Source of the DNA: Mobula hypostoma
Taxonomy: Eukaryota
NCBI RefSeq assembly: GCF_963921235.1
Contig: NC_086108.1
Coordinates: 20,336,001 to 20,400,000, forward strand
Direction: 5' to 3'
DNA: 64,000 nt
The notes beneath the pieces were generated by a model. The model saw nothing but the letters and a program-made list of their open reading frames with translations. It was not told the origin of the DNA and did not search any database. How positions within the stretch are numbered: position 1 is the first letter of the stretch; every line of letters starts with the position of its first letter. Below are positions 1 to 64,000 of the stretch, piece by piece. The position numbers were made by a program, and so were the translations under genes.

Positions 1-1256
1 AAGGGACAGAGCATAAATTGGCCTGTTATGCGGATGACATTTTGATCTATCTAGGGCTATCAACATACTCTTTACCTAAATTGATGCAATCCTTTGAACA
101 ATATGGCCAATTATCAGGATACAAGATCAACATAGATAAAGCCCAACTACTTTCATATAACTATAGCCCACCAAGAGAAATTGAAAGTAGATATCCTTGG
201 GCATGGCAAACAGTGTCTGTCAAATATTTGGGAGTCATTGTGCCAAAAGATTTGGCAAAATTATCAGAATGCAATTATCAGCCTATACTGTATCAAGATA
301 TATATGGCAAGGTAAAAGGCCTAGGGTTCATCTCAAAACTTTGCAATTAGCCAAAGAAAAGGGGGGATGGGGCCTACCTTCTCTTAGAGATTATTATTTT
401 GCAGCACAGTTGAGAGCTGTGATATGCTGGTGCAACCCATCATATGACGCTCAATGGAAAAACATTGAGGAGAGGATACTTTCCATCCCCATACAGGCAA
501 TTTTGGCTGATTACAACCTACAAAGTTACATAAATACTATTGATAACCCGTGGGTGAAATGGACTCTTAAAATATGGAAAACTATTCTAAAAGAATATAC
601 TGTAAACTAGAGAGAGACATTGCAATGTTGTGCATATGACTCGGATTTTGCGCTGAATAAACTGGATGCTAGATTTAAGGACTGGGCAGCTAAAGGAATA
701 ACAGCTATTTGCAATATAATGAAAGATGGAACACTGTTCAGTTTTGAAATGCTCAAAGAGAAACACTTATTAGAAAAACAAAACTTTTATCGGTATTTAC
801 AGATGCAACAGTAGGTTAATAGGACGGTTAAAAATGTAACCAAGGCAAGCACATGTCTGATAGAGCTACTTAGAAAAGCATATAATTCAGACAATGGTAA
901 TAGAATCATTTCAAGTGAGTATAAGGGGTTGTCAAATCTTAAAACACATTCGACATCATACATTAAAACAAAATGGGAGAAGGAAGGAGGGATAATAACA
1001 TCTGAGGAAGAATGGACAATAATATGGAGGTATCAATGGAAGTATACCAGTTCACAGAAATGGAGGGAGCTCAGGTGGAAAAACTTGATAAGGTATTTTA
1101 TTACACCCTCTCAGAAATCCCATTATGATAGTAACCTCCCTGTTTGCTGGAGAAATTGTGGAAATCAAAATGCAAACCATTATCATATTTTCTGGGACTG
1201 CCCAGTTATCAAAGACGATTGGAGTGGGATACATAATGCCCTACAAGACACCTTTA
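1..1256 (+). mobile_element. L1-clade LINE, degraded ORF2 3' part (RT to C-terminal Zn knuckle), 5' segment
   Basis: Motifs YADDILIYL, KYLGV, GGWGLPSLRDYY and CWRNC...HIFWDC. Frameshifts and stops. Interrupted at ~1257 by a Rex1 element. Confidence 0.88.
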
Positions 1257-2335
1257 GCTATAGTCATAGTCATAGTCATACTTTATTGATCCCGGGGGAA
1301 ATTGGTTTTCATTACAGTTGCACTATAAATAGTAATAAAACCATAAATAGTTAAATAGTAATATGTAAATTATGCCAGGAAATATGTCCAGGACCAGCCT
1401 ATTGGCTCAGGGTGTCTGACCCTCCAAGGGAGGAGTTGTAAAGTTTGATGGCCACAGGCAGGAATGACTTCCTGTGACGCTCTGTGTTGCATCTCAGTGG
1501 AATGAGTCTCTGGCTGAATGTACTCCTGTGCCCACCCACTACATTATGTAGTGGATGGGAGACATTGTCCAAGATGGCATACAACTTGGACAGCATCCTC
1601 TTTTCAGACACCACCGTCAGAGAGTCCAGTTCCATCCCCACAACATCACTGGCCTTACGAATGAGTTTGTTGATTCTGTTGGTGTCTGCTACCCTCAGCC
1701 TGCTGCCCCAGCACACAATAGCAAACATGATAGCACTGGCCACCACAGACTCATAGAACATCCTCAGCGTCGTCCGGTAGATGTTAAAGGACCTTAGTCT
1801 CCTCAGGAAATAGAGACATCTCTGACCCTTCTTGTAGACAGTCTCAGTGTTCTTTGACCAGTCCAGTTTATTGTCAATTCGTATCCCCAGGAATTTGTAA
1901 TCCTTCACCATGTCCACACTGACCCCCTGGATGGAAACAGGGGTCACCAGTACCTTAGCTCTCCTCAGGTCTACCACCAGCTCCTTAGTCTTTTTCACAT
2001 TAAGCTGCAGATAATTCTGCTCACACCATGTGACAAAGTTTCCTACCGTAGCCTTGTACTCAGCCTCATCTCCCTTGCTGATGCATCCAACTATGGCAGA
2101 GTCATCCGAAAACTTCTGAAGACAACAAGACTCTGTGCAGTATTTGAAGTCTGAGGTGTAAATGGTGAAGAGAAAGGGAGACAAGACAGTCCCCTGTGGA
2201 GCCCCAGCGCTGCTGATCACTCTGTCGGACACATAGTGTTGCAAGCACACGTACTGTGGTCTGCCAGTCAGGTGATCAAGAATCCATGACACCAGGGAAG
2301 CATCCACCTGCATCGCTGTCAGCTTCTCCCCCAGA
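1257..2335 (-). mobile_element. Rex1/Babar-like non-LTR retrotransposon, 5'-truncated, nested in L1
   Basis: Open minus-strand ORF (1399 to ~2335) with GAPQGTVLSPFLF, KFSDDSAI and LYFLRRLRSF. (TATGAC)n 3' tail at ~1260-1280. Possible TTTA duplication at 1253-1256 and 2336-2339. Confidence 0.88.
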
Positions 2336-2866
2336 TTTAAATGTGAAATACCCTTAGGGAGTAAGACCATATATTTTGGGTATATACCTCAAGAATGGTT
2401 GAAAAGAGATAAATATTTAATGAAGATACTGCTGGTGGCTGGTAAAAAGACCTTTACCAGGAAATGGTTATCACAGGAGAGCCCAACTTTAAATGTAAGG
2501 ATAGAAATTACAACGGACATTTACGAAATGGAGAAGATAACAGCATCTGTTAATCATAAGTTGAACAATTTGATTCATACCGGGAAAAATGGTGTAACTA
2601 CATAACACCTCATAGGCCTGATTTTATTCTCACAAGTCAATGAATATGTTGTAAAAAAAATCACTCCCTACTTTGTACATAGTTTTCTTCTTTCGATTGT
2701 TCTTTCTTTCCTCTCCTTTCTACAAGAGCATACCTCAAATAAATATTATGTGGAGATTTGTGACAAATATGATTATGATATATAGATACAGTATTTGAAA
2801 TACATCTTATGGAAATGCTTGTTTGATTAGGAACTTCAATAAAAAATAAATTAGAAAAAAAAGAAG
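2336..2866 (+). mobile_element. L1 LINE 3' end (end of ORF2, 3'UTR, A-rich tail)
   Basis: Continues the L1 protein (KILLVAGKKTFTRKW). Ends in AATAAA plus an A-rich tail at ~2838-2862. Confidence 0.85.
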
Positions 2867-3197
2867 TATGTTGTCAACCAGCTGCACGTAGCCGAGTGTT
2901 GTAGTTGCCAAGGAAAATTTCAACAACATACTTGAATGCCCATCATGTGATTTTTCTCTGGTCCCACGAGAAATTCTTCAAATTGCCTGTCATTGATGAC
3001 TTGTTTGATTTCTAGACCAACAAAAATGTCTTTCTTAATCTTGACATCAGTTATTTTGGGAAACATCTATCTCAAGTATCGAAATCCTTCACGGAATTTT
3101 TTTGTGCCTGGTGACAGCGGATTCCATTCTTGCAGTCTTGAACTCAGTAATTCTGCTTTTGACTTTGACAAACCCAAGTCTCTGACCAGGTCTTTTA
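2867..3197 (-). mobile_element. Chapaev3-like DNA transposase remnant, downstream piece
   Basis: Minus-strand translation gives DLVRDLGLSKSKAELLSSRLQEWN joined by an internal deletion to GFRYLR*MFPKITDVKIKKDIFVG. Family assigned from remembered motifs. Confidence 0.65.
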
Positions 3198-4504
3198 TGA
3201 CAAGATAGGCAGAATTCAGCATGGTTTCCTTAAAGCAAAATCCTGCCTGACAAACCTGTTACAATTTTTTGAGGAAATTACAAGTAGGCTAGACAAGGGA
3301 GATGCAGTGGATGTTGTTTATTTGGATTTTCAGAAGGCCTTTGACAAGGTGCCACACATGAGGCTACTTAACAAGATAAGAGCCCATGGAATTACGGGAA
3401 AGTTACATACATGGATAGGGCATTGGCTGATTGGCAGGAAACAGAGAGTGGGAATAAAGGGATCCTATTCTGGTTGGCTGCTGGTTACCAGTGGTGTTCC
3501 ACAGGGGTCTGTGTTGGGGCTGCTTCTTTTTACATTGTGCATCAACGATTTGGATTATGGAATAGATGGCTTTGTGGCTAAGTTTGCTGATAATACGAAG
3601 ATAGGTGGAGGGGCCAGTAGTGCTGAGGAAACAGAGAGTCTGCAGAAAGACTTGGATAGATTGGAAGAATGGGCAAAGAAGTGGCAAATGAAATACAGTG
3701 TTGGAAAGTGTATGGTTATGCACTTTGGCAGAAGCAATAAACGGGCAGACTATTATTTAAATGGAGAGAGAGTTCAAAGTTCTGAAATGCAACGGGACTT
3801 GGGAGCCCTTGTGCAGGATACCCTTAAGGTTAACCTGCAGGTTGAATCGGTGGTGAAGAAGGCGAATGCAATGTTGGCATTCATTTCCAGAGGAATAGAG
3901 TATAGGAGCAGGGATGTGATGTTGAGGCTCTATAAGACGCTGGTAAGACCTCACTTGGAGTACTGTGGGCAGTTTTGGTCTCCTTATTTAAGAAAGGATG
4001 TGCTGACGTTGGAGAGGGTACAAGAGAAGATTCACTAGAATGATTCCGGGAATGAGAGGGTTAACATATGAGGAACGTTTGTCTGCTCTTGGACTGTATT
4101 CCTTGGAGTTTAGAAGACTGAGGGGGGACCTCAAAGAAACATTTCAAATGTTGAAAGGAATGGACAGAGTGGATGTGGCAAAGTTGTTTCCCATGATGGG
4201 GGAGTCTAGTACGAGAGGACATGACTTAAGGATTGAAGGGCGCCCATTCAGAACAGAGAAGTGAAGAAATTTTTTTAGGCAGAGGGTGGTGAATGTATGG
4301 AATTTGTTGCCACGAGCGGCAGTGGAGGCCAAGTCATTGGGTGTATTCAAGGCAGAGATTGACAGGTATCTGAGTAGCCAGGGCATCAAAAGTTATGGTG
4401 AAAAGGCGGGGTGTGGGACTAAATTGGAGAATGGATCAACTCATGATAAAATGGTGGAGCAGACTCGATGGGTCGAATGGCCAACTTCTGCTCCTTTGTC
4501 TTAT
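3198..4504 (+). mobile_element. CR1 LINE, 5'-truncated, nested in the DNA transposon
   Basis: Motifs YLDFQKAFDKVPH, SGVPQGSVLG and LVRPHLEYC. Ends TCTTATGGTCTT. Flanked by GGTCTTTTA at 3189-3197 and 4505-4513. Confidence 0.93.
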
Positions 4505-4740
4505 GGTCTTTTAACTCAAATTGAGCTATCAGCTGAGGCTCATTCAGCATAAGGGGTTCAAAATTTGTATGAGTATCAGTGTTCTTTTCCATTCCTGGCT
4601 CATGCATCATGGCATCTTCGTCTTCCTCCATGTCTCCGGTGGCTTTGGTGCTGGAAGACTATCGGCATGCTGAAGGGAGATTGGGGTATTCAGTGGACTT
4701 ATTATTTTTAGCAGAAAAACCGGACAGACTGGTCAGACGG
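4505..4740 (-). mobile_element. Chapaev3-like DNA transposase remnant, upstream piece
   Basis: Minus strand reads SGFSAKNNKSTEYPNLPSA ... EPQLIAQFELKD and joins LVRDLGLSK once the CR1 is removed. Confidence 0.65.
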
Positions 4741-4759
4741 AAGTAGCAACTGTAGCAAC

Positions 4760-5312
4760 CTGGAGTTCTGGACTCCTTACTTGAGGAAGGATATACTGGC
4801 TTTGGAGGTGGTGCAAAGGAGGCTCACCAGTTTGATTACAGAGATGAGGGGGTTTAGACTATGAGCAGAGATTGAATTTCCTGGGACCGTCTGTATTCAC
4901 AGGAATTCAGAAGGATGAGAGGAGATCTTTTGGTAACATATAAAATTATGAAAGGGATAGACAAGCTAGAGGCAGGAAAGTTGTTTCCACTGGTTGGTGA
5001 GACTAGAACTAGGGGACGTAGCCTCAAGATTCGGGGGAGTAAATTTAGGATGGAGAAGAGGAGGAACTACTTTTCCCAAAGAGTGCTGAATCTATGGAAT
5101 TCTCTGCCCAATAAAGCGGTGGCGGCTACCTCAGTAAATACATTTAAGACGAGGTGAGGTAGATTTTTGCATAGTAGGAGATTTAAGGGTTGTGGGGAGA
5201 ATACAGGTAGGTGGAGATGAGTCCAAGGTCAGATCAGCCATGATCTTATTGAATGGCGGAGCAGGCTCGATGGGCCAGGTGGCCGACTCCTGCTCCTATT
5301 TCTTATGTTCTT
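4760..5312 (+). mobile_element. CR1 LINE 3' fragment
   Basis: Motifs MRGDLLVTYKIMKG and RVLNLWNSLP. TCTTATGTTCTTAT tail. Confidence 0.88.
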
Positions 5313-7293
5313 ATCTGGAAGTTAAAATGGCGCTAAACATTGACTCTTTTGCTTGCATCTTCGGAAACAACTCTAGTTCCATCTTTAATATCTTTATTTT
5401 CCCCTTTCAAGGTTCTTTTGAAGACCCTGACCTGGAGTTACACACTGACTTCGGTTCTTTGTGAGAATGGGACCTGCTTTCAGGCTTCCATAACCGTTCG
5501 GCATGCCAAGGTTTCGGCCTGAGAGTCCGGCTCGAATTTGAAAGTCTAAGATCTTGGAGCTCTGGAGACAGGTGGATCGAGGTTCAGTGACATGGTAGGA
5601 GACCTGTGTGTCGTCGGGGGAGCCAGGATATCTGCTGTGGGCCTGAAGACCCGAGATCTTTGCAATCTTTGGGCACAGAGCTCAGAGAGGGTGATATAAG
5701 TTTCAGGAGGTAAAAAGCTTTGCAACATCAGCTATGAAAAGTTCCTGTTCATTTATTGCCACAGCTCATGTTGTGTCAAAGGTTGTTTCTACATTGGACA
5801 ATTCTAAACTAGGTTCAAGTTAATAATTTCACTAAAGCCAGAAACAAAAGCAGGTCAATGTCAGGTATAATGTTTGAGTCTTCCATTCAGTTCAGATAAA
5901 ATTGAAAACAGCTCGTGCTGGAAACATGTCGGCTCAGGTAGTTTCAGTGCTAAGGGAAACAGAGTTGACAATTTCAGTCATTGATTTCCCAGGAGAAGCA
6001 GTTGCTAAAGTAATTATGAACAAAAATAGCCTGCAGATTCCAGAAATCTGAAATAAAGTAAAAGATGTTGGAAATACTCAGCAGGTCAGACAGAGTGTGA
6101 AAAGAGACACATCCTTGGTCTTTCATTAGAGCTGCTAAAATGCATGAAAATGGACAACTGAAAACTTAAATAATGCTAGTGTTTGATAGTGGATCTGAAA
6201 CAAGTCAAGCACTGTGTAAATCACTAGATTCAAAGAGGCAATGGGATCATGGAAAATGAAACTTGATTTTTCCCAATCGTATTACAATTTTTCAATACAA
6301 GCTCATTTGTTCTGAGAAACTTATCATTGTACATCCTGTTCTGCTCCCATCATCAAAAACTACATTTATTTCCACTCCTACCAGGATCTGTACTTTGTTA
6401 ATCTGCTGTAAAGGGAATACATATACTGGGAACGATATGTGCAGTTAATCAACATGATATCATAATTTGGAACATTCTCTGTGGTTTTGATATGACCTGG
6501 TTTTCAATTTAGTGAAAATTTCGTTCTTGATTTGTTAATTTAGTGGAAACATCTCTTTGGGTTTACATCAAACTTTTCATCAGAATTATTCAATGGAAAA
6601 AATATATCACAAAGCAGCACTGTCAACATTTATTAGGCCAGCAGCAGGAAGAAAGTAAGGTATGCAGTCAACTAAAAAGTCAGGGCAGATGAATCCAGAG
6701 TATAACTTAATATCAAATTCTGAGATGAAAAAAACGACTAATTTTATACCAAAGCACAAACTGCTTAGATTTTGGAACCTAATTTAGATCAGTTTCACAA
6801 GTGTTAATTTCAACAAATTTCAGAGTTCTTATATTAGATATGACCATTAAGTTGATTTCACATTCCCCAAGCATACAGAAACATTTTTTCTTTCTGTTCA
6901 GTATTTAATTAAACAATAATATGACACAGGGATTAAACACAGAGCTTTATGTTGTTTATCATCTTGGCCTGAATATATTATGCTGTGCTCCATGAATTCT
7001 CTTTTCTAAACAGAAGAGTGACAGACATTGGCTGCTGTTTAGAAAATCCACATGTACATGTTTGAAAAATTGCCCATTTAAGTCTGTGAAGTGACATTTG
7101 GACCTGAAGCTGACAATTCCAGTAAGGCTCAGGCAGCAAAAGAAATCCTCCTTTCAAGCTGCTATGAAACAGCTGCCAAAATTACTACCCAGACCAGGAC
7201 TTGCCACATGAACTGTGGATAAATGCCATAACTTTCATAATTTAATTAAATTATAAAATAGTTGACAAATTGTAAGCAACACTATATTCTGCA

Positions 7294-7534
7294 GCAACAC
7301 ACACAAAATGCTGGAGGAATTCAGCAGACCAGGCAGCATCTATGGAGAAGAGTAAACAGTTGATGTCTCAGGTCAAGACCCTTCAGGATTAGAAAGAAAG
7401 AGAAGTCAGAGTAAGAAGGTGGAGGTAGGGGAGGAAGAAGTATAAGGAGGCAGGTGGGCCTGAAACATTGGCTGTTTATTCTTTTTCGTAGATGCTGCCT
7501 GGCCTGTTGAGTTCCTCCAGCATTTTGTATGTGT
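7294..7534. mobile_element. Short Penelope-derived fold-back element (inverted pLTR ends), 14-bp TSD
   Basis: Inverted ends ACACAAAATGCTGGAGGAA...TTCCTCCAGCATTTTGT. Direct repeat CACTATATTCTGCA at 7280-7293 and 7535-7548. Confidence 0.8.
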
Positions 7535-7654
7535 CACTATATTCTGCATGCTGTTTCCTTTTTACCACTAAGTTCAGTATTTGTTAAAATCTTTTGGTCT
7601 ACCTCAATGCACTTATGTATGGAATGTTTTGTCTGGGTGACAGGCAGACAATAG

Positions 7655-8044
7655 TGTTGCAATGAGCGAATGAAGCGAACCCAAGTGTAGGACACAGGCA
7701 TGGAGATTGAGTTAGGGTGCTTACGCGGACGTGAATGTTGAACAGCAAACAGGAGGGATCTGGACACAGAGCCTTGACACAGAGAGACAGAGTTTCACCT
7801 TGAAACTGGAGCAAAACTTAGAGCACACAGTCCCAAGTGGCCAGGAAACATTAGTTACCACACAGGCAAAACTAACGATCTGGTGACTAGTGGTTGAAAT
7901 GCCAGGGTTCTTATGCTGCAGGTCTTGATGGAAACCAGGTGTGCTGTCATCAAAAAGAATTAGAAGCAAATTAATAGTCAGAACCATGGCACAATCAAAG
8001 GAAATTAGGAGAAAGATAGGGAATTAACGATCGGGACCGTAACA
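7655..8044 (-). repeat. 3' LTR of a Gypsy chromovirus (sushi-like)
   Basis: TG...CA on the minus strand, preceded by a G-rich PPT (~8045-8065). Diverged reverse complement of 9363-9750. Confidence 0.88.
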
Positions 8045-9362
8045 ATACCCACAACCCCCCCCCCAACAGGAGTCTCCAGGCGAACCACCAGGCCTGTCCA
8101 TATTATCTCGATGGAAATCACAGAGGAGGGAAGAGTCCAAGCTGAAGGAGCGGGGAATCCAGGAGCATTCCTCCCGGCCATATCTCTCCCAATCCACCAG
8201 GTACTGGAGGCCCCTGCCTCGGCGGTGCACATCCAGTGTTCGCCGGACGGTATACACTGGGTGGTCGTCAATGATCCGGGTGGGTGGAGGGGATTTGGCA
8301 GGAGGGCACAAAGGGCTGACAAATACAGGTTTCAATTGAGAGATGTGGAACACGGGATGAATGTGAATGGATCCGGATGGTTTGAGTCTGATTACTGAGG
8401 GGTTGATGACACTCTCAATCTCAAATAGTCCCAGGTAGTGAGGGGCGAGTTTCTTGGGTTCATTCTTGAGGGGGATGTCTTTTGACAAGAGCCAAACCTT
8501 CTGCCGATAATTTGGTGCAGGAATTCGATGGTGATCCGCAATCCTCCGGTTGCGGTCGGCTGAGCGGAGCAGGGCCACACGTGCATCCTTCCAGATCTTG
8601 CGGCACCGGCGGAGATGGGACTGAACAGAAGGCACAGCAATGTCATCTTCATGTGCGGGAAACAGAGGGGATTGGTAACTGAGGGAGCATTCAAAGGGAG
8701 ACATTCTGGTGGTGGTGCTGACCAGGGAGTTGTGGGTGGACTCGACCCAAACGGGATGGGTGCTCCCGGATGATGGGTTTTTGGTGGTTGTGCAGCGCAG
8801 TGGTTTGCTGGTTTGCTTGATCTGTTTGACCATTGGTCTGCAGATGGAAGCTGGAAGACAGGTTTACTGAGGCTCCGAGGGCTTGCCAAAAGGATCTCCA
8901 GACCTGAGAGATGAGTTGGGCACTCTGGTCAGAAATAATGTCAGAGGGAATACCATGAAGGTGGAAGATGTGATGAACAAGGAGGTCGGCTTTCTCATGG
9001 GCTGTAAGGAATTTGGGAAGGGCTACGAAGTGCACAGATTTGGAGAAGCGGTCCACCATGGTGAGTACGGCAGTGCTCCCATGTGAAAGGGGTAGACCAG
9101 TAACAAAATCCAGCGCAATGTGGGACCAAGGGTGACTAGGGACAAGTAGGGGACGAGGAAACCCAGCAGGTGGTTGGTGGGAGGCTTTTCCATGGGCACA
9201 AACAGAACAGGCAGAGACAAAGGAATGGGTGTCAGCATCCATGGAGTTCCACCAGAAATGTCTCTTCAGAAGGGACAGAGTTCGATTGATTCTGGGATGG
9301 CAGGCGAAACGAGAAGTATGCCCCCAATGGTCACCTGAGACCAAACCGAGTCAGGCACCAAG
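8045..9362 (-). pseudogene. Chromovirus integrase plus chromodomain, frameshifted
   Basis: HHCC-like region (HPRI...CSVC), [18 protein letters not shown]-like HYLGLFEI, HPVFHISQLKP, and chromodomain QYLVDWERYGREECSW. Confidence 0.9.
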
Positions 9363-9750
9363 TGTCACAGTCCCGATCGTTAATTCCCTATCTTTCTCCT
9401 AATTTCCTTTGATTGTGCCACGGTTCAAACTGTTAATTTCCCATTTGCTTCTAATTTTCTTTGATGATGACACACCTGGTTTCCATCAAGACATGCAGCA
9501 TAAGAACCCCGGTGTTACAACCACTAGTCGCTAGATGGTTGGTTTTCTTGTGTGGTAACTAACATTTCCCGGCCACTTAGGACTGTGTGTTCTAAGTTTT
9601 GCTCCAGTTTCAAGGTTTACCTATGAACTCCGTCTCCGTGTCAAGATCCCTCCTGTTTGCTGTTCAACGTTCACGTCCACGTAAGCATCCTAACTCAATC
9701 TCCGTGCCTGTGTCCTGCACTTGGGTTTGCTTCATTCACTCATTGCAACA
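9363..9750 (+). repeat. 5' LTR of a Gypsy chromovirus
   Basis: TGTCAC...GCAACA, followed by a short leader (GAACGATCTGGCCAC) and the gag ATG at 9767. Confidence 0.88.
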
Positions 9751-9766
9751 GAACGATCTGGCCACA

Positions 9767-10625
9767 ATGGACCCAGCGGACACATATACTCTGCAACAAG
9801 CCCTCCCCAGCCAGGGCTCCCTACTGAGTCTGCACATTCAACTTCTCCGGGATGTCATAGAGAACCTCCGTTCCCTGTCTGCTAACGTAACGAAGATCGG
9901 TGACCAGGTGGATCGTGTATCCACTCATTTTACCCTATCCACTCCTGGAACTCTGTCTAACCAGCCCAGACAGCCTATAGTAGCAACCCGCTATGTGTCA
10001 GCAACACCCCTGCCAAGAGAGCCGCACGTACCTGAACCAGAACACTACGCTGGGGATTTGGGGAAGTGCCGGGCCTTCCTTCTGCAATGCTCCTTGGTGT
10101 TCAAACAGCAATCATCCACGTTCTCCATGGATAAGTCAAAGATAGCTTATATCACGGGGTTGTTGCAGAGAAGTGCCTTAGCGTGGGCTACAGCTGTCTG
10201 GGATAATCAACTGGATATCTGCTCTTCTTTCCCCACCTTTATCGCGGAAATGAGAATGATCTTTGACCACCCCATCAGTGGTAAAGATGCCGCTAAGCAC
10301 CTACTCACTCTCCATCAGGGCTCACGCAGTGTTGCCGAATATTCCGTGGAGTTGCGGACGTTAGTGGCCGACTCAGAGCGGAACGCTGAGGCACTCCAAG
10401 GGGTATTTCGGGATGGCCTCAGCGATGTGGTGAAAGACGAGTTGGTGGCAAGAGATTACGCCAACAGCCTGGATTCCTTGATCTCCCTAGCCACCAGGTT
10501 GGACAATCGTCTTTGAGAACGCCATAGGGAAAGAACTGGTTGTCCACCGCCTTTGGCCACTTCACAGCACTCATTACTGTCTCCCACCAGCACAAGCCCC
10601 TCTTCTCCTCCTGCTCCTAGAATAG
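9767..10625 (+). pseudogene. Sushi-like retrotransposon gag, premature stop at 10516, 3' truncated
   Basis: MDPAD start, PEPEHYAGDLGKCRAFLLQC and major homology region LHQGSRSVAEY. Pol is absent downstream. Confidence 0.88.
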
Positions 10626-10631
10626 CTCCCA

Positions 10632-11268
10632 GCCCTTACACTTCCTCCCTCACCACCATTCAGGGTTCCAGACAGTCCTTCCAGGTGAGGCAACACTTCA
10701 CCTGTGAGTTGGCTGGGGTGATATACTGCATCCAGTGCTCCCGATGTGGCCTTCTATATATATTGGCGAGACCTGACGCAGGCTGGGAGATCGTTTTGCT
10801 GAACACCTACGCTCTGTCTGCCAGAGGAAACAGGATCTCCCAGTGGCCACACATTTTAATTCCACATCCCATTCCCATTCTGACATGTCTATCCACGGCC
10901 TCCTCTACTGTAAAGATGAAGCCACACTTAGGTTGGAGGAACAACACCCTATATTCCGTCTGGGTAGCCTCCAACCTGATGGCATGAACATTGACTTCTC
11001 TAACTTCCGCTAATGCCCCACCTCCCCCTCGTACCCCATCCGTTATTTATTTATATACACACATTCTTTCTCTCTCCTCCTTTTTCTCACTCTGTCCTTC
11101 TGACTTGCCCAACCTCTGGGTTTTTCTCCCCCCTCCCCCTTTTCCTTCTCCCTGGGCCTCCTGTCCCATGATCCTCTCATATCCCGTTTGCCAATCACCT
11201 GTCCAGCTCTTGGCTCCATCCCTCCCCCTCCTGTCTTCTCCTATCATTTTGGATCTCTCTCTCCCCCT
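10632..11268 (+). mobile_element. Penelope-like element 3' fragment (GIY-YIG endonuclease plus 3' region)
   Basis: GVIYCIQCSRCGLLYI, frameshifted. Closely matches 17975-18570. Confidence 0.9.
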
Positions 11269-12800
11269 CTATTGGTTAGTTGATAAATTGCCCATTAAAT
11301 CAGTCTGATTGTGAAGGTGAGCAACAGAACCTGGGGTGATGGGGCTTGGTGGCAATAAAGGGAAATTAAGTGGGAGATCAGCATGAACCTAATGGGCTTC
11401 TGCGCTGTATGACTCCGTTTAATAGTCAGCAGTTGGAGTTTTCCTTGCCTGGGATCAATGTTATCTTCAGCAATGCTGCCTTTTAATACCACTGGAAATC
11501 TCAGCTCATTACAGGCTACCTTTATCCATTCCCTTGCCAGGAATTAGAGCATCAGGAATTTCACTGATGATTTCTGATCAGGATCAGAACCAGCTTACTA
11601 GCCAAGCCCTGACATTCAATATCTAGCGAGCGAGCCTCTTCACTAATGATATTAGTCCTTTCAGCAGGCTGTATAAACATTCATGCAGGAATATGTCTGA
11701 AAGGAAACCCCAGTATGGATTTAAAACTAGAGATAGGGTGCACATGCCGATTTCTTTCACCACAAGGAACTTTTCCATTGTTGACTTATTCCTTATAATG
11801 ACAGTTCATTGTTCCATAAACTCTACAACATTTTTTAAGAGATAAAATATCGAACTAGCATTAAAGTTAAATTTCTGACATTGCTGAATGTATCTCCTAG
11901 GGATGGATGAGGATTTGGTTTCTTCCTTTTGTTGTTTATTGTAATTTTTGGCAAAAACCTCATTTACACACAGATCCGGAGTTTCTGCTGATATTCTACA
12001 AGGGTTGCAACAACCAGACAGGAAAATTTCTTGAGGAAATTCCTGGCATGTGTTCAGAAAATCAATACTCTTAACAATCCACTTTCTCAAAATTGTCAAA
12101 ATTAAGCAATTAAATTAATTTTGTTTGAAAATTCAGTTCTGATTAGATAATTAAGCACAAATATTACCAAAATAGGAAATAATATCTGAAATATAGAGTA
12201 TTTTTTAAAATTCCAGAATCCTTTGATATAGAATACTGAACTCACTACTTGGTATGGCTGCCAACAACTTCAGAAAATGTTTTAACTGCAGCCAATTTTG
12301 AAGTGGTCTTGTATCAAAAATAATATTTTCATAATAAAATACTCCAGATGTTCAGATGAAAATAATACCAACTAGCTTAAATGTTTCAGAGAAACCAGGA
12401 GTAGAGAATTTGAGAACCTACTGCAGAATCCTTTTTCGGAAATTTAATTTAAAATGTCATACAATTTCTTCATAAGAATATGCAGGAAGCTAATGAAGAA
12501 CTGAGATGATATGACCACCTCGAAATCTTACTCCTTATATCAGTATAAGTGCGTGAGCTGCTACAATTTGAGACCACCTGAAATTAAACCAGGATGTTAA
12601 TGTTGGTGGGTTGGTAAGTAACCTCAATAGCTTGCACACATTCAGTAGGAATCATCCTGAATCGATTCCCATGGATGATAGGAAATATAAAGAAATATAA
12701 CCAGGTTTAATATCACCAGAATGTGTTGTGAAATTGTTAAAGAAACCCTCTCTCAATACATAATAGCAAACTACAGCATTCAGTTAGGCTTCCAAATATA

Positions 12801-13303
12801 CAGCCAGTGGCTACTTTATTGGGTAACCTGTATACTTGCTTGTTAATGTAAATATCTAATAGCCAATCATGTGACAGCAGCTCAAAGCATAAAAGCATGC
12901 AGACTTGATCCAGAGGTTCAGTTCTTTTTCAGACCAAACATCAGAATAAGGAAGAAATATGATCCAAGTGACTTCGACTGTGGAATGATTGTTGCTGCCA
13001 GATGGGGCAGTTTGAGTAAATCAGAAACTGCTGATCGCTGGATTTTCATGCACACAGTCTGAAGTTTACAGTGAATGGTGAAAAAAAAATACGGTGAGTA
13101 CCATTTCTCTGAGCAAAAATGTCTTGTTGATGAGAGAGGTCAGAGGAGAATGATCAAAGCTGGCAGGAAGGTGAAAGTAACTCAGATAACCACACATTAC
13201 AACAGTGATATGCAGAAGAGCATCTCTGAACGCACAACACATTGATGACTACAGCTGCAGAGTGCCATGAACCACCTATACTTAATAAAGTGGCTACTGA
13301 GAG
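12801..13303 (+). mobile_element. Tc1/mariner internally deleted element
   Basis: TIRs CAGTGGCTACTTTATT and AATAAAGTGGCTACTG, TA on both sides, and transposase N-terminal remnant SDFDCGMIVAAR..G.S.SETAD. Confidence 0.82.
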
Positions 13304-13850
13304 TAACACCAAGTTACCTTGCTTGCAAAGGGAGATAGAATTATCCTTGTTGCATTTTAAAGCTGGAATAAAATTGGTAAAGGCCATACAGACCCAGTCG
13401 TTCAACAATTAGTCTACAAGTCTATGAAGGTTGAGAAAAGCAAATAGAAGAAAAAAAGCCTCAAATGAAATGAGAAAAAATTGATTATACAGGCAGGAAG
13501 TAAGAGAACCAAAATAATTGTCTAGATAGCATTTGACCAGCACACATCTCACAATTCCCTACTTCGATATGAATCTGATATTCACACTAAGCTTTTGTGT
13601 TTTCTAGGGTGTTACTGAGTTGAAGACTGTGCTGTCTGACCTGCTGAGTGCTTCTGGCATATTCGGTTTTTATTCAAGGCCATGCTGCCTTGGCTACTCT
13701 GTACTGTGGAATATCCGTAGAGAGAGCAAAGCTCTCTCCCGACTGGCTTGATGGCTTTTTGACTGCTCTAATGAATGACACTGCATTCGATTTTCAAGTC
13801 ATTGCTGCATAAAGCTAAACTCAGTTATGAAATGCATTGGCTGTCCTCAA

Positions 13851-13883
13851 TGCAGGACATTTTAACTCTCCACCAGGGGGCCG
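13851..13883 (+). promoter_or_regulatory. Candidate CTCF binding site
   Basis: Core CCACCAGGGGGCC at 13870-13882 with an upstream TGCAG at 13851-13855, in sequence not recognised as a repeat. Confidence 0.45.
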
Positions 13884-15464
13884 TGAGAGCAGCAGTAGAG
13901 AGGGAGGGCAGGTGGGTTTGGTGCCGGCATCAACACCTGATTTCTGGTACAGTCTGTGCATCAGTACTGAAGTTGGGATCATCTAAATCATGGGCAGAAT
14001 CACACCATTTGTCTTCATTTTGCCCTTCATACTGACATTTTTCTGGTTTATGAAGATTAAATTTAGTAGAATTATTAAAAGAATTATCGTCAGACAGTTT
14101 TGAAATAAACAGCATCCTATTTTTTGATTCAAGCTTGTATCACTACATCCACTGCAATATTTTGTATAACTTTCTGCCAAAATAATCACAGCAGGATTAA
14201 TTAAATTGTGCTGTACTGTTATAATCACAGTCAGGAGACATCCAAGCGATTTGGGCTCTCCATAACAATACTGCAGGAAAGAGACCCTTCAGAACCTTCT
14301 TTGCAATTATCTCCTCGTAAAGGCTGCATATATTTTTACTGGATCGCGGCTTTGGGATTGTTTTGGCCAACCTGAAGCATATCCTTACCAATTGGACGTA
14401 CTCCTCTCTGTGAACCTTGCCTTCTTCAATACCCAATTACTGGATCACTTCCAGGACTAGAAACCTTGGCTGATTTCTCACTCCCCATTTCAGTCCCAGT
14501 TGTTCCATGGCTGGTTATATAATTCTCTCAGCTTAATTTTAAATAGAACTTTCATTGTCTGAATGGCTCAGATCCACACTGAATAGATTTTATTTATTTT
14601 CAAGGTCCTTGGGAAATCTTATTGCAAGTTCATACTTTCTTATTCTCTCAAGGATAAAATTCATAACATGATGTTAGTTTACAGGTGGAATTAAATTAGT
14701 CAGTACCAGACTGAGATCTGTCATCCTTGTTTGTGTCTCATCAAAGTAACAGGTAGTGGTATTAACAAAATCACGTCCTATTTATGGAATGAACACCAGA
14801 AAAATTACCTACTTGTAACAAATATATTTTTCTCTCCCAGTTCCCAAGACTGTTAATGTTAATCACCATGGTTGGGTGGGTAAGAACCCAAAAAGCTTGT
14901 TGCCTTCCAATAGTTCTGCATCCTAAATGACCACAAGGAAAAATGAAGGAACGGGGTAAACGTACATTGCCCCCATCCCTGGGCAAATTTAACCAGATCT
15001 CCCACTAGCTGCAATGAACAGGCTGCAGAACAAAAGCTGCTTAAATCCTAGCTCTTTGGAATTCTACATTCCATCTCAGGGAAGAGGGTTCCTACAAACA
15101 CTGCTGTGTAGTGGTTCAGAAATATTGCACAAGATTAACCTGGTGTGTCTCTTCCATAATTTTTGTTTTCTTCCACTGCTTTCACAGTGACCTAAAGCCA
15201 ATAAGCAAATTGTGATGCTACTGCTACTGCCAATGTAAACTCTGTCTTACCCAGATCTAATCTCAACTTTCCTTGGCAGATTTGGAGTTGTCAATGGCAG
15301 ACGAGCCTCATCTACCGGTTTTAAGGTACCAGTAACACGCCTTTGCCCTTCTCTTGTCAGTAGAAACAGTTCCACTGAGCTTAGCAGCTAAGCCACAGGT
15401 GAAGGCCAGGAGCTGGACTTGGCTGTTAGAGGCTATTTGAGACACATGCCATATTAAATGCTCC

Positions 15465-15640
15465 AAGACTACAACAAGTATGGTGGATAAAGGTGAAGTC
15501 ATAAATGTTGTCCTTTTGGATTTCCAGAAGCCATTCCAAAACGTCCCACATAAAATACTACCACACAAGGTAATATGTAGGATTAAGGGTAATATATTGG
15601 CCTGGACAGTAAATACTTTGACTGCCAAATAAACAGACAA
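15465..15640 (+). mobile_element. Old CR1 RT fragment
   Basis: VDKGEVINVVLLDFQKPFQNVPH. Confidence 0.7.
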
Positions 15641-16204
15641 GCTGTATAAGGATTAACAGATATTTGAGCAACAAGTGGATTTAGAGGTTTTGGGAGAAAG
15701 TTGGAAAATGTTTTCCTTCTCCTTCACAAAAACATATTTCACATGGAATCAATCAGAAAGTCATCTAAGAGATTACAGATGGCAACAGGATTAGTGACCA
15801 CTTCGCTCTAAATCATCTTTGGTGAATGAATTTTAATTTTTCCTCTTCAAATAGCTGTGGGATTTTTACTATCCACCTAAGATAGTGGTACCTGGTTTGA
15901 GATCCTATTGGTCAGGCCCATTCCTCATCCCAAGAATAATGCAGCAATCTGTCTTTCATACTTACTGTGCTTTGGAATTGACTAATCACCAACTACAGGG
16001 CTTCCATTAATCCACTCAGTTTGGTGGAACCCTGGAAACAGAAATAGAAGTCAATGTTGTTCCTCTGCTATTTCCATCAAAATTATATTGAGAGAAACTA
16101 GGCTGCCAAGTACAATAATTTATTGAACAATGGCAACAAATCAGGATTTAATTGAGTTTCTTGAAGATAGAATCCATAATAGGGCTACAGTCATTCTCTG
16201 CACA

Positions 16205-16335
16205 ACCAGACATTCATGATTAGTAAGGATATCAAAGGTTACAGAGATCAGGCAGGAGAATGAGGTTGAGACCAAATGGCACAGCAGACTCAATGGGCCA
16301 AATGGCCTAATTCTGTTCCTATGTCTTATGGTCTA
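16205..16335 (+). mobile_element. CR1 3' end
   Basis: ATGGGCCAAATGGCCTAATTCTG...TCTTATGGTCT terminus shared with other CR1 copies in the window. Confidence 0.75.
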
Positions 16336-17208
16336 AATTATAGTACTGAATTTTTGAAGAGAACAACAAAATACAGACAGGCAAATGGGCTGGAGAAGCA
16401 AGTAGATAAATGACAAACAAAATTGGAATGTGGATGGTCCATTTTGATGATCAATTAACAAAATCTAATCATTCCTTACACTTAAAAAGCTAAATGCAAA
16501 TGTAAATTGTTAAAAGTGGTAGCTGATCAAGTTAACCGACTGCAAGGTTATGAGTTCAGGGAGAAATGTGTTGCTAACTAAGTGCGTGTCACTATGAAGA
16601 GGGATGTGTTAAGGAATCACAGAATACATAAAGGTCATTACATCCCCAGTCTGGAGTGGAATTAGAAAGAGAAATATAGATCACTATATTATGTTATGTG
16701 TGCTAGAATTTCTATGTAAGTTCTCCTAAGGCCTTTGCATATGGGGGCAAAACTTAGACCAATGAGATATTGATGTGGAAGTTAGAGTGCTAGCATCGAA
16801 CCAAGTTGATAATCATGACAGTTCAACCCTCATGATGGATTATGACCTGCTTCAGCTCATACATAAAGATTATAATCACTTGTGTGCAGGGCTTCTGATA
16901 CTCATAGTGAACTCATGCCTAAAGCCAGAAAACGAGGAGATAAAAATCAGGCAAGAGTTATGTTTAGTGTCTGCACTTGGTAAAAATAGGTATAATCATC
17001 ACAAGCAATACAGTGAACTCTTTTCACTCGAGCGTTTTTGTCCGGCGTGAGACTCAGGAAACATTGGCAGAAGAAGGTAGTTTCACTCTTCCTCACCCTG
17101 ATAGTTTTACTCTTTTCCTCTTGCCAAAAGAGCAATATTTTACCAGTTCAGTTCACTTCAATGCCTTTTTCCATTTGTCCGAGAGAGAAAAGGGACTCTG
17201 AAAGAAAG

Positions 17209-17360
17209 AACAACACACACAAAATGCTGGAGGAACTCAGCAGGCCAGACAGCATCTAGGAAAAGAGTTCAGTTGACATTTGGGGCCAAGGCCTGCTGAG
17301 TTCCTCCAGCATTTTGTGTGTGTTGCTCAGATTTCCAGCATCTGCAGATTTTCTCTTGTT
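17209..17360. mobile_element. Short Penelope-derived fold-back element, 12-bp TSD
   Basis: Inverted CACACAAAATGCTGGAGGAACTCAGCAGGCC arms. TCTGAAAGAAAG at 17197-17208 and 17361-17372. Confidence 0.82.
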
Positions 17361-17784
17361 TCTGAAAGAAAGGCTTATCTTATACAAACCTCTTGTTTCA
17401 GCAACCCCAAATCTAAATAATAATTTTAACACAAAAGAGTATTGTGACAAACTTTACAGAAGCACTACCAAACAAGTTAACAATGAAATAAATAAGATCT
17501 TTTAAAACAGAGCTGCAATATTGTAAGAAGATAAGAACCTTGTGGGAAGTACCTTGCCACCTAACTCCCCAAAGCCTGGTCCCACCTACAGGAATGTGAT
17601 GGAATACTCCTGCATAAGTGCAGCTTTAACATATCAAGAAGCTCCATCCCCACCTGCCCCCAGCAGCCCACTTGATAGGCAGCTAATCCACAATCATTCA
17701 CTCACTCTACCACTGACACACCTAGTATTAGATTTTACCATCAACAAGATGCACTGAAGCAACTCACCAAGACTCACCTAACAT

Positions 17785-18571
17785 ATTATTCTCCGTAACT
17801 TCCGCCACCTCCAACGGGATCCCACCACTAAGCACATCTTTCCCTCCCCCCTTCTCTCTGCATTCCGCAGGGATCGCTCCCTACACAACTCCCTTGTCCA
17901 TTCGTCCCCCCCATCCCTCCCCACTGATCTCCCTCCTGGCACTTATCCGTGTAAGCGGAACAAGTGCTACACATGCCCTTACACTTCCTCCCTTACCACC
18001 ATTCAGGGCCCCAAACAGTCCTTCCAGGTGAGGCATCACTTCACCTGTGAGTCGACTGGGGTGATATACTGCGTCCGGTGCTCCCGATGTGGCCTTTTAT
18101 ATATTGGTGAGACCCGACGCAGACTGGGAGACCGCTTTGCTGAACATCTACGCTCTGTCCGCCAGAGAAAGCAGGATCTCCCAGTGGCCACACATTTTAA
18201 TTCCACATCCCATTCCCATTCTGACATGTCTATCCACGGCCTCCTCTACTGTAAAGATGGAGCCACACTCAGGTTGGAGGAACAACACCTTATATTCCGT
18301 CTGGGTAGCCTCCAACCTGATGGCATGAACATTGACTTCTCTAACTTCCGCTAGGCCCCACCTCCCCCTCGTACCCCATCTGTGACTCATTTTTATGCAC
18401 ACATTCTTTCTCTCACTCTCCTTTTTCTCCCTCTGTCCCTCTGAATATACCTCTTGCCCATCCTCTGGGTCACCCCCCCCCCCGTCTTTCTTCCCGGACC
18501 TCCTGTCCCATGATCCTCTCGTATCCCCTTTTGCCTATCACCTGTCCAGCTCTCGGCTCCATCCCTCCCCC
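17785..18571 (+). mobile_element. Penelope-like element 3' fragment with open GIY-YIG frame, inserted in an old LINE 3' end
   Basis: GVIYCVRCSRCGLLYIGETRRRLGDRFAEH (18028-18354). Flanks ~17540-17780 and ~18572-18810 resemble the old LINE at 35330-36940. Confidence 0.9.
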
Positions 18572-18857
18572 AGAAGGGCATGGCCAACAAAATCATGGGC
18601 AATACCACCACCTGGAAGTGCCCTCTAAGCCACACATTCTCTCTTGGAAACATATCTTTCACTGTCATCCTGGAATTCCTTCTTTAACAGCACTGTAGGT
18701 ATGTGCACGTCTGGAGTGATTTAAGAAGGCAGCTCACCATCTCCTTCCTGAGCAAGTAGGGTTAAGCAATTAAATGATAGGTCAACCTATGAAGCCCATA
18801 TCTTTGAATGAGTCTGGAATAAAAGCAAAAAATACTCGAGATACTCACGAGGTCATA

Positions 18858-19096
18858 TTTATTGAGATACAGCACAGATTAGGCCCTTTTGGCCCTTGGA
18901 GCCACACTGCCCAGCAATCCCCCAATTTAATCCTAGCCTAATTACAATTTACAATAACCAATTAACCTACCAACCAGTATTCCTTTGGATGGTGGGAGGA
19001 AACCAGAGCAAACCCACGTGATCACGGGGAGAACGTACAAACTCCTTTCGGGCAGTGGCAAGAATTGAACGCAGATCGTTAGTACTGTAAAGTGTA
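18858..19096 (-). mobile_element. tRNA-derived V-SINE (HE1-like)
   Basis: Minus strand has an A/B-box head (GCATGGTAGTGTAGTGG, GTTCAATTC), V-domain GGAGTTTGTACGTTCTCCCCGTG and a CR1-like tail. Confidence 0.78.
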
Positions 19097-20746
19097 CCAC
19101 TACACTACCATGCCGCTCTCTACATAGAGAGAGTTAACATTTCAGCTTGCTTATATTTCATCGGCACTGGGAAAAGTGTGGGTACACAAATGGCATTAAA
19201 CCAGTATGGAGGAAGGGAAAAGGGGAGTAAATGAAATAAAGAATAAATGTAAAATACTGGACTGTGTTAAAAGTCTGCAGTCAAAGAGACTAAATGGGAA
19301 AAATGATGGTGCTACAAAGCAAAAGGAACGGGAAAAATCAACAAACAAATGATGAGGCCAGAAGGTATGCAAATATAAATGGCCAATGGAAAATATAGGT
19401 GGTGGTTACAACTGTAAATTATTAAAACTAATATTGAGACAGCAGATGAAATGCTGTTCTTTGAGCTTCACTGTACTGTATATTTAGAAGCTGTGGATGA
19501 AGAAGTGCGAGTTGCGCTGGCATGGAAGACTAAAAGATCAGTGACCCCTCCACCCTGTCTTTCTTTCCAAAGATTGGGATCAAAAATGCTCCATAAAACA
19601 GAGATTCAGTCAATATTTGGACTTGATTTTAGAACAAGTGAGTTTGGTACAGAGCTGCATAGCCACAAATGTCCAGAATTGGACACATGTAGATGACCAA
19701 GAGGACAGTTGGACTGAAGAGGTTGCAGAGTTTGAAGGTCATCCCAGTCCATTTCTTTTCAAAGGGGTATGAGAGGAAATTATATAGGTAAATGAGAGAA
19801 ATTAGAAGGTTAAATGGATTAGATAGGATCAGGGAAAGGTTGGGATGATAAAATAATTTTGTTGTGTAATTTAAAAGCCAAAGCATAATCAGGTTGGATT
19901 TAAGAATCACCTGTAAGTGTGGCTATATATTCCTCTATTGAGGTTCTGACCTGTGGTGAGGCCATCTTCCAACACCAAACTATTTTGTACATTTTCATCA
20001 AAGGTAACAAAAAAACTGCAGAGGTTCAAGAAGATAGCTCATCACCACCTTCTCAAGGACAATTTGGGATGGATAATAAAATCTGACCTTGTCAAAAGTG
20101 TTATTGTCCCATGAATGAAAGAAAAACAACTGTCCATTCATGAGCATGGACAGTGAACATCTGTAGTTCAAGAATGTGATAGTAATCATATTTAAAAGCT
20201 ATCCTGCATATTTCTGTTTCATCTAAGCACTGAAGAGTAGCTTAAAATATTAACTTAGACAGACTGGTCTGCATTTTTAGTGTGTTTTTGAATATCAATG
20301 ACATTCTTTGCAGATCTAACAGCTAGTAAATCTAACAGTGGGGCTAAATCAGTTCTTGAAACAGCTCTGGGGTCTAAAATGCCAGTTAAAATCAGATACA
20401 ACACTGCTTTGACAAATAGCTGAGAGTCAATTTCACAGCAGAATTTTGTGTCTTATTATCCATTCTAGGTAACAATAGCAGCTTGCAGGCCAGCAGAAGT
20501 TCTGGGTTAATACACTACCATCCCATAGTCCACAGGCTCAAGGGTAATTATGTTCCTCAGCACGGACTCAGCAGAGAATATAGAATGCAGTGCAGAGCAA
20601 ATCAATCTTCTCTACATAATAGAATGGATATTCTAGGTCAACGCAGAGTACCATCTGTACTGTTATAGTTTGTGCTTCCTGGATGGGGTATCAAACTGTG
20701 ACATTGCTTCACCATCTTAGATAACTATAAAAGACACACCAGGAAT

Positions 20747-21620
20747 GTCTATCAAGGTTCTCAGTCATCCAAGTCACTGTATTTCAAGTAGTAATAAATC
20801 AAGGCAACTGGAAATCGCATCGAGTCACCATTTCACCACGCATCCAAGAGGCTTCTTCAGTTCTGATCCATGGTGGGTAGTTTTCCAGCTTATAAACGCT
20901 GTGAGTTGTTTAAAGGTACAGTAATCACATGAGGGTCTTTGAGAGATATGGAGGTAATGAGAGGGTCATTAGTCTTATCTTTGCATGAATGGAAGTGTGA
21001 ACTGTTGTGGAGACATTGGGGTAGAGATGTTCGGACTGCATTGTAAGTGTCGTACCCCACCCCCTCTGTTCAGGGATGGGATTTCTAGTTTGACAAAGAC
21101 GATTTCTTTAACCCCTCTTTCAAACCATCTGTCCTCCCTGTCCAAAATGTGCACAATGTTATCATCAAAGGAGTGTCCCTTGTCCTTTAGGTGTGGATAT
21201 ACAGCCGAGTCTTGACCCAAAGTGTTTGCCCTCCTATATTGAGCCATCCATTTGTGAAGTGGTTGTTTTGTCTCGCTGATATACAGATCTGTGCAGTTCT
21301 CATTGCATAGGATAGTATATACAATATTGTTCTGTTTATGTTTGGGTGTAGGATCCTTGGGGTGAACAAGTTTCTGTCTCAGTGTGTTTGTAGGTTTAAA
21401 AAAAAGCAGGGATTTGGTGTTCATTGAAAATCCTTCTGCGTTTATCTGAAACTGCAGCTACATGTGGGATGACTATGTTTTTCCATCTGCTTTACTCCTT
21501 ACCTCTGTCTGCTGGGCTGATATCCCTGACTGGGCCTTCATCAAGACAGCAACAAAATCAGCTGAAACTTCTTCTAGACAACACAGCAAGTCCAGTTGCC
21601 TTGATTTACTACTGCTTGAC
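20747..21620 (-). mobile_element. Penelope (Poseidon-type) 3' fragment with inverted partial pLTR and TSD
   Basis: FKPTNTLRQKLVHPKD...NIVYTILCNENCTDLYISETKQ...FERGVKE. CACCAGGAAT at 20737-20746 and 21624-21633. Degraded hammerhead-like motif at ~20826-20864. Confidence 0.85.
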
Positions 21621-21899
21621 ACGCACCAGGAATATTTTGAAAAAAAAAAGAGGAATTATTTTCCCCAATTTATCCCCCAATTAACACTTAAGCAACTGAT
21701 CTGGTGATTTGGTTCATTACTGTTTGTGAAAGCATGCTGTGTATAATTTGGCTGCTTATACTTCTTGCATTCTATAGTGGCTATACTTCAAAATTTATTT
21801 ATTTGTTGTAGAGTGCATTAAAATATTCCAAGATTCTGACTGGCCTGTGAAAATATTTTTGTCTTTTGCTACAGACTTGGAATGATTTGGATGACAGAA

Positions 21900-24800
21900 G
21901 TCACAAACAAGAGAAAATCTGCAGATGCTGGAAGTTCACACACGAAATGCTGGGAGATCTCAGCAGGCCAGGCAGCATCTATGGAAAAAAAGTACAGTCG
22001 ACGTTTCAGGTCAAAACCCTCCGGCAGGACTGGAGAAAAAAGGCTGAGGAGTAGATTTAAAAGGTCGGGTGAGGGGAGAGAGAAATGCCAGGTGATGGGT
22101 AAAACTTGGAGGGGGACGGATGAAGCAAAGAGCTGGGAAAATGATTGGTGAAAGAGACAGAAGGCTGTGAAAGGTAGAAAAGGTTGGGTGGGGTGGGGTG
22201 GAAGGAGCACCAGAGGGAGGCGGTGAGTGGCAAGGAGATACCATGAGAGAGGGACAAGGGGATGGGAAATGGTGAAGGGGGGAGGCATTACTGGGAGTTT
22301 GAGAAATTGATGTTCATGCCATCTGGTTGGAGGCTACCCATACAGAATATACGGTGTTATTCCTCCAGTCTCAGTGTGGCCTCATCACGACAATGGAGGA
22401 GGCCATGGATGGACATATTGGAATGGGAATGGGAAGTGGCATTAAAATGGGTGATCCGGGTTGTTCTGGTGGATGGAACGTAGATGCTCGACGAAGTGGT
22501 CTCCCAATCTACGTTGAGTCTCACCAATGTACAGGAAGCCACACCAGGCTATTGGTTCTCACACCATCACTAACCTTATTGACTCTGGGAATCTGGGGAG
22601 CTATGATCCACTGCCACCAACCTCATAGTTCCCGCACCCTGTACCGCCCGTTTCTACCACGTACCCAAAATTCACAAACCTGCTTGTCCAGGTAGAAATA
22701 TTGTTTCAGCTTGTTCCTGCCTCACTGAACGTGTCTGCATACTTCGACTCTGTTTTTTTCCCCCGGTTCAGTCCCTTCCTACCTACATCCGTGACACCTC
22801 AATGCTCTTGATCTTTTCAAGGATTTCAGGTTCCCTGGGCCCCATCATCTTATTTTACCAGAGATGTCCTGTGTCTATACACCTCCATCCTCCACCAGGA
22901 AGGCCTCAAACTCTCAGTTTCTTTCTGGACACCAGACCCAATCAGTTGCCCTCCACCACCACTCTCTTCCATCTACTGGAGCTTGTCCTCACTCTAAATA
23001 ATTTCTCCTTTGGCTCCTCCCACTTCCTTCAAACAAAAGGGGTAGTCCTGTACTTTTCCTATGCTACATCGACGACCGCATTGGTGTTGCTTCCTGCAAT
23101 CGTGTTGAACTCGACAACTTCATCCACTTTGCCTCCAACTTCCACCCTGCCCTCAAATTCACCTGGTCCATTTCTGACACTTCCCTGCCCTTTCTTGATC
23201 TCAATGTCTTTATCTCCGGAGACAGCTTATCCACTGGTGTCTATTATAAGCCAATGAACAAGCCGACAAACAGTCAGAGGATGTGCTGGAGCTTTTGGAA
23301 AGCATCAAGTTGGATAAGTCACCGGGACCAGATGGGATGTACCCCGGGCTACTGTGGGAAGTGAGGGAGGAGATTGCTGAGCCTCTGGCAATGATCTTTG
23401 CATCAACAGTGAGGATGAGAGAGGTTCCGGAGGATTGGAGAGTTGTAGATGTTGTTCCCTTATTCAAGAAAGGGAGTAGAGATATCCCAGGAAATTATAG
23501 GCCAGTGAGTCTTACTTCAGTGGTTGGTAAGCTGATGGAGAAGATCCTGAGAGGCAGGATTTATGAACATTTAGAGAGGCATAATATGATTAGGAATAGA
23601 CAGCATGGCTTTGTCAAAGGCAGGTCATGCCTTATGAGCCTGATTGAATTTCTTCGGGATGTGACTAAGCACATTGATGAAGGTAGAGTCGTAGATGTAG
23701 TATATATGGATTTCAGCAAGGCAATTGATAAGGTACCCCATCGAAGGCTTATTGAGAAAGTAAGGAGGCATGGGATCCAAGGGGACATTGCTTTGTGGAT
23801 CCAGAACTGAATTGCCCACAGAAGGCAAAGAGTGGTTATAGATGGGTCATATTCTACACGGAGGCTGGTGACCAGTGGTGTGCCTCAGGGATCTGTTCTG
23901 CCACCCTTACTCTTTGTGATTTTTATAAATGACCTGGATGAGGAAGTGGAGGGTTGGGTTAGAAAATTTGCTGATGACACAAAGGTTGGGTGTGTTGTGG
24001 ATAGTGTGGAGGGCTGTCAGAGGTTACAATGGGACATTGATAGGATGCAAAACTGGGCTGAGAAGTGGCAGATAGAGTTCAACCCAGATAAGTGTGAGGT
24101 GGTTCAGTTTGGTAGTTTAAATATGATGGCAGAATATAGTATTAATGGCAAGATTCTTGGCAGCGTAGAGGATCAGAGGGATCTTGGGGTCCGAGTCCAT
24201 AGCACACTCAAAGCTGCTACACAGGTTGACTCTGTAATTAAGAAGACATATGGTGCATTGGCCTTCATCAATCGTGGGACTGAGTTTAGGAGCCGAGAGG
24301 TAATGTTGCAGCGATATAGGACACTGGTCAGACCCCACTTGGAGTACTGTGCTCAATTCTGGTTGCCTCACTATAGGAAGGATGTGGAAACCATAGAAAG
24401 GGTGCAGAGGAGGGGAGCATGCCTTATGGGAATAGGTTGAGTGAACTCGGCCTTTTCTCCTTGGAGCGACGGAGGATGAGAGGTGACCTGACAGAGGTGT
24501 ACAAGATAATGAGAGGCATTGATCGAGTGGATAGTCAGAGACTTTTCCCCAGGGCTGAACTGGCTAGCATGAGAGGGCACAGTTTTAAGGTGCTTGGAAG
24601 TAAGTACAGAGGAGATGTCAGGGGTAAGTTTTTTGTGCAGAGAGTGCTGAGTGCGTGGAATGGGCTGCCAACGGTGGTGGTGGATGCGGAAACAATAGGG
24701 TCTTTTAAGAGACTTCTGGATGGCTACATGGAGCTTAGAAAGATAGAGGGCTATGGGTCAAGCCTAGGTAGTTCTAAGGTAGGGATATGTTCAGCACAGC

Positions 24801-25706
24801 TTTGTGGGCTGAAGATCCTGTATTGTGCTGCAGGTTTTCTATGTTTCTAGGTGTCATAGATGTAGGTAGGAAGGGTCTGAACTGTGGGTGGGGGATAAAA
24901 CAGAGTTGAAGTTTGCAGATATGAGTCCAGTGGGGCAAGAACAAACTGAAACAATGGGTCTACCTGGACAAGCAGGTTTGTAGATTTTGGGTAGGTGGTA
25001 GAAACGGGTGGTACAGGGTGTGGGAACTATGAGGTTGGAGGCAGTAGATGGCAGCTCCCCAGATCCCCAGAGTCAATAAGGCCGGTGATGGTCTGGGAGA
25101 CAATGGCTTGGTGTGGCCTCCTGTACATCGGTGAGACTCGACGTAGATTGGGAGACTGCTTTGCTGAGCACCTACACTCCATCTGCCAGAACAAGCATGC
25201 TCTCACAGAGGCCACCCACTTCCCGTTCCCATTCCGATATGTCCATGCATGGCCTCCTCCACTGTCATGATAAGGCCACACTTAGGTTGGAGGAACAACA
25301 CTTTATATTCCTTTTGAGTAGCCTCCAAACTGATGGCATAAACATCAATTTCTCAAACTTCCAGTGATGCCTCTCCACCCCCCCTCACATTTCCTATCCC
25401 CTTTCCCCACTTGCATGTTATCTCCTTGCTCACCCATTTCCTTCCCCTGTGCCTCTTTTTTTCTTTCTTCCATGGCCTTCTGTCTCTTTCACCAATCATC
25501 TTCCCAGCTCTTTGCTTCATCCCTCCCCCTCCAAGTTTCACCTATCGCCTGGTGTTTCTCTCTCCCCTCCCCCTACCTTTCAAATCTACTCCTCAGCTTT
25601 TTTTCTCCAGTCCCGCTGAAGGGGTTCAGCCCAAAATGTTGACTGTACTTTTTTCCATAGATGCTACCTGGCCTGCTGAGTTCCTTCAGCATTTTGTGTG
25701 TGTTCC
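21900..25706. mobile_element. Palindromic composite Penelope element with 13-bp TSD, containing a nested CR1
   Basis: TTGGATGACAGAA at 21887-21899 and 25707-25719. Arms ~21900-22798 and ~24850-25706 are reverse complements. RT remnant LELVLTLNNFSF..HFLQTKGV at ~22975-23045. Confidence 0.85.
23253..24849 (+). mobile_element. CR1 LINE, 5'-truncated
   Basis: Motifs KSPGPDG, NYRPVSLTSVVGK, SGVPQGSVL, KFADDTK and LVRPHLEYC. TTTCTATG tail. Confidence 0.93.
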
Positions 25707-25729
25707 TTGGATGACAGAAATTATGTCTT

Positions 25730-26565
25730 TGTGGACAGCCTGAAGATAGGTGGAGGGACAGTTAGTGTTGAGGAAGTTGGGGGGCTGCAGAAGGACTTAG
25801 ACAGATTAGGAGAATGGGCAAAGATGTGGTAGATGGAATACAGTGTTAAGAAGGTATGGTCATGCACTTTGGTAAAAGAAATAAAAATGTAGATTATTTC
25901 TAGATGGGGAGAAAATTCAAAAATCAGAGGGGCAAAAGGACTTGGGAGTTTCACGCAGGATTCCCTAAAGGTTAATTTGCAGGTTGAGACAGTGGTAAGG
26001 AAGGTAAATGCAATGTTAGCATTCATTTTGAGAGGACTAGAATCTAAAAGCAAGGATGTAATGTTGAGGCATTATAAGGCACCGGAGAGGCCTCACCTGG
26101 AGTATTGTAAGCAGTTTTGGGCCCCTTATCTAAGAACTGATGTGTTGACATTGTTCGAAGGAAGTTCATGAAAATGATTCCGGGAATGAAAGGCTTATCA
26201 TATGAGGAACGTTTGATGGCTCTGGCCCTGTACTCGCTAGAATTTAGAAGAATTAAGGGGTATCTCATTGAAACCTATCGAATATTGAAAGCCCTAGATA
26301 GAGTGGATGTGGAGAGTATGTTTCCTATAGTGGAGGAGTCTAGGACCAGAAGTGACATCCTCAGAATAGAGGGTGTTCCTTTTGAACAGAAATGAGGAAT
26401 TCATTGTCACAGGCGGCTGTAGAGGCCAGGTCACTGAGTGTATTTAAGGCAGAGGTTGATATTTTCCTGATAAGTCAGGGCGTGAAAGGTTATGGGGAGA
26501 AGGCAGGGGAATGGATCAGCCATGATGAAATGGCAGAGCAGGCTCGAAAGTCTGAATGGCCTAAT
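25730..26565 (+). mobile_element. CR1 LINE 3' fragment
   Basis: Motifs LQKDLDRL, RPHLEYCKQFWAPYL and LYSLEFRR. Confidence 0.88.
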
Positions 26566-27463
26566 GACAATCAGAAAACTAGATAGTCATTGAGACTGCC
26601 TTCTGATTCAAGATTCACAATCTGATTCCTAACACCTCCCTATCAGCAACAGCTATAGAATCTCCTTGAAAATTTTAAACAAAGATAGAAATGCAAAGAC
26701 AGTTTAAAAAGTAAATGAGCAAACTCATCTTCATTCCCATAGGGTATTCAAAACTAACCCAGTGGACTACAATCAATTCTCATGGCTCTTTTGTACTTTC
26801 TTTCTTGGTACTGCCGTGGGTTAGCCATCGGCAGACAGACTATGTTCTCTGTCCTCAAACAAGGAACATCAATTTGCATATTTTTAAAATGTTAGAATCT
26901 TTCTTTGCTTTTGTTAGCTAAAAGTCATCAAATCCAACTGGGTTTCCATTCCATTAGCAGCTGGCAATACTCCAGTCCAAAGCCTGCATGTCAGAGTCAG
27001 TAACTTCAGCAAAGATTAGGAAAGTGAGGATCATCAACAATGAATTAAACAATATCCCACAGATTTAAGGCTGATAACAAGAACTACGCACAGAATATTT
27101 GTTGGTCATTGAAATGTTTGTCTTCTTTGCTGCAAGTCTTTCTTAGAGTATTTTGAAAAGGCACACGACAAGAAATGCTAGTCACTGCAGGTATTCCTAG
27201 CCCAGTACTTGTGCTTGTTCACCTTTGTGTGTGTGTGTGTGGCAAAGGCAAATTTCACAGGAGAAAAAACAAATCAGTATGAGTATTGAAAGGCAGCATG
27301 TGAGTTTAGAAGCAGTTTTCTCCAGACCACCACAGGCTGAAGACTGGCTGTGGTATCAAAGGCGACTGTGTGACTGGATGGATGCTGAAACCCGGGCCAA
27401 ATATAAAACTATGTTCACATCTCCAACACAATGACTCACCTTGTTACATCAGTCTTACTTTCC

Positions 27464-27535
27464 CAACCTTCTTCACCCTTTCTGCTCCTCCACCCTTCTT
27501 CACCCTTACTGCTCCTCCACCCTCCTTCATACTGA
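27464..27535. repeat. Short ~27-bp pyrimidine-rich tandem repeat (~2.5 copies)
   Basis: CCTTCTTCACCCTT(T/A)CTGCTCCTCCAC units. Confidence 0.65.
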
Positions 27536-28164
27536 CACCTCCAAATGGAATGATAAAGACTGAGTACTTCAAATAAAGGGGACCCCTCTCCCCGAAGATT
27601 TTCTAACCAAGTAAAAGTGGACTTCTAAATTAGACAGAATATATTTGCAGGATCTGTAGATCAGCCACGGCATTAATCGAATACCTAAGAGCTTTACACA
27701 TATTCTCCTTTTAGTCATAGGGTACTTCTTGTTAATATTGGCATGCAGAGTCAGACTTGAAAATATCAGCAGGCAAATATCACTGTGCTAGATGTTACTA
27801 GTGACAGAATGTAGTAACTAACTGGCATATGAGAGGGATGGACCTGACATAATTTGGCTAAGAGGGTGGTAGGGTGGGGAGACGGGGGAGGGTTGCACAG
27901 GGGAGGAAATATATCCTGGCCAGTGTTTCATTCACATCATGGGCTGGGAGTTAGTGTTTTTCTTTAAGCTGAGGTGGAAAAGTGGTGACTTTCTGAAAAT
28001 AACACTAATCAGGCCTTTTCTCTGAAATTAGATGATGTTTGTTGGAGATCACAGTTGAGCCCAAATGTGAACAGGATAGATAAGATAAGAGACCAAGACG
28101 ACCTGGAAAGAAATACAGGAAAATCGGAATTTCATGAGGAACACAGTAAATTGGTTGGAGATAA

Positions 28165-28295
28165 AAACACATAAAAGTTGCTGGTGAACACAGCAGGCCA
28201 GGCAGCATCTATAGGAAGAGGTACAGTTGACGTTTCGGGCTGAGACCCTTCGTCAGGACTAACTAAAAAAAGAGCTAGTAAGAGATTTGAAAGGG
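28165..28295 (-). mobile_element. Penelope pLTR fragment
   Basis: Same sequence as 45232-45350 and 58216-58334. Confidence 0.8.
28225..28260 (-). ncRNA. Minimal hammerhead ribozyme motif
   Basis: Minus strand AGTC-CTGACGA-AGGGTCTCAGCCC-GAAA-CG-TC-AACT. Core intact, one mismatch in stem I. Confidence 0.65.
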
Positions 28296-29254
28296 TAGGT
28301 AGGTCGGTAGGTCTCGGTCTGTCCTGTCTTTTGTTTGTAGGAGTCTCTGAAATTCTAGTTAATGATTTTTTTGGATTTTGATACTGCCTGTACCTTGCCT
28401 GCTAAGGAATCCAGTCAGGCCTTGTTGGATTGATTTTCCTCTAAGTTTGTGTGACTTTTCGCTGTATTTGGGCTCACCACTATTCAGTGTGAAGGAAGCT
28501 AAAACTGGAGATGTTACTTGGTCAGCTGTGACAGAAACATTTATAATTTTTGCTTTGAGCATGTGCTGTTGTGACAAAACAAGTCTAAATCTTCAAATTA
28601 TGTCTTGAATTCAAGGTTTATTGCTAAATCCCACAACTGATATTAATTGGAACTGGTTTTACAGTGTTTGTGTCATGTATCTTTAGTAACCAAGCATTCA
28701 ATAATGAAGAAACCAAAGAAGAGATAAAGGAATGGCTTTCAAGCAACTAGAATGACAGTCCCCATTCCAGTGTCTGGAAGTTTGTGGTTGTTTCCCTTTT
28801 GGGATTTGGTTATCAACACATTCAATAATAGTTAAGTCATAATATCTAGGATGGCTCTGTGTGTTTAGAAGCATCTTTAAGAGAAAGGAGTTTCTGTGAA
28901 ATGCGTCTGATGTTAATTTAACCCATATTTAGTTAGATTTATTGGAAAGTTTAAAGCTATTCATTTTGCTGCTTGTGTTTGGCAACCAACTTGAATAAAA
29001 TCCACTATTGTAGGCATGAGTAAAATAATTTGACCTGTTAGCTACTTAAGAACACACTTTGATATCAATAGTGTATCTTTCTAATATTTTGAATATCAGT
29101 AGTGAAGCCCTACTTTGCTCATTCTTTCAATGTGTTTATTAAGGTAGATTAACTTTTTGACTAGTTTAAAACTGCATGTGCTGTAGCTTATCATATTGTG
29201 ATATCTCATTCATCTTGTATTATCCTTATTACAAATGTAAGAAAGATAAGCAAT

Positions 29255-30030
29255 TATCTCACTCAATGTCAACAAGACCAAGGAACTCAGTATAGACTTC
29301 AGGAAAGGGAAACCAGAGGTCCAAGAGCCAGTAATCATCAGAGGTGGAGAGGGTCAGTAACTTTAAATTCCTGTGTCACTATCTCAGAGGACCTGTCCTG
29401 GACCCAGCAAATAAATATTATTGCAAAGAAATCATGACAGTGCCTCTATTTCTTCAGGAGTCTGCAGAGATTTGGCATGTTATTGAAAGCTTTGGCAAAC
29501 TTCTATAGATGTGCGGTGGAAAATGTGCTGACTGGCTGCATTACAGCCTGGTATGGGAATAACAATGCATTTGAGTGGAAAATCTTACACAAAGTAGTGG
29601 CTTCAGCCCAGTACATCACAGGTAAGACCCTCCCAATCATTGAGTGCATCTACATGAAATGTTACCGTAGAAAAGCAGCATCCATCAGTGATCCTCACCA
29701 CCCAGGCCATGCTCTTTTCTCACCGCTGCCATCAGGTAGAAGGTACAGGAGCCTCAGGTCTCGCCTCACCATGTTCAAGAACAGTTACTAACCCTCAACC
29801 ATCAGGCTCTTGAACAAAAGAGGATAGCTGCTACACTCATTTAAGAACTCTGTTATATTATTATTTCATGTTCGTTATTGCTCTTTATATCTACTTGCAT
29901 AGTTTACAGTTAGCAGTTATTGATGTTTACAGTTGATCTTCTATAGATTTGCTAAGTGTCAGCAGAAAAAGAATCTGGTTGTATGTGGTGACATGTATAT
30001 ACTCGGATAAATTTTATTTGACATTGACCT
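29255..30030 (+). mobile_element. Rex1/Babar-like 3' fragment
   Basis: Motifs NFYRCAVENVLTGCITAWYGN and HPGHALFSPLPSGRRYRS, followed by a 3'UTR. Confidence 0.85.
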
Positions 30031-30927
30031 TTGATTTAGTAATAGATATTTTAATTAAAATTCATTCATATCTGGAAGCTTGTGCATGAATAGTTCTGAG
30101 TAAACTGTTTGTATATTTGGATTTTCTTCATTCAGACAGAATAACAATTGAAGTGCAACGTTCTCTAATGGGAGATGATGATGATTGATAAAATAATTCA
30201 TCAATGCACTACATTTGAACTTGACAATACATTTTGAAGGATTGCTGTTGTATCTTTATTTTATCTGAAGCCTGGTGATGAATATTACATGGTGCAGTAG
30301 CTATAAATTGCAGCATCAGTTAATGTTTATGGATTTAATTATACTTCTGGTCAAGATGGCATCTGCATACAATGCTCCTTCAGTCGCCATCTTCTGGCTG
30401 TTGTTGATCTGGGGACGTTAGTGGAAAAAAAATGAGAGAACTGTTCTTTGCTTACAAATATGTTAGCAAATATCTTGAATGACTCCAGGCTGAAATTGAG
30501 AGTAGAATATTTTAAATCAGGTTAGATCAAGGGTGGTCAATTTAACAAAGATAGAAACCTGGATAATCATAGACATCTTATTATCTTGTACATAATGACT
30601 GGCACATAAACCAATTTCAAAGGGACATCTGGAAAAAGTTGGTTATATGGGGAAATAATGAATAGACTACATAGCCAATGCATCAGACATTACATGCAGG
30701 AAGTGACGACTGGAAAGGGATAAGTGAACTGTGCTGATATATGGCAGAGCAGGAACACGTGTAGGAATCATCCTGGGCAAATTAGTTTTAGACTAATTAT
30801 GCAAAGTAAATGATGGTTGGTGGGCATTGGCTCAGGAAAATTTAATTTTAGATTAGAGCCAATAATGTGCCAACTTTCATGTTTGTTTTTCTGCTACTTA
30901 ATAAGTAATCGTGAATATTGATAATTA

Positions 30928-31127
30928 GGGCCTTCAATCAAGGCAGCACCAAAAACCAGCAGAGACATTAGCCCAACAGACAGTGGTAAGGAGCAAACCA
31001 GATGGAAAAACATAGTCATACATATACATCTGGAGTTTCAGAGGAACACAGAAGGAATTTCAACAAACACCAAATCCCTGTGCTTTTCAAACTTACAAAT
31101 GCTCAGAAAGAACCTTGTCCACCCTAG
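30928..31127 (+). mobile_element. Degraded Poseidon-type Penelope fragment
   Basis: Similar to the reverse complement of ~21355-21550 (KHQIPV.FK...LVHP). Confidence 0.6.
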
Positions 31128-31959
31128 GTTAGTCTGTCTGTCCTAGGCTCTGGACTTTCTTCTTTAAATTGTAAGGCTTTGGTTCCATAAGATGTTCCTT
31201 GAAACCTACCTCCATGACCAAATCTGTTCCAATGGCTTGAAAGGAACTGTCCACTAATAATACATTTTGGACATTAGTGCACCTGACTACTTGCTCCTTT
31301 GTGGCTCTTGCCCTTCAAGTCCAGATGTGCTGAAGAGAGGAGATAGATGAAAATCTTCGTTAGACAGGATTGACATCTGTACAGTAACTGCATCCATTTG
31401 AATATGGCAAATGATCCTATGGAGGTAAGAACTTGATGTACAATATTTTCCAAATAATTTCTATTTTATTACTCTCATTGAAGTTTTTAAACGTTTCAGG
31501 TCAAAACAAGTCATGCCAGTTTTGCCTCAGATGCCTCTAGCAAAGGAGGACACCTCATTCACCACATCAGGAATAAATGAGCGTAGTGGACTGCTGAGGA
31601 CCATCAGGATAATTGCCAAAACCATGATGGTTCAATGTTATATTTTATCTAATTACATTTTGAGGTACTGTGAAATATTTTAGTACATTAAAGGTGTGTA
31701 CAAATCCTAATTGTTCTCAATTTCCTGCATTATTTTCAATTTAGTTTTTCCCTCTTTTATTAAAATTAGATTCAATTTTGAAGTCTTGGTGGTTGAATGA
31801 TCTAATTTCCAGATGGATTACATTGTCATTGGACAAATTATTGACTAAAACTGTAACAGCTCTGTTCAGGAGCAAGTTAATATAATCAATAACATTTGCT
31901 ACTCCTTTTGACAGATCTGTGAATTGCCACAATAGGTCTATGGTGGATTCAACATCAAA

Positions 31960-33575
31960 AGCTCTCCATGTGACCTGGACAATACAAATACCTATGTCAG
32001 AATGCTGTTTATTGACTATAGCTCAGCATTTAACACCATTGTTCCCACAGTTCTGATCAAAAAGCTACACAACCTGTACTTCCCTCTGCAACAGGATCCT
32101 CAACTCCCTAACCATGCAGGTTGGTAATAACGTCTCCTTGCTGACTATCAACACTGGCACACCTCCGGGATGTTTGCTTAGCCCACTGCTCTATGCTATA
32201 CCCATGACTGTGTGGCTAGGCATAGCTCAAATGCATCTATAAACTTTCTCCTGGTACAATCATTGTTGGCAGAATTTCAGATAGTGAGGAGAGAGTGTAT
32301 GGGAGTGAGTTATACCAGCTAGTTTCTGTGGTGTAATAGCAACAACCTTGTACTCAACACAGAGCTGATTGCAGACTTCAGAAAGGGAACACGTACCAAT
32401 CCTCAGAGGGATCAGAAGGTGGAGAGAGTGAGCAGTTTCAAGTTCCTGGGAGTCAATATCTCTGAGGACCAAACCTGGACGCAGCATATTGATGCAACAT
32501 AAAGAAGGTAAGATTGTGGCTATATTTCATCAGGAGTTTGAGGAGATTCATCTAACACACTCAAACTTCTATAGATGTACCATGGAGAGCATTCTGACTG
32601 GCTGCATCACCATCTGGTATGGGGGGGGGGGGAGAAGGAAGGCTACTGCACAGGATCAAAGTAAGCTGCGGGAAGTTGTAAAATTAGGCAGCTCTATTGT
32701 GGGTACTAGCCTCTGTGGTATCCAAGATATCTTCAAGGAGTGGCGCCCCAAAAGCAGAGTTCATCATTGATGATTCCCCACCAGGGTATCACTTTGAGTA
32801 TTGTGAGCAGTTTTGGGCTCCTCATCCAAGAAAAGATATACTAGCATTGCAGAAGGTTCAGAAGAGGCTCACAAGGATGATTCTGGGATTGAAGGATTAT
32901 CACACGAGGAACGGTTGATAGCTCTGGTCTGTACTCACTGGAATTTAGAAGAATGAAGGGGATGGGGGGAATCTTATTGAAAGCTTTCGAATGTTGAAAT
33001 ACCTAGATAGTGAATGTGGAAAGTATCTATTTTAAAACAGATGTGGGGAAATTTCTTTAGCCAGATGGTGGTGAATTTGTGGAATTTACTATGGGCTGCA
33101 GGAAGCCGTGGAGGCCAGGTCATTGAGTGTACTTAAGGCACAGCTTGATAGGTTCTTGATTTGACACAGCATCAAAGGTTACAGGGAGAAGGCTGGGGGT
33201 GGGGGGAGCGTATCAGCCATGATTGAATGGTGGAGCCTATTCAGTGGGCCAAAATGGCTTAATTCTGTTCCTATGTCTTGTGGTCTTGTGGGCATGACTT
33301 CTTCCCATTGTTACCATCAGGAAGGAGGTACAGAAGCCTGAAGGTGCACACTCAGGAACAGATTCTTCCCCTCTGCCGTACGATTTCTGAATGAATCTTG
33401 AACCCATGAACACTACCTCATACTTATTAAAATTTGTTTTTGCACTATTTAATTTAACTATTAAATATACAAGCTGTAATTCTTTCTTTCTATATTTATC
33501 ACTTATTGCATTGTTCTGATACTGCAAAGTTGACAAATTTCACAACATGGCAGTAATATTAAACCTGATTCTGAT
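31960..33575 (+). mobile_element. Rex1/Babar-like fragment interrupted by a CR1 3' end (~32786-33288)
   Basis: [15 protein letters not shown] and NFYRCTMESILTGCITIWYG. CR1 insert reads HFEYCEQFWAPH. Rex1 resumes at ~33289 with LPSGRRYRSLK. Confidence 0.82.
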
Positions 33576-33711
33576 TACACAAGTTACATTTATGATAGTT
33601 ACACAAATGATTTGCTATTGGGTGACATTTTACATTATGTTAAACATACACATAGGAGTGCATTTAATTCTTCTTAACGTGCTGTTTTTTAAAAAATGCG
33701 ACTGTTTGGAA

Positions 33712-33815
33712 GAACACACAAATGCTGAAAGAATTCAGCAGGTCAGACAGCACCTATAATGAGGAATAAAGTTGATGTTTCCAGTTGATGTTTTGGGCTG
33801 AGACCCTATATCAGT
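33712..33815 (-). mobile_element. Short Penelope pLTR insertion, 11-bp TSD
   Basis: ACTGTTTGGAA at 33701-33711 and 33816-33826. Confidence 0.72.
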
Positions 33816-34599
33816 ACTGTTTGGAACCCAAGTTCCTTCTTCTGTTCCTGCCACTGGGAATATCTTTTATCTACAACCTTTTTTTTTAAATGGACCTTCC
33901 CTTTCAGCCAATGGAATGTTGGTCCATTAGACACTTTCATCTTGTATTTGCAGATGATTTTGCCATGAGCCAGGCTGCTTGGAGCACAGATTAAGATTGT
34001 GAATTTAAGATTTAGTTGCTGAGTGACATGGGCAGAACAGTAGCTGAATGAGTCCTGCTAAAGTTTGTTATCCACACCACTATCCAAACATCTGTTACCC
34101 AAATGCTATAATTATGTGGGAAACTGGCAGTCTCGTGCTGTTACAGATTTAAAACAGATGTTGCTGATTACTGCCACTATATAGAGTAATGCCCTTCAGT
34201 TCTCTTTTCACTAGCCAGGCCATTGGGAAACCTGGCACTGGGCGCTTCTGCATGACGTGGCTGTGAAATGATCCAAAGGGAACTATCAGAAATTGAAGTT
34301 TTTTCCTCCTTGTGTTCCTTGTGGTTTGGTTTCACTACAGATATTTATTCCTTTTTTCCATATATTGGGAGAGCTGTCACACAGACTGGTCATTTTTAAC
34401 ATCCTGACATAGTTGTATTCACACAATGCCATCTTTCAGACAATGTACACGAATCCTTCATTCCAACTGTTTGGTATGTATGTTCGGAGATGAGAGTACT
34501 GTTGGCGTAGAGGCAGGGAACATTTATCCTAGAAGTCCAAAGCACTGACTCAGGTCTCAAAGTTGGTCATAAAATAATGCAGCTCAGAGGCAGATGAAA

Positions 34600-34760
34600 A
34601 CAACACTTGCAAAATGCTGGAGGAACTCTGCAGGTCAGGCATCATCCATGGAAATAAACACATTTTTGATGTTTTGGACTGAGACATTGACTGTTTGTTC
34701 ATTTCTGTAAATACTGCCTGACCTCCTGCATTCTTCCAGAATTTTGTGTGTTGCTTTGGA
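34600..34760. mobile_element. Degraded Penelope-derived fold-back repeat
   Basis: CAAAATGCTGGAGGAACTCTGCAGGTCAGGCA with an inverted partner TGCCTGACC...ATTTTGTGTGTTG. Confidence 0.65.
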
Positions 34761-35064
34761 TTTTCATGTTGGATTTCTTGAGTTTACCCTTGCTGACTGT
34801 GATTCCTATTTAATCTAATCCCATTTTTCTCACATTTAGCCCATAACCCTCTAAATCTTTTCTATCCTTGTGCTTATCCAAGTGTCTTTTAAATGATGTT
34901 TCATGGCATCCAGCTAAGTAAGGACAAAGATACTTTCTGCTAACAACCTCCTGACCTCCCTCTTTTCATGAATCAGGATTTTTCCTTTTTGGAAAACACT
35001 GAAACGAATGAGGGCACCAGATGTACACTCCAGGCATGGAGGTTCACTGTCTATATTAAGAATG

Positions 35065-35290
35065 GCATCTCCACTGGCTAAACCAACAGACTGTCAGTGA
35101 CCAAGTCGTGATTCCAATACTACCTGTGCAAAGTTTTCACATTGTCCCTGTGACTGCATGGGTTTCCTCTAGGTACTCCAGTTACCTCCCACATCCTAAA
35201 GATATGCAGGTTGGCAGATTAATTGTCTACTCTAAGTTTCCAGAGTGGTAGAACCTGGAAGAGGCGATAGGAATATGGGGAAAATTTGTA
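35065..35290 (+). mobile_element. Degraded V-SINE
   Basis: V-domain-like GTGACTGCATGGGTTTCCTCTAGGTACTCCAGTTACCTCCCACA. Confidence 0.6.
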
Positions 35291-35329
35291 GGGTGTGTGC
35301 ACAGAATTCAATTCATTTTGCAACTACAC

Positions 35330-36940
35330 CATAAACGAAGCAGTTCATGCTTGCATGAAACAATGTGCAGGTAACAGTCAGGCATAGGCTGATCAGTGGC
35401 AAATACATTTCATGCCACAATGGCCTTGTCCAATAAGAAGAGGTTGAAACATTTACAATTGATATTCAATGAGATTATCAATTTCCCCCACCATCAACAT
35501 CCTGGAATCATTTTTAACCACAAAATCATTTGGACCAGTTAAATAAGTTCTGTTGCTATCATGTCAGACCAGAAGTAGGTATCTCCTGATGCCCCAAAGC
35601 TTTTTCACTATATATAAGGCAGGGGTCCCCAACCTTTTTTGCACTGCGGACCGGTTTAATATTGACAATATTCTTGCGGACCGGCCGACCCGTGGGGGGG
35701 GGGGAGGGTTGCCGACGGACAAGAGTAGCAGTCAAATATGTTGTGTTTACCCCGAGAAAGACTACAATGACCACGAGGCCATGCGCCGTCACCAGTGTGC
35801 ATGCGCGTACATGTAACAGGCCGAATTTTCTCTACAAATCGTTTTTGGCGATTCTGTCGGTGGGACTAGGTGAGAGTAGCGTTCGGCACGGACTAGAAGG
35901 GCAGAGATGGCCTGTTTCCGTGCTGTAATTGTTCTATGGTTATATAAGTAAGTCAATAGCATCGTTACATTTTAAGTAACGTTTGGATATTAAATACACA
36001 GCACATATTTTCCCCGTATGAATATATAAAATCATTGCAACACACCAGTATCGCTGAATCAGTGGGAGCGCTGGGCTTGTTTTCCTACAACAAGACGGTG
36101 CCATCGAGGGGTGATGGGAGACAGCGATACTCGAAGGCGGTTCCTTATGTCTGGTCTATTCCACAATTTAGTTTTCGTTGCATTCATTGCAGAGATATGT
36201 TGGAAATGGAAACAACGTTTTCAGTGTTTTCATGGCTATCTCAGGATATTCAGCCTTGACTTTGACCCAGAATGCCGGCAGAAATATTATGTCAAACATA
36301 CTTTTCAGCCCGCCGTCATTTGCAAGCTCGAGGAGTTGATCTTCCCGCGCTGACGTGGATGACGCGTGTGTTCAAGCTCAACAGTGAGTGACAGGGAATG
36401 AGGAAAGGTGCAGCTGACTTATATAGCCAAATCATATCGTTTCCTCACGGCCCGGTAGCGCATGCTTTTGCGGCCTAGTGGTTGGGGACCGCTGATATAA
36501 GGTACTAGGTAGGAACATGATAAAGTACTCTTTACTTGTCTGAGTGGCATAGTTCCAACAAATTTCAAGGTTTATTTTGACATCGTACAGGGCAAAGTTA
36601 ATTTCTTCCACTATATTCAAATATTACTCACCAAAGTCCTCCTAAAGCACTGTCCAAGCCTACAATCTCTACCACTATAGGGAGTAGATGCATTTGATAC
36701 TACTGTAGGATATTGTGAATAAAACATGCTAGATTCATTGTCACCCATTCATTATCCTACAACACCAATTTTAGGTTCCCTTCCCATTATAACTTGCAAA
36801 TGCATCACATCTGTGCTGAGTTCAAATGCTGGAACTCCAGACCAAAAGTAAGGACTGCAGCTGTTCAAGAAGGTAGTTAATCTCCACTTTTCAAAGGCAA
36901 GTATGAATGGAAAATAAATAAGGTGATGCACACATCCTCA
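35330..36940 (+). mobile_element. Old CR1/L2-group LINE 3' fragment split by a hAT element
   Basis: SPTINILG-like and LLMPQSFFTIYK segments resume after 36502 as V.NMIKYSLLV. The tail resembles ~18580-18810. Confidence 0.55.
35620..36494. mobile_element. Non-autonomous hAT (Charlie-like) DNA transposon
   Basis: TIRs CAGGGGTCCCCAACC and GGTTGGGGACCGCTG. 8-bp TSD ATATAAGG at 35612-35619 and 36495-36502. Contains a CR1 tail at ~35862-35945. Confidence 0.9.
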
Positions 36941-37127
36941 AAGAAAATGAAAGCTGTTTTGCCCTTTTTAAAAGAAATTGGTTCAATGCTTTTTCAAAAA
37001 AAAAATCCAACTTCAAACTTTTGAACAGTGCAACTGTACTTTGAGATCTATTATGAACTCTCTGAGCAGCACATTTTGGATTATATCCTTCCAAAGATCT
37101 TCCACTGATTTTCACGGGGTACGACTT

Positions 37128-37455
37128 AGAAACATAGAAAACCTACAGCAAAATACAGGCCCTTCAGCCCACAATGCTGTGCCGAACATGTACTTTAGAA
37201 ATTACCTAAGGTTACCCATAGCCCTCTATTTTTCAAAGCACCATGTACCTACCTAGTGGTCTCTTAAAAGACCCTATTGTATCCGCCTCCACCATTGTCG
37301 CCAGCAGCCTATTCCACGCACTCACTTACCCCTGACATCCCCTCTGTACCTACTTCCGAGCACCTTAAAACTGTGCCCTCTCGTGTTAGTCATTTCAGCC
37401 CTGGAAAAGCCTTTGCTAACCACACGATCAATGCCTCTCATCATCTTATACACAT
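37128..37455 (-). mobile_element. CR1 3' end
   Basis: Begins TAGAAACATAGAAA. Reverse complement of ~24500-24849, with deletions. Confidence 0.82.
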
Positions 37456-38714
37456 CAACATAAAGCTTGCAAGGATATTCTATTAGACCTTAACAATGTT
37501 CGTTCACTTTAGCTCATCTTCTGTTTTGTGCAGTCCATTGACATGAAGCTTTCCATTCTAAGCAATGCACTGCTGTCTTTTAAAATATGGGCAATCTATT
37601 CATGCTGAAAATACTTAAAACCATAACCAAAAATTGTCAAATTCAATCAGGAAAGTAGTGCCCGAAACAATTGTTAAGCTTCCAGTGAACAGGGACACCC
37701 AGTGGTAACTTAAATTCATGTTCCAGGTGCTGACTGAAGCTCTGATCTGTGATGGGTAATAATAAGACAAATAGCACTGTGAACCTTCACCAGTTTACTA
37801 ATTGTTACATGTTTCACATCAGTTTGAATGTATAATTTAGTCAACTTTGCTCAATAAGCAGTATCTGATGATGCTACGGCTTGGTATAACCTGCATCAGA
37901 CAGGGGGAAGGAAGGCTTGTAACTATGGCACTTGTGTATATACAGCAGCATCTTTTATGTCCTTGAATTTCCTAAAGATTTTAATATCAATGAAGCATGG
38001 TTACCATAGAAATGTAGAAAGTATTGTAGGCAATATACTTTCATAAAATTCCCAATAGCAATTATAGAACAACGTTGGTTGAAGAGAAGTTAGAAACCCA
38101 TTTGTAAAGGTTGAAAGTTGCCATTTATGCAATGTTTACAAAGATAATAATGTTATTTTTAACGGTTTATAAAGAAAATATACCACCCACTATTTGAAAA
38201 AAACATAAGTAATGAAAAATTGTGATTACATGCAATTAAAATGCTTTTGGTTCAATGCAGGAATACAGGGAACTCTATTCTCAGCACTAATAATAAGCAC
38301 AGCTGTAACATTCAGAATATTTCTCCATTCTATAAAATGATTCCCTCTTTTGTGCAGCTGTGATTTTCATCTGAGGTAAAACAATCTACAACACTTTTAA
38401 ACCGATTGATTGGTTAAAATGCACAATCATTTGCAAAGAGCTTAAACAGCTCAATAAAATGCAGGATCACAATAATCTTCACAAATGTTTACAACATGGT
38501 ATACAGTGAACAGCATGATATTAATCCACACAGAACTATTTAAATCGTATTTAGTATTTTCTGCATTTGCTGATTTTGTTCCCCTGGTTACACCCTCCAT
38601 ATATAGGTAAACCAGACTATAATACCACCAATGTTCAAAGTAAATTTATTATCAAAGTAAATATGTTGCCATTCATTTTTTGTGGGCATTCACTGTCCAT
38701 ACAAAGGTTCCACA

Positions 38715-38950
38715 GAGTTCCAGTGTGGCACTGTTCTGTAAGAGTCCCTTTGGGATGCACGTTTTCCCCTGATGCTCCGGTTTCCATCCACAGTCCAAGG
38801 ATATACTGAGTAGGTTAAGTGGTCATTGTAAATCATCCTGTGATTAGGTTAGGGTTAATTGGAGTTGTGGGGTTGCTGGGGCGTGTGGCACAAAGGGTTG
38901 GAAGGGCCTTCTCTGCACTGTATTGCTAAACAAACAAACCAATAAATAAA
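38715..38950 (+). mobile_element. V-SINE within a minus-strand LINE 3'UTR-like fragment (~38630-39150)
   Basis: GCTCCGGTTTCCATCCACAGTCCAAG...GGTCATTGTAAA... with an A-rich tail. Matches the other SINE copies. Confidence 0.65.
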
Positions 38951-41869
38951 TAGACACAGTGAAAAAAACGCTCACAGCAACATAGCAAACAACCAACATG
39001 CAAAAGGCAACAAATGGTCCAAATACAGAAAACAAACTAGGTAATAATAAATAAATATTGAGAACATCAGATAGTGAGTCCATAGGTTGTGGCAACAAAT
39101 CAATGCTGGGCTGTGTGAAGTTATCCCTTTTGGTTGAGGGGTAATAACCACAGGTGTAGTTACATCAAAGTGCATTTGAAGCAGAATTCATTGTTATATG
39201 GTCTACTGCTGAATAAGGGGAGAAGACTCACAAGGTTTTGCTGAGAAGAACTCAAGCAATGTTAACTTTAAGAAAACAGGGAAAGTGAGACTTGGGTTTG
39301 CCAACTTTAAGAAATAGCAGAGGTGAAATAAATTTTCAAGTAATCTTCAAAAAACTATTTTATAATATATCTAATAAACATTGGAAAAAATACAAACCAT
39401 CCTAATAACATAAGTAGTTTCATTACAGACAGCAGTTTTAGTACCTTTTGATTTGGAGTTGACAGGACAAAACTCTGGCACAATACCAATGATACAAACT
39501 GCAGTAATTTCCAGATCAAGTTGTTACACAGTATGCAGTTCCTGGCAGCAGAAGAGAACAAGCATTGACCAATGGTAAGTCCATGAATCACTGAATCCTG
39601 AAAGTAATCCAATGGGAGATGGATAGGATTCTTATTTGTTTTTAATTTTACATTAGTTCCAATCTGTATGCTAAATTGAAAAAGAGATTTCAACAACTAT
39701 GAGAAGCTGCAGATTTAAGTAAACCATGTCGTTCCCTGTCAAAGATTTCATTGTCAGAAAAAACTGAGATTTGATACTCTGTTTACATTTACTTAATCCA
39801 CAAAAGGGCCTGGGTTTAAATGCTCCCAATATTTACTTATGTTCCAATAATAGGTTTATTTGCCCAGGAGAATTTGGGTACGACAACGACAAGAGTGTTG
39901 AAGTCTGAGTGGGAGACATGGGTTTGAATGCCAACCTGACTGGCATCTTGTCTTGGACTTTCCCTCAGGGCAGATTTGGATAGTTTCAGCCCACTTGTCT
40001 GGGAAGGAGGGAAGACTGTCTGTGGGTCACTTCCCACAAGGCTGAAGAGATGACTCTCGCCAAGTTGAACAGAGACCATCATTGACTCCTGCTGTTTGGT
40101 TTAGTGGAGGGGGAGGGAATGGAAAGATATCATCCTAACGTAATGACCAAAAGATTGCATAGGTGCACAAAGCCATCCTGAAATGAGGGGAAGAGAAAAA
40201 TAAAAGTTCAATTCACTAAAAGTGCTCATCAACATAATGTTTCATTTATGAAATGGACTATTCGAAAATAAATAAAAACAGCAAGGTTGTTTAACTGAAT
40301 GTCCAGACTCTCCATGCAACCTTGAACATCATTCATTACCGATGATACAGGATGGGAAAGGTCACTGACTGACAAAGAGCTTGATTGTGGGCTGGCATGA
40401 ATAGCATTACTTTTTTCAACAGGCTCTTTCCATTCGTCCTGTCAGAGCTTCATTGTACAGAGGCAAGACCAAGCTGACCATCTAGTCTAAACTTCCCAAT
40501 CAAATAACGCAACTGTGTAATTCTATGTCAGGACTTAATGACACCTCTGTAGTCTGAAAAATTTCTCAGTATGAAAAAACAAGTGAGGTTAGAATGTAGA
40601 ATAATTTAATACAGATGTTCTAATCAGGAGTATTCCCTGGAAACCCACTGGAATTCTCAACAGGGCTGGCAGACTGTCGTCTGCATAAAATAAAAAAAAC
40701 TAAGGCTGCATCTGTTCTGTCTGGAGTATAACATGTCAGAAAAAAATCAGATTATTATTTAAAATATATATCTGTATATGGGTCTATATTTATGTGTGTA
40801 GTTTACTGAACTGGTGCTTTCCTGATTTAGAACATGGCTGCCTAAAAGTGGAGGGAGATTTCTTATCTCATTTCTCTTTAGCCTCATTCACAAAACAAAA
40901 CTGTACCTTACACATTTTTTTTAAGGAAAATGAGATCTTTAAACTAGGTTGGAAGTTCTGACAAAAATTAAATTCTAATTCAGAGACAGGGTGGAGAGAA
41001 ACTCAGACAAAGTACTTACTTAAATTGAGTCTCAGAAGATAACATCAACAAAGTAGTCAGGCTATCATGGAATTCAACATTGATAAGTTAAACTTAAACT
41101 ATTTAGTGTTGTGATCCAAATAATTAGCTTCTGATATCTGAATTGTTATTAAAAATGCATGACATATAGAAGTATTACTTTAAACTTGTCAAATATATTG
41201 CTGAATTGTTAAGATAGTGTTCCAACAGAGTGTGTTACATTGACTGCATGCAATCACACTTCATAATTTCCTGCTTTTTGACAGATATTTCTAATGGGCC
41301 TGGTGAAAGAATAGGTGGAAAAATATTCAATGATTTTGAGTTTACTCGTTCAGTTATTTGATTAAATATAATACCATTGAGTTTAGGAACTGGAGCCAGC
41401 AACTAAAGTAGAAAACTGAGAAGCTGAACTCAATTAAAAATAAAAACATGATTTTGCTCATCTCATAGAAGGAAAGGAACCTCAAATCCTACATGGAATG
41501 GTATATTTGTTTCTAGATAATCTGCAAATTAATTCGATGATCTCTGAAAAGGCAACTGGGCAGACATCATATTAACTGATGGATAGTAAACCTATTTTCA
41601 TCAGTGTCACGAACATGCCAAGAATAAATATATACTTAAAAAAAATTCTCACTAGAAGATGAAGTGAAGTTAAAAGATGAGTCTTTTGTAAACACCTGGG
41701 GTCAGAAATAACTTAGTTCCAATCCACATCCAAAGAAGTAAAGTTGCCTGTGCTACAATTTACCCATTACATACCACAATCATATGATCTTAATTCAGAC
41801 AGTCCTTGGTCCGACGGCAGTGGATAAAAGACAATTAGAGAACATGGTTCTTGCTGTACAGATTTAACA

Positions 41870-42880
41870 TTTACGACACACATCTGTGTAAACACCTTCT
41901 GCAGCTAATTTTTCTCAAACCCTGCACATCTGCACAGCAAAGATGCATACATCGGGATGCTCTTTATCAATTACAGCTCAGCAATCAATACCATCATTCC
42001 CTCAACGCTAATCAATAAGCTCCTAAACCCAGGCCTCAATACCTCCTTGTGCAGCTGAATCTTTGATTTCCAGTCAGTTTGGATTCAGTAACATCTCCTC
42101 CATGATCTCCATCAGCACACGTGCACCACAAGCCTGTGTACTTAGCCCCCAAACTCTACTCACTTTACACTTATGATTGTGTGGCTAAGCACAGCTCCAA
42201 TGCAATATTCAAGTTTGCTGATGACACTCCTGTCGTAGGCTGAATCAAAGGTGATGATGAATCAGCATACAGGAGGGAGACTGAAAATCTGGCTGAGTGG
42301 TGTCACAACAACATCTTCTTACTCATGTCAGCAAGACCAAGGAACTGCTTATAGACTTCAGGAGAAGAAAATTGAAGGATCAGAGGTGGATTGGGTCAAC
42401 AACTTCAAACTCCTCTGTGTTATTATTTCTGAGGATCTGTCCTGGGCCCAGCCTGTAAGTGCAGTTATGAAGAAAACTTGGCAATGCCTCTATTTTTTTT
42501 TAGGAATTTGCAAAGCTTCAGCATGACATTTAAAACTTTGCCAAACTTCTATAGATGTGTAGTGGGGAGTATATTGGTTGACTGCATCACAGCCTGGTAT
42601 GGAGACACCATTGCACTTGAATGGAAAATACTACAAAATGTAACAGTATGGCCCAGTCCATCATGGGTAAAGCTTCCCCATTTTGAGCACATGTGCATGA
42701 AACACTGTCTCAGGAAAGTAGCATTCATCATCAGGGACCCCCACCACCCCTCTTCTCACCGCTGCAGTCAGGAAGAAGGTACAAGAGCTTCAGGACTCGC
42801 ACCACCAGGTTCAGGAACAGTTATTATCCCTTAACCATCAGGCCCTTGAACCATGGGGGGGTAACTTCATTCAACTTCAG
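41870..42880 (+). mobile_element. Rex1/Babar-like fragment
   Basis: Motifs IFKFADDT, NFYRCVVGSILVDCITAWYG and SGRRYKSFRTRTTRFRNSYYP. Confidence 0.85.
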
Positions 42881-44574
42881 TTGCGGGAACATGGGTCATA
42901 CACAGGCAAATTGGACTAGTTCAGATAGATATGTTGGTCACTGCTGATGAGTTGGACCAAAGCTGACATCTGTGCATGATGTTGGAATTCAATGCCTAAA
43001 AATATTTAAATTTACAACCCAGCAGGGTTTTCAGAATAATTACACAGATAAACAGAATATTTTAAAATAAGACCCTATAAAAAATATTTTTACATTGTTA
43101 CAGGAATTTTTGTTGAGCTCAGAGCTTAAACATAGAGTATTTTACCCAAGTTCTTGCTCCAACAGTGGCAAAGTCCAACAGTTTTGCCACTACTGCTTCA
43201 TAAATACCAGATTGTAGTGTTTATAACCTGACTTTAATGAAAAAATGGAACAGAAAACATTCCACTTTCTTCTAGGAAATGTAAATGAGCATTTTTGTTT
43301 CAAAGCATGATTACTGTCCAAAAATATCTCTATCCCAAAAGAAACTCTTAACATTCCTTCCGATAACCCTTTCAAAATTCTTGTATTGAAAATAAAATTA
43401 GAGTGTAAACTATTACAAAAACTGGACAATAAGTTAATTGGCATAACTTATATACATTTTCAAACATTTATAACTTAGTTAAAATCCTACTTTCTACTTC
43501 TTACTTCTGTGAGGATTATTCTGTATGATTGATTTCTCAGCCTCAACTTCTGCTTGCTGTTGGCCAGAATCCCCTGTAGATGATTGTAAATAGTACCTGT
43601 TGTCAAGGAATCCAAGGCACAGTATCAGCCAGATCTTTGCAAGCAGTTCTTTAAGCCAAGAGAAAGCCTGTTGCTGTTGGATGCAAAGCTTGATCCAGCA
43701 CAGATACAAACCGACATATGAACCTAGAGTGGCAGTCGTGTTTCAATATGATTTAGGTGCAATGCTTTTCTTATTAGAGTGCTTCTGCTCTTCACTTTTC
43801 CTTTTAATACCTTTTAGATTTTCTCCCCCATTTGCAATTCCTGGTCAGAATGGTCCAAGACTAGTCAAGAAAAATTTTATTAATCTCACTCCAATCTCCT
43901 CTTCTTTTTCTCACTCATGAAATGATTTGACATTTCACATTGAAACACAAGAGGTTATCAATATGAGAAGAGAAAGTAGGTATGTTTTAAAAGAAAGTGC
44001 TAAAATGATATAAGTTAAAATATAATGAAAAGAACAATAAAATTAACTTGTATTTTAATGTTTGACCCTGCCACCCAATACTTGCTCTGGTTCATCCTTC
44101 CTTCTTTCCTTAATGGTTCAACCTCATTCATCCTATATCCATTTCCCCTTTCCCCTCGTACAGTCTGTTTTCTTAGCCAATTTCTGAGTTAATCGTTACT
44201 TCACATTAAACTATTTCCAAAAAATCCAACATTTTTATTCTTTACCTTACTCTTTCCTTGTGCATTTCAAATAAAATGAATTAGTTTATTATCTTCATCA
44301 TACCTTAAATCTTATACTATTTGATGTCTTAAACTGAGGATAATTAATGCACAGAATTGAATTTATTGCTATCTCAGATAGTGAACCTCTACAATAAGCT
44401 TTAAAAAAAGCACCTCAATGTTGACCTCTGCGGCTACAGAGGCTTCAGAAGGCACAGATCCTTTGTTCTGCCCTGTCAAAAAGGATATATAGGGTTTCCT
44501 TTCAGTTATTTCACTTTTCATTTCATTAACAACAATGATTCATTCTATCATTTAAATTTTAATTTTTTCTGCAC

Positions 44575-44850
44575 TGAGATACAACACAGAATAGGCCCCT
44601 CTGGCCCTTCAAGCCATGGCGTCCAACAGTCCCTCAATTTAATATGAGCCTAATGACGGGGCAATTTGCAATGATCAATTAATCTACCAACCGGTACGTC
44701 TTTGGACTATGGAAGGAAACTGGAGCACCCAGAGGAAACCAACGTGGTCATGGGGAGAAAGTACAAACTCCTTACAGGCAGTGGAAGAAATTGAACCCTC
44801 ATCACCGGTACTGTAAAGCGTTGTGCCAACCACTATGCTACCCTGCCACC
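44575..44850 (-). mobile_element. V-SINE (HE1-like)
   Basis: Same layout as 18858-19096. Confidence 0.78.
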
Positions 44851-45180
44851 CCAATCTTGCACACAAAGGACAAAGCTCTAGAGAATGGCAAAGCATAGGA
44901 AAGTGCTCACCAGCTGGGAGAAGCTTTCTTTGAGTATGCGAAAGTTATACTACCCATTTTATTCACTTTCTCCAAGACCTTAAGAAGATTAATTTGCTTT
45001 TCCTTCTTCTAGCCAGCAAAGTTTAGAACAGACTTATTTTGGATAACTGACCTATTAGAATGAATACTTTAGAACTCCGGAAGTAATACCCCACCCTGAT
45101 GTAAAGTTTTGACCCAAAACATTAACTTTTCCTTTCACCCCACAGATGCCACTTGACCAACTGAGCTCTCCCAGGAGATT

Positions 45181-45648
45181 CACGCAAACACAAGGAATTC
45201 TGCAGATGCTGGAAATTCAAGCAACAGACATCAAAGTTGCTGGTGAACGCAGCAGGCCAGGCACCATCTCTAGGAAGAGGTACAGTCAACGTTTTGGGCC
45301 GAGACCCGTCGTCAGGACTAACTGAAAGAAGAGCTAGTAAGAGATTTGAAAGTTAGAGGGGGAGGGGGAGATCCAAAATGATAGGAGAAGACAGGAGGGG
45401 GAGGAACGGCGCCAAGAGCTGTATAGGTGATTGGCAAAAGGGATATGAGAGGATCATGGGACAGGAGGCCCAGGGAGAAGGAAAAGGGGGAGGGGGGGAG
45501 AACCCAGAGGATGGACAAGGGGTATAGTAAGAGGGACAGAGGGAGAAAAAGGAGCGTGAGAGAAAGAATGTGTGTATATAAATAAATAACGGATGGGGTA
45601 CGAGGGGGAGGTGGGGCATTAGCGGAAGTCTGAGTAGTCAATGTTCAA
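45181..45648 (-). mobile_element. Penelope 3'/pLTR fragment, 14-bp TSD, inside an older pLTR-like repeat
   Basis: TCTCCCAGGAGATT at 45167-45180 and 45649-45662. Reverse complement of 10985-11268 plus the pLTR end. Confidence 0.88.
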
Positions 45649-45989
45649 TCTCCCAGGAGATTATTTGTACTCTGTAAATATGACTGTTTAGACAGCATCT
45701 GTGGTAAGATAAATAACTTTTAACATTTCACATCAATGTCTTTTAATCAGAATTGGAAAAAAAAATTAAAAAATGATGTGGGAGGTGGGGAGGAAATGGA
45801 AGAATGAATGAAAGGGAAAGCCTGGAATCGGGTGGAAAGCAGAAGAGATTGGATGAAAAAAAATCAATGATTGGATTAAAAGTTAAAGATCAGTCTACAA
45901 AAGGTGTAAACAGGAATAGTATTGTTAACTTAAACTGATTGTTCATTTAGATGCAATTCCAGCCACCAACCATTCACGGCAATTGAAAA

Positions 45990-46780
45990 GTAATTATTAA
46001 ATACAACCTCTGTAAAGCTACCAAGGATGTTAAGAGACAATACCAGTCCAAAATAGAGTCCCGGACCAGATGTACCTACCACAACTGACCTGCTACAAAC
46101 CAAAGTCAGGCAGCATCACCAACAGCAGAACAATTTTTCCTGATGAACGTAACTCATTTTATACACATTTTGCATGGTAGGGGATGGGAAGCCACCAGCC
46201 ACCCTGACAGCCTCCTATGCACCCAAACCCGCAGTCACCATTGCAGATGCAAGATCAGTCTTCCAGAGAGTGAACCTTTGGAAAACTACTGGACCAGGTG
46301 GTGTCTCTGGCTATGTTCTTAAATCTCTATAGATAAGCTGGCAGGGCCATCTGCAGAAACTTTTAACCTCTCCCCAATTCACTCGTGCTTTAAGAAGAAC
46401 ACTATCATCTTGGTACCTAAGAAAAACAAGGTAATGTGTCATAATGACTACCACCTGTGGCACTGACATCCTCCATCATGAAATACTTCACAAGACTCGT
46501 CATGGTATGCATTAACTCCAATCTTGAAGACAACCTTAACTCACTGCAATTCACCTACCACTGAAACAGGTCAACAGCAGACACCATCCCCCTGGCTCTA
46601 CATCAGCATTAGACTATTGTTTATTGACAACAGATTCACCTTCTATAAATCTAAGCACCTTCACCTTCAAGCTCCTAAACCCGGGACTCAACACTGCTTT
46701 TTGTACCTGGATCCTTGACTTTCTGAGCAACAGACCATAATCAGTAAAGCATGGCTACTTTCACTACTGGCACCCCACAA
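45990..46780 (+). mobile_element. Degraded Rex1/Babar-like RT-region fragment
   Basis: K.TGPGGV, IILVPKKNKVMCHNDY and LQFTY motifs. Confidence 0.7.
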
Positions 46781-46894
46781 GAGAGCAAGACAAGACATTC
46801 ACTGTACTTTGATACATGTGAAAATTTACCATGATATCAATTTAGCTGGTTGAGAAACATCCTGAGGATCAGAAAGAGACCATATGAAAGAAGC

Positions 46895-47187
46895 GGACAG
46901 CTAGAGACTTTTTTCCCAGGACAGAAATAGCTGATACAATGGGTACAATTTCAAGGTGATTGGGGGATATCAGAGGAAAGTTTTTTTTCCACACAGAGTG
47001 GTAGGTGCATGGAACACACTATCAGGGGTAGTGATAGAGGCAGATACGTTTGGCACATTTAAGAGAATCTTAGATAGGCATACAGATAAAAGAAAAATGA
47101 AGGGCTAGATAGATGATCTTAGGATAGGTTAAATGGTTGTTACAACATTATGGCCAAAGGGTCTGTATTATGTGTATTGTTCTATGT
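46895..47187 (+). mobile_element. CR1 3' end
   Basis: RVVGAWNTL motif and TTCTATGTT tail. Confidence 0.75.
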
Positions 47188-47365
47188 TAAGAATTTTATT
47201 TCCTTAATTGCCTCTGGCAATATAGATTGGAAGTTAAGAGAGTTTGTGAAGATGTTTTCACTTCTGAAAGCCTTTAATGTAGTACCTTTGATCTGAAGTT
47301 TGTGTGAAACTAACTTCCTTGTTCTTATTCTCATGAAAAGAGCCAATGGCTGAGAATTGTTGTGT

Positions 47366-49697
47366 TTCTGCCCACATCCCCACCCAGGTCCTCTGCCCAC
47401 ATTTGCATCCAGGTCCTCTGCCCACATGCCCACCTGGGTCCTTTGCCCCCATGCCCACCCAGGTCCTTTGCCCACATCCACATCCAGGTCCTCTGCCCAC
47501 ATCCCCACACAGGTCCTCTGCCCACATTTGCATCCACGTCCTCTGCCCACATGCACATCCAGGTTTTCTGCCCACATCCACATCCAGGTTTTCTGCCCAC
47601 ATCCCCACCCAGGTCCTCTGCCCACATCCCCACCCAGGTCCTCTGCCCACATCCACATCCAGGTCCTCTGCCCACATTCGCATCCAGGTCCTCTGCACAC
47701 AGTCGCATCCAGGTCCTCTGCCCACATCCCCATCCAGGTCCTCTGCCCTCATCTTCACCCAGGTCCTCTGCCCACACCCACACCCAGGTCCTCTGCCCAC
47801 AACCCCACCCAGGTCCTCTGCCCACATTCGCATCTGGGTCCTCTGCCCACATTTGCATCCGGGTCCTCTGCCCACATTTGCATCCAGGTCCTCTGCCCAT
47901 AACCCCACCCAGGTCCTCTGCCCACATCACCACCCGGTCTTCTGCCCACATCCCCACCCAGGTTCTCTGCCCACATCCCCACCCAGATTCTCTGCCCACA
48001 TCCCCATCCAGGTCTGCCCACAACCCCACCCAGGTCCTCTGCCCACATTCGCATCTGGGTCCTCTGCCCACATTTGCATCCGGGTCCTCTGCCCACATTT
48101 GCATCCAGGTCCTCTGCCCATAACCCCACCCAGGTCCTCTGCCCACATGCACATCCAGGTTTTCTGCCCACATCCACATCCAGGTTTTCTGCCCACATCC
48201 CCACCCAGGTCCTCTGCCCACATCCCCACCCAGGTCCTCTGCCCACATCCACATCCAGGTCCTCTGCCCACATTCGCATCCAGGTCCTCTGCACACAGTC
48301 GCATCCAGGTCCTCTGCCCACATCCCCATCCAGGTCCTCTGCCCTCATCTTCACCCAGGTCCTCTGCCCACACCCACACCCAGGTCCTCTGCCCACAACC
48401 CCACCCAGGTCCTCTGCCCACATTCGCATCTGGGTCCTCTGCCCACATTTGCATCCGGGTCCTCTGCCCACATTTGCATCCAGGTCCTCTGCCCATAACC
48501 CCACCCAGGTCCTCTGCCCACATGACCACCCGGTCTTCTGCCCACATCCCCACCCAGGTTCTCTGCCCACATCCCCACCCAGGTTCTCTGCCCACATCCC
48601 CATCCAGGTCTGCCCACAACCCCACCCAGGTCCTCTGCCCACATTCGCATCTGGGTCCTCTGCCCACATTTGCATCCGGGTCCTCTGCCCACATTTGCAT
48701 CCAGGTCCTCTGCCCATAACCCCACCCAGGTCCTCTGCCCACATCACCACCCGGTCTTCTGCCCACATCCCCACCCAGGTTCTCTGCCCACATCCCCACC
48801 CAGGTCCTCTGCCCACAACCCCACCCAGGTTCTCTGCCCACATCCCTACCCAGGTCCTCTGCCTACATCCCCATTCAGGACCTCTGCCCACAACCCCACC
48901 CAGGTCCTCTGCCCACATCACCACCCGGTCTTCTGCCCACATCCCCACCCAGGTTCTCTGCCCACATCCCCACCCAGGTCCTCTGCCCACAACCCCACCC
49001 AGGTTCTCTGCCCACATCCCCACCCAGGTCCTCTGCCTACATTTGCATCCAGGTCCTCTGCCCACATGCCCACCCAGGTCCTCTGCCCACATCCCCACCC
49101 AGGTCCTCTGCCCACATCCTCATCCAGGTCCTCTGCCCACATTCACATCCAGGTCCTCTGTCCACATCCCCATCCAGGTCCTCTGCCCACATCCCCATCT
49201 AGGTCCTCTGCCCACAACCCCACCCAGGTTCTCTGCCCACATCCCCACCCAGGTCCTCTGCCCACATTCGCATCCAGGTTCTCTGCCCACATCCCCACCC
49301 AGGTCCTTTGCCCACATCCCCATTCAGGTCCTCTGCCCACATCCACATCCAGGTCCTCTGCCTACATTTGCATCCAGGTCCTCTGCCCACATGCCCACCC
49401 AGGTCCTCTGCCCACATCCCCACCCAGGTCCTCTGCCTACATCCTCATCCAGGTCCTCTGCCCACATTCACATCCAGGTCCTCTGCCCACATTCGCATCC
49501 AGGTCCTCTGCCTACATCCTCATCCAGGTCCTCTGCCCACATTCACATCCAGGTCCTCTGCCCACATTCGCATCCAGGTTCTCTGCCCACATCCACATCC
49601 AGGTCCTCTGCCCACATCCGCATCCAGGTCCTCTGCCCACATCCCCACCCAGGTCCTCTGCCCACATCCCCACCCAGGTCCACTGCCACAACCCCAC
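47366..49697. repeat. 21-bp minisatellite (CCAGGTCCTCTGCCCACATCC core), about 110 units, with higher-order duplication
   Basis: Directly visible tandem array. Variant units recur 596 bp apart (47696/48292 and 48005/48601). Confidence 0.97.
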
Positions 49698-50329
49698 TGG
49701 TCTATCTAAAGAATCCATTTTGTAATGGCCTAGCATTTGATTACTGTGCTTCTTCCTGAATTAGCTTCATCAGTGTGGTAGGAGTAGGTCCTTTACTTCT
49801 ACTGTCATTTCTTGTTCCTTCCTCTCATTGTCAAATAACAAAATGAAATCAACAAGCAAGTTAAACTAAAGAAAAGATAAATAGATTTAAAGCAATTAAC
49901 TTCCCAAATTTTCCAAAGCCAAAGTCTTGTAAAGATGATGGATTTGAACAAATAATTTTGAGTTTTATAACTGTTATGAATAAGCTATATGTATAGAAAA
50001 GAGTTGGCACACCTTTCAGAATTGTGGAATTTTGATGCACTGTAGCGGTGTGCTACACACAGCGCTAGAATAACCACATGGAGTCGGTGAGTTAGAGTTG
50101 CAATGAAAGAGATTTATTCAAACTTCGTGGCCTGCTTTAAAGCCTTCCCGTTCCCGCCCTCCCTGGGGCGGGACTGCTGTGGGGAATGCATATTCCCAGA
50201 CTCTTTCTGCGCGCGGGATTTTCCCCCTGCTGGTGAAGATGGCCTGGCGCCCTTTTTGGGGCCGGCCCTCTGCCTGCGCGCGCTGTTGTGAGCCGGTTCG
50301 TGGGTGCCAGAAAGTGAGTCGCCACATAA

Positions 50330-53300
50330 CCCCCCCGCAGAACCGGCGATACCTCCCCCAATGTCCACAGTCTGGATCGGCCTCTGTTTGGGAGGTCTGC
50401 CCCTGCGCCGCGGTGCCTGAGCCTGGACCGGCTGCGCCAAGTCCACATGGGCCGGTTTGAGTCGGTCCACCGTGAAAACCTCCTCTCTCCCCCGAATGTC
50501 CAGCAGGAACGTGGATCCGTAGTTCCTGATCACCTTAAACGGCCCCTCGTAGGGCCGCTGTAGCGGTGCCCGGTGTCCGCCCCATCGTACAAAAAGAAAC
50601 TTACAGTTCTGCAGGTCTTTGGGTACGCAGGTTGGGCTCTGTCCATGCTGTGAAGTGGGGATGGGGGCCAGGTTACTGAGCCTCTCCCGTAGTCTGTCCA
50701 GGACTGCTGTGGGTTCTTCCTCTTGCCCCCTTGGGGCTGGTATGAACTCTCCTGGGACTACCAGGGGTGCACCGTACACCAACTCAGCCGACGAGGTGTG
50801 CAGATCCTCCTTGGGTGCCGTGCGGATTCCGAGCAGGACCCAGGGAAGCTCGTCCACCCAGTTAGGCCCCTCCAGGCGGGCCACGAGAGCCGATTTCAGG
50901 TGACGGTGGAAGCGCTCCACTAGTCCGTTCGACTGTGGGTGGTAGGCAGTGGTGTGGTGTAGCTGAGATCCTAAAAGGCTGGCCATAGCCGACCACAGGC
51001 TGGAGGTGAACTGGGTGCCCCTGTCGGAGGTAATGTGGGCCGGTACCCCGAAGCGTGCTACCCAGGTTGCGATCGGTGCTCGGGCGCAGGATTCGGAGGT
51101 GGTGTCGCTGAGCGGGACTGCCTCTGGCCATCTGGTGAAGCGGTCTATCATAGTTAGGAGGTACCGCGCTCCTCGTGACACTGGCAGGGGCCCCACGATA
51201 TCCACATGGATGTGGTTGAACCTCCAGCAGGTGGGTTCGAACTGCTGCATCGGAGACTTGGTGTGCCGCTGCACCTTGGCTGCATGCACGTTTTGGCCCA
51301 TTCACTGACCTGCTTACGAAGTCCATGCCACACGAACCTGTTGGCGACCAGCCGGACGGTTGTCCTGATGGAGGGGTGCGCTAAGTTGTGAATGGACTTG
51401 AAAACCCGCCGGCGCCAGGCTGCTGGGACGACGGGGCGGGGTTGGCCGGTAGCTACGTCACATAGTAGGGTCCTGTCACCTGGGCCTACGGGGAGGTCAT
51501 GGAGCTGCAAACCGGAGACTGCAGTCCTGTAACTGGGGATCTCAGCGTCTGGCTGCTATGCCTCTGCCAGCACTGCATAGTCCACCCCCTGGGACAGGGC
51601 CAGTATGGTAGGTCTGGGAAGTGCGTCCGTCACGACGTTGTCCTTTCCAGAGACATGCCGGATGTCCGTCGTGTACTCGGAGATGTAGGACAGATGTCGC
51701 TGCTGGCGGGACGACCAGGGGTCGGACACCTTCATGAACGCAAAGGTAAGCGCTTTGTGGTCTGTGAACGCGGTGAAGGGCCTACCTTCTTAGAAGTACC
51801 TGAAATGCCGGATTGCCAGGTATAGTGCCAATAACTCCCGGTCGAAAGCACTGTATTTGAGTTCAGGTGGTCATAGGTGTTTGCTGAAGAACGCCAGGGG
51901 TTGCCAGCGGCCCTTGATGAGTTGTTCCAGCACTCCACCGACCGCTGTGTTGGATGCGTCCACCGTGAGGGCAGTAGGAACGTCCTTTCTGGGGTGCACT
52001 AGCACCGCGGCGTTTGCCAAGGCTTCTTTGGTTTTAACGAAAGCGGCTGCGGCCTCTTCGTCCCAGGTAATGTCCTTGCCCTTAAACGACATTAGAGTGA
52101 ACAGGGGTCGCATGGTTCGGGCTGCTGAGGGGAGGAAATGGTGGTAGAAATTCACCATACCCACAAATTCCTGCAGGCCTTTGATTGTGTTGGGTCGGGG
52201 GAAGTTGCGGACCGCGTCTACCTTGGCGGGCAGCGGGTTTGCCCCGTCTTTAGTAATCCTGTGGCCCAGGAAGTCGATGGTGTCGAGTCCGAACTGGCAT
52301 TTGGCTGGGTTGATTGTAAGGCCGAATTCGCTCAGGCGGGAGTAGAGCTGGCGGAGGTGGGACAGATGCTCCTGCCGACTACTGCTGGCTATGAGGATGT
52401 CGTCCAAATAGATGAATGCAAAGTCCAGGTCGCGTCCCACCATGTCCATTAGCCGCTGGAAAGTCTGTGCGGCATTCTTTAGACCAAACGGCATTCGGAG
52501 GAATTCGAAAAGTCCGAACGGGGTGATAAGTGCTGTTTTGGGGATGTCGTCCGGATGTACAGGGATTTGATGGTATCCCCGGACGAGGTCTACCTTGGAA
52601 AAGATCCTTGCGCCATGTACGTTTGCTGCGAAGTCTTGCATGTGCGGCACAGGGTAGCGGTCTGGCGTTGTAGCCTTGTTCAGTCTGCGGTAGTCACCGC
52701 ATGGTCTCCAGCCCCCCATTGCATTGGACACCATGTGAAGGGGGGAGGCCCATGGGCTGTCGGACCGTCGTATGATCCCCAATTCCTCCATCTTCTTGAA
52801 CTCCTCCTTCGCCAGTCGGAGCTTGTCCGGGGGAAGCCTTCGAGCACGGGTGTGGAGGGGTGGTCCCTGGGTCGGGATGTGGTGCTGTACTCCGTGTCTG
52901 GGCATGGCTGCCGTGAACTGCGGTGTCAGTACTGATGGGAAATCTGCCAGGACCCTGGTGAATTTGTCGTCGGACACGTGATGGAGTCCAGGTGTGGGGC
53001 TGGCAACTGTGCTTCACCCAGGGAGAACGTTTGAAAAGTCTTGGCGTGAACTAATCGCTTCCCTTGCAGGTCAACCAGTAGGCTGTATGCTCGTAGAAAA
53101 CCCGCCCCCAGGAGTGGTTGGGCCATGGTGGCCAGTGTGAAGTCCCACGTGAACCGGCTGGAGCTGAACTGTAGCCGCACCGTGCGGGTGCCGTAGGTCC
53201 GTATTGTGCTGCCATTTGCGGCCCTCAGGGTGGGTCCCGGTTCTCTGTTGCGGGTGTCGTAACTCGTTGGAGGTAAGACGCTGATCTCCGCTCCGGTGTC

Positions 53301-53380
53301 GACCAAAAAGCGGCGTCCCGACTGCTTGTCCCAGACGTACAGGAGGCTGTCCTGATGGCCAGCCACCGGAGCCATCAGCG
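50330..53380 (-). pseudogene. CsRn1-type pol (PR-RT-RNaseH-IN), frameshifted
   Basis: ORF-track pieces 52926-53468, 51871-52977, 51154-51510 and 50114-51301 carry DTG, SPWASP, YLDD, HVDIVGPLP, TSDRG and PYEGPF. Confidence 0.93.
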
Positions 53381-54073
53381 GCGGCTGGCCTTGGCGTTTC
53401 CCGGGAATTTGCAGGGTGGTCTGCAGCAGCGGGCCTCTGTGCCCCACTGCTGGTGGTAGAAACACCATTGTTCGTTGGGCTCCTCACTCCCGTCGCCGGG
53501 TTTTGTAGGCTCTGCTGCCGGGCCTGGTCTGGTCTGTTGCTGGGCACGCAGCTTGGTGATCTGTGCGACGGATGCCCCTCTCTCTTTCCTGGCATTCCAC
53601 AGCACATCTGCTTGGGCCGCCACCTCCCGGGGGTTGCTGAAATCTGCGTCGCACAGCAGCAGGCATATGTCCTCGGGCAGTTGCTCTAGGAATGCCTGCT
53701 CAAACATGAGGCAGGGTTTGTGTCCTTCAGCCAGGGCCAGCATCTCGTTCATTAATGCTGACGGCGGCCTGTCTCCCAAACCATCCAGGTGCATTAAGCG
53801 GCGTGCTCGTTCGCGTCATGAGAGTCCGAACGTCCTTATGAGCAGGGCTTTGAATGCTGTGTATTTGCCGTCCTCCGGGGGCGACTGTATAAACTCCTCA
53901 ACTTGTGCAGCTGTCTCCTGGTCGAGGGAGCTCAGCACATAGTAGTAGCGAGTGGACTCCGAGGTTATCTGCCGAATGTGGAATTGTGCTTGTTCAAACC
54001 ATAATTGGAGTCGCAGCGTCCAGAAGCTTGGCAGTTATAACGAAACTGCGTGAACAGATGCAGCGTTGGTCAT
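53375..54073 (-). pseudogene. CsRn1-type gag, with stop and frameshifts
   Basis: MTNAASVHAVSL*LPSFW, LGDRPPSALMNEM and the CHCC knuckle. Confidence 0.85.
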
Positions 54074-54459
54074 CTCTGGTCCAAATATCGTTTGGGCCGT
54101 CGGGGTCACCAATTGTAGCGGTGTGCTACACACAGTGCTAGAATAACCACACGGAGTTGGTGAGTTAGAGTTGCGACGAAAGAGATTTATTCAAACTTCG
54201 CGGCCTGCTTTAAAGCCTTCCCGTTCCCGCCCTCCCTGGGGCGGGACTGCTGTGGGGAATGCATATTCCCAGACCCTTTCTGCGCGTGGGATTTTCCTCT
54301 TGCTGGTGAAGATGGCCTGGCGCCCTTTTTGGGGCCGGCCCTCTGCCTGCGCGCTATTGTGAGCCGGTTCGTGGGTCCCAGAAAGTGGGTCGCCACAGCA
54401 CTATTATACCACTCTCTACAGTTAATTGCAAGCAGACTTCCTTCAATAAAGGTTCTTTA

Positions 54460-55090
54460 CATAAGAATTTAAGAAATAAGAGGAGGAGCAGGCCATCTGG
54501 CCTGTTAAGCCCGATCTGGCCATGAACTCAGCTCTACCTACCTGCCTTTTCCCCATAATCCTTAATTCCCCTTCTATGCAAAAACCTATCTAACTATGTC
54601 TTGAATGCACTGTATTTAATGAGGTAACCTCTACTGCTTCCCTAGGCAGAGAATTCCCCAAAGCCATGAATCATTAACTTATGGATAAGTCTTTTATGGA
54701 GTATCTTATCGAATTCCTTCTCGAAATTCAAGTACAGCATTCATCTGTTGCCCTCTATACACAGCACTCATTATATCCTCAAAGCATTTCATTAACTTTG
54801 TCAAACAGGACCTGCTTTTTATGAATCCATGCTGAGCTCCTCGATGGAACTACTTCTATCCAGATGTCTTGCTATTTTTTACTTGATAACATCAAGCATT
54901 TTCCTGACTATAGACATTAAGTTTATATTTAGCTTATATTTATCCATCTTTTGCCTACATACATTTTTAAACAGAGGCATGACCTTTGCTGTCTTTTGAT
55001 CCATCAGGAACTGCCCAGAGTCCAGAAAATGTTGGTAAATTATCACAAACACCTCTACTATAACTTGCCCCATTTCTTTTAATACCTGCC
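54460..55090 (-). mobile_element. Degraded CR1 fragments
   Basis: CR1 tail at ~54460 and minus-strand AKVMPLFK, QHGF and LEFREGIR-like RT-region remnants. Confidence 0.7.
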
Positions 55091-55737
55091 TTTGATGGTA
55101 GCTTTGTTATTTGCCTTATTTGGCAGTGGTACTAAAGGACCTATGCACACCATGAAAGTGAAGCTACTTGAAGAAACAGCACAGTAACCCAATACGATGC
55201 AAGTAGAAAATTTTTGACAAGGTCCTGCTTGGGAGGTTGATCAAGAATGTTCAGTCGCTTGGTGTTCAAGATGAGGTAGCATATTGGATTAGACATTGGT
55301 TTTGTGTGAGAAGCCAGACAGTGGTAGTAGGGGTTTCCTTTCTGACAGGAGGCCTAGTGGACAACAAGGTAGACTATCATGGCTTTCAGAGGGATCTGTT
55401 TCAGCTGGAAAACTGGGCTGAAGAATGGCGGATGGAATTTAATGCAGACTGTGGTGATATCACGTGTAAGAACGTGATTAGAGAGATTTCTGGGTATGCG
55501 CAGAAATGATAGAAAGATCTGGAAGCATGGCGCTGTAAGACACGTGTGGTTGTTACTGTTAAATAAAAGTTCTATGTCTTCCAGAATATGATTCTTTATT
55601 AGTATGTATAAATATAAAGCACACAACATGGTGTCAGAAGTCGGTCTGGAAAAATAATACGTTACCTAACACGGGAGAATCGAAGATAATTGAAGAGTTC
55701 AAACTGTTTTGGTGTTGTTTTGCTAACAGTTTTGCAA

Positions 55738-57278
55738 ATGGAAGGGCTGCAACCTCCACCGACACTTTGATTGTCTGGGAATGTAGCTGAGAACTGGAGA
55801 AGATTTAAGCAGCGTTTTGAATTGTATTTATCAGCAATCAAAGCAGATAGAAAACTGGAAAAAAAGAAAGCTGCGCTTCTACCCCATGTAATAGGTGACA
55901 ACGCAATTGAGGTATATAATCATTTTATTTTTGAAAGTGGAAATAATTTAAAGTTGGAATTGATAATGGACGAACTTGAAGCATTTTGTATACCAAAGCG
56001 TAATGTGATGTACGAAAGGCACAAATATTTTACGTGTGCAGAGAGCTGCTGAAACTATTGATCAATATGTTACTGAGTTGAGACACCAGAGTAAAACATG
56101 CGAGTTTGCAGAACTAACAGACTCTCTCGTTAAAGACAGAATTGCTTGTGGTATTTGGGATAATGGTTTGAGAGAAAGACTGTTAAGAGAACAAGACTTA
56201 GACTTGGAAAAAGCTTTGATGCTCTGCAAAGCTTCGGAAACCGTGACGTCACAGGCTAAAGACCTTTTCATTGAGAGCTACAACGTAGACTCTACTATGA
56301 GGGAGTTAGATATGGCCCTTGTGGCTACGGGGATCGGGGGTATGGAGGGAAGGCTGGGGCGGGGTTCTGAGTTGGATGATCAGCCATGATCATAATAAAT
56401 GGCGGTGCAGGCTTGAAGGGCCGAATGGCCTACTCCTGCACCTATTTTCTATGTTTCTATGTTTCTATGTAGACGCTGTAAAAAAGTGCAAACATATTAG
56501 AAAAAAATAATAAAACAATTACAAAAATGACAGAGAGCAAGATGTCATCTGAGAGAAAAAAGCTATGTGATCGCTGTGGGCAACAGCATCGGTCAAAACA
56601 GTGTCCAATGTATGGGAAAATGTGCAACAACTGCGGTAAGAGTAATCATTTTTCATGCTGTTGTAGAAGTAGAAAGAAAATAAAACAAGTAACTGCAGTG
56701 CTTGAAAATGAACTTGTAGAGTATTATATAGATGTGCTTTGTGAAAAAAAAACAAAGTAAGAATGACTGGACTATTCCATTGCAAGTGAACCAAAACAAT
56801 ATTCTGTTTAAAGCTGATACTGGAGCACAAGTAAATGTTCTTGCAGAATCTGAGTTTAATGCATTAAAACCAAGACCAAAGTTACATAAGACAAATATAA
56901 GAGTGACTGGGTATTCAGGTGCACACATTCCAGTTAAAGAAACGTGTGGCAAAAGTATCACACAAAAATATTGTGCACATGCTTTCACTTGTGGTGTTGC
57001 CAAGGAATGTACAGTCAATACTGGGTTTATCTGCCTGTGAGAGACTGAATTTGGTGAAAAAAGTCTTAGTCCTGGACAGTGACACAGAGTCTGAGTACAG
57101 TGATTTGATGAAAGAGTATGAGGACTTGTTCAAAGGGCATGGTTGTCTTCCAGGAGAGCACACGATTAAAATTGACAACACAGAACAGCCCATAGTACAT
57201 CCATGTAGAAAAGTACCTTTTGCATTACATCATCAACTGAAAACAGAGCTTGACAGAATGGAACAGCTAGAAGTCATA
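55738..57278 (+). pseudogene. Mag-type gag-protease and pre-RT linker, degraded
   Basis: GNVAENWRRFKQRFELY, ETIDQYVTELR, double Zn knuckle CDRCGQQH...C / CNNCGKSNHF...C, protease FKADTGAQVN and RKVPFAL...ELDRME. Confidence 0.9.
56291..56468 (+). mobile_element. CR1 3' tail inserted in gag
   Basis: (TTTCTATG)3 tail. GTAGAC duplicated at 56285-56290 and 56469-56474. Confidence 0.85.
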
Positions 57279-57652
57279 AAGAAAGCTCCCAGACCCATCC
57301 CTTTGTTACCAGCATCTGACAAAGCATTGCTACCAAAACCAGGAGTTGCAATTTTGCCCTCTGGAAGTAACGCACATGCATCAATGGGCCAGCAATTCCA
57401 TCACAATCTCACCTCTGCAGGAGGACAGAGGCCAAACTTGCCGGTACAGTACAATACTGATCTGAAGCCAAAGAGTGACAAGAACCAGGATCCAATTGAA
57501 AAAGTGAAAGCACAAGTGAAAGAATTGAGAAGTTTATTGAAATGATGAAGTCTCAGCATATAAAAGAGATTACACAGTTAATGAATGAATTAGATGAAGA
57601 AAAGAAGATTCGTATTTCATTACAAATGGAAGTGGAAGGAATTAAGAAAGCT
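57279..57652 (+). pseudogene. SH3KBP1: Captured SH3KBP1/CIN85 C-terminal fragment (Pro/Ser-rich linker plus coiled coil)
   Basis: SDKALLPKPG...GQRPNLP...KPK...VKAQVKELRS[frameshift][39 protein letters not shown] matches the remembered CIN85 C-terminus ([50 protein letters not shown]). Confidence 0.88.
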
Positions 57653-57880
57653 ACAGTACTTGAAGAAGCACAACCCATATCATACATGGTCCAAACAGAA
57701 GAAGGAGCAGTGTTAAGAAGAAATCGCAAAGACCTAAAGAAAGAGCTAACTTCAGAGTTGCAGTTAACTGATGCAGACCAGACAAAACATGAAAATAACA
57801 ACGAAACACTAGAACTGTGTGAACCACTTAGAAGGTCTACTCATGTTCGTAAACCCCCAGAGATTGATAGAGACATGTTA
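57653..57880 (+). pseudogene. Integrase C-terminal tail of the Mag element
   Basis: TVLEEAQPISYMVQTEEGAVLRRNRKDL...LRRSTHVRKPP, typical of the 3' end of Mag pol. Confidence 0.78.
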
Positions 57881-58215
57881 AATTATGTTAAGTTATGGTC
57901 AATGTTGCTAATTGTTTTTCTTTTTAAGAAAAGGAAGATGTGGTGATATCACGTGTAAGAACGTGATTGGAGAGAGTTCTGAGCATGCGCAGAAATGATA
58001 GAAAGATCTGGAAGCATGGTTCTGTAAGACACGTGTGGTTGTTGCTGTTAAATAAAAGTTCTATGTCTTCCAGAATATGATTCTTTATTAGTAACCCATG
58101 GTACATATAAATACTAAGAACACAACACAGACAAGTGTGAGGTGTTGCATTTCGGTTGACCAACCTGGGCAGGTCTTACACAGTGAATTGTAGGACACTG
58201 AGGAGTGCAGTAGAA

Positions 58216-58361
58216 CACACATAAAAGTTGCTGGTGAACGCAGCAGGCCAGGCAGCATCTCTAGGAAGAGGTACAGTCGACGTTTCGGGCCGAGACCCTT
58301 CGTCAGGACTAACTGAACAAGAGCTAGTAAGAGAAATCCCAGCATCTGCAGATTTCCTCCT
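58216..58361. mobile_element. Short Penelope pLTR insertion, 13-bp TSD
   Basis: GAGTGCAGTAGAA at 58203-58215 and 58362-58374. Confidence 0.85.
58275..58310 (-). ncRNA. Minimal type I hammerhead ribozyme motif, intact
   Basis: Minus strand AGTC-CTGACGA-AGGGTCTCGGCCC-GAAA-CG-TC-GACT. Stem I AGTC/GACT, stem II GGGT/GCCC, palindromic ACGT helix III. Confidence 0.75.
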
Positions 58362-59067
58362 GAGTGCAGTAGAAGAAATGGATTTGGGAATACAAGTCCA
58401 TAATTTGTTGAAAGTTTTGTCACAGGTAGATAAGTTTGTAAAGAAAGCTTTTGGCACATTAGCCTTCCTAAGTCAAAGTACTGAGTACAGGAGATGGGAT
58501 GTCACATTGAAGGTGTAGAAGATGTCGGTGAAGCCTAATTTGGAGTGTTGCATGCAGATTTGGTCACCTACCTACAGGAAAGATATAAATTAGGTTGAAA
58601 AAGTACAGAGAAAATTTACAAGGATGAGGACCCTGAGTTATAAGGAAAGATTGAATAGGTTGAATAGGTTGGGACTTTATTCCTTAGAACATAGAAGATT
58701 GAGAGGAGACTTGATAGAGGTATACAAAATTATGAGATGTATAGGTAGGGTAAATGCAAGCAGGCTTTGTCTGCTAAGGTTGGGTGGGGTCATGGGCTAA
58801 GGGTGAAAGGTGAAAGGTTTAAGGGGAACATGAGGGTAAACTTCACTTGGTTGTGAGTGTGGAGTGAGCTGCCAGCGCAAGTGGGACATGCTAGCTGGAT
58901 TCCAACGTTTAAGCAAAGTTTGGATAGGTACATAGATGGTAGGGTTATGGAGGGCTATGGTCCTGGTACAGGTTGATGGGAGTAGACAGTTTAAATGGTT
59001 TTGGCAGGGACTAGCTGGGCCAAAGGACCTGTTTCTGTGCTGTATGTTTCTATGAATGTATGCCTCT

Positions 59068-59173
59068 AAAATGGATTCATCATGTGGAGCAATAGGGATA
59101 TGGGCAGAAGACCTGGATGATATGTTGTTGAGCTCAAGAAACACAACCAATCTCAGCCATTGGCTCTATTCAT
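59068..59173 (-). repeat. Inverted paralog of the minisatellite locus with a single monomer
   Basis: Reverse complement reads ATGAATAGAGCCAATGGCTGAGATTGGTTGTGTTTCT...CATCCAGGTCTTCTGCCCATATCCC...GAATCCATTTT, matching both flanks of 47366-49697. Confidence 0.75.
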
Positions 59174-59949
59174 TGAATGAGTAGAAATATTTCTGAGAAG
59201 GAACAATATTGTCATTGACCTGGGCAAATGTAGAACAGAGCAATATATGGTTACACACAAAAGAAAAAACAAATCTTTTTGTTGATGATAGGGCCAAAGA
59301 CATTATACTGTAGAAAGAGGTGAAAGGTGAGTGTCCAAACATGTCATTGGCTTGACAGACACCAACAAGTTGAAAACTCAGTTAGATTGTCAGAACCCAG
59401 TCACAGTCTGCAGATCCAGTGGGTTAAATCAAGCTCATATTGAACTGAATGTTTTGAATGGAACTGTGATATGGAGGCAATTAAAAGATTCCAAAAAGTT
59501 CCCACAATGAGGTCACACCGGACTGATGTCAGTTTAATAAAATGCAGCCAGACTGTTGAAACACTTGGACACTTTTTCAACAGCAGCTGATGCTGATTTA
59601 AGATCTACTTGAACTGCTGGCTCCAAGGATCTTGTGTGAAATGAGCTGAAGCATTTTCAGTCAAATTACATAAAAATATGGGCCAACATATTCTACCGTG
59701 AAAAGTATTGCTAGAAGTTTAGGAATAGTAGGTTCTTGGACCAAGATGCCTGTGTAAGTTGTTTGAAAAAGTTGTGCAATTCGTCATGACGCCTAAGTTG
59801 GGTCCCCCATAACCCTGCAAGAAAGTCCTCAACAAGACGGTACTGCACTGGAGTAAGGTGGCACTTGCTTAGCAACAATCTGCTCATAGAAGTTTAGTTT
59901 GTGTTCCACCAAAGTCACTCAGTTCCTGAACTGGCAGATGGAATTTAAT

Positions 59950-60102
59950 GCAGCCAGTCAGGATGCTCTCAGTTGTGCCCCTGTAGAAAGTTCTTAGGAC
60001 TTGGGGGCCCATACCAAACTTCCTCAACTGTCTGCGGTGGAAGAGGCGCCTGCTGTGCCTTTTTCACCACACAGCTGGTATGTACAGACCACATGAGGTC
60101 CA
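59950..60102 (-). mobile_element. Rex1-like fragment
   Basis: Minus strand K.AQQAPLPP..LRKFGM.P.VLRTFYRGTTESILTGCI. Confidence 0.7.
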
Positions 60103-60634
60103 TCGAACCCTGCCGTTATTCATTTACACATATTGCAAACAGACTAGGTTCCCAGCTCTTCTGTGCTGGATCCCTTCTTAAATAAAAACGCTCAATCTTT
60201 TAAACTTGGCGATTACTTCAGTCTGTATAATATTATGATCCCATTTACCCTGATAGTTTCCACTGAAACTTGTGCTGACCTACCTCATTCCTGAGAGCTG
60301 AATCCAGTGTTGCTTCTTTCCTCCATGGACTGATTTTAAAAAAAGAGCTTACTGTTACATTTTATGTATTCTTTATGCCCTTTGAATTGAAACTTTTTTT
60401 TCCTAAAGTATTAGGGTAGTTGAAGTTCTAATCTCACTTCTCTGTAGAAGTATAAAATTTAATTGATTAGACCTACTCTGCCTACCCATCTCTTTTCCTT
60501 TTCCTTCCCTAACCTTTCTCACTGGACTTTATCATCCTTCAGTATTAGGCTCAGTGGAAAGAGAAATAAGCATAAAAGAATACGAGAGAAGTCACCAGTG
60601 GTTTAATCTTTGCCCTATTATTTTTTTTAAATGT

Positions 60635-60905
60635 GTTTTTATTTAAATATACAGCTAAAACATGTCTTCCAAAACAATGAGCCACACTGCCCAGCAACCT
60701 AGCTATTTAACCCAAGCCTAATCACAGAACAATTTACAATGACCAATTAACCTACTAACCGGCACATCTTTGGACTGTGGGAGGAATCCGGAGGAAGCCC
60801 ATGCGCTCATGGGGAGGATGTACAAACTCCTTACAGACAACACCGGAACTGAACACCAAACCCTAATGCCCCAAGCAGCAATAGTGTCAAGCAAACTGCC
60901 ATGGT
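60635..60905 (-). mobile_element. V-SINE (HE1-like)
   Basis: Same layout as 18858-19096. Confidence 0.75.
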
Positions 60906-61747
60906 ACTGAGTCACTCTATTCTGCTAAAACTTTTAACATTTAATCAGCAGACAATGTAAATTCATCTGATGAAATCTGTTAAATCCTGAGAGATTATGG
61001 CCCTATCATGCTGAGGGCACGTTAATGGATTCACCACACTTGACTGCTCATGCGAAAACATAGTCATGAATTCGTTTCTGACTCTCCAGCTTTACATTAG
61101 CTGTGGCTGTCACAAGCAGCCTGACCCTATCCATTTTGAATGTAGTCACAACTTGGATTGAAAATATTAATGCTGGTAAGTTGCTTGTTTTTTCTTTTAT
61201 CCACAAACTTAATACTTCAAAATAAGTTCCATTGCTTAAACATGCTTATAACTGGATTTATAATTTTTTTCCACATTGATTAAATTATTCTACTTTAGCC
61301 TATCTTTAATTGTTACTGAATAACAGAGATATTCAGAAAAAGTTAAAAACATCTGTAGTAGTGGGAAATGGCAATAACTTTCAGCTCGTTTTGGCTGCAA
61401 AAAGTTACTGTATCAGTGGGAATAATATAGCCAGTCAAAGGAATGGGTTGCATCAAATGTGTCTTGGCCCTATCAACTTGATTCTTGGAGCTGAGATTGC
61501 TGTGGCACAAGATCTCTCAGCTTATCCAATCCTTTGTAAAGCTTGACCCACCAAAGTCCATGCAGCTGTAAATGTCCTTCAGTAAGACATGACCTTGAAA
61601 ACTCATTGCACTGATTTTTCATGTCAGAAAGTCAACTAAAGACTGAAACAAATATTTTTTTAAAACAATAAGATCAACTATGGATTTTCTTGACACTGTT
61701 ATAGATGGGATTCACACAACATTTATATTGATTATCGTTTAGGCTTA

Positions 61748-61940
61748 GCTGGCTGGTGGTGTAGTGGCATCAGCACTGGACTTTGAGCCGGGGTCCTGGT
61801 TTCAAATCTGGCCACCTCCTTGCACACTTTCCATCTGTGCTGAGTTGAATGTCGAGCTAGCAACTCAGCCTCATAAAAAACATCCAATAACAAGGAAACG
61901 GCAAAAAAATGCCACCCAAGGTGTGAAAAGGAACAACAAT
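61748..61940 (+). mobile_element. tRNA-derived SINE, different family
   Basis: A box TGGTGTAGTGG and B box GTTTCAAATC. No full cloverleaf is apparent. Confidence 0.5.
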
Positions 61941-62929
61941 GTTGAGATTTTGCACTATACTGACCAATGCAATCAACTTGTCAACCAATTTTCAATGTAA
62001 TAGCTACTTGTAGAAGTGGATACCAGGGTTTATTGTTCAGTGGCCTGACTGTGACATTAATTTTTCATTTTAGAGAAAAAATGGTCATGAAACTTAGCTT
62101 GTGCTTACAGTTTGTTTGAAAACAACAGGTTCATATTGTATTCAATAATAATTGCCAATCATTGGTGTTGCGTTTCATAATAGAATTGGTTCTGACTAAG
62201 ATGTTTGGCAAGATCTACATTGTCAACTTTGTTCCAAGCAGTTGTTAATACCCAATTTATTCTGACATTTATTTGGCAACTAGAGCAGTGTTTAAGTGCT
62301 AATAGCTGAACATTTAGTTTCAGAACCTAGTGCTGTTGCAGATTGTCTTTCTGAAATGTTCTCCAGCAGATGTAGAATGTTACTTATTAAATGCTCTTTC
62401 TATCAGTTTTCAATCTCTCTTCCAACATTTTGTGTGGACCTCATCAAAAAAGGAACGCAAAGCTTGAATTTGCACTGTCTTCTTCAGACAACTGTAGAAT
62501 GCATCATCTAATTAATTTGAATACAAGGAAGCCCAAAGAAACCTTTCATAAGGTTCTGTCAGAATGGATGTCATTGCCGTAAATGATAGCTCCTTCATCT
62601 CCCCATGGAACACTTTGCGTTGGATGGTGGGGGATGTGGGGGTACCATTTGTAGATAGCCAATTTTCACTAACTCTTGTAGAGGTCATTGCTATCACTTA
62701 TGTCAAGATATTTTCATAAATAATGGATGTCATCCTCAGAGATAGCTGTCTGTGTCTCTCTTTCTGCTCCAATGAAAGGACCTGCAAGTTATGAAGCCTT
62801 TTGACCAATGAGGAATACTTTACAGCTTCCTTAATGAGATATGTTTTGCAGCTTCCTCTATTTCAGCCACATTAAATGTAGAAACTCTAGGCCCATTATT
62901 TTTATACTTTTCCAGCAGAAACTGTCTTT

Positions 62930-63632
62930 GAAAGTGAATCCATATGTTGTGGGAACAGATCAGTGATGGTACAGTGAAGGTAAGTGAAGCTAGCCGCTGA
63001 TGGTTGAGGGGTAATAACCTTTCCTGAATCTGGTCGTACAGGTCCTGAAGCTCCTGTACCACCTTCCTGATGTCCTCAGTGAGAAGACAGCATGGCCTGT
63101 ATGGTGGGGGTCCTTGATGATGGATGCTGCTTTCTGTGATAGCGCTCCCTGTAGATGTGCTCAAAGGTGGGGAGAGCTTTACTCATGAGGGACTGGGTTG
63201 TATCTGCTACTTTTTGTAAGCTTTTATTCAAATGCTTTGGTGTTTCCATACCAAGCTGTTATGCAACCAGTCAATACACTCTCCACCACATATCTATAGC
63301 ACTTTGTCAAAGTTTTAGATGACGTGTCAAATCCTCACAAACTTCTAAGAAAGTAGAGGCACTATGGTGCATTTTTGTAATGGCACTTACAAGCTGGACC
63401 CAGGCATATCCTCTGAATTGATAACACCGAGAATTTTAAAGTTGCTGACCTTCTCCACCTCTGATCCCTTGATGAGGACTGTCTCATGGACCTTGTTTTC
63501 CTCCTCCTGAAGTCAGTAATCATCTCCTTGGTCTGCTGACAGAGGCTGTTGCTGTGGCACCACTCAGCCAGATTTTCATTCTCCCTCTTATATGCTGATA
63601 TATCACCACCTTTGTTTCGGCCAACAACATCG
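62930..63632 (-). mobile_element. Rex1/Babar-like fragment
   Basis: Reverse complement resembles 42200-42860 and 29255-29820. Confidence 0.82.
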
Positions 63633-63642
63633 AAAAGTAATA

Positions 63643-64000
63643 CAGGTGTCCCCCGCTTTTTGAACGTTCCTTTTATGAAACCTCACTGTTACAAAAGACC
63701 TACATTAGTACCCTGTTTTTGCTTTCAGGAGATGTTTTCACTGTTACGAAGAAAGGCAGTGCGCGATAAAAAATCAGCGCGCAAAAAAAATCAGTGTGCG
63801 ATAAAAGGCAGCGCACACCCCGAGCAGCCGCTCTGCCCCGGATTCGGAATGGCATTGCTTTAACGTGTGCCTGTGAGCAGCCATTTGCAAGATGAGTTCT
63901 AAGGTGTTGGAAAAGCCTGGAAGAGTAAGGGTGTTACACTTAGCGTAAAACTAGACATAATTAAGCATTTCGATCGTGGCGAACGAAGTAAGGACAAAGT
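63643..64000 (+). mobile_element. Tigger/pogo DNA transposon 5' end (runs off the window)
   Basis: TA followed by the terminus CAGGTGTCCCCCGCTTT. ATG at 63892, then a frameshifted HTH-psq segment KGVTLSVKLDIIKHFDRGERSKD. Confidence 0.8.

What the first reader, a model, noticed from the sequence alone, without database searches (positions are those of the whole stretch)
55450..58127. LTR retrotransposon that has transduced a host SH3KBP1/CIN85 coiled-coil fragment in place of its RT-RNaseH-integrase
Seen: a 2.7-kb element with both LTRs, PBS, PPT and a CAGAC TSD, so it integrated as a unit. Gag and protease are followed by ~370 bp of non-retroelement coding sequence (57279-57652), then the integrase tail. 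The pol core is absent. Known: the insert matches the CIN85 C-terminus ([13 protein letters not shown]..IKKA) better than CD2AP. This coiled coil mediates oligomerisation and membrane association. Inference: the architecture parallels defective transducing retroviruses, where host mRNA replaces pol and a helper supplies enzymes in trans. If multicopy, this would be a non-autonomous family spreading a host protein domain.
Basis: partly seen in the sequence, partly recalled or inferred. Interest (0 to 1): 0.93.

Follow-up and report, generated by a model that had tools for sequence, protein, structure and literature searches.

The report
Jumping gene carrying captured SH3KBP1 fragment
This is a decayed copy of a crippled retrovirus-like jumping gene of a ray genome that swapped its copying enzymes for a spliced piece of the host gene SH3KBP1 (CIN85) and then multiplied, cargo included, to at least 150 copies with the help of intact relatives.

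Summary
Window 55450-58126 is a 2,677-bp Ty3/Gypsy-type LTR element with a CAGAC target duplication. It keeps gag, protease and about 55 codons of RT. Then come 383 bp of SH3KBP1/CIN85 coding sequence, then the integrase tail.

The insert is a processed cDNA. It joins the host gene's last four coding exons (G000:C18) exactly at the splice sites, is 96-98.5% identical to them, and ends four codons before the stop.

A 5.0-kb autonomous partner exists. It matches the element up to 57284 and again from 57645. Both joints show microhomology.

The chimera is a family:
- The 3' joint occurs 150 times (reversed control 0).
- There are at least four 5'-joint or deletion forms.
- Copies have different target duplications.
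- A stingray protein record carries the same joint.
- Some copies also carry a rabaptin (RABEP1) piece.

Private mutations are neutral, so nothing shows the cargo works. However, 10 of 11 structural variants keep the reading frame.

The mechanism is known (LTR-mediated retroposition, Tan et al. 2016; maize Bs1). Earlier notes of this scan report the same kind of element with other cargo (SUDS3, RBM25, myosin) in this genome; I did not test them. I rate this a new member of a known kind.

The parts
55445..55449 (+). 5' copy of the 5-bp target-site duplication CAGAC
   Evidence: Read directly. The same 5 bases lie at 58127-58131. DNA-run contigs join about 55446 to about 58131, which is the empty-site form of the repeated flank (table 5).
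55450..55628 (+). 5' LTR (TG...CA)
   Evidence: Direct repeat D1. Global alignment to the 3' LTR gives 166 matches, 12 mismatches and one 10-nt indel. Homologous LTRs flank other copies.
55629..55646 (+). Primer-binding site TGGTGTCAGAAGTCGGTC
   Evidence: It lies directly after the LTR's CA. The same motif follows the 5' LTR in the family's other copies and in the partner copies. The tRNA was not identified.
55738..56700 (+). gag remnant, broken. ATG at 55738, stop at 55768-55770, two CCHC-type knuckles at 56566-56664
   Evidence: Translations. An unbroken copy's gag-protease is 58% identical to the N-terminus of the 1,285-aa Gypsy polyprotein P0044.
56291..56468 (+). Secondary insertion of a very abundant short repeat, private to this copy, flanked by GTAGAC (56285-56290 and 56469-56474)
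   Evidence: Absent from all 19 other loci compared. Contig depth in the DNA run is in the millions (table 2). No Rfam match.
56774..57070 (+). Aspartic protease (DTGA)
   Evidence: Pfam Asp_protease_2 E 4.4e-4 and gag-asp_proteas E 1.4e-3, both below the curated cut-offs. The same domains are found in unbroken copies.
57104..57284 (+). Retained N-terminal stub of reverse transcriptase (…YEDLFKG…LEVIKK)
   Evidence: Colinear with the partner elements up to 57284 in 9 of 9 partner loci and with P0044 residues about 400-456. Most of it (net 150 nt) is deleted in subfamily b.
57269..57284 (+). 5' joint with microhomology shared by the element and host exon A (GTCATAAAGAAA exact)
   Evidence: Alignment of window, partner and host. 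There are 10 exact shared bases with partner copy L038; P is about 3e-5 in 200,000 random joints.
57269..57651 (+). Captured, spliced SH3KBP1/CIN85 cDNA fragment: exon A part 57269-57311, exon B 57312-57561, exon C 57562-57625, exon D part 57626-57651. It encodes the last roughly 127 residues up to IKKA, including the coiled coil
   Evidence: Host exons lie at G000:C18:80902064-80909871. The window is 97.7%, 96.0% and 98.5% identical to exons A, B and C. Exon borders and GT/AG introns were read. PDB SH3KBP1 coiled coil E 1e-15. 97% identical to a named SH3KBP1 protein.
57645..57651 (+). 3' joint (host …AATTAAGAAAGC | element TACAGTAC…); 3 exact shared bases (AGC), 5 of 7 loosely
   Evidence: Alignment. 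Simulation P about 0.065. The 28-mer across the joint occurs 150 times in the genome, reversed control 0.
57652..57881 (+). C-terminal tail of integrase, in frame with the insert in unbroken copies. The family's stop codon corresponds to 57879-57881
   Evidence: Partner loci resume here in 8 of 9. It matches the end of P0044 (…TVLEKVQPRSYTIQTEDGAVLRRNR…PPERLIESC). Continuous ORFs occur in L011, L003 and L029.
57926..57938 (+). Polypurine tract AAGAAAAGGAAGA
   Evidence: It abuts the 3' LTR. The same position and near-identical tract occur in the other copies.
57939..58126 (+). 3' LTR
58127..58131 (+). 3' copy of the target-site duplication CAGAC

Best explanation
The element is a dead copy of a non-autonomous Ty3/Gypsy LTR retrotransposon family of a ray genome.

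**Origin (inferred from the anatomy).** Inside a virus-like particle of the 5-kb autonomous element, reverse transcriptase was copying the element's RNA from its 3' end. Near the end of integrase it jumped onto a co-packaged, spliced SH3KBP1 mRNA at a short purine-rich match. It copied backwards across three exon-exon joints, then jumped back onto element RNA near the protease/RT border.

**Product.** The result kept everything needed in cis: LTRs, primer-binding site, polypurine tract and the gag-protease region. It lost 2.87 kb of RT-RNaseH-integrase.

**Spread.** It was then copied in trans by the partner's enzymes to at least 150 places.

**Later remodelling.** Further template switches and deletions reshaped the 5' joint into forms c, a, b and d. 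In some lineages a RABEP1 fragment was spliced in.

**Cargo.** The cargo is most likely a passenger. The one constraint visible on it is that lineages which kept multiplying kept one open frame from gag to the integrase stop.
For: **Shown**
- Full LTR-element anatomy with a target duplication.
- The insert equals four host exons joined at their splice sites, 96-98.5% identical, with no 3' UTR or poly(A).
- RNA-type contigs of the host mRNA run colinear with the insert. They leave it at exactly 57269 and 57651, continuing into host exon A sequence and the host stop codon (tables 7 and 8).
- Partner elements share the LTRs, gag-protease and integrase tail at 78-91%, and carry RVT_1, RNase H and integrase zinc domains where the insert sits. 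9 of 9 match to 57284, 8 of 9 resume at 57645-57649, and 0 of 9 have the insert.
- Microhomology at the joints is 10, 5 and 3 nt (P about 3e-5, 0.008, 0.065).
- Multiplication:
  - 40 of 40 scored matches at 91-100% identity, out of 978 first-look candidates.
  - 150 hits for the 3' joint, 47 true hits for the b joint and 43 for the c joint, with reversed controls 0.
  - In 9 assessable loci the 5-bp duplication is perfect in 6, matches 4 of 5 in 2 and 3 of 5 in 1. All differ from each other.
- The same a-type chimera is annotated in another ray, Hemitrygon akajei (P0003). Runs labelled with six coded organisms hold 41-54% of the sampled words.
- Private mutations in the insert are 142 nonsynonymous to 40 synonymous (78%). 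The neutral expectation is 72-79%.
- Only 3 near-fixed differences separate the family from the host exons.
- Frame: 10 of 11 DNA-defined joints or large deletions are multiples of three. ORFs run through all joints in L011 (563 aa), L029 (277 aa) and L003 (233 aa).

**Inferred:** co-packaging, the order of the jumps, and mobilisation in trans.
Against: - No transcript of the chimera was seen. Among the pieces listed for three RNA-type runs, none bridges an element-host joint. Those runs are only guessed to be RNA, and 26,401 pieces were not listed.
- No copy examined is intact from the gag start to the stop. LTR pairs are only 87-94% identical in 11 of 12 copies (one is 78%), so the family looks extinct. 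Trans-mobilisation therefore cannot be observed.
- The order c then a then b rests on mean identity to the host (94.9, 96.6 and 97.5%). Those loci were chosen by best score, not at random.
- The frame argument counts some variants seen in a single locus. It also assumes the events are independent.
- Copy counts are floors set by a 3-mismatch limit.
Confidence: 0.9

Rival explanations
1. The captured coiled coil is a working module of the parasite. Fused in frame behind gag-protease, the CIN85 trimerising helix (and in other lineages the rabaptin helix) helps the truncated polyprotein multimerise or enter the partner's particles. That would favour packaging of its own RNA. The origin is the same as in the best explanation; only the role of the cargo differs.
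For: - All joints and 10 of 11 large variants keep the frame, P about 1.3e-4 if independent.
- The 10-nt match at the c joint would have given an out-of-frame fusion, yet the surviving joint is in frame.
- Rabaptin-bearing derivatives discard the proline-rich part of the insert but keep the coiled coil (positions).
- In the two pattern counts of single forms, the b and c chimeras (47 and 43 hits) are each about as numerous as the RT matches listed for the partner family (113 from 107 scored candidates).
- Both cargoes tested here are coiled coils.
Against: - There is no signal of purifying selection. Only 3 near-fixed changes exist to test, and private changes are neutral.
- An open frame may be needed for other reasons, such as RNA stability or translation-coupled packaging.
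- Purine-rich codons of charged helices (GAA, AAG, AAA, GAG) resemble the purine-rich switch sites. A mechanical bias could therefore explain coiled-coil cargo.
- Internal in-frame deletions of 69-111 nt inside the insert were tolerated.
Confidence: 0.2
2. A LINE-made processed pseudogene of SH3KBP1 landed by chance inside an already deleted LTR element, and the composite was then amplified.
For: LINE-type repeats are abundant around the locus. Retrocopies are common in cartilaginous fishes (preprint 10.64898/2026.06.26.734816, passages read).
Against: - The insert lacks a 3' UTR, a poly(A) tail and its own target duplication. It stops 4 codons before the host stop.
- It exactly replaces 2.87 kb of pol, with microhomology at both borders.
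- It is 5'- and 3'-truncated inside coding exons.
Confidence: 0.03
3. Reverse direction: the C-terminus of vertebrate SH3KBP1 derives from this retroelement.
For: None beyond the shared sequence.
Against: - The coiled coil is conserved in SH3KBP1 from chimaera, coelacanth, gar and crocodilians to the human protein in the PDB.
- The host copy is split by three introns.
- Autonomous partners lack it in 0 of 9.
- The element copies are 93-99% identical to the local host gene.
Confidence: 0.01
4. Assembly chimera or a single-locus accident.
For: None.
Against: There are 150 genome places with the 3' joint. DNA-run contigs cross it: X1 pieces 57522-57677 and 57609-57773. The same joint is in a protein record of another species.
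Confidence: 0.01

Closest known systems
LTR-mediated retrocopies of animals (Tan et al. 2016, Genome Res, PMC5131818; abstract and 12 passages read)
   Same: - A spliced mRNA piece replaces part of the internal ORF of an LTR element.
- Both LTRs are kept.
- Short microsimilarity lies at the fusion points (median 6 bp there; 10, 5 and 3 here).
- The mRNA is copied only in part.
- Multi-gene chimeras occur.
- The locus can be retroposed again as a pseudo-LTR element.
   Different: Those cases are single or few-copy loci: 15 polymorphic fly loci, 5 of 7 zebrafish retrocopies and 4 of 10 chicken retrocopies. Here one capture became a family of at least 150 copies with several remodelled forms, all in frame, shared between ray species.
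Bs1 of maize (named in the passages of PMC5131818; its details are recalled, paper not read)
   Same: A non-autonomous LTR retrotransposon that keeps gag, lacks pol, and carries host gene fragments fused into its reading frame.
   Different: Bs1 is a plant element of very low copy number (recalled) with three cargo genes. Here the host is a vertebrate, there are hundreds of copies, and the cargo is coiled-coil pieces.
Replication-defective transducing retroviruses (the mechanism is named in PMC5131818 passages citing Goodrich and Duesberg 1990 and Swain and Coffin 1992; otherwise recalled)
   Same: Host mRNA replaces pol sequence. The joints form by template switching at short matches. Replication depends on a helper. 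The cargo is fused in frame to gag.
   Different: There is no env and no sign of infectivity or transformation. The element is germline-resident, and the cargo is a small structural domain rather than a growth regulator.
HERV-K capture of FAM8A1 in human (named in PMC5131818 passages)
   Same: A vertebrate LTR element with an intron-less host fragment and microsimilarity at the fusion points.
   Different: It is a single untranscribed pseudogene and was not amplified.
Pack-MULE / Pack-TIR elements (PMC8277862; search listing and abstract start only)
   Same: Non-autonomous transposons that carry and multiply host gene fragments.
   Different: They are DNA transposons. Capture is at the DNA level and includes introns.

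Membership tests
LTR retrotransposon, Ty3/Gypsy type (non-autonomous derivative) | Two direct LTRs ending TG...CA, flanked by a short target-site duplication | tested here: met
   LTRs at 55450-55628 and 57939-58126, with CAGAC on both sides. Other copies have other 5-bp duplications.
LTR retrotransposon, Ty3/Gypsy type (non-autonomous derivative) | Primer-binding site after the 5' LTR and polypurine tract before the 3' LTR | tested here: met
   Read in the sequence, and conserved in position across copies. The tRNA primer was not identified.
LTR retrotransposon, Ty3/Gypsy type (non-autonomous derivative) | Domain order gag - protease - RT - RNase H - integrase in the autonomous relative | tested here: met
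   Partner ORF L038:2534-4420 has RVT_1, RT_RNaseH_2, RT_RNaseH and Integrase_H2C2, all above cut-off. P0044 carries PF13975, PF00078, PF17917/17919, PF17921 and PF00665.
LTR retrotransposon, Ty3/Gypsy type (non-autonomous derivative) | Lacks its own RT, RNase H and integrase cores | tested here: met
   2,866 nt that lie between positions 2776 and 5642 of partner locus L038 are absent. Pfam finds no RT or integrase domain in the window's frames or in the 563-aa ORF of L011.
LTR-mediated retrocopy (Tan et al. 2016) | Internal host sequence is intron-less and spans exon-exon joints | tested here: met
   Three exon-exon joints (A/B, B/C, C/D) are exact. The introns are 4.2, 1.1 and 2.0 kb in the host.
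LTR-mediated retrocopy (Tan et al. 2016) | Host sequence replaces, rather than interrupts, element sequence | tested here: met
LTR-mediated retrocopy (Tan et al. 2016) | Microsimilarity at the fusion points beyond chance | tested here: met
   10 nt (P about 3e-5) and 5 nt (P about 0.008) at the two 5' joints. The 3' joint has only 3 nt (P about 0.065), which is weak on its own.
LTR-mediated retrocopy (Tan et al. 2016) | No poly(A) tail or L1-type target duplication around the retrocopy | tested here: met
   The insert ends inside the last coding exon, directly joined to integrase sequence.
Transducing (acutely transforming) retrovirus | An infectious retrovirus genome with env, spread between cells or hosts with a helper virus | tested here: not met
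   No env-like ORF in the element or in the 5.0-kb partner. The partner's length is filled by gag-pro-pol. It works like one in how it arose, but it is not a member.
SH3KBP1/CIN85 gene family (the cargo) | Three SH3 domains plus proline-rich region plus C-terminal coiled coil | tested here: not met
   Only the last roughly 127-142 residues are present, with no SH3 domain. It is a fragment, not a paralogue.
LINE-mediated processed pseudogene | 3'-complete cDNA with an A-tail and a 7-20 bp target duplication | tested here: not met
   see the rival explanations.

The most novel reading that the evidence does not exclude
This Gypsy lineage of rays is a serial, frame-keeping capturer of coiled-coil-coding mRNA pieces, a retro-element counterpart of Pack-MULEs.

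- It took SH3KBP1 and RABEP1 (shown here).
- By untested earlier notes of this scan it also took myosin rod, SUDS3 and RBM25.
- The chimeric Gag-protease-coiled-coil proteins are selected because the borrowed helices let defective elements multimerise with, and ride in, the partner's particles.
- The side effect is hundreds of transcribable host-domain fusions seeded through the genome.
Probability: 0.2. Interest if true: 0.8.

Novelty: new member of a known kind. Interest (0 to 1): 0.55.

Why it matters
- **A clean vertebrate example.** It shows that reverse-transcriptase template switching can do more than make a one-off retrocopy. It can found a successful non-autonomous family that spreads a host protein domain. 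Here the parent gene, the partner element and several intermediate forms are all still readable in one genome.
- **Annotation.** Such copies are already mislabelled as genes. The 'rab GTPase-binding effector protein 1-like' and 'uncharacterized protein' records of a stingray are element chimeras. They also inflate retrocopy counts that are otherwise credited to LINEs (preprint passages).
- **A testable question.** The frame-keeping pattern gives a concrete way to ask whether defective LTR elements need to be translated through their cargo.

Tried and rejected
- **Pfam on six window frames** gave only sub-threshold protease hits. Rfam found nothing in 55300-58400 at E up to 0.1.
- **The 80-aa frame of the left flank** matches no Pfam family. 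'LINE' for the flank is therefore only my recollection of the motif. Contigs that skip the element show only that the flank is repeated.
- **Expression.** Three runs guessed to be RNA cover the insert at high depth, but those contigs are the host mRNA. No listed piece bridges an element-host joint. Most pieces were not listed, so expression of the chimera stays open.
- **Selection.** Pooled pN/pS against the host is 0.48 and looked like constraint. Splitting the changes showed private ones are neutral (142 N to 40 S) and only 14 are shared (9 N to 5 S; Fisher P 0.32). There is no usable signal.
- **L045** (C12:196.28 Mb) looked like an autonomous element carrying the insert inside RT, a possible intermediate. 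It is a rearranged or nested copy with out-of-order blocks.
I did not resend it, so the a form has no direct count.
Their LTRs, joints and splicing are therefore untested.
- **Earlier-notes look-ups** by place and by sequence returned nothing.
- **Literature.** No paper was found that links SH3KBP1 to a retrotransposon or retrocopy: the 15 listed of 166 all have 0 occurrences of SH3KBP1. None links LTR-mediated retroposition to cartilaginous fishes: the 12 listed of 1,885 all have 0 occurrences of that term.
- **No consensus of the family was built**, so subfamily dating rests on pairwise figures only.
Full report
**1. What is at 55450-58127**

The sequence shows two direct repeats, at 55450-55628 and 57939-58126. 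They are 95% identical over 155 nt without gaps. In a global alignment they show 12 mismatches in 178 aligned positions plus one 10-nt indel, K=0.071. They start TG and end CA. CAGAC lies on both outer sides (55445-55449 and 58127-58131). A TGG-initiated primer-binding site follows the 5' LTR, and a purine tract (57926-57938) abuts the 3' LTR.

Between the repeats lie, in order:
- a gag with two CCHC-type knuckles;
- a DTGA protease (Pfam hits below threshold);
- about 55 codons of RT N-terminus;
- a foreign stretch;
- an integrase tail.

This copy is dead:
- a stop at gag codon 11;
- a private 178-bp insertion of a hugely abundant short repeat at 56291-56468, absent from the 19 other loci compared;
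- a 1-nt deletion in the coiled-coil part;
- a 2-nt deletion that removes the family's stop codon.

**2. The foreign stretch is SH3KBP1/CIN85, taken from spliced mRNA**

Against all solved structures, the window's frame matches only the SH3KBP1 coiled coil: 5abs_A at E 6e-9 and 2n64_A at 7e-9. An unbroken copy of the insert (L011) gives E 1e-15.

Against the protein collection, 43 proteins pass E 1e-3. Of these, 41 are SH3KBP1, from rays (best 97% identity over 98% of the query) through chimaera, coelacanth, gar and crocodilians. None is CD2AP. The other two are element chimeras.

I located the host gene with the part of that ray protein lying just upstream of the captured part. Four exons were found on G000:C18:80862211-80902171. 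I then read 80 kb downstream. The last four coding exons lie at about 80902064-80902210, 80906391-80906641, 80907729-80907792 and 80909830-80909871, with GT/AG introns of 4.2, 1.1 and 2.0 kb.

The window matches them as follows:

| Window | Host exon | Identity |
|---|---|---|
| 57269-57311 | end of exon A | 97.7% |
| 57312-57561 | exon B | 96.0% |
| 57562-57625 | exon C | 98.5% |
| 57626-57651 | start of exon D | aligned (too short for a BLAST hit) |

The exons are joined exactly at the splice sites. The copy stops four codons before the host stop, with no 3' UTR or A-tail.

Contigs of runs guessed to be RNA carry the host mRNA colinear with the insert. They leave it exactly at 57269 and 57651, into exon A sequence and the host stop codon (tables 7 and 8).

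**3. The autonomous partner and the joints**

The gag-protease part is 58% identical to a 1,285-aa Gypsy polyprotein, P0044. Its RT-RNase H part finds a family in this genome with 64-83% identity: 113 matches listed from 107 scored candidates, plus a separate group at 53-55%.

I fetched nine such loci:
- All 9 match the window's element up to 57284.
- 8 of 9 resume at 57645-57649.
- None has anything like 57285-57644.

In L038 the two matches are separated by 2,866 nt. That stretch encodes RVT_1, two RNase H-like domains and the integrase zinc domain. The LTRs of that copy are 5.0 kb apart and flanked by AATTC.

The joints:
- **5' joint.** Element and host share GTCATAAAGAAA.
- **3' joint.** The host reads …AATTAAGAAAGC and the element …CACAAAGAGC before TACAGTAC.

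With present-day sequences the shared runs are 10 nt (a-type 5' joint), 5 nt (c-type 5' joint) and 3 nt (3' joint). In 200,000 random joints these lengths are reached with frequencies of 3e-5, 0.008 and 0.065.

This is the signature of template switching during reverse transcription, not of a DNA insertion.

**4. It is a family, and it kept changing**

The 521-bp stretch across both joints has 978 first-look candidates. All 40 scored match at 91-100% identity:
- 16 match from query position 1-4;
- 23 match from position 52-53;
- 1 matches from position 41.

Alignments resolve four forms that share the same 3' joint:

| Form | Structure | Example loci |
|---|---|---|
| a | the window's form | window, L002-L010 |
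| b | form a with a net 150-nt deletion of the RT stub | L011-L014, L017, L019, L020 |
| c | element sequence to 57116 joined to host exon A 46 nt further upstream | L029-L031, L033-L035 |
| d | a c/a hybrid | L032 |

Pattern counts with up to 3 mismatches:
- 3' joint: 150, reversed control 0.
- b joint: 53, of which 47 are true. Six 3-mismatch hits are the undeleted sequence.
- c joint: 43.

Where both LTR ends could be read (9 loci plus the window), the 5-bp duplication is perfect in 6 loci and the window, matches 4 of 5 in 2, and 3 of 5 in 1. All the duplications are different.

LTR pairs of 12 non-autonomous copies are 87-94% identical in 11 and 78% in one.

Mean identity of the insert to the host exons is 94.9% for c, 96.6% for a and 97.5% for b, from 29 copies chosen by best score. 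This fits the order c, then a, then b. Under that order:
- form a arose when reverse transcriptase switched between a c-type RNA and partner RNA at the 10-12-nt match;
- form b arose from form a by deletion.

This order is an inference.

The a-type chimera is also present as an annotated 321-aa 'uncharacterized protein' of the stingray Hemitrygon akajei (P0003). Sequencing runs labelled with six different coded organisms hold 41-54% of the sampled words. Contigs of one DNA run cross the 3' joint (table 8).

**5. A second cargo**

The other chimeric database hit is P0039, annotated 'rab GTPase-binding effector protein 1-like'. It reads, in order:
- knuckle and protease of this element;
- RABEP1 residues about 61-153;
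- 43 residues of the CIN85 coiled coil;
- RABEP1 residues about 156-172.

Supporting results: BLASTP against a ray RABEP1 and against SH3KBP1, and Pfam Rabaptin at E 5e-42.

In this genome:
- Residues 28-258 of P0039 match uninterrupted stretches at up to 84-85% identity at many places. 175 matches came from 147 scored of about 2,014 candidates, though many are CIN85-only copies.
- The rabaptin piece alone gives 150 matches from 260 candidates.
- At 8 places it lies 10-354 nt upstream, on the same strand, of the CIN85/integrase joint found.

So at least some rabaptin forms descend from the CIN85 family, and they kept its coiled coil and its 3' joint. Whether the RABEP1 piece is spliced, and what its joints look like, is open.

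**6. Does the cargo do anything?**

*Selection.* In 29 copies, changes private to one copy are 142 nonsynonymous to 40 synonymous (78%). This equals the neutral expectation of 72-79%. Only three differences from the host are near-fixed in the family:
- Two are synonymous.
- The third is D to E at the joint. Since the stingray's SH3KBP1 has E there, this is probably a later change in the host line.

The family therefore burst soon after capture, and selection on the cargo cannot be read from substitutions.

*Frame.* One pattern stands out. Of 11 joints or large (69 nt or more) variants defined at the DNA level, 10 keep the reading frame:

| Variant | Net length | In frame? |
|---|---|---|
| 3' joint | - | yes |
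| a joint | - | yes |
| c joint | - | yes |
| b deletion | 150 nt | yes |
| d hybrid | 117 nt | yes |
| other variants | 612, 69, 93, 111 nt | yes |
| 303-nt skip with 6 inserted letters | 297 nt | yes |
| single-locus deletion | 86 nt | no |

If the events are independent, P is about 1.3e-4.

Open frames run through every joint in L011 (563 aa), L029 (277 aa) and L003 (233 aa). The 10-nt match available at the c joint would have given an out-of-frame product, but the surviving joint is in frame.

I read this as evidence that multiplying lineages had to stay translatable from gag to the integrase stop. Whether that reflects a use for the coiled coil or a need such as RNA stability is not decided.

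*A mechanical alternative for the kind of cargo.* All three switch sites are A/G-rich (…GAAAGAG, …AAAGAAAG, …AAGAAAGC). Charged coiled coils are written in just such codons.

**7. Comparison with what is known**

The mechanism and the product type are described for fly, mosquito, zebrafish, chicken and mammals as LTR-mediated retroposition. That account includes microsimilarity at the fusion points, multi-gene chimeras and occasional re-mobilisation (PMC5131818; abstract and passages read). The paper names maize Bs1 and the human HERV-K/FAM8A1 locus as earlier cases.

This element meets every defining feature I could test (see Membership tests). It differs in scale and history: at least 150 copies, several frame-keeping derivatives, a second cargo, and presence in more than one ray.

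It works like a defective transducing retrovirus but is not one, since neither it nor its partner has an env.

A 2026 preprint on vertebrate retrocopies lists SUDS3 among the top parental genes in cartilaginous fishes and ties retrocopy load to non-LTR elements. Its main text does not contain 'Gypsy' or 'template switch' (passages read).

Searches found no paper joining SH3KBP1 with retrotransposon or retrocopy, and none joining LTR-mediated retroposition with cartilaginous fishes (listings only).

Earlier notes of this scan report Gypsy or LTR elements of this same genome carrying SUDS3, RBM25 and a myosin rod. I did not test them. A look-up by this element's gag-protease sequence found no look-alike note.

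**8. Verdict**

This is a well-documented new member of a known kind. Interest is moderate (0.55). The bold reading is a coiled-coil-collecting, frame-keeping Gypsy lineage whose borrowed helices help it parasitise its partner. That reading is not excluded; I put it at about 0.2.

Noticed in passing
window 56285-56474: A 178-bp short repeat ending in (TTTCTATG)n is inserted in gag of this copy only, flanked by GTAGAC. Its contig depth in a DNA run is in the millions, so it is one of the commonest repeats of the genome. It has no Rfam match.
   Followed up: partly
G000, e.g. C12:105430447-105431139, C80:23148036-23148693 (not fetched); protein P0039: A sister or derived multicopy form carries a RABEP1 (rabaptin) coiled-coil fragment with a 43-residue CIN85 coiled-coil piece set into it. 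It is annotated in a stingray as a rabaptin-like gene.
   Followed up: partly
protein P0171: A RABEP1 'isoform X9' record of the electric ray Narcine bancroftii lists a reverse-transcriptase Pfam domain beside the rabaptin domains. This may be another element/gene mix-up in a distant batoid.
   Followed up: no
L045 (G000:C12:196279500-196288500): A partner element's RT is interrupted by a roughly 500-nt piece of a c-type chimera (c joint to LTR start), with a 13-nt overlap of RT sequence. It is followed by out-of-order gag sequence. This is a rearranged or nested copy.
   Followed up: partly
window 58214-58300; also 17212-17293, 21937-22020, 25619-25705, 28164-28250, 45223-45307: An 87-nt repeat unit just right of the element recurs five more times in the window, and also inside or beside several family and partner loci.
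   Followed up: no
window 51871-53815, minus strand: Long open frames of another retroelement (protease/RT-like, 380 aa and others) lie about 1.6 kb left of the element. They are unrelated to this family by eye.
   Followed up: no
host exon A, G000:C18:80902171 region; window 57272: All element copies read GAA (Glu) where this genome's SH3KBP1 reads GAT (Asp). The stingray SH3KBP1 protein has Glu. The host gene therefore probably changed after the capture, which gives a relative time mark.
   Followed up: partly
window 57326-57438: In-frame deletions of 93 and 111 nt inside the captured fragment recur in genome copies (L035, L048) and in contigs of other runs. These shortened forms therefore also multiplied.
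   Followed up: partly

Follow-up and report, generated by a model that had tools for sequence, protein, structure and literature searches.

A decayed Gypsy element of Mobula hypostoma carrying spliced SH3KBP1 sequence and its family of in-frame host-gene chimeras

Introduction

In acutely transforming retroviruses (gag-onc), the retroviral backbone carries env or is accompanied by an env-bearing helper. Gene capture by LTR elements is also known, usually in the form of one-off retrocopies. According to the available portions of Tan 2016 (PMC5131818), LTR-mediated retrocopies contain an intronless partial mRNA in place of part of an internal ORF, display microsimilarity at the switch points (median 6 bp), and include multi-gene chimeras and cases of repeated retroposition with shared switch points, all of which recur in the family described here. 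Maize Bs1, as summarized in passages of the same article, is likewise an LTR element with several host-gene pieces in a hybrid ORF and with shared switch points. A third related system is mouse IAP IΔ1, a non-autonomous element with an in-frame pol deletion and a gag fusion ORF that succeeds beside its helper; the relevant section of a review states that this gag-pol fusion acts in cis (PMC6466679), and the element is also mentioned in a passage of PMC10924933. Mini-Ty1 and mini-Ty3 transpose without coding capacity, as stated in a section of PMC4974528, and translation in cis is therefore not universal among LTR elements.

The window analyzed in this work comprises 64,000 nucleotides of Mobula hypostoma (contig NC_086108.1, positions 20,336,001 to 20,400,000, forward strand). 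It contains, at 55450-58127, a decayed non-autonomous Ty3/Gypsy LTR element in which SH3KBP1 cDNA stands in place of the core formed by reverse transcriptase (RT), RNase H (RH), and integrase (IN). A first-pass annotation had proposed that two template switches, guided by one microhomology present at both junctions, produced a continuous frame from Gag and protease (PR) through a CIN85 coiled coil to the integrase tail, and that the translated chimera could oligomerize with host CIN85 or target Gag to membranes.

Results

Structure of the element and of its parents

Features of the element are collected in Table 1. Two LTRs and the target-site duplication (TSD) CAGAC enclose it entirely, as in LTR retrocopies. 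Gag-PR of this copy matched the Gypsy protein P0013 in five pieces, with frame changes and one stop, and gag is further damaged by one insertion, which was missing from all other copies covering that site and ends in a short microsatellite that we take to resemble a LINE 3' end.

Table 1. Coordinates of the element and of its parts within the window.
Feature	Position	Strand	Evidence or remark
5' target-site duplication CAGAC	55445..55449	+	second copy 58128-58132
5' LTR, TG...CA ends	55450..55628	+	K2P 0.056 vs 3' LTR
Candidate primer-binding-site position, TGG start	55629..55642	+	adjoins LTR end
gag, broken	55738..56745	+	tblastn to P0013 aa 1-274, three pieces
Private insertion, other repeat within gag	56294..56466	+	repeat family D8
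Aspartyl protease (DTG), internal frame change	56753..57031	+	Pfam Asp_protease_2 E 4e-4, below cut-off
PR-RT linker and RT start	57032..57268	+	~90% identity vs RT-bearing copies
Left pol/host overlap (type A junction), codon-aligned	57269..57284	+	parent and host comparison
Captured spliced SH3KBP1/CIN85 cDNA	57269..57651	+	aa ~540-667
Private 1-bp loss, window copy	57532..57534	+	1/48 copies
Right microhomology AGAAAGC (junction R), codon-aligned	57645..57651	+	host and parent loci
Integrase C-terminal tail	57652..57866	+	P0013 aa ~1220-1279; ~90% vs parent copies
Polypurine tract	57927..57938	+	
3' LTR	57939..58127	+	then TSD 58128-58132

The relatives P0012 and P0013 are Ty3/Gypsy single-ORF proteins annotated as 'K02A2.6-like' (62-69% protein identity for the five best matches), and P0013 displayed the Pfam domain order PR-RT-RH-IN. 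Parents were sampled as 10 junction loci picked from the top of 147 RT matches; most of these pieces were ~90% identical in DNA to the pol flanks of the window, and the element L090, of the RT-bearing parent type, has the same LTRs as the window element. Parent-type matches numbered 274, not all of them autonomous, since at least three lie ~260 nt behind a RABEP1 motif. By comparison with parent L089, ~2.26 kb of pol (its positions 1818 to 4074) is missing from the window copy, the internal ORF being replaced rather than interrupted. The distance from the integrase tail to the polypurine tract (PPT) is ~60 nt both in the window and in L089, with no room for env, and neither of them displayed the env-bearing backbone or helper of acutely transforming retroviruses.

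Other features were observed elsewhere in the window. A second, unrelated GC-rich Gypsy-type element occupies 50041-54354 (minus strand), with LTRs 96% identical and with RT (Pfam E 4e-33) and integrase (E 2e-14) in separate frames. A long array of 25-bp tandem repeats with strong negative GC skew extends over ~47267-49900, and ARAGORN called a tRNA-Cys (ACA) at 44776-44847 (minus strand), which may be a tRNA-derived repeat.

Captured SH3KBP1 sequence and its junctions

The insert covers the Pro-rich linker and the C-terminal coiled coil of SH3KBP1/CIN85. It was 91% identical to the named Mobula protein P0001 (77-91% for named ray proteins) and its coil was nearly identical to a solved trimer; a PDB match (2N64/5ABS, E 3e-10) confirmed the identity given by the first-pass annotation. 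The host gene lies on contig C18, where the exon translation reproduced P0001 aa 505-671 exactly. Four exons are joined in the insert (joins after 57311, 57561, and 57625) and the introns of 4180, 1087, and 2037 nt present in the host gene are missing; the template was thus an mRNA, captured in an LTR-mediated way. Mismatches with the host gene amounted to 2.9%. The 1-bp loss had been taken as the only break: this holds for the insert, where it is the sole indel with respect to the host gene, but not for the element, given the stop, frame changes, and insertion in gag-PR. The resulting frameshift is private to the window copy and does not belong to the family.

At the left junction (type A), 9 of the 10 parent copies matched the window at 12-14 of the 16 overlap positions and diverged past 57284 into KIDEP-type sequence, the host sequence matching the window from 57269 onward. 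At the right junction (R), AGAAAGC was exact in parent loci L043, L049, L053, and L057, two other loci presented one mismatch or a nearby substitution, and four did not cover the region. Loose ends of public runs fell exactly at 57269, 57284, 57645, and 57651. The probability of an exact run of at least 7 nt at a random switch point was 9e-4. Since the same right junction closes a longer capture (type C, see below), the left junction of the window copy probably arose secondarily.

The 9-mer AAGAAAGCT, on which the first-pass annotation had based both switches, does occur at 57279-57287 and 57644-57652, in codon phase 0 at both starts, and the junction peptides LEVIKK-APRP and EGIKKA-TVLEE are in frame as described. 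As a homology shared by parent and host it did not hold, being found in none of the 10 left and none of the 10 right parent junction loci (four of the latter stop short of the junction). In its left copy the GCT occurs only in the host, and in the right copy the first A is host-derived and the last T pol-derived. The break points had been misplaced: on the left, VIKK is present in both donors, and on the right, the final T comes from pol. In the host SH3KBP1 tail the 9-mer appears once and its first 8 nt twice, at two IKKA motifs; it is repeated at both junctions because the host encodes IKKA twice. With further copies at 55864, 58441, and 44922, the window holds 5 in total vs. 1.1 expected. 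The eye-catching repeat reads as a coincidence of host sequence, the microhomology itself being real, and template switching guided by microhomology is supported at overlaps other than the 9-mer (~16 nt on the left and 7 nt on the right). A plain TSD was also discarded for the 9-mer, in agreement with the first-pass annotation, since pol is absent between its two copies.

Subfamilies and copy numbers

Junction R was found at 150 places (24-mer, up to 2 mismatches), a coil-core 26-mer at 362 places, one of them the host gene, and a RABEP1 motif at 165 places. A figure of more than 1000 copies was rejected, the 1005 first-look candidates including parent flanks. At least eight related subfamilies carry the SH3KBP1 segment, two of them also with a RABEP1 coiled coil.

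A first set of 48 copies (40 DNA-ranked plus 8 added from a protein-ranked search) presented the same right junction R in all cases, with variation on the left side. Type A, that of the window, accounted for 16 copies; type B, corresponding to A with a 147-nt deletion, for 22; type C, a longer capture from aa ~526, for seven with the junction and one with a private join; and type D, a C/A mosaic, for two. Type E, with a 93-nt linker deletion, was found in L084 and in three public runs. The second set consisted of the 3' side of 20 copies, taken as every other new entry among the first 47 of 100 listed coil-core matches, and included 4 R, 7 F, 4 G, 3 H, and 2 unclassed copies (L096 and L103). 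L096 is an inverted, rearranged copy: its two coil-core matches (G000:C1:234533790 and 234534034) are separated by 244 nt and lie on opposite strands. Three near-identical copies inside 45 kb (L065, L066, and L071, C1:168.38-168.43 Mb) probably reflect a recent segmental duplication.

In type F, pol is joined to CIN85 aa 591 and the coil ends with aa 647, a 12-nt inversion leading back out of it (net -123 nt), so that one third of the coil is absent. The order in type G is pol, RABEP1 aa ~61-152, CIN85 617-661, RABEP1 to ~170, and pol; its RABEP1 piece gave a Pfam Rabaptin match (E 6.5e-13) and was 96% identical to ray RABEP1, and a PDB search with this piece gave no match. Type H passes from the gag linker to RABEP1 without protease, followed by CIN85, R, a 33-nt deletion, a Lys-rich piece, and pol; three amino-acid changes at the end of the coil are common to the three H copies. 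Each of G and H had at least 40 scored matches. The Lys-rich piece (L117 and L118) extends for ~60 codons before a duplicated PPT and 3' end and is probably a third host capture; it gave no Pfam match above the cut-off and no Atlas match. From coordinates alone, three places were candidates for RABEP1-only elements (type J; G000:C1:225316495, C45:33812713, and C50:45741111, with the RABEP1 motif ~260 nt before a parent-type tail) and four for RABEP1-CIN85-R elements (type K), which by their coordinates would be the intermediates expected for mosaics. Gag/PR flanks of G and H (L113-L116) were only ~80% identical to the window and L089; RABEP1 was therefore probably captured by a sister Gypsy family, with later recombination across families. 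A RABEP1 isoform of Narcine (P0037) is listed with an RVT_1 domain.

Reading frame across inherited junctions

The 15 readable inherited junctions (C, A, B, D, E, R, F5', F3', G1-G4, H0, H1, and H2/3, the last as a net value) were all in frame, the classes having been defined after inspection of the copies, D, F5', H0, and H2/3 each resting on two copies, and the RABEP1 junctions being judged without RABEP1 donor DNA. The two junctions of the window alone are too weak for a claim on frame (P = 0.2-0.36 for two of two); counting the sister subfamilies, the continuous frame proposed by the first-pass annotation is supported at the family level. Exact pol-host matches were in frame in a proportion of 0.39-0.62 for 4-9 nt, and pol-pol repeats in 0.38-0.54, giving a null share of 0.38-0.62 overall and of 0.71 for the few matches of at least 10 nt. 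Counting one inherited frameshift, the probability of at least 15 in-frame events out of 16 was 6e-5 at a null of 0.45, 0.003 at 0.6, and 0.026 at 0.7. Private gag/PR indels of at least 9 nt were in frame in 8 of 19 cases, significantly fewer than inherited junctions (Fisher P 0.0016). Inherited frameshifts in gag-PR were absent from the 29 copies considered, and the other frames of the captured pieces contained 4-11 stops. At junction C a 5-nt in-frame join was used, with a 10-nt out-of-frame match only 5 nt away. An in-frame gag fusion over a pol deletion thus characterizes the amplified lineages, as in IAP IΔ1.

The inherited frameshift is a 1-bp loss five codons before R, flagged in 16 of the 48 copies (14-15 of them identical) and present in types A, B, and C. 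It ends the frame 56 codons early but lies near the natural stop, and it therefore agrees better with a required long stop-free frame than with a required integrase tail. In 12/48 copies an A-run in the middle of the coil has gained length, which is read as slippage; if inherited, this gain would be a second exception to the frame rule. Five of six large deletions inside the insert kept the frame (three of these copies derive from the protein-ranked search), a result that weakens the control. Inserts free of frameshifts were found in 16/48 copies (12/40 of those DNA-ranked) and open inserts in 13/48.

These data bear on a reading in which the frame was never selected, in-frame joins following simply from the codon-phased microhomology that two A-rich coding sequences share, with the RNA as a passive cargo. 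We regard it as improbable. It is compatible with the in-frame share of exact matches at 9-10 nt (0.62-0.71), with the spread of the inherited frameshift and the insert deletions just mentioned, and with a pN/pS of ~1 (see below); however, homologies of 3-8 nt, with a null of 0.38-0.48, underlie most junctions, junction F3' nets a multiple of three despite its 12-nt inversion, and P remains at or below 0.026 even at a null of 0.7.

Age, spread, and selection

Rare variants gave pN/pS values of 0.96 in the linker and 1.02 in the coil in 46 copies (the 48 of the first set minus L066 and L071, duplicates of L065). The purifying selection on the captured part that would be expected of a domesticated retrogene was not seen in these 46 copies, which decay neutrally, no copy class being maintained. 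Differences from the host common to nearly all copies were limited to 3 of 381 positions, a pattern indicating a burst shortly after the capture; with so few shared differences, dN/dS on the replicating branch has no power. LTR pairs displayed a median K2P of 0.10 (13 elements, one of them RT-bearing).

Chimeras are annotated in other rays, type A in Hemitrygon (P0003) and type G in Hemitrygon and Hypanus (P0039 and P0060), and the family is therefore old. P0003 is an open chimera of 321 aa with three RefSeq accessions; its changes affected 9/74 linker and 0/52 coil positions (P about 0.007). Capture in a myliobatiform ancestor is the most likely origin, because P0003 retains an SDK tripeptide missing from both dasyatid host genes and the insert has the myliobatiform MG state instead of the Pristis TV state; horizontal transfer may be an alternative. 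The stretch in question was present in seven organisms, and no RNA source was listed among the holders. Contigs of run X14 bridge junction A. Of the four runs compared, three are presumed to be RNA; host-gene contigs dominate, and among the 32 of 1221 pieces listed, no contig from these three bridged junction A or R.

Discussion

We propose, with a probability of about 0.68, that SH3KBP1 was captured by template switching and that the mosaics derived from it were selected for a stop-free RNA translated in cis before decaying neutrally. Host mRNAs would have been co-packaged in particles and copied through template switching by RT, and further switches between chimeras and autonomous copies would have generated the mosaics. 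Lineages would have multiplied only when a single frame without stops ran through their RNA from gag almost to the 3' LTR, translation in cis favoring replication by stabilizing the RNA and/or by supplying the Gag fusion that delivers it, with RT and IN provided in trans by parent elements. The coiled coils would be mostly a convenient cargo, because their A/G-rich E/K/Q codons match A-rich pol and have stops in every frame but their own. Once the burst had ended, every copy decayed neutrally. The cis effect is suggested here by the frames of the junctions, with IAP IΔ1 as a precedent. Premature stops would trigger RNA decay; our search found nothing specific in the literature on nonsense-mediated decay of LTR elements.

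A related reading, which we consider unlikely, is that the coil itself was selected: a Gypsy family of the stingray/devil-ray ancestor would have repeatedly recruited the CIN85 and Rabaptin-5 coils as C-terminal oligomerization modules of Gag or Gag-PR, shuffling them in frame, replacing the multimerization driven by RT and IN and out-multiplying its autonomous helper. Two independent captures both brought coiled coils, four junctions (C, B, F5', and G1) fall within ~30 nt directly after the protease (~57090-57115, in the PR-RT linker), and the Pro-rich linker was progressively lost (E, F, G, and H) while CIN85 aa 617-647 was kept; however, copies were found through the coil-core motif, so that retention is partly built in, F drops one third of the coil, H is devoid of protease, and the changes shared by all three H copies lie at the coil end. 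The intact coil of P0003 beside its altered linker goes in the same direction as the captures, but this protein was picked by annotation and two of the 46 copies studied here also had no coil changes. As reported in the accessible part of PMC3291649, a zipper behind HIV-1 PR raised Gag-PR multimerization and cleavage, and it lowered particle yield as well. A heptad-phase check on P0039 gave too weak a signal in the RABEP1 part to bear on this reading. Oligomerization through the captured coil is possible; the functional value that the first-pass annotation had suggested for a translated chimera is a weak proposal in view of the neutral decay of the copies. As for membranes, the KKxRxR basic patch of human CIN85 (K645, K646, R648, and R650) binds phosphatidic acid, according to a section of PMC4096430. 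These residues, mapped onto the captured coil through the PDB alignment, are missing (as KKIR) in the large subfamily F (7 of the 20 copies sampled), and a shared change lies within the patch in H; membrane targeting by the chimera is therefore unlikely.

Domestication of one copy by the host, for instance as a dominant-negative CIN85 coil or a Gag-based restriction factor, would agree with the open P0003, its three accessions, and its unchanged coil, but it is very improbable, given that 46 copies decay neutrally, 13 of 48 have an open insert anyway, and P0039 and P0060 are heavily changed, one of them truncated.

Selection for a translatable RNA, followed by neutral decay, is the reading that we retain, and it has consequences beyond this locus. 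Many independent inherited junctions in one family form a record that allows one to ask whether non-autonomous LTR elements must stay translatable in order to spread, a need for which the precedent is one experimental case, in mouse. The odd ray RefSeq proteins XP_072897951.1, XP_072880776.1, and XP_059819315.1 are explained as copies of these elements. Our literature search, outside of which lie most subscription papers, found no paper on a ray family capturing SH3KBP1. New with respect to described systems are the scale, the way in which two host coiled coils were serially shuffled in frame, and the frame test that this allows; the supplements of Tan 2016 may list multi-copy cases in fish.

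The elements annotated as 'K02A2.6-like' have the organization Gag-PR-RT-RH-IN, whereas the window copy is devoid of RT, RNase H, and the integrase core. All the features of LTR retrocopies that we tested were found in the ray family: LTRs and TSD, ORF replacement, intron loss, microsimilarity, and shared switch points dispersed over many contigs. In contrast with these ~360 old copies, the retrocopies of Tan 2016, as far as described in the available text (PMC5131818), are young and occupy one or few insertion sites; their frame is tested against the parental protein whereas the ray family keeps the frame from gag on through every inherited junction and adds serial reshuffling among subfamilies. 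Bs1, in the account given in parts of the same article, has one to five copies and one piece out of frame and is called a functional gene; the ray family presents hundreds of copies, all read pieces in frame, and neutral decay. IAP IΔ1 is, in the section available (PMC6466679), a plain deletion of an endogenous retrovirus whose cis effect was established by experiment, whereas the rays incorporated host pieces and the cis effect is inferred. The ray family shows exon shuffling, with two host genes, inside a replicating vertebrate element.
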